A stretch of DNA of 29,103 bases from a virus. Its lineage: Duplodnaviria; Caudoviricetes. The position numbers and the translations under genes were made by a program. The stretch is taken from the IMG/VR virus record IMGVR_UViG_3300012663_000119, positions 1 to 29,103 of that record; one strand, 5' to 3'. A model generated the notes under the pieces. That model saw only the letters and a program-made list of their open reading frames with translations. It was not told the DNA's origin and did not search any database. Shown here one piece after another: positions 1 to 29,103 of this stretch. How positions within the stretch are numbered: the first letter of the stretch is position 1; the number at the start of each line of letters is the position of its first letter.

Positions 1-128
1 CGCTTATATGTACCTAAAACACGTCAAGAGATTAGAATAGAATATAAACTAAAACGAGATACGTTAAGACTTGAAAAGGTTAAAATTCGCAAAGAATACC
101 GAGTTAAAACAAAGCCTTTTCCATACTC
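1..128 (+). repeat. Imperfect terminal direct repeat, left copy
   Basis: Aligns without gaps to 28976-29103; 20 mismatches in 128 nt by manual count. Confidence 0.95.
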
Positions 129-201
129 ACTTTTATTTATTGTTATAGGTTTAATTTGTATTACGATTATTTCGTTTATCTTTAAGCCAAAAATGATATG
201 A
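1..201 (+). CDS. C-terminal part of predicted unimolecular spanin (continues from the ORF starting at 28727 across the contig junction)
   Basis: Frame 1 is open to TGA at 199-201: RLYVPKT...KPFPY then hydrophobic SLLFIVIGLICITIISFIF and KPKMI. It overlaps the contig end in frame. Confidence 0.7.
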   Translation, partial: RLYVPKTRQEIRIEYKLKRDTLRLEKVKIRKEYRVKTKPFPYSLLFIVIGLICITIISFIFKPKMI

Positions 202-647
202 ATTTAAGTAGACACGTAACAATTCAAGAGTTTAGCTATTCGCCTACTGCAATAAAGAAAGGCATTCACAACGTAATGAATAGCACACAAGTTAACAATG
301 CTATCCAACTATGCGAGAATGTATTTGAACCTATTAGAAAGCATTTAAACGCACCAATTAAAATAAGTAGTGGTTTTAGATGCAATCAGCTTAATAAGTT
401 GATAGGCGGTGCGAGTGTAAGCCAACACACAAAAGGCGAAGCATTCGATTTAGAACTGACAGATAGAAAGTTATTCGACTGGATAATTAAGAACGTAGAA
501 TTTGACCAAGCTATCTACGAATTTGGTAACGATACACACGCTAATTGGTTTCACATATCTTATCGTAAAGGTAACAATAGAAAACAAGCATTAAGAGCAA
601 TTAAAATCGGTGGTAAAACACAATACATTCCTTACAAGCCACTTTAA
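198..647 (+). CDS. Endolysin, peptidase M15A family (Zn peptidase)
   Basis: ISSGFRC..LN..IGGA..SQH..GEAFD and WFHISY motifs; ATGA overlap with the spanin gene. Confidence 0.9.
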   Translation: MNLSRHVTIQEFSYSPTAIKKGIHNVMNSTQVNNAIQLCENVFEPIRKHLNAPIKISSGFRCNQLNKLIGGASVSQHTKGEAFDLELTDRKLFDWIIKNVEFDQAIYEFGNDTHANWFHISYRKGNNRKQALRAIKIGGKTQYIPYKPL

Positions 648-660
648 TAGTGGTTTTTTT
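636..660 (+). terminator. Intrinsic terminator after endolysin
   Basis: AAGCCACT-TTAAT-AGTGGTTT stem followed by a T run. Confidence 0.7.
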
Positions 661-679
661 ATTCACTTAATTTTTATTT

Positions 680-1456
680 ATGAGAAAGAGATTGTTTTTT
701 GACATCGAAACATCGTTTAATATTGGAATATTTTGGCGAAGTGGTTACAACTTAAACATCCAACCAGACGACATTATTAAAGAGCGTGCTATTATTTGTG
801 TAAGTTGGAAGTGGGAAGGCAAAGACGAAGTGCATCATTTAACGTGGGACAAAAACCAATGCGACAAGAAACTACTTAAAGACTTCATTAAGATATTAAA
901 TCAAGCAGATGAAATTGTTGCTCACAATGGAGACCGATTCGATATAAAATGGTTGCGTACACGTTGCTTGTTGCACCAGATTGATATGTTTCCACAATAC
1001 CAAACAATAGATACGCTTAAACACGCTAAAAGTCAGTTTAATTTCAATTCTAATAAGTTAGATTACATTGCTAAGTTTCTTGGAGTTGGTGCAAAGTTGA
1101 AACACGAAGGTATGGATATGTGGAAAGCAATCATTTTCAACAAAGATGCTAAAGCACTTGAACGGATGGTTGAGTACTGCGATATGGATGTTAAAGTACT
1201 GGAGAAAGTTTACGAAAGATTAGCACCATACACAAAACACAAAGTTAATTATGCAGTTTTACGAGGTGGCGAAAAGTTCGAATGTCCGAATTGTGGCAAG
1301 TTACCACATTACAAAAGTATGTACACGACTTCTGCTGGAACTATTCAACACAGAATGCAATGCTCAGACAGACAAGTATGCAATAAAAAGTTTACTATAA
1401 ACAACAAAACTTATATGGATTTTATTCAATTTAAGTTGCGTAATAACATAAATTAA
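680..1456 (+). CDS. RNase H-like (DnaQ/YprB-type) 3'-5' exonuclease with C-terminal Zn ribbon
   Basis: FFDIET, AHNGDRFD and YCDMDV DEDD-type motifs; CPNC...C....C at the C-terminus. Confidence 0.85.
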   Translation: MRKRLFFDIETSFNIGIFWRSGYNLNIQPDDIIKERAIICVSWKWEGKDEVHHLTWDKNQCDKKLLKDFIKILNQADEIVAHNGDRFDIKWLRTRCLLHQIDMFPQYQTIDTLKHAKSQFNFNSNKLDYIAKFLGVGAKLKHEGMDMWKAIIFNKDAKALERMVEYCDMDVKVLEKVYERLAPYTKHKVNYAVLRGGEKFECPNCGKLPHYKSMYTTSAGTIQHRMQCSDRQVCNKKFTINNKTYMDFIQFKLRNNIN

Positions 1457-1465
1457 TTATATTTG
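1436..1465 (+). promoter_or_regulatory. Bacteroidota housekeeping-sigma promoter driving a short non-coding transcript
   Basis: TTG (1436-38), 19 nt spacer, TATATTTG (1458-65). Confidence 0.75.
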
Positions 1466-1469
1466 CACT

Positions 1470-1550
1470 GAATTCGCTTTTGGACACGTGAGTTTTTCAT
1501 AGTTTTTTAGTTTAAATTGTTAGAAGTGGGGAGAAATCCTCACTTTTTTT
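1470..1550 (+). ncRNA. Candidate ~80 nt sRNA with a U-rich seed antisense to translation-initiation regions
   Basis: Lies between a consensus promoter and a strong terminator; no ATG on +; weak 5' hairpin, then TTTCATAGTTTTTTAGTTTAAATTGTTAG. Confidence 0.6.
1524..1550 (+). terminator. Intrinsic terminator with GAAA tetraloop
   Basis: AAGTGGGGA-GAAA-TCCTCACTT followed by a T run. Confidence 0.85.
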
Positions 1551-1625
1551 GCTTTATACCACTCTCTGAAACCCCCATAAACATTGGGAAACTAAAAATA
1601 ATTTAAAAATAATTGTTAAAAAGTA

Positions 1626-1655
1626 TTGCAGATATAAACATTATACTTAGATTTG
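1626..1655 (+). promoter_or_regulatory. Early host-sigma promoter
   Basis: TTG (1626-28), 19 nt spacer, TAGATTTG (1648-55), with an AT-rich upstream tract. Confidence 0.75.
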
Positions 1656-1684
1656 TCAAACAAAACAATTAAAAAATAGAAATT

Positions 1685-1876
1685 ATGACAATTCAAGACA
1701 AAGCATACCAACTAATGACAATCAAAGCTGACTTGTTAGAAGTAACTTTAGGAGAACGTACAAATGTAGAAACAATAAAAGAAGGTAAAACTTCATTTTC
1801 TTACAAAGTATGGTTTTGTAATTCAAATAATAAAATTCAAACAAGAAATATTAATGTATCTGTAAAAGGGTATTAA
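1685..1876 (+). CDS. Hypothetical early protein
   Basis: ORF with an A-rich leader directly after the promoter. Confidence 0.65.
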   Translation: MTIQDKAYQLMTIKADLLEVTLGERTNVETIKEGKTSFSYKVWFCNSNNKIQTRNINVSVKGY

Positions 1877-1927
1877 AAAAACAAGGGGTGCGACTTGACA
1901 ACGCACATTAACTTTAAACTTTAAGAT

Positions 1928-2110
1928 ATGAAAACATTACACAACACATTTAACCCTAATTACAAACCTACTCAAATAGAGAATGAGTACGTACCAAGAG
2001 TTAACCACATAAACGATGTGATACGCAAACAATTTTTTACTACGTTTGACGAGCAACGATTAAACAGAATTCGCCAAATTAAGTTAAACAATTTAAACGA
2101 GAAACGATGA
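1928..2110 (+). CDS. Hypothetical protein
   Basis: ORF with ATGA overlap to the next gene. Confidence 0.65.
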   Translation: MKTLHNTFNPNYKPTQIENEYVPRVNHINDVIRKQFFTTFDEQRLNRIRQIKLNNLNEKR

Positions 2111-2322
2111 ACTATAAACTACAAGAAAAGGCAAACGATTTAATGGAGTTGCATAAAGAAATGAATTACAGAATTTGGAAACTTGAAGCATTTACAAAAT
2201 CTTTAGACTTGTTCACTGAATTACAAGCAAAGCACTTAAACAGAATTGACACTTGCAAACGTGGACTTGAAAGAATTGAACAAGCATATATCAAAGTATT
2301 AACCGAAATTTTAGCAGTATGA
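2107..2322 (+). CDS. Hypothetical helical protein
   Basis: Translationally coupled ORF. Confidence 0.65.
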   Translation: MNYKLQEKANDLMELHKEMNYRIWKLEAFTKSLDLFTELQAKHLNRIDTCKRGLERIEQAYIKVLTEILAV

Positions 2323-2519
2323 AAGCAGAAGAAAAAGCGAGAGAGTTAGTAGAAAAATATCATTTTATATTAACACAATTATTAGAATCTGAAGATAAAG
2401 CAAAGCAATGTGCATTGATAGCAGTTGATGAGATAATTTTACATAGTGAACATTGGGAAATTTATTATTGGGAAGAAGTTAAAAATCAAATTAAAAGCTA
2501 TGATAGAAGTACAATGTAA
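2319..2519 (+). CDS. Small phage hypothetical protein (EKARELVEKY...AKQCALIAVDEI...YWEEVK type)
   Basis: Coupled ORF; motif pattern I recall from Bacteroidota phage early genes. Confidence 0.7.
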   Translation: MKAEEKARELVEKYHFILTQLLESEDKAKQCALIAVDEIILHSEHWEIYYWEEVKNQIKSYDRSTM

Positions 2520-2658
2520 ACAATGCGAAGGAAAAGGCAGGATAGAAGTATCTGCTGATTGTTGGCAACCAGCTTGGAATTGTTGCGGTGGATGTACAGA
2601 AATTGTTGAATGCCCAGAATGTGAGGGAAGCGGAGAAGTAGAAGAATACGAATTTTAA
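2500..2658 (+). CDS. Small DnaJ-type zinc-finger protein (52 aa; ATG at 2500 preferred over 2446)
   Basis: CKQCEGKG and CPECEGSG CxxCxGxG repeats plus a central CCGGC. Confidence 0.7.
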   Translation: MIEVQCKQCEGKGRIEVSADCWQPAWNCCGGCTEIVECPECEGSGEVEEYEF

Positions 2659-2669
2659 AAATAAACAAA

Positions 2670-2858
2670 ATGGAAATAGATAGAATAGTATTAAACGTAA
2701 TTAAGAAGTTTGAGAAACGTGCAGACGATGGTTTAAAGAAGTACGGAGTAACACTTGAAAGAACCGATTTAAGCACGTTAGATTGGATTGAACACGCACA
2801 AGATGAGTTAATGGATGGAATACTTTATTTGGAACGCTTAAAACAAGATTTAAAATGA
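2670..2858 (+). CDS. Conserved small phage protein, possibly all-alpha NTP-pyrophosphatase-like
   Basis: R...G..KYG.TL.R.DL...W..HAQDELMD..LY pattern. Confidence 0.65.
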   Translation: MEIDRIVLNVIKKFEKRADDGLKKYGVTLERTDLSTLDWIEHAQDELMDGILYLERLKQDLK

Positions 2859-3079
2859 AACAATTAGCAGTAGAATGGTTATTAGATAATCTTATATCAG
2901 AACCATATTCAGAAGAAGATTTTAAATACAATAAAGAGTGTTGGGATAAAGCCAGAGAAATGGAAAAACAACAGATTATTGATGCTTGGAATAAAAAATG
3001 CAAAATTGACGGAGTTTTAACATTTACAGATAATAGAACAGACGAAGAATATTACAACGAAACATTTAAACAACAATAA
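2855..3079 (+). CDS. Hypothetical protein (MKQ.AVEWL...AREMEKQQIIDA...YYNETF type)
   Basis: Coupled ORF with a recognisable phage small-gene pattern. Confidence 0.7.
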   Translation: MKQLAVEWLLDNLISEPYSEEDFKYNKECWDKAREMEKQQIIDAWNKKCKIDGVLTFTDNRTDEEYYNETFKQQ

Positions 3080-3080
3080 A

Positions 3081-3467
3081 ATGAATTTAATTAAGATTAC
3101 AGAATTAATAGAAAGATACGAGTTGAATACACCATCCCGTAAACGTGAAAAGGTTTACATAAGAAGTGTGCTTTATCATTTTCTACGCAACAACAGAATG
3201 ACGTTAGATAGAATCGGTAAAATGTTTGGAAAAGGACACGCTACAATTTTACATGGCTTGGAATGTTACGATAGAAACAAAAACTATCCAGACTTTAAAG
3301 AGTTAATTGAGTTAGTTGAAAACGAGTTAGAAGTTTCTTGCATTGATATACCAGACGAAGAAAAATTGCAGCTAACAGAAGCGGAATTGGATATATTAGA
3401 AGCTAATTCATTGCAGGACTTTTGGCAGATTAAAAATAATTTGATAAAAAAGTTATCAATTAAATAA
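3081..3467 (+). CDS. DnaA C-terminal (domain IV)-like HTH DNA-binding protein
   Basis: SRKRE.V..R...Y......TL..IGKMFGKGHATILHG resembles the DnaA signature (SL.EIG..FG.RDHTTV.HA). Confidence 0.8.
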   Translation: MNLIKITELIERYELNTPSRKREKVYIRSVLYHFLRNNRMTLDRIGKMFGKGHATILHGLECYDRNKNYPDFKELIELVENELEVSCIDIPDEEKLQLTEAELDILEANSLQDFWQIKNNLIKKLSIK

Positions 3468-3474
3468 AAATGTT

Positions 3475-3482
3475 TATATTTG
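3475..3482 (+). promoter_or_regulatory. Host-sigma -7 element before the recombination operon
   Basis: Intergenic TATATTTG; the -33 element is weak (TTA at 3453). Confidence 0.65.
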
Positions 3483-3513
3483 TATACGTTATTAACAATT
3501 AAAAACTAAGAAA

Positions 3514-4020
3514 ATGAAAAATCTATTTAAAAGTTTAGCAGAATTTCAACAAGAAGTTCCAGTAATTCACAAAGCAACACAAGGTTATGGTTATACATTT
3601 GCAGATTTGCCAAAAATATTTAGCGTAATTAATCCACTATTAAAAAAGCACGGATTGGGATTTACGCAATTAATCGAAAACGAAAATTTAACTACTATTT
3701 TGTTTCACGTAGAATCTGGAGAAACAATAGAAAGTAAAATGGCATTGCTTAAAGATGTATCGCTTAAAGGAATGAATGAGTTTCAAGTCTATGGTTCGCA
3801 ATTAACTTATTTTAGACGTTACGCATTGAGTTCTATTTTAGGTATCGTTACAGACAAAGATACGGATGCTGGTGGAGAACAAGTAAAGAAAGTTAAAACA
3901 ATCACAGATGAACGTTTTAATAAAGCAATTGAAGCAATAGGCAAAGGACTTGCAAAGAAAGAAGATTTACTTCAATTTGAATTAACTGAATCACAAAAAT
4001 TAACATTTGCAACGCTATGA
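3514..4020 (+). CDS. erf: ERF-family ssDNA annealing protein
   Basis: Y.FADL..I...I.PLL.KHGL.F.Q, H.ESGE and GSQLTYFRRYAL..ILGI..D.D.D motifs. Confidence 0.9.
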   Translation: MKNLFKSLAEFQQEVPVIHKATQGYGYTFADLPKIFSVINPLLKKHGLGFTQLIENENLTTILFHVESGETIESKMALLKDVSLKGMNEFQVYGSQLTYFRRYALSSILGIVTDKDTDAGGEQVKKVKTITDERFNKAIEAIGKGLAKKEDLLQFELTESQKLTFATL

Positions 4021-4700
4021 GTTTATTATTTAGATGTTCGCAGTTAGGCAATTTAATGACAGAATCTCGTACAAAAAGCGAGGTTTTATCTGCCACTGCA
4101 AAGACGCTTGTCGAAGATATGTTTAGAGAAAAAGAACTTGGCATATACAAAGAATTTAGTTCACGCTACACAGATAAAGGAAATCAAAACGAAGATTTAG
4201 CTATTGAGTTAGCATCTGAAGTATTGGATTGGAATTGGATTTTAAAGAACGAAGAAAAGTTTAAAAATGATTACATTGTAGGTACACCAGATTTGGTTAA
4301 TGACACTTTACTTGCTGATATAAAATGTAGTTGGAGTGGTGCAACGTTTCCGATGTTTGACAAAGAATTAAAAAATAAAGCGTACTACTGGCAATTGCAA
4401 GGATATATGATGCTTACTGGACACAAACAAGCTGAATTAGTTTATTGTCTTACAAACACACCATTTGACATTGTAGAAAGTGAAGTACGTAAAGAGCATT
4501 GGAAGTTGAATCTAATCGAAGAAGATTTACTGGTGCGTGAAGCGGTGCAAAGTTTACACAATTTCGACCACATACCAAACGATTTAAGAGTCAAACGATT
4601 TATTGTAGAATACAACGAAGCGGACATTGAAAAATTAAAGCAAAGAATTGAAGTTGCACGTGAGTATTATCAAGAATTATTATTAATTTTAAACAAATAA
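4017..4700 (+). CDS. YqaJ/lambda-exonuclease-like recombination nuclease
   Basis: KG..NE..A, GTPD, DIKCSW and YYWQLQGYM motifs; coupled to ERF. Confidence 0.85.
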   Translation: MSLLFRCSQLGNLMTESRTKSEVLSATAKTLVEDMFREKELGIYKEFSSRYTDKGNQNEDLAIELASEVLDWNWILKNEEKFKNDYIVGTPDLVNDTLLADIKCSWSGATFPMFDKELKNKAYYWQLQGYMMLTGHKQAELVYCLTNTPFDIVESEVRKEHWKLNLIEEDLLVREAVQSLHNFDHIPNDLRVKRFIVEYNEADIEKLKQRIEVAREYYQELLLILNK

Positions 4701-4712
4701 AAACAAAGTAAA

Positions 4713-5018
4713 ATGAGTACACTTATCAACGCATCAATTGATGTAACAAAAATCGACAAAAGCAAGTTATACAACGGAAAGTATTTAAACTTGACAATTT
4801 CAATCAATGATTCAACAGACCAATACGGAAACAACGTAGGGTTAACAGAATCGCAAACAAAAGAAGAGCGTGATTTAAAGACTTCTAAGCGTTATATTGG
4901 TAACGGCAAAGTAGTTTATACCAATGGAGATGTAAAAGTAGCTGAAAAGCAAGAAAAACCACTTCAAACGGCATCGCAGAAGTTTGCACAACAAGAACAA
5001 GACGATTTACCATTTTAA
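4713..5018 (+). CDS. Probable single-stranded DNA-binding protein
   Basis: Small beta-rich protein with acidic C-terminal DDLPF tail, in the recombination operon. Confidence 0.7.
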   Translation: MSTLINASIDVTKIDKSKLYNGKYLNLTISINDSTDQYGNNVGLTESQTKEERDLKTSKRYIGNGKVVYTNGDVKVAEKQEKPLQTASQKFAQQEQDDLPF

Positions 5019-5068
5019 TTTTCTCCTTTTCGGTGGGTGGTTAAACCGATATTTTTAAACTAAAAACT

Positions 5069-5251
5069 ATGGAGCAGTACGTAATTTTATATTGGTTATC
5101 AAACGGTAAACCAGACCGAGTTATAGTAAGTGCAGAAAGCAAAGCAGAAGCATTGAAAGAAGCAGACAAGCACCCAAGCATTATTTACTATTGTGATACT
5201 ATGGATAATTGGATTCAGTTTTGCGAAGATAGGAGAGGGAATTTTAAATAA
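5069..5251 (+). CDS. Hypothetical protein
   Basis: ORF with an A-rich leader. Confidence 0.65.
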   Translation: MEQYVILYWLSNGKPDRVIVSAESKAEALKEADKHPSIIYYCDTMDNWIQFCEDRRGNFK

Positions 5252-5281
5252 GGGTATAACCTTAAAATAAAATAAAAATTT

Positions 5282-5455
5282 ATGAAAGCATATATTGAAA
5301 AATACGGAGTTAAATACTCAATAGAAACAGATTGCGATGATGAAGATGTATTTGAATTTACACGTAACATATATAATTTAATGTTATGTGTAGGATTTCA
5401 CAAAGATAATATCATTGAAGGATTAAAAAATATTATAGAAGAAAAACCATTTTAA
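5282..5455 (+). CDS. Hypothetical 57-aa protein, absent from the ORF track
   Basis: MKAYIEKYGVKYSIETDCDDEDVFEF...IIEEKPF; fills the gap and has an A-rich leader. Confidence 0.65.
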   Translation: MKAYIEKYGVKYSIETDCDDEDVFEFTRNIYNLMLCVGFHKDNIIEGLKNIIEEKPF

Positions 5456-5464
5456 TACTAAACG

Positions 5465-5743
5465 ATGACAACTAAACAACAAAAAGACTTGAACTTGACC
5501 TTAGCGTTAAGTGTACAGATGCAGTCAATGTTGCACACGTTAGACAAACTTTCGCACGAACCAATCTACAAACGAGAGTTTAAACAACGATGTGAGAACT
5601 TTTATTCGTGGCTTGAAAAGATTGTTGAGCCAATGACAGAAAAATTATCAGACGATGGCAGATATAGATGGGCAGACATTGTTAACGAATTAGATAAAAT
5701 TGTTGATAAGATAAAGCTATTTGATGATGAGATAGTGAAATAA
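5465..5743 (+). CDS. Hypothetical protein
   Basis: ORF in the operon. Confidence 0.65.
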   Translation: MTTKQQKDLNLTLALSVQMQSMLHTLDKLSHEPIYKREFKQRCENFYSWLEKIVEPMTEKLSDDGRYRWADIVNELDKIVDKIKLFDDEIVK

Positions 5744-5747
5744 TTGT

Positions 5748-5850
5748 TATATTTGCAGTAGTTCGTTCCGACATTATAGAACATTAAGAAATTATTTACC
5801 CTGTAAATGAAGTAAGAGGTCGGAGCCTTACGGATTTTATGGGGTTTTTT
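5748..5850 (+). promoter_or_regulatory. Promoter -7 box plus structured 5' leader (terminator hairpin with loop-loop pairing) of the replication operon
   Basis: TATATTTG at 5748-55; two hairpins whose loops GTTCCGAC and GTCGGAGC are complementary; T run at 5845-50. Confidence 0.7.
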
Positions 5851-5864
5851 ATTAAACAAAAAAT

Positions 5865-6509
5865 ATGAGCGGTTGGATTAAATTACACAGACAAATAACT
5901 GATTGGGAGTGGTACGATGACCATAATACATTTAGATTGTTTATGCACTTACTTTTAAAAGCTAATCACAAAGAGCGAAATTATAGAGGGGTTAAAATTG
6001 AAGTCGGTTGCATAATGACTGGTAGAGAATTGTTATCTAAAGAAACTGGCTTATCAGTTCAGCAAATTAGAACGTGTTTAGAACGTCTAAAATCAACCAA
6101 CGAAATAACCGTCAAATCAAATAAGCAAGGTACTATAATTCAAGTAGTTAAGTATAAAGATTATCAAGTAACAACCAACGAATCAACCACAAATCAACCA
6201 ACAAGTAACCAACAAGTAACCACTAACAAGAATGTAAAGAAAGAAAAGAATGATAATAATACATTTACACCGCCTTCGGCTTTTGATGTTTTAGACTATT
6301 GTAAAGAAAGAAAAAACTATGTTGATGCTGAAACATTTATTGCATTTTATCAATCAAAAGGTTGGATGGTTGGTAGAAACAAAATGAAAGATTGGAAGGC
6401 TTGTGTGCGTACTTGGGAAAAAAGTAGTTTAGGCCAAATTAAACAACAAGAACCAATTGAAGATAAATATATGAATCACGTAATGAAACAAATAAACTTA
6501 AATAAATAA
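5865..6509 (+). CDS. Phage replication initiator (lambda O / DnaD-like organisation)
   Basis: GWIKLHR.I.DWEWY N-terminal wHTH, low-complexity T/N/Q linker, and F..P....V..YC...F..FY.SKGW.VG..KMKDWKA.VRTW C-domain. Confidence 0.85.
   Translation: MSGWIKLHRQITDWEWYDDHNTFRLFMHLLLKANHKERNYRGVKIEVGCIMTGRELLSKETGLSVQQIRTCLERLKSTNEITVKSNKQGTIIQVVKYKDYQVTTNESTTNQPTSNQQVTTNKNVKKEKNDNNTFTPPSAFDVLDYCKERKNYVDAETFIAFYQSKGWMVGRNKMKDWKACVRTWEKSSLGQIKQQEPIEDKYMNHVMKQINLNK
6173..6225 (+). repeat. Iteron-like repeats; probable replication origin inside the initiator gene
   Basis: AACCA cores at 6173, 6185, 6196, 6207 and 6218 (11-12 bp period), followed by an A-rich tract. Confidence 0.65.
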
Positions 6510-6512
6510 ATT

Positions 6513-6779
6513 ATGAATATTTTAGAAAAAGCAAATGAGATTGTTAATTTACGATCAGAAGAAAAATCAAGAATGTACGGTGATTTTCATTTATCAATGG
6601 AAAAAACATCAAATTTAGCCTCTATAATGTCTAATAAAGATATTAGTATAAATGATTGCTATAATGTTTTAATTGCATTAAAATTAGCAAGACAAGCAAA
6701 TAACCATAAAGAAGATAATTTACTTGATGCTGTTGCTTATATTGGTTCTTTAAATGATTTTTTAAATAAAAATAAATAA
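6513..6779 (+). CDS. DUF6378-like all-alpha protein, putative nucleotide pyrophosphohydrolase-related
   Basis: IL..A..IV......R.YG.F, LKLAR and H..DN..D..AY pattern. Confidence 0.7.
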   Translation: MNILEKANEIVNLRSEEKSRMYGDFHLSMEKTSNLASIMSNKDISINDCYNVLIALKLARQANNHKEDNLLDAVAYIGSLNDFLNKNK

Positions 6780-6780
6780 A

Positions 6781-7563
6781 ATGAATAAATTTGAAACACA
6801 ATACTCTGATATTATAAATCAAGTATGCAAAAAAGGTAGTAAAGTAATTGGTAGGAATGGTAAGACTAGACAAATAACTGGGGCGCAAATTAGAGCAAAT
6901 TTACAAGATGGATTTCCATTAGTAACAGGCAAACAAATATTTCCAAAAAGTGTAGCTATTGAGTTAGAATGGATGTTAAAGGGCTTTACAAATGTAAAAT
7001 ACTTAAATTCTAGAGGAGTAAAAATATGGAATCAATGGGCAGATGAGAATGGAGATCTTGGGCCAGTTTATGGCCATCAAATATTGTCTTTTAATGGCTT
7101 AAATCAAATCGAGATATTAATTAATGAATTTAAACAAAATAAATTTAGTCGTCGGCTATTAATAAATATGTGGAATGTAAATGATTTACATAAAATGAAA
7201 TTACCTCCATGTCATTATTCTTTTCAATTTGTTACGGACATTAATAATTTTGTTGATATAGTTGTGAGTATGCGATCATTAGATTTATTTATTGGGTTAC
7301 CTTACGATATGGCAATGTATTCTTTAATATTAAGTTCATTTGCAAAAGAATTTAATTTAATTGCAAGAGAAGTAATAATAAATGCGGCTAATGCTCATAT
7401 TTATGAGGAACATATTGGGGCAGCTTCAATTTATTCGTTAAGAACAAAATTTGAGCTACCAAAATTAAAAAGCACTTCTATATTTACAAATTTTAATTCG
7501 GAAGATGTAGAAATAATAAATTATAAATATCAAGAAAGAATTGTAGTATCTGTAAAAAAATAA
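6781..7563 (+). CDS. thyA: Thymidylate synthase homolog with Asn-to-Asp substitution at the specificity site (possible dCMP methylase/hydroxymethylase)
   Basis: FPLVT.K, IW..WA...GDLGPVYG.Q, SRR, LPPCH, RS.D.FIGLPYD and HIY..H motifs. Confidence 0.9.
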   Translation: MNKFETQYSDIINQVCKKGSKVIGRNGKTRQITGAQIRANLQDGFPLVTGKQIFPKSVAIELEWMLKGFTNVKYLNSRGVKIWNQWADENGDLGPVYGHQILSFNGLNQIEILINEFKQNKFSRRLLINMWNVNDLHKMKLPPCHYSFQFVTDINNFVDIVVSMRSLDLFIGLPYDMAMYSLILSSFAKEFNLIAREVIINAANAHIYEEHIGAASIYSLRTKFELPKLKSTSIFTNFNSEDVEIINYKYQERIVVSVKK

Positions 7564-7567
7564 AATT

Positions 7568-7867
7568 ATGAAATTAAAAAACGAATTTGAGCCTATTAGA
7601 ACATGGGCAGGAGAAAAAGGTATTTTTCAAAAAGGTGATGTAAAAACACAATATATTAAATTACAAGAAGAAGCTGGTGAATTAGCAAAAGCAATTTTAA
7701 AAAATGATGAGCCAGAAATAATCGATGCACTTGGTGATTGTGTTGTTGTATTAATAAATTTAGCAGAACTAGCAGGTTATAAACTTGAGGATTGTATTAA
7801 CTCTGCTTATAATGTTATTAAAAGCAGAACAGGTAAAATGGAAAACGGAACATTTAAAAAAGATTAG
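7568..7867 (+). CDS. MazG-like nucleotide pyrophosphohydrolase
   Basis: KLQEEAGELA.AI.K.D..EIIDALGD motif. Confidence 0.9.
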   Translation: MKLKNEFEPIRTWAGEKGIFQKGDVKTQYIKLQEEAGELAKAILKNDEPEIIDALGDCVVVLINLAELAGYKLEDCINSAYNVIKSRTGKMENGTFKKD

Positions 7868-7868
7868 G

Positions 7869-8285
7869 ATGAGAAGATATATAGCAAAAATAAAATTAGA
7901 CAAAGACATTAAATTCTTACCAACAGGTCAATTAGGTGAAAAAATATTTGAGCTTTGGTTTAATGCAAACTATCAAGGCGAACAATTGTTTAAACAAGCA
8001 ATAGACAGAGACTTTCAAAAGATAGATTTTGCTGATGAAAAAGGTTTTACTTATCAAGTTAAAACTACGAGAGCTAAAACATATACCTTTAATTGTGATT
8101 TAGACAACCTTAAAGAACATTTAAAGTCTGAGATATATATATTTATACAAATTGATAATGACTATGCTTATATTGAGCCTATGTATGAAAAAGATTATAT
8201 ATTAACAAATATTAAAAAATCTTTTAAAGAAGACAATCAGTGTTTTATTTACGCTAAAGATTTACAACAGCAAAAACTATTCTAA
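7869..8285 (+). CDS. Putative PD-(D/E)xK-fold nuclease (ATG at 7869 preferred over 7785)
   Basis: G.LGE..F helix followed by IDF......YQVKT. Confidence 0.55.
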   Translation: MRRYIAKIKLDKDIKFLPTGQLGEKIFELWFNANYQGEQLFKQAIDRDFQKIDFADEKGFTYQVKTTRAKTYTFNCDLDNLKEHLKSEIYIFIQIDNDYAYIEPMYEKDYILTNIKKSFKEDNQCFIYAKDLQQQKLF

Positions 8286-9193
8286 TGATTTTAAACAATG
8301 GACACAGTACTCAATACTTAAACGATTATCTGGAGGGAAAAGTTCCCTCTGGATTAAAATTAGGTTGTGACTTAGACGATTTTTTCGTTCATAAGCAAGG
8401 ACAACTAAATGTTTTGTTAGGACACGACAACGTAGGTAAAACATATTTTTTAGAATGGTATTTTTTAGCACTTGCAACAAATCACAATTTAAAGTTTTGT
8501 TTGTTTATGGATGAGAACTATCAAGGTAAAGTAATGCGTGATTTAATTCAAATGTATGCAGGTAAAAAGTTTATGGATTTAACATATAACGAAGTTAGAA
8601 GATACGAAACAATACTCGAAAATTCGTTTAAGTTTGTAGATAATACCAAACGATACACTCCAGATGAATTATTAAACATCTTTGATAAAGCAGAATGCGA
8701 TGTACATTTGATTGACCCGTTCAATGGTTTAAAAACTCCGATGTCTTATAGTTCAAACTACGATGTATTAAACGATTTAAAGCACTTCACAAAGAATGGT
8801 AAAACAATCTACATAAACGCCCATCCAAGTTCAGCAAGTGGTAGACGTTCGGCAGTATATCCAGAAAAACACGGATGGTCTGGAAACGTTATGCCACCAT
8901 TAAAGTCAGACATTGAGGGCGGAAAAGCATTTGCAAATAAGGCAGACGATTTTTTAGTAGTTCATAGATTGACACAACATCCAGATTTATGGAACTACAC
9001 AATGGTTGAAGTCGTAAAGATTAAAGATACAGATACTGGCGGAAAACCAACACTATTAAACGAACCAATGATGATGGACTATAATTTTGGTTTGGGTTTT
9101 AAAGTTAGAGGTAAAGATGTGATAAAAAGATTAACTTTGCCAAGTACAAAAGCAATAGCACCAAATAATTCATTTGATAATTTACCATTTTGA
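8285..9193 (+). CDS. DnaB/RecA-like replicative helicase
   Basis: Walker A GHDNVGKT, Walker B LIDP, AHP and SDIEGG..FANKADD motifs. Confidence 0.8.
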   Translation: MILNNGHSTQYLNDYLEGKVPSGLKLGCDLDDFFVHKQGQLNVLLGHDNVGKTYFLEWYFLALATNHNLKFCLFMDENYQGKVMRDLIQMYAGKKFMDLTYNEVRRYETILENSFKFVDNTKRYTPDELLNIFDKAECDVHLIDPFNGLKTPMSYSSNYDVLNDLKHFTKNGKTIYINAHPSSASGRRSAVYPEKHGWSGNVMPPLKSDIEGGKAFANKADDFLVVHRLTQHPDLWNYTMVEVVKIKDTDTGGKPTLLNEPMMMDYNFGLGFKVRGKDVIKRLTLPSTKAIAPNNSFDNLPF

Positions 9194-9483
9194 AACAGAT
9201 AGCAATCATAGAAGCATCAATAACTTTTGAATCGTTAACGCAGTCTTTACAGATTTCAATAGATGATATCAAAAAAAAGAATGCACATAGAACAGATTTA
9301 ATTGAGTCAATGCAAAAGCACTTTGATTTTCTGCAAGACGCACGAACTACTTTTAACATTTTAGTAGACGAAAATAAACAATACCAAACTTTATTATATG
9401 CAGAACATAAAAAAGTAATGGAGTTAACAAGAGAAGTAGAGCAGTTGAAAAAGATAAACGAAAATTTAACAAATGGAATATGA
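9190..9483 (+). CDS. Hypothetical coiled-coil protein (TTG start)
   Basis: ORF overlapping the helicase stop. Confidence 0.6.
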   Translation: MKQIAIIEASITFESLTQSLQISIDDIKKKNAHRTDLIESMQKHFDFLQDARTTFNILVDENKQYQTLLYAEHKKVMELTREVEQLKKINENLTNGI

Positions 9484-9677
9484 AAAGAACTAAAGAAGAA
9501 TTAATTCAAATGTATACTTATATCCGTATACAAATTGCAAATACTAAAGACCATTATTTATTAATGGTTTTAGATAATATAAACACAATTATTAATGAAG
9601 TAGAAGAAATTCAAAAGATAAAAGAAATAGAAGATTTCGAGAAACAATATAGAAGTGTAAAACAAGATGAAAACTAA
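9480..9677 (+). CDS. Hypothetical protein
   Basis: Coupled ORF. Confidence 0.6.
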   Translation: MKRTKEELIQMYTYIRIQIANTKDHYLLMVLDNINTIINEVEEIQKIKEIEDFEKQYRSVKQDEN

Positions 9678-10200
9678 CTACGATAAAAAGTGCAAGGAAT
9701 GTGAAACGATATTCATACCACATCTAACTACGGATAAACTTTGCTTTGTATGCACTAAAACTAAACAAGCAATAAAGAACCTTGAAAAGATAAAGAAAGT
9801 TCATAAGAAAGCCTTAAAAGAGCAAATTATGACACTTCAAGACTATTTCAAGATAGCACAACAACACTTCAACAGATATATTCGTTTGCGTGACGCTGGT
9901 AATGTTTGCATATCGTGTCAAAAGAAACCAAAGAAAGAGAACGCTGGACACTATTTTTCTGCTGGCACACATACAAACGTACGATTTGACGAAATGAATG
10001 TACACTTACAATGTGAACACTGCAATACTTTTTTGAGTGGCAACCTAATCGAATACGGGATACACTTAGAAAATAAGATAGGAACGGATGAATTTACTAT
10101 GTTACGTGAACGTGCGTACATTACAAGAAAGTACACAAAAGACGAGTTAAAAGAACTTGCAGAGTATTATAAAAGAAAATGTAAAGAATTTACACCCTAA
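9667..10200 (+). CDS. ninG: NinG/Rap-family recombination endonuclease
   Basis: AQ..FN.YIRLRD...CISC...AGHY......RFDE.N.H.QC..CN..LSGN..EY motifs. Confidence 0.9.
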   Translation: MKTNYDKKCKECETIFIPHLTTDKLCFVCTKTKQAIKNLEKIKKVHKKALKEQIMTLQDYFKIAQQHFNRYIRLRDAGNVCISCQKKPKKENAGHYFSAGTHTNVRFDEMNVHLQCEHCNTFLSGNLIEYGIHLENKIGTDEFTMLRERAYITRKYTKDELKELAEYYKRKCKEFTP

Positions 10201-10272
10201 CTGATATAACTTATTAACAAATTATTGATTTTATACCTTATGTAGTATAACTTATTAACAAAATGTTGCGTC
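10191..10272 (+). repeat. Two 41-bp-period imperfect repeats with identical 17-mer TATAACTTATTAACAAA
   Basis: 17-mer at 10205-21 and 10246-62. Confidence 0.85.
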
Positions 10273-10295
10273 TATAATACAATATTTTATATTTG
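10266..10295 (+). promoter_or_regulatory. Host-sigma promoter of the operon containing the sigma-like gene
   Basis: TTG (10266-68), 19 nt spacer, TATATTTG (10288-95); ATG only 5 nt downstream. Confidence 0.75.
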
Positions 10296-10300
10296 CAAAT

Positions 10301-10549
10301 ATGGAGATACTATTTTTAATTTCTTTTGCGTGGTGGTTTGCTAATTTTGAACCATTACAACGTCAATTTGATAGGTTATTTTTACAGATTGAGGTAAATA
10401 AATACACCGATGCGATATATTCCGCAGTTAGTTGTATGAAGTGCTTATCTTTTTGGTTTGCACTTTTTTATTTTCAAGACTTTTTTATGGCTTGCTTTGT
10501 TTCATTAATCGGATACACTATTCAACTATGTTTGCAGAAACTGAAATAG
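10301..10549 (+). CDS. Small membrane protein with CxxC
   Basis: Hydrophobic segments and a CMKCLSFW motif. Confidence 0.7.
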   Translation: MEILFLISFAWWFANFEPLQRQFDRLFLQIEVNKYTDAIYSAVSCMKCLSFWFALFYFQDFFMACFVSLIGYTIQLCLQKLK

Positions 10550-10734
10550 AACTAATCGAAAAGCTACGAGATGCCGACCCAATTATAAAGTCAGCAAAGA
10601 CAACTTGCATAAAATTATCCGCTATTCGTATTCGAGTAACTGGAGAGAAAGAGAAAGAATGCTTTTGCAGTCAAGTAAGACGCAGAATTTGGATAAAAGA
10701 CTTTTATAATTGGTATGATAGCATTACTAAATAA
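10528..10734 (+). CDS. Hypothetical Cys-containing protein (ATG at 10528 preferred over 10432)
   Basis: MFAETEIE...ECFCSQ; the shorter start avoids a long overlap. Confidence 0.6.
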   Translation: MFAETEIELIEKLRDADPIIKSAKTTCIKLSAIRIRVTGEKEKECFCSQVRRRIWIKDFYNWYDSITK

Positions 10735-11230
10735 CTACATATCGAAAAATTACGATGAAATAAACCGATATACTCGGTATTTTGTCAGCAGATTGAATTC
10801 ACAACTTGACATTGATACTATAATAAACAACGCATACATTAAAGCAAGTGAGTCTAAGTACCAGTACAAAGAAGAACACGAAGCTAAAGCAATGTTTCTG
10901 CATTTAATCAAATGTGAATTACTATGGCAGTCAGACTCAAAGAAAGAGATTATAAATTCAGTAGAAAACGAATACATTGAAGACTCTATTGACGATTCAC
11001 TTGAAGACGAAATAAAGTTTAGTGAAAGATTGGAGATATTAGAAAATTATAGAGGTCAAATAACGGACAGAATTAAATTGATATTCTTTGAAACGTATTT
11101 TGATAAGAGAATTTCTACCAGTCGCACGATTGCTAAACATTTTAACATAAGTAACACATCCGCACATTTTATGATAGTTGAGATGTTAGAGTCAATAAAA
11201 CATTTTGAAAAGTACGGACAATATAAATAA
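10715..11230 (+). CDS. ECF-sigma-like late transcription regulator
   Basis: 171 aa; region-2-like N-terminus (Y.EI.RY......DIDTIINNAYIK) and region-4-like HTH (TSRTIAKHFNISNTSAH); located just before the packaging genes. Confidence 0.65.
   Translation: MIALLNNYISKNYDEINRYTRYFVSRLNSQLDIDTIINNAYIKASESKYQYKEEHEAKAMFLHLIKCELLWQSDSKKEIINSVENEYIEDSIDDSLEDEIKFSERLEILENYRGQITDRIKLIFFETYFDKRISTSRTIAKHFNISNTSAHFMIVEMLESIKHFEKYGQYK
11198..11224 (+). promoter_or_regulatory. Late promoter motif, copy 1
   Basis: AAAC-N16-ACAATAT. Confidence 0.7.
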
Positions 11231-11236
11231 AACGAT

Positions 11237-11503
11237 ATGAAAGTTAAAGAAGAATACAAAGGACAAACGATAACTATTAACGATGGAATTTTAGGTATGA
11301 TAAAAATAGACTTAAACACTATTAAACCAATGCAAGAACGTAGATTAATTGCTTTAGGTTACACGCATTTATTTGAAGATGAAAAAGAGGTCGTTTCGCA
11401 CGATGATTTAATTGAATCACACGAGGAGAAAATAGAAGAAGTTATTGAAGCACCAATTGAAAAAGCACCAGTAAAGAAAACAAGACGTAAAAAGTCAGTA
11501 TGA
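11237..11503 (+). CDS. Hypothetical protein with acidic and basic tail
   Basis: ORF after the late promoter. Confidence 0.7.
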   Translation: MKVKEEYKGQTITINDGILGMIKIDLNTIKPMQERRLIALGYTHLFEDEKEVVSHDDLIESHEEKIEEVIEAPIEKAPVKKTRRKKSV

Positions 11504-11676
11504 AGTACTATATAATTCAATACTCTCGTTCAATGTTTGAAAGAATGCAACGTATGTTACCATCTTTAATGGATGAAGATACGCACGTTTGCTTTTACGA
11601 GTACACATCTGACGAACCGCACGAACTAAATATAACTTCAGTAAGTGAAGACGAATTTCTAAAACATTACAAATGA
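11500..11676 (+). CDS. Hypothetical 58-aa protein, absent from the ORF track
   Basis: MKYYIIQYSRS...EFLKHYK; ATGA overlaps at both ends. Confidence 0.7.
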   Translation: MKYYIIQYSRSMFERMQRMLPSLMDEDTHVCFYEYTSDEPHELNITSVSEDEFLKHYK

Positions 11677-12092
11677 AACCAAAATACATAAAGACACCAG
11701 AAGCAATGCAAGAACTATTCGAACAATACAAGGGTAGTTTAAAGCCACGTGAAATACAAAAAGCAACCGCAACTGGAGTTAAGTCTGAGTTCCATACACC
11801 GCCGTTAACATTCGAGGGGTTTCTTAATTTCTGCGAGGATAACATAGGTTGTGTGCATCAATATTTTGAGAATAGAGATAATAGATATAATGAGTATGTG
11901 GCTATCTGTTCACGTATAAAGAGAACAATACGACAAGACCAAATTGAAGGCGGTATGGTTGGACAATTCAATCCATCAATTACACAACGACTAAACAACT
12001 TAACTGAACGCACCGACATAACAACACAAGGTCAGCAAGTAAGTGATATTAAAATTACGATAGTTGGAGATACGAGCAACGAAAGTATTTGA
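11673..12092 (+). CDS. terS: Terminase small subunit (P22 gp3-like)
   Basis: TPE.M.ELF.QY, PLT.EGF and I...IR.DQI.GGM.G.FNPSI.QRLN.L motifs; upstream of TerL. Confidence 0.8.
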   Translation: MKPKYIKTPEAMQELFEQYKGSLKPREIQKATATGVKSEFHTPPLTFEGFLNFCEDNIGCVHQYFENRDNRYNEYVAICSRIKRTIRQDQIEGGMVGQFNPSITQRLNNLTERTDITTQGQQVSDIKITIVGDTSNESI

Positions 12093-13215
12093 GAAAAACT
12101 ACAAAGCCTTAGAAGATAATTCTATTCGCTTTCTGATTAACCAAGGTGGTTCACGTTCAAGCAAGACGTATTCGCTTTGTCAGTTGCTTATTGTGTGGTG
12201 CTTGGCTAATCCAAACAAGGTAGTATCAATAGTTCGTAAAACTTTCCCAGCGTTACGTGCAACCGTGATGCGTGACTTCTTCGAGGTGCTTAAAGACTTA
12301 GACTTATACGAAAAGAGCAACCACAATATGAGCGAAAATATATATCGCTTTGCAAATGGTTCGATAGTAGAGTTCTTTAGTGTTGACGATGAGCAAAAGA
12401 TACGTGGTCGAAAACGTGATATAGGTTGGTGCAATGAAGCAAACGAACTTTGGTTTGAAGACTTCCAACAATTGAATATGCGTACTGAATCAAAACTTAT
12501 ATTCGACTATAATCCATCCGAGTCTGCATCTTGGTTGTATGAGTTACCGGAGAATGAAAGCGTTTTAATTAAGTCAACGTATAAAGATAATCCGTTTCTA
12601 CCTGAATCAATCAAACGTCAGATTGAAGACTTGCAAAGAACTGATGAAGCATTGTATCAGATTTACGCACTTGGAGAGAAAGCAATAAGCAAACTAAACA
12701 TCTATTCGAATTGGACATTTGTAAAACATAGAGAGCCACGCTTTACTAATTTTGTTTATGGTCTTGACTTTGGTTACAATCACCCAACGGCATTGGTTAA
12801 AGTTTACTATTGTGACAAAGACATTTACATTGAGCCAATTATATACGAATCATATTTAACGACTACACAACTAATTGAACGCTTTGAGCAATTGAATGTA
12901 GATAAGCATGCTGACATCTTAGCCGATTATTCAAGACCTGAAATCATAGCAGAATTACAAACTGCTGGCTACAATGTAAACAATGCAAACAAGGTAGTTA
13001 AAAAAGGAATAGACAACGTTAAGACATTCGGAGTATTTGCTGAAGACTATCCACCATTGAAAAAAGAATACGATAACTACAAGTGGAAGAAAGTAGGCGA
13101 CATTATAACAGATGAGCCAGTTAAACTATTTGACGATGCTATGGATGCGATACGATACGCTACTACGTTCATTCGTGAGATGTATTATTCAGACGATGCT
13201 TATATGGCATTCTAA
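12064..13215 (+). CDS. terL: Terminase large subunit, PBSX/SPP1 type (TTG start)
   Basis: QGGSRSSKT Walker A, WCNEANE Walker B, DYNP, STYKDNPFL, GLDFGY and DDAMDAIRY motifs. Confidence 0.95.
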   Translation: MEIRATKVFEKNYKALEDNSIRFLINQGGSRSSKTYSLCQLLIVWCLANPNKVVSIVRKTFPALRATVMRDFFEVLKDLDLYEKSNHNMSENIYRFANGSIVEFFSVDDEQKIRGRKRDIGWCNEANELWFEDFQQLNMRTESKLIFDYNPSESASWLYELPENESVLIKSTYKDNPFLPESIKRQIEDLQRTDEALYQIYALGEKAISKLNIYSNWTFVKHREPRFTNFVYGLDFGYNHPTALVKVYYCDKDIYIEPIIYESYLTTTQLIERFEQLNVDKHADILADYSRPEIIAELQTAGYNVNNANKVVKKGIDNVKTFGVFAEDYPPLKKEYDNYKWKKVGDIITDEPVKLFDDAMDAIRYATTFIREMYYSDDAYMAF

Positions 13216-13242
13216 AAACAAAAAGTAAATTTTAAACAATAT
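13216..13242 (+). promoter_or_regulatory. Late promoter motif, copy 2
   Basis: AAAC-N16-ACAATAT. Confidence 0.7.
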
Positions 13243-13258
13243 ATAAAAAAGAGAAAAA

Positions 13259-13531
13259 ATGGGAACAAATTTAATGGGCGAGTTAGTCGCTAACTTAGGG
13301 AGTTATATTTTAAACAACACAACTGCAACAAACAAAACAATTGATGCTATCGTAGTACTTGAAGATACTATTTTTAGTTCTATTCGTGTTGCTGGTTCGG
13401 ATGTAAAAAGTACGTACTTAGCAGACGCAACGAAAGCAATTAAAGCTGGTGCAATCATTACACCAATTAACGATGTTCAGTTTAGCGGTTTGACGTTAAC
13501 GAGTGGTTCTGTTGCTTTAGTATTAGGTTAA
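13259..13531 (+). CDS. Small beta-rich virion protein
   Basis: Ends in LTLTSGSVAL; precedes the fibre-like gene. Confidence 0.6.
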   Translation: MGTNLMGELVANLGSYILNNTTATNKTIDAIVVLEDTIFSSIRVAGSDVKSTYLADATKAIKAGAIITPINDVQFSGLTLTSGSVALVLG

Positions 13532-13532
13532 G

Positions 13533-15107
13533 ATGTACGGATATTGCTACTCAGCTTATAATCGTCTTTCATTCTTAGGTGGATTCGATTCTAACGCTTC
13601 TGCATTCTTTGTTGCAACTGGTATAACTGACCCAGCTATTCAAAGTGCTATAAACACTTTATGCGTTGACTTAAAGAAGTACGGAGTATTTGACAAGATG
13701 AAAGCAATCTACCCATTTGTAGGTGGAACTGCATCAAGTCATTCGTTCAATTTAGTTAATACTTCACTGCATCAGATTACTTGGTTTGGTGGTCTTACAC
13801 ACGATTCAAACGGAGTTACTCCAAACGGAACAAATGGTTACGGAAACTTAAACTTTAATCCTCGCACGCATTTAGGTACACAATCTTCAATGGGAACATA
13901 TTGTAGAGTTAATAATACTTTAAGTGGTAAAGTGGATTATGGTAGTAGTAATTTAGATGGATTTCAAAATGCTTGTTTAATTGCTTCATTTAGTAATCTT
14001 ATTTATTTTCAAAATAGTGGAGGAGTTAATAATATCTCAACACCAAATGCAACAACTAATGCGTTCTTTCATACTGGAGTAGATACAAGCAATAATTTAT
14101 TTGCATATAAAAATAACACTTTATTATTAAGTAAAACACCAGCAGTTATTGGAACACCGCCAAATATCAACACTACTTTATTTGCATATAATGCTGGGGG
14201 AGTTAATTCATTCTCTCCAAGACCTTCATCGTTTTTCTTTGCTGGTTCTGGAATAACACAAGAAGATAATGGCAATATTTATTATTGTATTCAAAAGTTC
14301 CAAACTACGTTAGGTCGCCAAGTAGGTACACCAATTTATTCATCGAATGCAACAGACGTTAACGCTCGTTTGTTCTTAGGTGCAACCAATATACAAGACG
14401 CAACTATCACAAGTGCAGTAGACACTTTAGTACAAGGTTTAAAAACTGATGGAATATGGAGCAAGTTAAAAGCAGTCTATCCTTTCGTAGGTGGTACTGC
14501 TACAACACACAAATTCAACTTGGCAAATGCTTTAGATGAAGATGCTTCATTTAGGTTGGCGTTTTTAGGTGGATGGTCGCACGATGCAAATGGAATTACT
14601 CCTAATGGAACTAATGGATATGCAGACACGTTTTTAACGTCTAATTTAATGGCTCAAAATTCGGCTCACTTATCAATTTATAACAGAACTAATTCAGCTG
14701 GTAATTTTACAGATATTGGTTGTACAACTGCTTCTGTTGCTGGTAATGATAACCAAATAGTTTCAAGATTTACTGGTAACATTAATTACTCAACAATTAA
14801 CACAAATTTAGTAGCTGGGTTTTCAAATAGTTCAAGTGATGGTCAAAATCTTATTTCAAGAATAACATCTTCAGATATGAATTATTTTAGAAATAACACT
14901 AAAACAATTATCACAAGAGCAAGTATCGCACCAAATACAATTAAAATAACGATAGGAGCAAGAAATGTGAATAACGTATCAAGAGAGTTATATAGCAGTA
15001 GACAAATTGCATTTACTACCATTGGAGACGGACTAACTGACACCGAAGCATTAAACCTTTACACACGAGTACAAGCATTTCAAACAACTTTAAATAGACA
15101 AGTATAA
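13533..15107 (+). CDS. Fibre/receptor-binding-like protein with a tandemly duplicated ~255-aa domain (probably LamG/ConA-like)
   Basis: Two copies of D.NA..F..AT.I.D..I.SA..TL...LK..G...K.KA.YPFVGGTA..H.FNL.N ... FQTTL.RQV. Confidence 0.65.
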   Translation: MYGYCYSAYNRLSFLGGFDSNASAFFVATGITDPAIQSAINTLCVDLKKYGVFDKMKAIYPFVGGTASSHSFNLVNTSLHQITWFGGLTHDSNGVTPNGTNGYGNLNFNPRTHLGTQSSMGTYCRVNNTLSGKVDYGSSNLDGFQNACLIASFSNLIYFQNSGGVNNISTPNATTNAFFHTGVDTSNNLFAYKNNTLLLSKTPAVIGTPPNINTTLFAYNAGGVNSFSPRPSSFFFAGSGITQEDNGNIYYCIQKFQTTLGRQVGTPIYSSNATDVNARLFLGATNIQDATITSAVDTLVQGLKTDGIWSKLKAVYPFVGGTATTHKFNLANALDEDASFRLAFLGGWSHDANGITPNGTNGYADTFLTSNLMAQNSAHLSIYNRTNSAGNFTDIGCTTASVAGNDNQIVSRFTGNINYSTINTNLVAGFSNSSSDGQNLISRITSSDMNYFRNNTKTIITRASIAPNTIKITIGARNVNNVSRELYSSRQIAFTTIGDGLTDTEALNLYTRVQAFQTTLNRQV

Positions 15108-15355
15108 TGAAACTAAACCAAATTACAACCGAAGACTTAAATACCTTAGTAGGTCTATTAAACCAAGAGCAAAAAGATTCTTTAGTGGGACAATTGTACA
15201 CAGATGATTCTTACTTCAACCCAATTCAAGACGCTAAAGATAATTGGATTATCTCAACGGAAGAAATGAGCAACTGCACAAACGAATTATTTTTGTGGGT
15301 TAAAGAATTGGAATTGATTACATACGTACCAAAAGAAGTAACACCGATAGTATAA
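15107..15355 (+). CDS. Small acidic protein coupled to the fibre gene
   Basis: TAATG overlap; VGLL..EQKD.L.GQ.Y..DSYFNPIQD pattern. Confidence 0.7.
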   Translation: MKLNQITTEDLNTLVGLLNQEQKDSLVGQLYTDDSYFNPIQDAKDNWIISTEEMSNCTNELFLWVKELELITYVPKEVTPIV

Positions 15356-16764
15356 TGGCGATGACTAAGATTGCAGAAGTTTACGACTTCGCACCAGCAT
15401 ACAACCCTTTGATGTTTATATACAATTCAACGAATAAAAACAAGTTGGGTTTTAAATATATCTTTCAAGTGTATGCAAGTGGCACGGCTACAAAAATAGG
15501 AGAGTATAAAGTATTACCGAGATTCAGTGATGGATACGGACAAATAGATTTATCTAAACTTCTGCAATCACAAGTTACATTCAATATTAACGTAACAAAT
15601 CCAAGCGACTGCTATTACAACTACGATGTTAAGATAGGAGAGGAATACATACAAGGAGTTGCTTATTCAAGTTCATTAACAAATAACGCTGGATTCGTAA
15701 AGATTACAAGTGCGACACATACGTTTGTTGTAGGCGACCAAGTAAGCATTAAACAAGCTGATGATGGTTTAGCAAATCCACTTATTGAGGGCTTATTCGT
15801 TGTTAAGTCGGTGCAGTCTTCAACTCAGTTTACTATTAGTGCTTTATGGTCAAACGTAAACAACGCAACAATAGATGGAAACGTTTACTTTGCAGACAAT
15901 AGAAAGACTCAAACTTTAGCCATAATTACAGAATCTGATAAGTATGTGTTTAATGGGGTTCGTTCGTGGGTAGATTACACTACATACAATGAAAATCAAT
16001 ACTTAATTGATACTTTTAGTAATACAAAATTATTTGTAACAGACTTACCAACTACTGGATTTTCAATTACACCGACACAAAACTTGTGGTTAAACGTAGC
16101 AAACAACTTTGAAACGTCAGATTTGTATTGTATTATTTACACCAATACTGGACAATTCAGATATAGCATAACAAACGCAAACATAATGACTCAGTTATGC
16201 ATTGGAGTTGATGGCAACCCAGACATTATAGATTCAGGTTCTTTGCCAATGGTTGACGAAGACACAACAACAATTTCATTTCAAATAGTAAACGATGGGT
16301 TAGACGAGTTTTCTCAATACTATAACATTGATGTTGACCAACGTTGTAGAATAAACGAGTACGATGTTTATTTTATGGACAGAATGGGAAGCATCGCTTC
16401 ATTTGGATTCAGTCTTAAATCATACGAGAACGGAAGCGTAACACGTCAAACATATAATAAAGTTAATCAAGGTTATGTAAGTTCCCAAATGTGGAACTAT
16501 GCAACAACTGAATTTGGACAAACGGCATACTCAATTCAATTAGATAAAACATTCGAACTTAACACCGACTGGATGACTGAAGAAATGAACGTGTACTTTG
16601 AGCAATTACTTACTTCGCCTTTGACGTTTGTTAGATTCGGAGATGACTACATTTCGTGTCAAGTAACAGATTCATCGTTTGAGGTTAACAGAAGACGCAA
16701 CAAAAACCTTATTCGTAAAACAATCACAATTAAATTAGCAAACCAAAACACAATAAATGTTTAA
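15355..16764 (+). CDS. Tail/baseplate structural protein
   Basis: Position in tail block; conserved-looking LNTDW..E C-terminal region; internal ITSATHTFVVGDQVSI beta insert. Confidence 0.6.
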   Translation: MAMTKIAEVYDFAPAYNPLMFIYNSTNKNKLGFKYIFQVYASGTATKIGEYKVLPRFSDGYGQIDLSKLLQSQVTFNINVTNPSDCYYNYDVKIGEEYIQGVAYSSSLTNNAGFVKITSATHTFVVGDQVSIKQADDGLANPLIEGLFVVKSVQSSTQFTISALWSNVNNATIDGNVYFADNRKTQTLAIITESDKYVFNGVRSWVDYTTYNENQYLIDTFSNTKLFVTDLPTTGFSITPTQNLWLNVANNFETSDLYCIIYTNTGQFRYSITNANIMTQLCIGVDGNPDIIDSGSLPMVDEDTTTISFQIVNDGLDEFSQYYNIDVDQRCRINEYDVYFMDRMGSIASFGFSLKSYENGSVTRQTYNKVNQGYVSSQMWNYATTEFGQTAYSIQLDKTFELNTDWMTEEMNVYFEQLLTSPLTFVRFGDDYISCQVTDSSFEVNRRRNKNLIRKTITIKLANQNTINV

Positions 16765-19312
16765 CGTACAGATTCAATTAGAAAGTGGTTATTTAGATGT
16801 CAAAGAAGGAACTGCTTTTCCTTTGAATTTTGGAGTGGCAGATATTCGAGATGTGTCAAAACGAAGCGGTGCGTTTTCAAAGTCTATAATTTTAAGTGGC
16901 ACAAAGAACAATCATAATCTTTTGAATCACTACTACGATGTTAACATTCAAACTGGAAATTTTAACATAGACACATTGACAAGATGTAGCATCATTCAAA
17001 ATGGAATACCTATTTTAGAGAATGCAGTATTACAATTGTTATCTGTAAATAAGAAACAAGAAACGGCAAACTATGAAGATTCGGTTGAGTATGAAGTTTT
17101 AGTAAAAGACGATGCATCCGATTTCTTTGTAAAGTTAGACAATAGCGAATTAACAGATTTAGACTTTAGCGATTTAGACCACGTTATTAGTTCGGCAAAT
17201 ATTGTGTCGAGTTGGACACACGATGTAAACGATGGTTACAAATATTTGTTAGGCTACCAGAATACAAATACTTACACAATCAAAGAAGCAAAGCCAGCAA
17301 TATACGCAAAGACTTACTTCGATAAAATATTTTCATCACAAGGATTCTCTTACAATTGGGATTCTTTAGAAGTTGATAGGTTTGACAAGTTACTTATTCC
17401 ATTTGTTGGAGATGTAAAAAGGGATATTTATAATAATTATTTAGTAGAGGCAACGGCAACAAAATCATTTAGTACTTTATTCAATACACCAGCAAGTACA
17501 TTTGTTACAAATTACACTGAGTTAGTAGATGAATTAAACTTATTTAATCCAACGACTGGAACATACGACACACCATTTACATTAAGTACTGGAGATGCTT
17601 ATAATTTCCAAGTGGATATTGACTACTCAATTAACTTACTTAATTCAAGTGGTGCAATTGCATACTTAATTGATAATTGGCTTATTCTTAGTGGTACTGC
17701 CAATTTTTCAGCAATGTATATTCGACCATTTATAGCTATATATAAAAATGGTGCGGAGATTTCAGTAACTTATTCAGACCCTATTAGTGTGCCTTTAACA
17801 TTAAGTTCTGCACCAAGTACAAATATAGATAACAAACTTAAAAGTTTTAACATACCAGTTTCTGGAATTGTTGCTGGAGATGATTTGAGAGTTGCAATAG
17901 GGATTCACATATCAATAGCACCTAATGCCAATTTTAGCCCTAATGCTATGAATTGGAGAAGTGCAAATAGTTCTCCTTGGGGTTCTGCGGTTTTTATCAA
18001 TTCTCAAATGGTAGCCAATTCAGTTAAAATAAAAGTACTACCATCTTCAACAACCGTTATAAGTGGTGCAAATATTAGTTTAGGTGGATTCATTCCAGCA
18101 AAGATAAAGCAAAAGGATTTCTTGAAGTCAATCTTTCAGATGTATAACCTTTACATTGAATCAGACAAAAACAATCCAAACATATTGAACTTAACAACAC
18201 GTGACAATTTTATTGATAGTGGAACTGAGAAAGATTGGACTTATAAACTTGCAAAAGATAGCGACCAAACATTACAATTTTTACCTGAATTGACTGGTAA
18301 GAAAATACAACTTACATACAAACAAGATTCAGACGAAGCGAATAAAAAATACTTTGATACAACACGCGAAGTTTTTGGTCAAGTAGAGTTTACATTTGAC
18401 AACGAATATATAAAAGGAGTTGACAAAAAAGAATTAATCTTTAGCCCTACTCCATTATTACAAACTCCATTCAATGCTTACGTTCCATCTTTTACATTTG
18501 CAGAACCTAAAGTTAATTTGAGAATTTTGTATGATGGTGGATTAAAGTCTTGCAATACGTTTAATTTGTACGATTATGGAACGACTGGACAAACTGGCTT
18601 AGTATTTTATCCATACGCTGGACATTGGGATGACCCATTGAAACCGAGTTTTGATATTAATTTTGGTTTGTGCGATTTGTATTATTATACTGGATTTCAA
18701 ACTACAAACAACAACTTGTATAACCAATATTGGAGAAGAACTATATCGCAGATTAATACTGGTAAAATGTTAATTGCTTACTTTGACTTAGACGAGTTAG
18801 ATATTCAATCATTAAAATTAAATGATAAAATACGCATAGATAATTCTTGGTGGACTATAAACAAAATAATTGATTATTCAGTTAACCAAAAGTTACTTAC
18901 AAAAGTAGAGTTGATGAGCATTGATACTGATATTGATTTGGTAGCGTTTAAAAGTAGCATTCCAAAGATGATTACTCAATCGGAAAACTCGTCAATCTTT
19001 CAAGGAATAAGCAATGCCGTAAACAATAGCATCAATGCAATAGACTCATCTGCCCAAGCGATTGTTATGGGAAGTGGTAACGTAATTGGAAGCGGTTTAA
19101 AAGGAATGTGGATAGGAAACGATTTAACGCCTACTGACGATGGTATAATTGTACCAAGTATGAAAGCATCAAACGCTGAATTTGGAGTTGTTAGATTGGC
19201 AAATATTCCAGTATTCCAAAATGAGGGAGAAGCTAAAGACTCTGGGCTTTCTTTTGGAGATGTTTACGTTCACAGAAACGGAACTTTAAACATAGTTACT
19301 AACGGAAGATAA
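16757..19312 (+). CDS. Large tail tip / baseplate hub protein
   Basis: 851 aa; FPLNF.VADI.D...R...FSK.I.L.GT.NN N-terminus; adjacent to the tape measure. Confidence 0.65.
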   Translation: MFNVQIQLESGYLDVKEGTAFPLNFGVADIRDVSKRSGAFSKSIILSGTKNNHNLLNHYYDVNIQTGNFNIDTLTRCSIIQNGIPILENAVLQLLSVNKKQETANYEDSVEYEVLVKDDASDFFVKLDNSELTDLDFSDLDHVISSANIVSSWTHDVNDGYKYLLGYQNTNTYTIKEAKPAIYAKTYFDKIFSSQGFSYNWDSLEVDRFDKLLIPFVGDVKRDIYNNYLVEATATKSFSTLFNTPASTFVTNYTELVDELNLFNPTTGTYDTPFTLSTGDAYNFQVDIDYSINLLNSSGAIAYLIDNWLILSGTANFSAMYIRPFIAIYKNGAEISVTYSDPISVPLTLSSAPSTNIDNKLKSFNIPVSGIVAGDDLRVAIGIHISIAPNANFSPNAMNWRSANSSPWGSAVFINSQMVANSVKIKVLPSSTTVISGANISLGGFIPAKIKQKDFLKSIFQMYNLYIESDKNNPNILNLTTRDNFIDSGTEKDWTYKLAKDSDQTLQFLPELTGKKIQLTYKQDSDEANKKYFDTTREVFGQVEFTFDNEYIKGVDKKELIFSPTPLLQTPFNAYVPSFTFAEPKVNLRILYDGGLKSCNTFNLYDYGTTGQTGLVFYPYAGHWDDPLKPSFDINFGLCDLYYYTGFQTTNNNLYNQYWRRTISQINTGKMLIAYFDLDELDIQSLKLNDKIRIDNSWWTINKIIDYSVNQKLLTKVELMSIDTDIDLVAFKSSIPKMITQSENSSIFQGISNAVNNSINAIDSSAQAIVMGSGNVIGSGLKGMWIGNDLTPTDDGIIVPSMKASNAEFGVVRLANIPVFQNEGEAKDSGLSFGDVYVHRNGTLNIVTNGR

Positions 19313-19318
19313 CTTATA

Positions 19319-19345
19319 AAACGAAAACAAACCAACTGACAATAT
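19319..19345 (+). promoter_or_regulatory. Late promoter motif, copy 3 (apparently leaderless)
   Basis: AAAC-N16-ACAATAT-AGTT-ATG. Confidence 0.75.
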
Positions 19346-19349
19346 AGTT

Positions 19350-21368
19350 ATGGCTGGACAAAGTATAGAGATTCCTATTAAGTTAGGTGGATTGGCACAA
19401 ATAAAAAGTGAGTTAAGAGAACTTAAGGGGGAGTTGGCTAATGCTACCGACCCAGAACAAATGCAACAATTGGCACAACGTGCTGGGGAACTTCAAGACA
19501 AACTATCAGATGCAAACGAAGCGGTTAAAAACTTTGCTTCTGGTTCTAAGTTTGAGCAGATAGGTAATTCATTTGGCTCAATGAAAGATTCTATTATGAG
19601 TCTTGACTTTGAGGAAGCAAGCCAAAAGGCTTCTATGTTTGGAAAGTCGTTGACTAATTTAAAACCATCTGACATAGGTAATTCAATCAAAGGACTTATT
19701 GGAGTTGTTGGTCAATTAGGTAAAGCGTTTGTTACGTTTGGACTTCAGCTTTTAGCAAATCCTATCTTCTTACTTGTAGCTGTTATTGTTGCAGTTGTTG
19801 TTGGTTTGGTTTTATTAGCAAACAAACTCGGACTTATTAAGCCAATACTTGACGCAATGTCTAAAGCATTTGACTTTGTTATTCAGAAATTAAAAGATTT
19901 TGCTGATTGGTTAGGGCTTACAAACTTTGCAGAAGAAGACAAAGCTAAAAAATCTATTGAGTCAAACAAAAAGATTGCAGATTCTTACAAGACTAAAGGC
20001 GAAAAGATAGCAACTGCATACGACAGACAAATTGAGATAGCAAAAATTGAGGGTAAAAATACAACTCAATTAGAGATTGCTAAACAAAAGGCTATTATTC
20101 AAACGGCTCAACTAAGACAAAAAGCATTACAACAACAACTTAAAGACAATGCGGTTAGTCATTCATTGGATAAAGACCAAATTGAAAAAATAAAAGAGGG
20201 CTTAAAAGAAACTAAAACGTTAATCGAAGATAGTACGTATAACGTCAAAAAGATTAAAGCACAAGAAGCGTCTGAGAATGCAAAGAAAAATGAGGAGATT
20301 GCAAAGAACAACAAAGAGTCTGCACAAAAAAGAAAACAAGATCAACAAGAATATGCTAAACAACGTTTAGAAACTGCAAGACAAATTGAGGACACAAACA
20401 TCGCATTGATGGATGAGGGAATCAATAAAGAATTAAAATCAAACGAAACAAAGTACGCACGTCTTAGAGCTGATAATGCAAAAAATTCTAAGTTAACTGC
20501 TGAAGAAAGAAAGACAATTGACTTACAACTTCAAGAACAAGAGTTTAATGATAAGAAAGCAATTAATCAAAAATACGATGATGAAACAAAACAATCGTTA
20601 ATACTTTCTGAAAAGGCAAAGACAGATGAAAAAGTAAAACTTGAAGGAGAGGAAAAAACACGTCTTGAAGCGGTTGCTAAATTAAAAGCTGAAACTGGTA
20701 AGACTGCACAAGAATTAGAACTTCAAAAGATACGTAATGAGTATAAAGCAAAACAAGATTTAGCGGTTGGCGATTCTGTTTTAATGGCTCAACTTGAAGC
20801 AGAAAAGAATGCAAAATTAACAGAAACAAACGACAAATATCGTGAGGCTGAAAAGGCAAAAGAAAAGAAATTAAATGACGAAAAGATACAAGCCGTACAA
20901 GGTGGTTTAAGTGCTATCAGTTCACTTGCTGAAGCGTTCGCTGGTAAATCTAAAGAATCACAAAAGAAAGCGTTTAAAGTACAAAAGGCGGTTAATATTG
21001 CTAATGCTACAATTGACACTTATAAGAGTGCTACATCTGCGTTTGCGTCTGCTGGTAACCCAATACTCGGTGCGGTATTCGCTGCGATTGCAGTTGCTTC
21101 TGGTCTTGCTAATATTAAAAAGATTTCATCTACTACATTCGAAGGTGGTGGTGCAACTGGTGGTGGCGGTGGTGGTGCTACGGCTTCATCAATTCCTACG
21201 ATGTCTCCTCAAACTCAAATGTATTCAAGCGGAAACAACCAAGCGAACAATCTAAGTTCTACCAATAATGGTATGGAACAACCAACTATTAAAGCGGTTG
21301 TTGTTGAATCTGATATAACGGCATCACAAAATAAAATGAATAAAATAAAAGAAAGTGCAACGCTATGA
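19350..21368 (+). CDS. Tail tape measure protein
   Basis: Long coiled coil, hydrophobic ANPIFLLVAVIVAVVVGL segment, Ala/Gly-rich C-terminus. Confidence 0.8.
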   Translation: MAGQSIEIPIKLGGLAQIKSELRELKGELANATDPEQMQQLAQRAGELQDKLSDANEAVKNFASGSKFEQIGNSFGSMKDSIMSLDFEEASQKASMFGKSLTNLKPSDIGNSIKGLIGVVGQLGKAFVTFGLQLLANPIFLLVAVIVAVVVGLVLLANKLGLIKPILDAMSKAFDFVIQKLKDFADWLGLTNFAEEDKAKKSIESNKKIADSYKTKGEKIATAYDRQIEIAKIEGKNTTQLEIAKQKAIIQTAQLRQKALQQQLKDNAVSHSLDKDQIEKIKEGLKETKTLIEDSTYNVKKIKAQEASENAKKNEEIAKNNKESAQKRKQDQQEYAKQRLETARQIEDTNIALMDEGINKELKSNETKYARLRADNAKNSKLTAEERKTIDLQLQEQEFNDKKAINQKYDDETKQSLILSEKAKTDEKVKLEGEEKTRLEAVAKLKAETGKTAQELELQKIRNEYKAKQDLAVGDSVLMAQLEAEKNAKLTETNDKYREAEKAKEKKLNDEKIQAVQGGLSAISSLAEAFAGKSKESQKKAFKVQKAVNIANATIDTYKSATSAFASAGNPILGAVFAAIAVASGLANIKKISSTTFEGGGATGGGGGGATASSIPTMSPQTQMYSSGNNQANNLSSTNNGMEQPTIKAVVVESDITASQNKMNKIKESATL

Positions 21369-21808
21369 GTTACCAAACAATTATAAATAAGATGACTGCG
21401 TTTTGTGACGCACATTTTCAAGTTAAAAAATTCGGTTCAGACTTCAAAGAACAGATGCCAAACTTCGCTACTAAAGACGAGAAGTATCCAATCGTTTATG
21501 CAGTACCAACTTCAACAAGTGCTGGACTTAATACACGTCAATTTAACTTTGATATTTATTGCTTGGATATTATTCAAAAAGATAGACAAAATATTAATAC
21601 TATTTTATCAGATACTGAATTGATATTAAACGATTTTTATTTGTACTTTTACGATGGTCAAGATTTAAGCATTGACGTAATAAGCCCAATGAACACAACA
21701 CCATTAAACAACTTTGATTTGGACTATTGTGCTGGTTGGGTAATGAGTATTACATTTGAAGTTGCTAATCTACCAGAATGTGTTATACCAATTGAAACAT
21801 CAAACTAA
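21365..21808 (+). CDS. Probable tail terminator/completion protein
   Basis: 147 aa, acidic; YP.VY..P and AGWV..ITF pattern. Confidence 0.55.
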   Translation: MSYQTIINKMTAFCDAHFQVKKFGSDFKEQMPNFATKDEKYPIVYAVPTSTSAGLNTRQFNFDIYCLDIIQKDRQNINTILSDTELILNDFYLYFYDGQDLSIDVISPMNTTPLNNFDLDYCAGWVMSITFEVANLPECVIPIETSN

Positions 21809-22236
21809 TGGCAACATTTAAAGTAAAATACGCTACACGTAATAAGTTAGCAAGGTCTTTGCAGAAAGAGATTAAAGACTTAGGTCTTTATCAAGATGGT
21901 GCATTGTACGATTCAATACGTGTGTCTGCAATGATAGGAGATAAAATAAATAAAATAGATATCACTATTAATGCGATGTACTATTATTTGTTTTTAGATG
22001 AGGGAACGAGTAGAGGAATACCGCCTTACTCAATAACTGACAAATGGTTAAGACGTTCTGACGTTAAAGATATACTTGCAGAAGTAACACAAGACTTTAT
22101 TGCTTGGCAGTTTGAACAATTCCCACTTTTGCAAATGGCTAAGATTCTAAACAATCCAATGGTATCTATTAAATTTAACTGGATTGACTCGCCTTATCCA
22201 AATCTAAAAACAGACCCAACAACTGCATTCTTTTAA
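21808..22236 (+). CDS. Probable neck/tail completion protein (HK97 gp10-like)
   Basis: G.LYDSI and YY.FLDEGT motifs. Confidence 0.55.
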   Translation: MATFKVKYATRNKLARSLQKEIKDLGLYQDGALYDSIRVSAMIGDKINKIDITINAMYYYLFLDEGTSRGIPPYSITDKWLRRSDVKDILAEVTQDFIAWQFEQFPLLQMAKILNNPMVSIKFNWIDSPYPNLKTDPTTAFF

Positions 22237-22964
22237 AGTTGTAGTTCAGTCTTCATTGATAGCATATTAAAAGCAAAGATAAGATTCATTTTAAGGACAT
22301 CGTCAATCTTAGTAATGTCCTCATTTGCTAAGATGTAAAGCGTTTTTTCCCACGACCATTTGTTTAGATTGTCTTCTTTCTTTATTTCTTCCTTTTCCTC
22401 ATCGGTCAAATCGTCTTCAATTTCATCTGTTGCTGGTTCTTGGAATAGATTGATATAAACTTCCATAAAGTTTTCACGAAATTTTATATACTCTTGCACT
22501 ATTCCGAATACATCGGTACATTTAACATCTTTAAATAGTTGTTTTCTTTGCTCAATATCGTACTCATACGGCTCCATTACTTCATTATCCCACTCATCAA
22601 AACGTTTCTTTCTATAAACAACGCTACAAATGTCTGACAAGTGAGCGTAATAGTTGTTAGTAAAGTAATGCTCTAAGTCTATAAACTCTCCAACTTTTAA
22701 ATGTTGTAAACCTATGTAGTGCAAATCGGCAATTATCCGATTTACTGGTTTATTTGGGTCACGATTTATGAAGTTAATCTCTTTTATTAGTTCCGTTAAC
22801 TCGTCAAAATCCAAATCATATACATCATTTATGTCAGTATCGGACAAGATGCTTATTGCTTCTACGTGAAAATCAAATATAGAATCGAAAGAGTCAACTT
22901 GTAACCCTTTCAATTCCATAAATTGTTCTACACTTACGTTATTCCACGACTTCGGTAGGTGCAT
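22233..22964 (-). CDS. Hypothetical acidic protein, possibly tail-assembly-chaperone-like; paralog of 22939-23487
   Basis: 243-aa minus-strand ORF; LPKSW..VSVEQF, LKVGEFIDLE and ICSVVYRK segments. Confidence 0.75.
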   Translation of the reverse strand: MHLPKSWNNVSVEQFMELKGLQVDSFDSIFDFHVEAISILSDTDINDVYDLDFDELTELIKEINFINRDPNKPVNRIIADLHYIGLQHLKVGEFIDLEHYFTNNYYAHLSDICSVVYRKKRFDEWDNEVMEPYEYDIEQRKQLFKDVKCTDVFGIVQEYIKFRENFMEVYINLFQEPATDEIEDDLTDEEKEEIKKEDNLNKWSWEKTLYILANEDITKIDDVLKMNLIFAFNMLSMKTELQL

Positions 22965-23487
22965 TTTGTAGTCTGTTAGATAATTTTAAACCAATAAACG
23001 TAGCATAAGGTATTGCAAGTTCAGCAGAAAGAGAACTAAACAATTTAGCCTTTTGTTTGATGTGTGCGTCTGCGTAGTGTTCAGCTTTAGTTAAGTCGTT
23101 ACGCTTAAACAATACCGACATCAAGTAACTAATGTAATTGTGTGGATGGTTAGATACTTGCTTCTCAATCATTTTCATTTCACGCACTGATATTTTCAAT
23201 TCGTCTTCGTGCGATGTGTAAGTATATCCATCTAACTCAATCACTTTACAAAACTCGTTTGATGGTTTTACTTTAGTGTCTGAGAATATCTTAATGTATT
23301 CCACAAACTCGCTAAACTCCAAATCGTACACATCGGATTCTGGTACACCTAAATAAATTAAAAGGTTAGCCCAACGTTCAAACTTTTCTACATCCTCATC
23401 ATTTAAAATACGAGAAACATTCTCGAACTGCTCAATTGTAAATTCATTGATTTCGTTCTTAACATCAAATTCTTTAATTTTTACCAT
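22939..23487 (-). CDS. Hypothetical acidic protein; paralog of 22233-22964
   Basis: 182-aa ORF; INEFTIEQF, DVYDLEFSEF, ISVREMKMIE and LMSVLFKR segments. Confidence 0.75.
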   Translation of the reverse strand: MVKIKEFDVKNEINEFTIEQFENVSRILNDEDVEKFERWANLLIYLGVPESDVYDLEFSEFVEYIKIFSDTKVKPSNEFCKVIELDGYTYTSHEDELKISVREMKMIEKQVSNHPHNYISYLMSVLFKRNDLTKAEHYADAHIKQKAKLFSSLSAELAIPYATFIGLKLSNRLQNAPTEVVE

Positions 23488-23500
23488 ACGTTTTTTTCTT

Positions 23501-23530
23501 CAAATATACAAATTTTTAAACACTTAACAA
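23501..23530 (-). promoter_or_regulatory. Host-sigma promoter for the inverted two-gene operon
   Basis: On minus: TTG (23530-28), 19 nt spacer, TATATTTG (23508-01). Confidence 0.75.
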
Positions 23531-23544
23531 TTATAAAACAATAT
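23518..23544 (+). promoter_or_regulatory. Late promoter motif, copy 4 (apparently leaderless)
   Basis: AAAC-N16-ACAATAT-TGTT-ATG. Confidence 0.75.
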
Positions 23545-23548
23545 TGTT

Positions 23549-24520
23549 ATGAATACAGATTTACCAATTTATAAAATAACTATCGACCCAGAGTATTCTG
23601 AGGGCAATGAGTTAGGAATTGAGCAAGTCGCTTTCACTTCAAAACCAGCCGTTAAAATTAAAGGAATGGCTTTTAACTCTCAACAAATTTTTCAATTTCA
23701 AGATGAACCGAAAATGCGTATTGTTGCACCAGCAATGATTCCAATGGAGATTTATAGAAATGACGATGGAGAGGAATACTTTGTTGAATTTACTGAACAA
23801 GAAATAGAGCAAATCTTTTCAAAGTTTATGTTCAACTTAAACAACCAAAATCTTTTTAATTTAGAACACGACAAAAGCAAGGAAGTACCAGCGTACATTC
23901 TTGAAGCGTGGATAGTTGAAAACCCAATGGAAGACAAATCACTTTCATCGTACGGAATTAGCGTACCAAAAGGAACGTTGATGTTGACTGCACAAATCAC
24001 AGACAAAGAGTATTACACTAAGTTAGTTGAAAGCGGACAAGTAGGATTCTCAATTGAGGGGTTTTTAGGTATGAAGTTGGAAGACGCAAAAAAGCAATCA
24101 CAAAACAAATATAGTATGAAGCTACCAGATGGAGAGCATCAAATCGAAGACAAAATCTATATCGTAAAAGATGGAGAAGTTGTTGAGATTAAAGATGTAG
24201 AGATGGGCGAAAAAGTTGAGATGGCAGATGAGCCAGCAACAGACGCACCAGTTGAGGAAGAAGTAGCAATGGAAGAAGTAGTTGAAGAAGAAAAAGTTGA
24301 GGAAGAAGTCGAAATGGCTATTGACCCAGCAATGGATTCAGAAGCAATCACGTCTATTGTTATGCCTTTAATTGACGAAAAAATTAACGAAGTATTGCAA
24401 GTTATTGCAGACTTAAAAAACTCTTTAGAAGTTGAAGTTGAGCCAACTGAAGAAGTAGTAGAAACTAAATTATCAGCTCACGCTAAATTTACTGCGTACA
24501 GAAACGCATTTAATAAATAA
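23549..24520 (+). CDS. Prohead protease (XkdF-like serine protease) with acidic scaffold-like C-terminus
   Basis: AF...PA, PAMIP..IYR, NLEH, E.WIV and GFSIEG motifs; immediately upstream of the capsid gene. Confidence 0.8.
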   Translation: MNTDLPIYKITIDPEYSEGNELGIEQVAFTSKPAVKIKGMAFNSQQIFQFQDEPKMRIVAPAMIPMEIYRNDDGEEYFVEFTEQEIEQIFSKFMFNLNNQNLFNLEHDKSKEVPAYILEAWIVENPMEDKSLSSYGISVPKGTLMLTAQITDKEYYTKLVESGQVGFSIEGFLGMKLEDAKKQSQNKYSMKLPDGEHQIEDKIYIVKDGEVVEIKDVEMGEKVEMADEPATDAPVEEEVAMEEVVEEEKVEEEVEMAIDPAMDSEAITSIVMPLIDEKINEVLQVIADLKNSLEVEVEPTEEVVETKLSAHAKFTAYRNAFNK

Positions 24521-24525
24521 TAAAA

Positions 24526-25443
24526 ATGGAAAGAAATCTTAAATTTGATTTGGACATCGAAACAAACGCATTGTTATGTCCTAACCCTAATGAGTTCTAT
24601 GGTCGTTCTTACATCTCTGAAGACATCGTAGACAACTATCGTTCATTGCCGGGCATTAAGTCTGCTACTAAATTAGCAAACGTTACTTTTGGTAACATCT
24701 TACAACCAGCAACTTGCAACTTCTCTGCACCAACTGACGCTTTAGACGCAGTTGATATTGATGTTTGTTCTTTATCTGCTATGGCTCAATTATGTCAGTT
24801 CGATTTAGAGCAGTCTTTCTTAGCTTTACAAATGGCTCAAGGTTCTAACGGAGATTTTTCTGTTGCTTCTTTTATGTCTTACTACTGGGATGAGATGGCT
24901 AAACAAATTCAAGAGTCTGTTGAGTACATCCGTTGGTCTGGTGACACAACAAGCACAAACGAAACTTTGGCTTTGTGTGATGGTTACATCAAAAAATTGA
25001 AAGCTGATGGTGGAGTTGTTGACGTTGCTAAAGCGACTATCACATCTTCAAATGTTATCACTGAAATCGTTAAAGTATTAGCTGCTGCACCAGCAACAAT
25101 CAGCCGTAAAAAAGCAGACTTAAGATTGTACGTTGCATCAAACGTAGCAAACGCTTTAGAATTAGCTACTGCATCTGGTAACACTCAAACATACATCACA
25201 ACTCCATTAGCTTTAACATTCTTAGGAATTAAAGTTGTAGTTGCTGAAGGTATGCCAAACAATCATATGGTATTGACTTTGAAAAACAACTTAATCTACG
25301 CATTTGACGGAGAAGGAGATGGTAAAGCATTGAAAGCAGTTAACTTGTCTGACACAGTTGCTGAGCCTTACTTACGTACACGTGCGAATTTGAAAGTTGG
25401 TTTTGCTTATGTTAACCCAACAGAAATCGTTCTTTACTCATAA
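24526..25443 (+). CDS. Major capsid protein
   Basis: 305 aa after the protease; strongly biased codon use (GCT, TCT, AAC, ATC); followed by a strong terminator. Confidence 0.8.
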   Translation: MERNLKFDLDIETNALLCPNPNEFYGRSYISEDIVDNYRSLPGIKSATKLANVTFGNILQPATCNFSAPTDALDAVDIDVCSLSAMAQLCQFDLEQSFLALQMAQGSNGDFSVASFMSYYWDEMAKQIQESVEYIRWSGDTTSTNETLALCDGYIKKLKADGGVVDVAKATITSSNVITEIVKVLAAAPATISRKKADLRLYVASNVANALELATASGNTQTYITTPLALTFLGIKVVVAEGMPNNHMVLTLKNNLIYAFDGEGDGKALKAVNLSDTVAEPYLRTRANLKVGFAYVNPTEIVLYS

Positions 25444-25463
25444 GAATTAATTACTAACTAAAG

Positions 25464-25494
25464 AGGGTGGTGCAATATACACCGCCCTTTTTTT
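25464..25494 (+). terminator. Intrinsic terminator after the capsid gene
   Basis: AGGGTGGTG-CAATATA-CACCGCCCT followed by a T run. Confidence 0.9.
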
Positions 25495-25506
25495 ATATTT
25501 AAAAAT

Positions 25507-26019
25507 ATGTCTTGTACAACACTTACATCAATCACAAAAGGATGCGATGGAAACATCGGAGGAATTACACAAGTATTAATTAATGACCAAGCAAACATTA
25601 CTGCAATTACAGAAACAGATGCAACTTGGACAATTGATGCAATGACTACTACTGGTTCTGGTTTTTTCCCTTTTGAAATTCGTAGAAACTCAGGTAACTA
25701 CACAGAAGAAGAATCAAACGACTTAGTAAAAGGTTCACAATTCGTGACTGCTACTATCACATTAATGTTTTCAAGACGTGAGGCTTCAAAATCTCGTTCA
25801 TTGAAAATCTTAGGAGAAGGACAAAGAGACTTAGCGGTTATTATTAAAGACGCAAACGAGAAGTATTGGTATTTTCCAAACGCTCAATTGTCTGCGGTAA
25901 CTGAAGGTTCTGGAACTGCTAAGGCAGATGGCTCATCTTACTCAGTAGTATTACTTGCAGAGAATTTATACTTAGCAAAAGAAGTAGATGCGGATATCAT
26001 CGCTGGTTTAATTGACTAA
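25507..26019 (+). CDS. Major tail tube protein
   Basis: MSC......GC..NIGGI N-terminus, D.N.KYW and GSGTAKAD...Y pattern; 170 aa. Confidence 0.7.
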   Translation: MSCTTLTSITKGCDGNIGGITQVLINDQANITAITETDATWTIDAMTTTGSGFFPFEIRRNSGNYTEEESNDLVKGSQFVTATITLMFSRREASKSRSLKILGEGQRDLAVIIKDANEKYWYFPNAQLSAVTEGSGTAKADGSSYSVVLLAENLYLAKEVDADIIAGLID

Positions 26020-26043
26020 TTTCTTTTAGCACTTTTCAAAATT

Positions 26044-26072
26044 CCCTCATCTTAAATGGTGGGGGTTTTTTT
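26044..26072 (+). terminator. Intrinsic terminator
   Basis: CCCTCATC-TTAAAT-GGTGGGGG followed by T7. Confidence 0.8.
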
Positions 26073-26077
26073 GTTTT

Positions 26078-26104
26078 AAACATTTTTGTAATTTACAACA
26101 ATAT
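26078..26104 (+). promoter_or_regulatory. Late promoter motif, copy 5 (apparently leaderless)
   Basis: AAAC-N16-ACAATAT-AGTT-ATG. Confidence 0.75.
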
Positions 26105-26108
26105 AGTT

Positions 26109-26444
26109 ATGATTTATATAGAACAAAATCAAGAGAATAAAATATGTTTGACTTTGACTGAGTCGACTACAATAAGCAATCCTTATTATTTATTCGTGTT
26201 TCAAAATGAGTACAACAAAGCAAGTGACCCTATTTTGTGGGTTGGTACTGACATTTCAGAACATACAAACAGATATAACTTATTCCTAATGGATGAAACG
26301 ACAAGCGATTCGTTTAACATTGGGCAATATACATATACAATCTATGAAAGTGAGACTTTGCCCATTGATGAAACTGGCTTGATAGCGGTTGAAGAGGGGC
26401 GTATGGTTGTCAGTGGAGTAGTTATAAATTCAATTTACGAATGA
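26109..26444 (+). CDS. Hypothetical virion protein
   Basis: GQYTYTIYE...VEEG pattern; coupled to the portal gene. Confidence 0.6.
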   Translation: MIYIEQNQENKICLTLTESTTISNPYYLFVFQNEYNKASDPILWVGTDISEHTNRYNLFLMDETTSDSFNIGQYTYTIYESETLPIDETGLIAVEEGRMVVSGVVINSIYE

Positions 26445-27790
26445 AATTATTTGGATTCAACATTGGAAAGAGTACAAGCGTAGAGATGACTGAAACGTCA
26501 AGCTATCAATCTTTCTCAACACCATTCTTAAAAGTTAGGGGTGGCAATTTAAGTCTTCCGTATGTAAACGCAAGGCAACAAACTAATGGATATATCAGAT
26601 TTGGCGATGATAACTTGTATCCTCAAATGATTAACCAACTTTATTACACAAGTCCATTGCACTCATCAATCATTGACTTTAAAACTAACGCAATTATCGG
26701 TGGTGGTTATGAGTTAAAGGTAGATGAAAACGCAACGGCAGTAGACAAAGTAGAAGTTTATTCTATTGAAAGACGTTTAAACTTAAAAAAGTCTTTACAC
26801 ACAATAACAAAAGACGTTCTTTTACACAATAGAAAGTACTTTATTTTACGTTTTAATAGTTTAGGCGACTTAGTAGGAGTAAAATCAATAGGTTCTGAGA
26901 AAGTAAGACGTGACAAAGACGGAGAAAACTACTTTATTTGTGATGATTGGTGGAGTCAAATTGAAATCAGAACTATTAAACGCTATTCAAAACATTGCAA
27001 AGATACAGAACAATTGTATGTTTACGAGAATCACCAAGTAGGACAAGACATTTATCCACTACCAAGCTATACAAGTGCTTTTAACTGGGCGTTTTTAGAT
27101 GGCGAAATGTCGTACTTACAAAAGTCAAACATTTTAAACTCAATCTTCCCATCTTTTGCTATGATGTTTCCAAAGAAACCACAAGGAGAAGAAGAAAAGA
27201 AAGCCATTAAAGATACCATTGAACGTGCTAAAGGTGCTCAAAATGCTGGTAAAGCAGTTGCATTCTTTGCTAACAATAAAGAACAACTTCCAACGATTGA
27301 GTCAATACCTACAAACAACTTAGACAACGTCTTCCAAGTAACTACTGAAAGCATTGATAGTAAGATATGCCAAGCACACACAATAGACCCAATTTTAATG
27401 GGTATTCGTGTAAGTGGAAAACTTGGTTCTGGTTCTGATATTAAACAAGCGTATGTAATTTTCGAGAAAAATACTATTATTCCAATGCGTCAAGTAGTAG
27501 AGGACATAGTAAACGAAATTTTAGCAATCGCAAAAGTTAAAGCTGAACTTGTAATAAACAACTACCAAATCGTTAATGAAACAATTGTAGAAGTAGACGG
27601 AGATGCAAGTAAAACACAAGAAGCATTGAATACTTTATCGCCTTTAGTTGCTACAAAAGTACTTGAATCAATGACTGAAAACGAGATACGTGCTTTGGCT
27701 TCATTACCACCAGTAGCAGATGGCGACAAAACAAAATCACAGATAGCACAAGAAGCAATTGACAACGCACCAACAACACCGAAACTATGA
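26441..27790 (+). CDS. Portal protein
   Basis: FG.DNLYPQ..., SPLH.SII..K, YPLP.Y, G..NAGK, I..AH..DP.LMG and MT.NEIR motifs. Confidence 0.85.
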   Translation: MKLFGFNIGKSTSVEMTETSSYQSFSTPFLKVRGGNLSLPYVNARQQTNGYIRFGDDNLYPQMINQLYYTSPLHSSIIDFKTNAIIGGGYELKVDENATAVDKVEVYSIERRLNLKKSLHTITKDVLLHNRKYFILRFNSLGDLVGVKSIGSEKVRRDKDGENYFICDDWWSQIEIRTIKRYSKHCKDTEQLYVYENHQVGQDIYPLPSYTSAFNWAFLDGEMSYLQKSNILNSIFPSFAMMFPKKPQGEEEKKAIKDTIERAKGAQNAGKAVAFFANNKEQLPTIESIPTNNLDNVFQVTTESIDSKICQAHTIDPILMGIRVSGKLGSGSDIKQAYVIFEKNTIIPMRQVVEDIVNEILAIAKVKAELVINNYQIVNETIVEVDGDASKTQEALNTLSPLVATKVLESMTENEIRALASLPPVADGDKTKSQIAQEAIDNAPTTPKL

Positions 27791-28296
27791 TATATTTTAT
27801 TACAGAGAACTATTTAAAAACACAAACACCGATAACGGCAAATTGTGATGTTAACGATATTGTGCCATACATCAAGACTCAATCAGATTTGAGAATACAA
27901 CCAATTCTTGGAACGTATTTTTACAATGATATTTTAGCAAAGTACAACGCACAAACATTGTCAGCAAACGAGGAAATTCTTGTAACTTATATTCAACCAA
28001 TTGTTGCGTGGAGAAGTGCTGAAGATGCGGTCTTTGGTTTATCTTACCAGCTTAAAAATAAAGGTTTGCAATTACAGAATGGAGACTATTCCAATTCAGT
28101 TAGTCAACAAGAGGTTGCTTTTGCTCAAGACCACTACGGACAAAAGGCTTCTTTCTACGAGGCACGTTTAGTGAACTATTTACATACTGAAAGAGATTTG
28201 TTTCCAAACTTCACAAGCGTATTGAATAGAGATAGCGATATTCGACCAACGAGAAACGCTGACAATGGTTACACCGATTCAATTATGGTTATATGA
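27787..28296 (+). CDS. Head-tail adaptor-like protein
   Basis: FITE.YLK..TPI..N.D...I.PYI...D..IQP.LGT pattern, directly after the portal. Confidence 0.6.
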   Translation: MIYFITENYLKTQTPITANCDVNDIVPYIKTQSDLRIQPILGTYFYNDILAKYNAQTLSANEEILVTYIQPIVAWRSAEDAVFGLSYQLKNKGLQLQNGDYSNSVSQQEVAFAQDHYGQKASFYEARLVNYLHTERDLFPNFTSVLNRDSDIRPTRNADNGYTDSIMVI

Positions 28297-28730
28297 TTCG
28301 ATTGCTTGCTTCAAATTCTGCTATTCTTTTAAAGGTTTTAATTTTATTCTTCGCACCAATTAAAGGCATTATTATTTTGGTTGCCTTATCTACTATTTTA
28401 GATACTTGTTTTGGAATCTGGAAAGCTACAAAGCTAAAAGAGAAAGTAAATAGTAAAACTTTTAGATACGGATTCGTGCCAAAACTATTCAGCTATGTTG
28501 GTGCGATTATGTTGGTTTACGCTTCAGACTTTTTTATAATTAACTACTTGACAAAAGAAGTTATTAGTGTTGACTATTTAGCGACTAAAGTAATTGCTTT
28601 AATGCTTATTAGTATTGAGGTAAAAAGTATGGATGAATCGTTTGAGAAAGTAAAAGGATATTCTTTTATCACTAAAATTGTAAAGCTGATTATACAAGCA
28701 AAGAATGTAAAGAAAAAAATAACAGAATGA
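28293..28730 (+). CDS. Holin (phage holin 4-like)
   Basis: Multiple TM segments; DT..GIWKA and IEV.S.DE motifs; basic C-terminus. Confidence 0.8.
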   Translation: MIRLLASNSAILLKVLILFFAPIKGIIILVALSTILDTCFGIWKATKLKEKVNSKTFRYGFVPKLFSYVGAIMLVYASDFFIINYLTKEVISVDYLATKVIALMLISIEVKSMDESFEKVKGYSFITKIVKLIIQAKNVKKKITE

Positions 28731-29103
28731 AAATAGATTTCAAGCACTTATTCTCAATGCTATTACTTTGGTTAATTTCAATTTATTTAGTATTTTATTT
28801 TAGTTCGTGTTCGGCAAAATGGCATATTAACAGAGCATACAAAAAAGGTGCAAAGTTAGAGCAAACAAGCGACACGATTCGCATTGCTTCAATAGACTCA
28901 TTTAAAGTAGTTTTAAACGATACTTTTTACTTCGAGAAGTATTTTACCACAAAAGATACAATCATTCAGTACAAACGCTTATATGTGCCTAAAACACGCT
29001 TTGAAACACGAATAGAATATAAACTTAAACGCGATACGTTAAGACTTGAAAAAGTTAAAATACGCAAAGAATATAGAACTAAAACAAAGCCGTTCCCATA
29101 CAC
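28727..29103 (+). CDS. N-terminal part of predicted unimolecular spanin (lipoprotein); runs off the contig end and is absent from the ORF track
   Basis: MKIDFKHLFSMLLLWLISIYLVFYFSS-C lipobox (Cys28); frame open to the end; ATGA overlap with holin. Confidence 0.7.
   Translation, partial: MKIDFKHLFSMLLLWLISIYLVFYFSSCSAKWHINRAYKKGAKLEQTSDTIRIASIDSFKVVLNDTFYFEKYFTTKDTIIQYKRLYVPKTRFETRIEYKLKRDTLRLEKVKIRKEYRTKTKPFPY
28976..29103 (+). repeat. Imperfect terminal direct repeat, right copy
   Basis: About 84% identical to 1-128. Confidence 0.95.

Follow-up and report, generated by a model that had tools for sequence, protein, structure and literature searches.

The genome of a small tailed phage carries, at the boundary between its late and its early genes, about 80 nt enclosed by a promoter and a terminator. 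Is this cassette a gene for a regulatory RNA, and which mRNAs would such an RNA address? The initial annotation had proposed a stand-alone plus-strand RNA gene with an anti-start seed that matches early and recombination genes of the phage itself, and the comparative evidence given below supports this part of it. Its further suggestions, namely host genes as targets, the replacement of a protein repressor, and superinfection exclusion, are treated here as possibilities; that an architecture of this type is already established for Bacteroidota sRNAs (FopS/GibS) had escaped it.

Phage genome and likely host

The window, i.e., the whole stretch of DNA analysed, is an entire virus record of 29,103 bases (99% complete according to CheckV). 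Its gene set comprises an endolysin, an exonuclease, a run of short genes that includes an ERF recombinase and an exonuclease, a DnaD-like loader, and a thymidylate synthase, as well as helicase, terminase, tape measure, head, and portal genes, and the terms early, middle, and late as used here are inferred from this content and its order. Integrase, CI-type repressor, and antirepressor genes were not recognised among the 48 ORFs compared with PHROGs and the 28 compared with Pfam; due to the many ORFs that lack a family match, divergent versions could still exist. The sole helix-turn-helix found in these scans is of the DnaA C-terminal type and is located at 3081. By exonuclease comparison the closest cultured relatives are Flavobacterium phages (57%), with which the early promoter region also shares 77% identity over 96 nt, and the best terminase matches (33%) occur in Bacteroides and Parabacteroides phages. 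Judged from these similarities, the host is likely a Flavobacterium-type bacterium.

The genome ends (1-127 and 28977-29103) overlap imperfectly: the reading frame is shared and several positions are substituted, a pattern that would be expected if a circularly permuted genome had been assembled from a mixed population. Minus-strand genes number only two (22233-23487); they are situated in the virion region behind a consensus promoter at 23508 and gave no PHROG or Pfam match. On the plus strand at 5748-5864, an untranslated leader of 100 nt lies downstream of a second -7 element and ends in a terminator-like hairpin and T-run directly ahead of the DnaD-like replication gene. This element could be an attenuator or a further small RNA; its fold z is only -0.65 and no Rfam match was obtained.

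Anatomy of the cassette

Promoter, seed, and terminator follow each other in this order on one strand, and the exonuclease gene upstream is the final gene ahead of the early block (Table 1). The promoter and the GAAA-loop terminator described by the initial annotation can be read directly from the DNA, and no ATG occurs between them on the plus strand, as had been stated. The 81-nt RNA folds with a z of -2.96, a value equalled by 1 of 200 shuffles, and a weak internal hairpin is predicted to mask part of the seed. A plain terminator scan returned only 5 terminators in 15 kb, which equals the shuffle mean of 5.0, and thus the terminator by itself is unremarkable; what is remarkable is the combination of promoter, seed, and terminator and its conservation. 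The same terminator would also stop read-through from the exonuclease gene.

Table 1. Cassette, flanking elements, and predicted target sites in the window
Feature	Position	Strand	Remarks
DNA polymerase exonuclease-subunit-like gene, upstream neighbour	680..1456	+	phrog_403, E 2.6e-62; RNase_H_2
Bacteroidota-type promoter, TTG-N19-TATATTTG	1436..1465	+	TTG 1436-1438, 19-base gap, TATATTTG 1458-1465; overlaps last exonuclease codons
Predicted small RNA, ~80 nt	1470..1550	+	5' end placed from the promoter (1470-1472)
5' hairpin, 8 pairs	1470..1495	+	first 26 bases of the predicted RNA; 3' arm overlaps first seed bases
U-rich seed, antisense to A-rich leader, AUG, and first codons	1490..1523	+	1498-1500 pairs with AUG
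Intrinsic terminator	1522..1550	+	11-pair stem, GAAA loop, T-run
Downstream promoter of the cassette's type, ahead of the short early-type gene block	1626..1655	+	
Predicted target, start of first early gene at 1685	1663..1696	+	-18.3 kcal/mol
Weaker predicted target, start of gene at 1928	1895..1936	+	-15.9 kcal/mol; matched by 39/619 stand-in host starts
Predicted target, start of 71-aa gene at 2107	2086..2120	+	best, -22.9 kcal/mol; 12-nt exact complement
Predicted target, start of ERF ssDNA-annealing gene at 3514	3492..3524	+	-21.1 kcal/mol
Predicted target, start of 60-aa gene at 5069	5047..5075	+	-19.6 kcal/mol; 13-nt exact complement

Conservation and seed lineages

Relatives of the upstream exonuclease were surveyed at the 80 loci listed out of 159. 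A cassette directly 3' of the exonuclease gene was observed at 63 of the 80 loci, 16 lack it, and one locus is too short. With an exonuclease identity of at least 70%, 63 of 66 usable loci carry the cassette, while none of the 13 loci with 54-57% identity has one behind this gene. Due to close kinship, and since two loci stem from the same contig, these counts are not independent. The cassettes fall into five seed types, namely A (20 loci, including the lineage of the window), C (19), D (12), E (11), and F (1), those of lineages E and F being delimited by eye. The terminator hairpins are unrelated between the lineages, and the order of promoter, anti-start seed, and terminator is nevertheless kept. 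Locus L059 lacks the U-rich anti-start seed; in the position of the cassette, just 3' of the exonuclease gene, it has a promoter-like site together with a 5' hairpin and a terminator.

The seed core (1494-1507) does not vary among 12 distinct sequences of lineage A, and 99% of the terminator cells in the lineage-A alignment are paired. In the 5' hairpin, five of the eight pairs are changed on both sides, distributed over essentially three stem types, and this covariation was not reached by any of 500 shuffles. The -7 element of the promoter is kept in the relatives, the TTG at -33 is not. In lineage C, where the 5' end is open, the seed reads CGU instead of the CAU of the others, which preserves pairing with AUG by a G-U wobble and destroys the minus-strand ATG.

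The exonucleases of lineages A and C are 90-96% identical, yet the seeds differ and the ERF proteins share only 27-29% identity. Furthermore, cassettes of types D and E were also found behind other upstream genes. Both observations indicate that the cassette travels with the early block and not with the upstream gene. We regard it as very probable that the cassette is a real RNA gene.

Predicted pairing with early genes of the phage

The seed (1490-1523) was paired in silico with the 48 start regions of the genome, duplex energies being calculated mostly without accessibility, seeds delimited by hand, and starts called by a simple script. The five best-pairing starts all belong to early genes, in the order 2107, 3514, 5069, 1685, and 1928 (Table 1); the ERF start at 3514 has a -7 element of its own a short distance upstream, at 3475. 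Two of the targets named by the initial annotation stand, with 18 pairs and a one-base bulge in the leader of the 5069 gene (5054-5071) and with the match in the ERF leader (3493-3521). The third, the gene at 1928, pairs more weakly than the start at 1685, and the best site, at 2107, had been missed. Co-folding of the whole RNA gave -17.8 for 2107, -17.5 for 3514, and -16.9 for 5069; the values are -14.2 for 1928 and -12.1 for 1685, and five other starts range from -4.8 to -12.7.

The pairing with phage starts, for which a control against shuffles had been suggested, is better than that of dinucleotide shuffles of the seed, 4 of 500 of which were as good at the best site and none of 500 in the mean of the top three or in the overall mean. 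When all 905 ATG contexts of the window are considered, early starts make up four of the top five. In the relatives the same ranking is noisy, and the top matches of lineage C are mostly internal ATGs. A rank test over the early and late starts of the window alone shows no difference (p 0.12).

Host background and lineage specificity

Genome G013 (3.5 Mb), selected because it is rich in Flavo-1 RNAs, served as stand-in host, and 619 starts were called by script in 800 kb of it. At or below -18.3 kcal/mol, a threshold taken from the fourth-best site of the window itself, 4 of 14 early, 0 of 9 middle, 0 of 23 late, and 11 of 619 stand-in host starts were found (Fisher p 1.8e-4). Only 1 of the 62 host starts in the top tenth of the leader score reaches this threshold, and hence leader strength alone is an insufficient explanation. 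Approximately 2% of the stand-in host starts pair equally well, which extrapolates to some 50 genes in a 3.5-Mb genome, and one of them pairs better than any start of the phage.

For five lineages, the seed of each was scored on the early starts of each and scaled to the host background. In this matrix the assignment of every seed to its own lineage ranks first of the 120 possible on both statistics, and it ranks 40 and 87 of 120 when late starts are used. The result is stable with alternative seeds. A control spacer adjoining the terminator ranks 119 and 109, and of 25 shuffled seed sets none reaches the observed value, one of them also ranking first. Own-seed matches at z <= -2, in counts that pool related genomes, amount to 4/14 early vs 0/22 late, 38/115 vs 1/74, 15/67 vs 1/47, 2/13 vs 0/11, 7/47 vs 0/53, 5/39 vs 1/39, 13/33 vs 0/33, and 1/11 vs 1/10. 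Lineage F, represented by one seed, has little own match (1/11). The lineage-C seeds complement an AAACAGA motif in the leaders of their ERF and first genes, and one lineage-E seed is a 20-nt exact complement of an early start in its own phage. A chromosomal FopS seed, scored as a control, shows no enrichment on early starts of the phages.

Inside lineage A no fine-scale tracking was observed: the seed of the window scores -1.14 on the starts of its relatives and -0.95 on its own, and the lineage-A seed of the relatives fits the starts of the window better (-1.18 vs -1.09). In 13 more distant records, mostly fragments for which all genes were scored, two statistics show no preference for the own genome (p 0.64 and 0.45) and a third shows a weak one (p 0.04), all three values being calculated without the window. 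Own matches are missing in three of these 13 records; the complete record G362 has 8 of 56, its top gene start resembling those of the ERF-like genes of lineages C and E. The covariation of seed and target for which the initial annotation had suggested a search is thus present across the five close lineages and mixed in more distant phages. An inverted copy of the own leader, inherited together with the early block, could yield an identical diagonal without present-day repression; such an inverted duplication would not explain the retained promoter, the compensatory changes in the hairpin, or the wobble.

Considering the host background, an RNA with other main targets has to be weighed: host mRNAs, e.g., those of outer-membrane transporters, a receptor, or defence genes, or the starts of competing phages, the fit to the own genes being a by-product of origin. 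FopS, a paralogous sRNA family of Bacteroides thetaiotaomicron whose members combine a canonical promoter and a terminator with a single-stranded seed at the 5' end, blocks translation by start-codon pairing on susC mRNAs, as described for FopS-10 in the accessible text of PMC11697453, and 13 of 14 letters of the window seed core are identical to a Bacteroides FopS copy. The equally well pairing host starts point in the same direction, as do the resemblance of the seed complement to the leader profile learned from the stand-in host, the 4 of 29 exact 22-letter seed matches in viral contigs that are start-codon contexts of other viruses and not cassettes, and the cassettes of distant phages that lie among virion or chaperonin genes, some of them without own match. 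Against this stands that the seeds of close lineages differ sharply and in step with their own early leaders, whereas the host-aimed FopS seeds are nearly invariant across the Bacteroidales. Moreover, no conserved host target was identified in the 800 kb of the one stand-in genome scanned. We consider predominantly foreign targets unlikely.

In another phage (L095:4514-5119 and 6016-6618; also L082 and L103) two paralogous 200-aa proteins with a signal-peptide-like start carry a C-terminal YPNP-type motif, a putative sorting domain for type IX secretion. One of these L095 genes has a start region that is an exact 24-nt complement of the window seed.

Occurrence in other phages and in chromosomes

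Two pattern scans of viral contigs returned 80 distinct promoter-plus-seed matches, and a terminator follows in 41 cases; the background rate is 4 of 268 at viral seed-like sites without promoter and 5 of 233 at host sites. The majority of the 41 terminator-bearing cassettes belongs to lineages A, D, and E, and approximately 12 are found elsewhere, following virion, chaperonin, or lysis genes. At L158 and L241, cassettes are located directly 3' of phage-borne groEL and groES genes. The record of the window contains one cassette, and 14 other viral records contain one each where the pattern could see it, with no pattern match in one. No match to the promoter-plus-seed pattern was obtained in the cultured Flavobacterium phage mumin6-1. 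In four RNA runs, only short contig pieces of a relative were found, which run through the terminator and, as contigs, show neither ends nor strand.

A rival proposal denies an active RNA and sees in the locus nothing but the terminator of a late operon, accompanied by the relic of an inverted leader or by the beginning of a leftward gene since lost. Such a proposal agrees with the position at the end of an operon, which calls for a terminator in any case, with the low complexity of the sequence, and with the lack of conservation of the -33 element in relatives. It is difficult to reconcile with five different seeds and unrelated terminators that hold the same order, with the enrichment of terminators behind promoter-plus-seed matches, and with the compensatory changes in the 5' hairpin. 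A lost leftward gene finds no support on the minus strand either, where a consensus -7 element is missing between 1500 and 1767. In all, a mere relic appears rather improbable.

A 15-codon ORF is indeed present on the minus strand at 1500-1453, and the initial annotation had named it as the possible expressed unit. As a functional unit it was rejected due to its length of 4, 5, 15, or 22 codons among the 12 distinct lineage-A sequences and the missing ATG in lineage C, and a cis-encoded antisense RNA directed against a real opposite-strand gene was discarded because no conserved minus-strand gene or transcript unit was recognised.

In chromosomes, a promoter-seed-AGGUUAA scan of species genomes gave an estimated number of approximately 7,400 stretches. 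Nearly all of the 124 chromosomal loci listed are titled Bacteroidales, a terminator is present in 109 of 129 matches, and the seed is almost invariant. The accessible text of PMC11697453 describes FopS for the Bacteroidaceae only and mentions that a Caudovirales phage carries one copy. Far outside this family, the FopS seed was observed together with promoter and terminator (L251-L374) under Prevotellaceae, Muribaculaceae, Paludibacteraceae, Dysgonomonadaceae, Porphyromonadaceae, and Parabacteroides titles. Two more chromosomal seed variants share the promoter-seed-AGGUUAA layout and have other middle and 3' parts (L295, L301, L314, and L336; L263, L268, L277, L321, and L139); they may represent GibS-like or undescribed families.

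In the genus of the stand-in host, a strict and narrow pattern matched 1 of 151 genomes, and a terminator was not seen there by eye; due to the narrowness of the pattern, a chromosomal copy in this genus counts as not found rather than absent. A looser pattern matched 28 genomes of a 201-genome class sample. Of 20 non-canonical matches fetched, two have a terminator, and many of the remaining loose matches are ordinary gene starts. A single-copy FopS-like cassette occurs in all three genomes of a small low-GC family of the Bacteroidia (L375:2952-3030, L376:2994-3075, and L396), in both cases examined directly upstream of a metalloproteinase-like gene.

That the U-rich, FopS-like RNA acts as a decoy for a host RRM protein of the RbpB type or another leader-binding factor, and thereby shifts translation, is very unlikely: FopS does bind RbpB sequence-specifically (PMC11697453, accessible text), an AGGUUAA-like element precedes the terminator in lineages C to F and in several distant cassettes as it does in FopS, and each of the three Flavo-1-rich genomes tested has RRM_1 proteins (4 of 5 genomes overall), but this element is missing in the lineage of the window, G158, the sole low-GC genome tested with a chromosomal FopS-like copy, has no RRM_1 match, and a decoy need neither preserve complementarity to AUG by wobble nor track the own leaders.

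Proposed mode of action

Since the middle of the RNA mirrors the start-codon regions of early genes, the RNA likely lowers their translation without a repressor protein. Flavobacterium initiates translation without Shine-Dalgarno pairing, and adenines at -3, -6, -12, and -13 promote initiation (PMC6847099, accessible text); covering leader and AUG should therefore block ribosome loading. A start-codon block has been demonstrated for FopS (PMC11697453) and proposed for GibS (PMC7366714), according to the accessible parts of both papers. On balance, it is probable that a small RNA of the phage pairs across leader and AUG of several of its own early mRNAs, likely blocking the loading of ribosomes, and to about the same degree we favour the own early genes as its main targets.

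According to this proposal, host RNA polymerase would transcribe the cassette from infection on, as is presumed for the early promoter next to it, which is of the same type. Capped by its hairpin, the RNA would accumulate, possibly supplemented by read-through from the exonuclease gene that ends at the same terminator, and would then cover the Kozak-like A-rich region and the AUG in the manner of FopS-10 on susC. In sum, early proteins, i.e., the products of the first genes behind early promoters and the ERF recombinase, would be braked with a delay, in a phage without recognisable integrase or CI-type repressor. Such a delayed brake on early translation is the most likely role that we infer. 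A guard against related incoming phages is a further possibility.

Few phage-encoded regulatory RNAs have been described, as stated in the accessible text of 10.1101/2024.10.31.621285. It is tempting to speculate, though rather doubtful at present, that many Bacteroidota phages time their cycle by an RNA address system, in which an RNA that co-evolves with a lineage-specific leader motif silences dispersed early genes, replaces a protein repressor, and silences incoming related phages, and that FopS-type and phage RNAs form one phylum-wide superfamily exploiting the absence of Shine-Dalgarno pairing. If the proposed brake is real, it would explain a possible shutdown of early expression in small repressor-less Bacteroidota phages, with initiation devoid of Shine-Dalgarno pairing allowing one RNA to address many genes via a common leader-plus-AUG motif. 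In addition, it would provide a compact and reprogrammable 80-nt repressor scaffold for Flavobacterium genetics.

Relation to known small RNAs

The best Rfam match of the window is FopS (RF04319) at 1490-1553, over the full model length, with 30.3 bits against a cut-off of 56 and an E of 0.72. On other phage cassettes the model scores 37.5 and 28.7 bits, and four further phage loci and one chromosomal locus gave no match at E up to 2. Common to FopS, as presented in the accessible text of PMC11697453, and the RNA of the window are the housekeeping Bacteroidota promoter, the short length, a start-codon-pairing U-rich seed around UUUUCAU, and the intrinsic terminator. The 3' extension of FopS with AGGUUAA is missing in the lineage of the window and kept in lineages D and E. 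Furthermore, the RNA of the window carries a conserved 5' hairpin ahead of the seed, which renders the seed internal, whereas the 5' end of FopS is single-stranded. The window RNA is encoded by a single copy in a phage, FopS by 12-15 chromosomal paralogues; the phage seeds vary between lineages and fit their own early genes, whereas FopS hardly varies and is directed against susC mRNAs of the host. The predicted RNA of the window would work like FopS and is not filed as a member of this family.

GibS of B. thetaiotaomicron likewise uses an extended AU-rich single-stranded seed around the start codons of repressed targets; unlike the RNA of the window, it is chromosomal, has metabolic targets, and contains two seed regions (PMC7366714, accessible text). 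No word beginning with "phage" occurs in the text of this paper.

Among phage RNAs, C4 of P1 (PMC8198154) and OOP of lambda (10.1101/2024.10.31.621285) are small and lower the expression of own genes by pairing as well. According to the accessible text of these sources, they serve lysis-lysogeny circuits via the ant operon and the cII-O mRNA, respectively, whereas the RNA of the window would address a leader-plus-AUG region common to several dispersed early genes. In contrast to P1 C4, no repressor/antirepressor immunity region was recognised among the scanned ORFs of the window, and its Rfam scan gave no match to a family of the C4 or OOP type. PreS/LPR1 of lambda is a phage-encoded trans-acting sRNA, too. 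It differs in that it was studied as part of the E. coli Hfq interactome, has host genes as its targets, and enhances translation initiation of dnaN (10.1101/2024.10.31.621285, accessible text), and a likeness in sequence or structure is not expected.

In the literature covered, to which subscription papers mostly do not belong, no paper was found on a Bacteroidota phage sRNA directed against own early genes, and the sole printed link encountered is the brief mention of a FopS copy in a phage. The kind of RNA is already known, from FopS and GibS on the one hand and from the phage antisense RNAs C4 and OOP on the other hand; what appears to be new, judged by this literature, is a phage-borne seed that tracks the leaders of its own early genes.

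Follow-up and report, generated by a model that had tools for sequence, protein, structure and literature searches.

The closest described system to the locus reported here is the 5-methylcytosine (5mC) module of Xanthomonas phage Xp12, also present in PaMx74 and contig B5. Xp12 has 5mC in place of all its cytosine and resists approximately 90% of type II enzymes. From this phage, dCMP-methylating ThyA homologues are already known as an enzyme class. MetaGPA work on metagenomic contigs showed that Asp at position 177 (E. coli ThyA numbering, used below for family positions) marks the synthases of cytosine-modified contigs, and that PRA-PH co-occurs with them (PMC8670742; bioRxiv 2024.12.05.627091). 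Of seven metagenomic Asp177 synthases tested in E. coli supplied with the T4 kinase, five produced 5mdC (bioRxiv 2024.12.05.627091); the enzymes tested had been chosen beside dCMP deaminases. A more distant precedent is the hydroxymethylcytosine system of T4, in which gp42 modifies dCMP, the dCTPase gp56 removes dCTP, and EndoII (DenA) and DenB cut unmodified DNA; the system also has a kinase, gp1.

The literature cited in PMC8670742 and PMC13326640 reports that specificity shifts to dCMP when residue 177 is Asp. In the residue code of PMC13326640, Asp177 stands for dCMP, a retained Leu143 for methylation, Asp or Glu at 143 for hydroxymethylation, and Asn169 for a hydroxylase; the second site at which modified and unmodified contigs can be told apart is residue 147 (PMC8670742). 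The Leu143 rule is a correlation only: in Xp12, which makes 5mC, residue 143 is Asn.

The window analysed here, a 29,103-nucleotide stretch of viral DNA (IMG/VR record IMGVR_UViG_3300012663_000119), contains a related gene block with the following features.

5865..6509, + strand: replication initiator / DnaD-like gene, left flank of the slot (PHROG 2514)
6513..6779, + strand: DUF6378 protein, 88 aa, all-helical, core cassette gene (Pfam PF19905)
6781..7563, + strand: ThyA-like protein, 260 aa, predicted dCMP C5-methylase (PF00303, 243 bits)
7201..7203, + strand: codon of Leu141 (E. coli Leu143), the methyl-versus-hydroxymethyl position, from the alignment with E. coli ThyA
7210..7212, + strand: codon of Cys144 (E. 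coli catalytic Cys146), from the same alignment
7306..7308, + strand: codon GAT of Asp176 (E. coli Asn177), the dCMP-specifying position, from the same alignment
7568..7867, + strand: MazG-type all-alpha NTP pyrophosphatase, 99 aa, predicted dCTPase, core gene (PF03819)
7869..8285, + strand: PD-(D/E)XK-like putative nuclease, 138 aa, optional fourth gene (conserved motif residues)
8285..9193, + strand: DnaB-like helicase gene, right flank of the slot (PHROGs 18375, 239, 19)

As an earlier note on this DNA had described, four ORFs are inserted between the initiator and the helicase at 6513-8285. The nuclease-like ORF starts with the ATG at 7869, and the ATG of the helicase overlaps its stop codon. 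No promoter or terminator signals above chance were found. In a sister phage (L094) the site is empty, the initiator (95% identical) being joined directly to the helicase, while in other sister phages the same slot holds N6/N4 or C5 DNA methyltransferases. Since, in addition, 11 of the 19 otherwise avoided palindromes in the genome lie within the cassette, it is likely that the block was gained recently.

The synthase has Asp at the Asn177 position, reading RSLDLFIGLPYD where the E. coli ThyA chains read RSCDVFLGLPFN, and its catalytic PCH is intact within a PPCH motif; on both points the earlier note was right. Of the 74 rows of the close clade, the query among them, 72 have Asp at this position (the other two are a gap and a letter that was not displayed), whereas all 47 of the next-best matches beyond the clade have Asn. 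A contig from sequencing run X1, possibly the window's own source, spans 7017-7438 with zero mismatches. Asp176 is therefore neither a chance change nor an error. Both Asp176 and Leu141 are invariant in 59/59 aligned clade members; Asp168, which corresponds to Asp169, is likewise kept and invariant in the clade alignment. His147 is retained too, a point against the methylase reading. A crude dN/dS of 0.10 was obtained against the homologue in the closest locus, L001. Among 50,697 phage records, neither Asp clade has a cultured relative of more than 45% identity (best 42–45%). The second Asp clade sits beside Asn-type phage enzymes in both trees (SH-aLRT 99), but an AU test did not reject a single Asp clade (p = 0.244), and we do not claim two independent origins of Asp177.

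In its other features the protein is closely ThyA-like, as had been observed, with approximately 40% identity and an intact fold model (pLDDT 96.8) that matches E. coli ThyA with a TM score of 0.93. It shares with the canonical enzyme the fold, the length, and the equivalents of Cys146, Glu58, Trp80, Tyr94, Arg166, Asp169, His207 and Tyr209. It differs in having Asp in place of the canonical Asn177, and in Phe176Tyr, Gln165Met, Ser180Met and Asp205Asn, which are fixed or nearly so in the window's clade. Eight of the 12 residues listed near C5 in PMC13326640 are as in E. coli ThyA, the changes being A142K, Q165M, C168L and N177D; Q165M and C168L are fixed in the clade, as is Glu at position 63. 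The window synthase lacks both the acidic residue 143 that accompanies Asp177 in enzymes of the T4 gp42 type (it has Leu141) and the Asn169 of the RB69 gp48-type dCMP hydroxylase (it has Asp168). It combines the TS fold and Cys146 with Asp177, a non-acidic residue 143, Asp169 and an adjoining all-alpha pyrophosphatase, which are the marks of a dCMP C5-methylase. Because Leu143 and Asp169 are kept, the predicted product is 5-methyl-dCMP rather than 5-hydroxymethyl-dCMP; of the two products that had been suggested, we favor the methyl one.

The likeness to Xp12 extends beyond the enzyme family. Both phages have Asp177 in the same GLPYD motif, in both an all-alpha pyrophosphatase directly adjoins the synthase (PRA-PH in Xp12, MazG/PRA-PH in the window), and neither has a PF21448 kinase. 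However, the two synthases are only 22% identical, and a quick tree places Xp12 apart from the clade of the window, at the end of a long branch; Xp12 has Asn143 and Pro147 where the window has Leu and His. The Xp12 cluster also includes DHFR, dCMP deaminase, a HhH-GPD gene and its own DNA polymerase, which are absent from the 29 kb window phage, whereas DUF6378 and the nuclease-like gene belong to the window phage. Of the two genes taken to characterize the Xp12/Pamexvirus lineage, dCMP deaminase is absent from the window and DHFR was not found among the window ORFs scanned. We also note that the synthase motif has no match in the material scanned from the eLife MetaGPA supplement.

The logic that the earlier note drew from T4, of modifying dCMP while depleting dCTP, is supported, but Xp12 is a nearer precedent than T4. 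The two systems would share the modification of dCMP, the removal of dCTP and the cutting of unmodified DNA, and loci related to the window carry a GIY-YIG-like domain (the EndoII fold) on the MazG protein. T4 differs in that gp42 has Asp143 and makes the hydroxymethyl product. It also encodes a kinase and a polymerase, and its genes are scattered, whereas the window has a contiguous block of 1.8 kb that includes a PD-(D/E)XK-like gene and whose pyrophosphatase belongs to another family.

The association of the synthase with its neighbors was surveyed from four search directions, and the neighborhood is conserved in all of them. Among 88 loci fetched by synthase, a MazG gene is present in 48/48 with an Asp-type enzyme and in 0/40 with an Asn-type enzyme. 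Reverse searches, each giving the best 80 loci of more, found an Asp-type synthase in 79/80 loci fetched by MazG (the remainder incomplete), in 78/80 fetched by the nuclease (2 incomplete), and nearby in 76/80 fetched by DUF6378 (4 incomplete); in none of these best-80 sets was an Asn-type enzyme the nearest synthase. Two apparent Asn-type exceptions, L237 and L255, proved to hold a separate Asn-type synthase besides the Asp-type one. In cellular genomes, 79/80 matches have Asn and no MazG, and the single Asp match is accompanied by all four genes. Because the locus sets overlap, include genomes that are nearly identical and each comprise the top 80 of a larger number, the counts are not independent events. 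The co-occurrence anticipated in the earlier note is thus present, and the finding that would have told against its interpretation, close homologues with Asn and a neighborhood that is not conserved, was not obtained. What must be amended is the view of a four-gene unit: DUF6378, synthase and MazG form the core, while the nuclease is optional, being present in 8 of 16 close synthase loci and absent from the other 8.

The frame of DUF6378, synthase, MazG and, optionally, nuclease holds at least five different Asp-type synthases. In L106 and L109, at the same slot, the frame is kept (identities of 87% for DUF6378, 92% for MazG and 62% for the nuclease) around a synthase of 212 aa with Asp143 and Asp177, which resembles MilA and T4 gp42. 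Synthases that we call type B occur in the same frame and have the gp42-type combination of Asp or Glu at 143 with Asp177; type A2 synthases align with Leu and Tyr at positions 143 and 147; and the five type C loci are devoid of MazG. Extra genes (a PLP enzyme, an asparagine-synthase-like gene and unnamed genes) are present in 46/81 Asp143 loci and in 0/48 Leu143 loci, as expected if only a hydroxymethyl product offers a handle on the DNA. One of these accessory genes, of 303 aa, has no PDB match. In the literature searched we found no report of the exchangeable frame or of the alternation of two nuclease types described below.

The MazG protein scores 35.6 bits against PF03819 (cut-off 22), and PRA-PH is also above its cut-off. 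It matches PDB 1vmg (E 4.6e-5), with which its QEEAGE...DALGD sequence, an EExxE...D acidic motif, aligns. The family does not fix the substrate, because many phages have it whatever their synthase (989 records); homologues of 46–54% identity occur without a synthase in L114, L115, L117 and L118. Modified contigs in the MetaGPA table show an enrichment of PRA-PH (50 vs 179) but not of MazG-like (0 vs 64). From the genomic linkage, the protein is predicted to prefer dCTP.

DUF6378 exceeds its Pfam cut-off (45.6 bits vs 27.1) and is modeled with helices only (pLDDT 84.5). Members are found fused to thymidylate synthase, dUTPase, UDG, MazG and PRA-PH domains. The earlier note spoke of two pyrophosphatase-like genes. 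This stands for MazG, which passes the Pfam cut-offs; for DUF6378 the description is tentative. No MazG-family Pfam match occurs in 68 members. Foldseek gave no match to the DUF6378 model at E 0.001; in VIA the best Z was 7.5, with MazG 1vmg at Z 5.3 (rmsd 3.3, 61 aligned), which is within background; and profile comparison with the small protein adjoining MazG in larger phages gave a probability of 8.6%. The domain may resemble nucleotide-modification-associated domains, and its most probable role within the cassette's pathway is the binding or hydrolysis of a pyrimidine nucleotide.

The fourth gene had been described as nuclease-like from an E...D...QxK pattern, and the corresponding Glu24, Asp53, Gln63 and Lys65 are indeed invariant in 11/11 aligned homologues. 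The ORF has no Pfam, PHROG or PDB match. Its nearest named Atlas clusters are Bsp6I, DUF6998, DpnI and PDDEXK_16 (feature similarity 0.91–0.92); these are restriction-type families, which we take as a lead only. There is a real possibility, somewhat short of even, that this gene alone is a passenger, for instance a nuclease of homing or recombination type carried along with the cassette, and makes no distinction between C and 5mC; such a reading is compatible with the function proposed below for the rest of the cassette. Consistent with a passenger are its irregular presence in close loci, the 57 of 170 dereplicated loci that have neither it nor the GIY-YIG-like domain, its want of a family assignment, the highest crude dN/dS of the four genes (0.24), and the presence of DenA homologues also in Tevenvirinae with canonical DNA (PMC8056088). 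It occurs, however, across five synthase types and was never seen without an Asp-type synthase (78/80 of the best 80, the other 2 incomplete), and it alternates with the GIY-YIG-like domain fused to MazG (62 vs 50 loci, with both together in 0), all of which argues against a passenger.

Taking these results together, we propose, with a probability of about 0.72, that the cassette synthesizes 5-methyl-dCMP and removes dCTP, and so puts 5mC into the phage DNA, a prediction that follows from the active-site marks of a likely dCMP methylase. The ThyA-like enzyme, with Asp177 and Leu143, would methylate dCMP; MazG would convert dCTP to dCMP, both feeding the methylase and removing the competitor. 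Because the window phage has no recognisable kinase, DHFR or polymerase, host kinases would have to raise 5-methyl-dCMP to the triphosphate and host DHFR to recycle the folate, and these are the weakest steps. The host replicative polymerase accepts C5-modified dCTP. 5mC would thereby enter the phage DNA and shield it against host restriction enzymes, and the optional nuclease may cut DNA containing unmodified C, as T4 EndoII does.

Other readings need to be weighed. It is unlikely that dCMP is methylated but that little or no 5mC reaches the DNA, either through deamination to thymidylate as a side road to dTTP or through a stall for want of a kinase. The earlier note had remarked that no dNMP kinase is visible, and PF21448 is found in 0/25 records; these include the fully 5mC-substituted Xp12, so that the missing kinase is a weak counter-argument. 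Apart from the helicase motif, a crude P-loop scan, whose pattern would miss some kinases, picked up nothing among the plausible window genes; across 105 Asp loci of at least 10 kb it gave 2 ORFs, both unrelated. A dCMP deaminase lies two genes upstream of the synthase (92% identical) in L001, deaminases occur in 12/80 DUF6378 loci (the best 80 of more), and deaminases that select 5mC and supply dTTP have been described next to such synthases; where studied, however, these accompany modified DNA, and the window and 23 other cassette-bearing viral records contain no dCMP deaminase (0/24). Palindromes bear on the question from both sides. Outside the cassette the window still avoids C-containing palindromes almost completely (O/E 0.03). 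For seven such palindromes, selected after the uncorrected result had been seen, avoidance outside the cassette is weaker in the 20 carriers (O/E 0.56) than in the 14 non-carriers (O/E 0.31; p = 0.022), while all twelve C-containing 4-mer palindromes give 0.72 vs 0.65 (p = 0.18) after masking and dereplication; the signal, strong when uncorrected, is thus weak once the cassette is masked and the genomes are dereplicated. Little 5mC in the DNA would also fit poorly with a frame that carries hydroxymethylase-type synthases and their extra genes, and with a slot common to the cassette and DNA methyltransferases.

A product other than 5-methyl-dCMP, whether 5-hydroxymethyl-dCMP as in T4 or another C5 derivative, is improbable. 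Asp177 is common to T4 gp42, the clade has its extra fixed changes near the site, and two of the seven tested Asp177 enzymes yielded no 5mdC (bioRxiv 2024.12.05.627091), but the retention of Leu143 and Asp169, the full ThyA length and fold, and the absence of the extra genes from the 48 Leu143 loci all point to methylation. Also improbable is an ordinary thymidylate synthase that tolerates Asp177 and converts dUMP to dTMP, with MazG sanitising dUTP. The overall resemblance to ThyA, with His147, Trp80 and Tyr94 kept, and the single synthase match per record in 24/25 records searched would suit it; against it are the reported switch to dCMP by Asp177, the occurrence of MazG with Asp-type and never with Asn-type synthases, the exchange of the gene for hydroxymethylase-type genes within one frame, and the separate Asn-type synthase held by L237 and L255.

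If 5-methyl-dCMP synthesis is right, the addition to known chemistry would be the scale and portability of the block, whose slot is filled otherwise or empty in sister phages. A bolder reading, which we regard as doubtful though not far-fetched, makes it a 1.8 kb plug-in element among 30 kb Bacteroidota phages. The fixed DUF6378/MazG/nuclease frame would take any of at least five dCMP-modifying synthases, with modified cytosine as the antidote and the nuclease, PD-(D/E)XK or GIY-YIG-MazG, destroying host DNA and co-infecting sisters that lack the cassette. A phage with neither polymerase nor kinase might in this way rewrite all its cytosines in one swap; DUF6378 would supply an undescribed step, and synthases with Gln143 or Arg143 (the latter with an asparagine-synthase-like partner) may make undescribed cytosine derivatives.

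With the natural gene swaps, the synthase family's residue code could be tested on an existing set of variants; the swaps also link DUF6378 and a nuclease family without a name to modified cytosine, the nuclease being a candidate for a small enzyme that tells C from 5mC. Many Bacteroidota-phage genes annotated as thymidylate synthase probably do not make thymidylate. If the proposal is true, whole-genome cytosine modification would not be restricted to larger phages that encode both a polymerase and a kinase, and in small aquatic phages it would travel as a 1.8 kb block, competing with DNA methyltransferases for a single slot.

The window takes in an entire virus record of 29,103 bases, which CheckV rates as 99% complete. 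It carries ERF and exonuclease genes for recombination, an initiator, a DnaB-like helicase, NinG, terminase, portal, capsid and tape-measure genes. The ORFs scanned include no DNA polymerase, DHFR or nucleotide kinase. The four cassette ORFs are present as the earlier note described them:

6513-6779 (+), DUF6378 protein
6781-7563 (+), ThyA-like synthase
7568-7867 (+), MazG
7869-8285 (+), putative nuclease, PD-(D/E)XK-like

Crude dN/dS values of 0.05-0.24 across these genes indicate that all four are maintained. The sole close cellular match to the synthase is on a 9.7 kb contig of a Flavobacterium MAG, which bears the four cassette genes and the helicase and makes a Bacteroidota host likely. 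Elsewhere, a stand-alone 3'-5' exonuclease (680-1456, PHROG 403) adjoins the endolysin gene of this polymerase-less phage and is likewise conserved in sister phages that lack the cassette, and two reverse-strand ORFs of 243 and 182 aa (22233-23487), with no PHROG match, lie within the otherwise forward structural region.

Alignment to E. coli ThyA chains places Asp176 of the synthase at the Asn177 position, as had been claimed, with the equivalents of Glu58, Trp80, Tyr94, Leu143, Cys146, His147, Arg166, Ser167, Asp169, Gly173, His207 and Tyr209 retained. The predicted structure (pLDDT 96.8) superposes on ThyA with a TM score of 0.93. In the protein search, 73 clusters at 51-98% identity stand apart as a clade, after which identity drops to 36-45%; position 177 is Asp in 72 of the 74 clade rows, counting the query, and is Asn in all 47 others. 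In a published residue code, Asp177 denotes a preference for dCMP, Leu143 accompanies a methyl product, Asp or Glu143 accompanies a hydroxymethyl product, and Asn169 marks hydroxylases (PMC13326640). The window synthase has Asp, Leu and Asp at 177, 143 and 169, and is predicted under this code to be a dCMP methylase. The earlier note had left the product as 5-methyl- or 5-hydroxymethyl-dCMP; Leu143 and Asp169 predict the former, and the Asp/Glu143 of the hydroxymethyl code is not present.

Synthases of cytosine-modified contigs are reported to have Asp177, with position 147 as a second differing site (PMC8670742), and the His147 kept here counts mildly against the prediction. The enzyme of the 5-methylcytosine phage Xp12 has the GLPYD motif in common with the window synthase, but the two are 22% identical and the Xp12 residues are Asn143 and Pro147; the window clade is therefore no close relative of it, and the rule for position 143 is only a correlation. 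Five of seven Asp177 synthases of this kind from metagenomes are reported to give 5mdC in E. coli supplied with the T4 kinase, and C5-modified dCTP to be incorporated by the cell's own replicative polymerase (bioRxiv 2024.12.05.627091), so that the missing phage polymerase is no barrier.

Linkage was examined in four directions, using loci fetched by synthase, MazG, nuclease and DUF6378. Among 88 viral loci retrieved with the synthase as sole query, a MazG homologue (at least 57% identical) lies just downstream in 48/48 Asp-type and 0/40 Asn-type loci. DUF6378 occurs in 16 of the 48 and the nuclease in 8; the other 32 belong to larger phages (48-66 kb among the records checked) that encode ribonucleotide reductase and whose MazG carries a fused N-terminal domain. 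In the reverse sets, each the best 80 of a larger list, overlapping and with near-identical genomes included, an Asp-type synthase is present in 79 (MazG), 78 (nuclease) and 76 (DUF6378) loci, the remainder being cut by contig ends. The neighbourhood, for which the earlier note had suggested a survey, is thus conserved from all four directions; the counts show a tight link between the genes and do not give the number of independent origins. A tree suggests that the larger-phage Asp clade arose separately, but a single Asp clade remains compatible with the AU test (p = 0.244). In these larger phages (L055:9980-11596 and 31 other loci) the lone synthase match is Asp-type, with a GIY-YIG-like::MazG fusion downstream; the search for cultured relatives gave none. 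Homologues of a 62-aa window protein (2670-2858) with an HxQxELMD motif adjoin the synthase-MazG pair in 32 Asp-type and no Asn-type loci; it is possibly a larger-phage counterpart of DUF6378; the profile match between them is only 8.6%.

The synthase is exchanged within the DUF6378-synthase-MazG-(nuclease) frame. Typing of 220 dereplicated loci (of 290) gave six Asp177 types: the Leu143/His147 type of the window, a Leu143/Tyr147 type, the larger-phage type, a short Asp143 type resembling MilA and T4 gp42, a Gln143 type lacking MazG, and an Arg143 type accompanied by an asparagine-synthase-like partner. The clearest swap is in L106 and L109, where the slot between initiator (5865-6509) and helicase (8285-9193) is unchanged and DUF6378 (87%), MazG (92%) and nuclease (62%) are conserved, but the synthase is of Asp143 type. 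Additional genes, one a PLP-enzyme homologue, occur in 46/81 Asp143 loci compared with 0/48 Leu143 loci. This split fits hydroxymethyl being a handle for further modification and methyl not, and speaks for a role of the frame in DNA modification. In L125:1948-4588 and many Asp143-type loci, genes of 297 aa, 303 aa and ~280 aa (the PLP-enzyme homologue) lie between DUF6378 and synthase, a candidate cytosine hypermodification pathway. The divergent Arg143 synthase and its amidotransferase stand in the frame in L130:3520-5570 (also L146, L148, L159, L252), and the Gln143 synthase adjoins only the nuclease, without DUF6378 or MazG, in L113:3882-4946 (also L139, L147, L149, L153).

The slot itself is variable. 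Of 35 loci fetched by the helicase, 16 with helicases 96-99% identical have none of the four cassette genes (one, L099, has little upstream DNA), and in L094 a 95% identical initiator directly joins the helicase start, an empty allele. Other loci hold an N6/N4 methyltransferase (nine; three Pfam-confirmed, six by likeness), a C5 methyltransferase (three; one Pfam-confirmed), an ATPase-GNAT block (four) or a PAPS-reductase-like and ParB pair (one). The ATPase-GNAT allele (L095:5094-6875, with L096, L102 and L104) comprises a small ORF, an ATPase-GNAT acetyltransferase fusion and a 119-aa ORF, and is possibly a different DNA-modification module; the pair (L090:5896-8154) is a DUF3440 gene with a ParB gene. 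In a contig of sequencing run X1, a different allele joins at 8285, alongside the cassette-bearing one. Most other carriers have the cassette just upstream of the initiator, so the initiator-helicase position is not itself the conserved feature.

Outside the cassette GATC, CATG, CTAG, GCGC, CGCG, CCGG and GGCC are nearly absent (8 sites in 27 kb, O/E 0.03), pointing to heavy restriction acting on this lineage. The cassette makes up 6% of the length yet holds 11 of the 19 sites (binomial p = 2e-9), and its GC content is 26.5% against 33.3% in the rest; other slot inserts in the seven closest relatives checked have 0-2 such sites. The cassette is therefore likely a recent import, its source genome not having avoided these palindromes.

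The evidence on whether the phage DNA is modified is indirect. Cassette carriers avoid C-containing palindromes less than non-carriers before masking and dereplication. With the cassette masked and loci dereplicated, the seven post-hoc sites give O/E values of 0.56 in carriers and 0.31 in non-carriers (20 vs 14 loci, p = 0.022), and all twelve C-containing palindromes 0.72 and 0.65 (p = 0.18); A/T palindromes show no difference. Deamination of the methylated product would be a possible side road to dTTP, and locus L001 does have a dCMP deaminase gene (9123-9515), which lies upstream of a synthase 92% identical to that of the window, two genes away, and may encode a 5mC-selective enzyme; but the 24 cassette-bearing records searched all lack a deaminase. 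The nuclease has an invariant E...D...QxK motif and restriction-type Atlas neighbours. Among 170 dereplicated loci with Asp synthase and MazG (of 234), 62 have the nuclease, 50 the N-terminal domain on MazG, none both, 57 neither, and one is cut; the exclusion (Fisher p = 2e-5 without the larger-phage clade) is confounded by lineage and locus fetching. Of 23 such N-terminal domains tested, 22 match T5orf172 (10 of them above the cut-off), a domain of the GIY-YIG clan. That two unrelated nuclease-like modules alternate in the same place suggests that they serve to cut unmodified DNA; T4 EndoII is a GIY-YIG nuclease reported to spare hydroxymethylated DNA (PMC2764454). Against such a role, a third of loci have neither module, and DenA homologues are reported also in phages with normal DNA (PMC8056088).

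MazG is a clear family member, and its substrate would be dCTP, judging by the gene linkage and by analogy with T4 gp56, described as lowering dCTP and raising dCMP (PMC8056088). DUF6378, a helical protein, has an invariant cluster of basic and acidic residues and is elsewhere fused to synthase, dUTPase, UDG, MazG and PRA-PH domains. Fold searches with it gave no Foldseek hit at E 0.001 and a likeness to MazG (1vmg, Z 5.3) that lies within background. MazG is also fused to other unnamed domains of ~90-100 aa (L017:9767-10354, L238, L246, L283, L291); next to the cassette in L001, one of these domains stands alone as an ORF.

Earlier publications cover the enzyme class together with its residue code and pyrophosphatase neighbour; no description of the frame, its synthase swaps or a role for DUF6378 was found in the openly accessible literature searched. 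We consider the cassette real and most likely a pre-replicative 5-methylcytosine cassette, with a probability of about 0.72. The kinase is a real gap in this model: the earlier note saw no dNMP kinase, and a search for PF21448 likewise gave none in 25 records. Yet PF21448 is absent from Xp12 too, whose DNA is reported to be fully 5mC and to resist ~90% of type II enzymes (PMC7653180, PMC9206674). Host kinases would carry 5-methyl-dCMP onward, and substitution in the phage DNA may be partial as a result.
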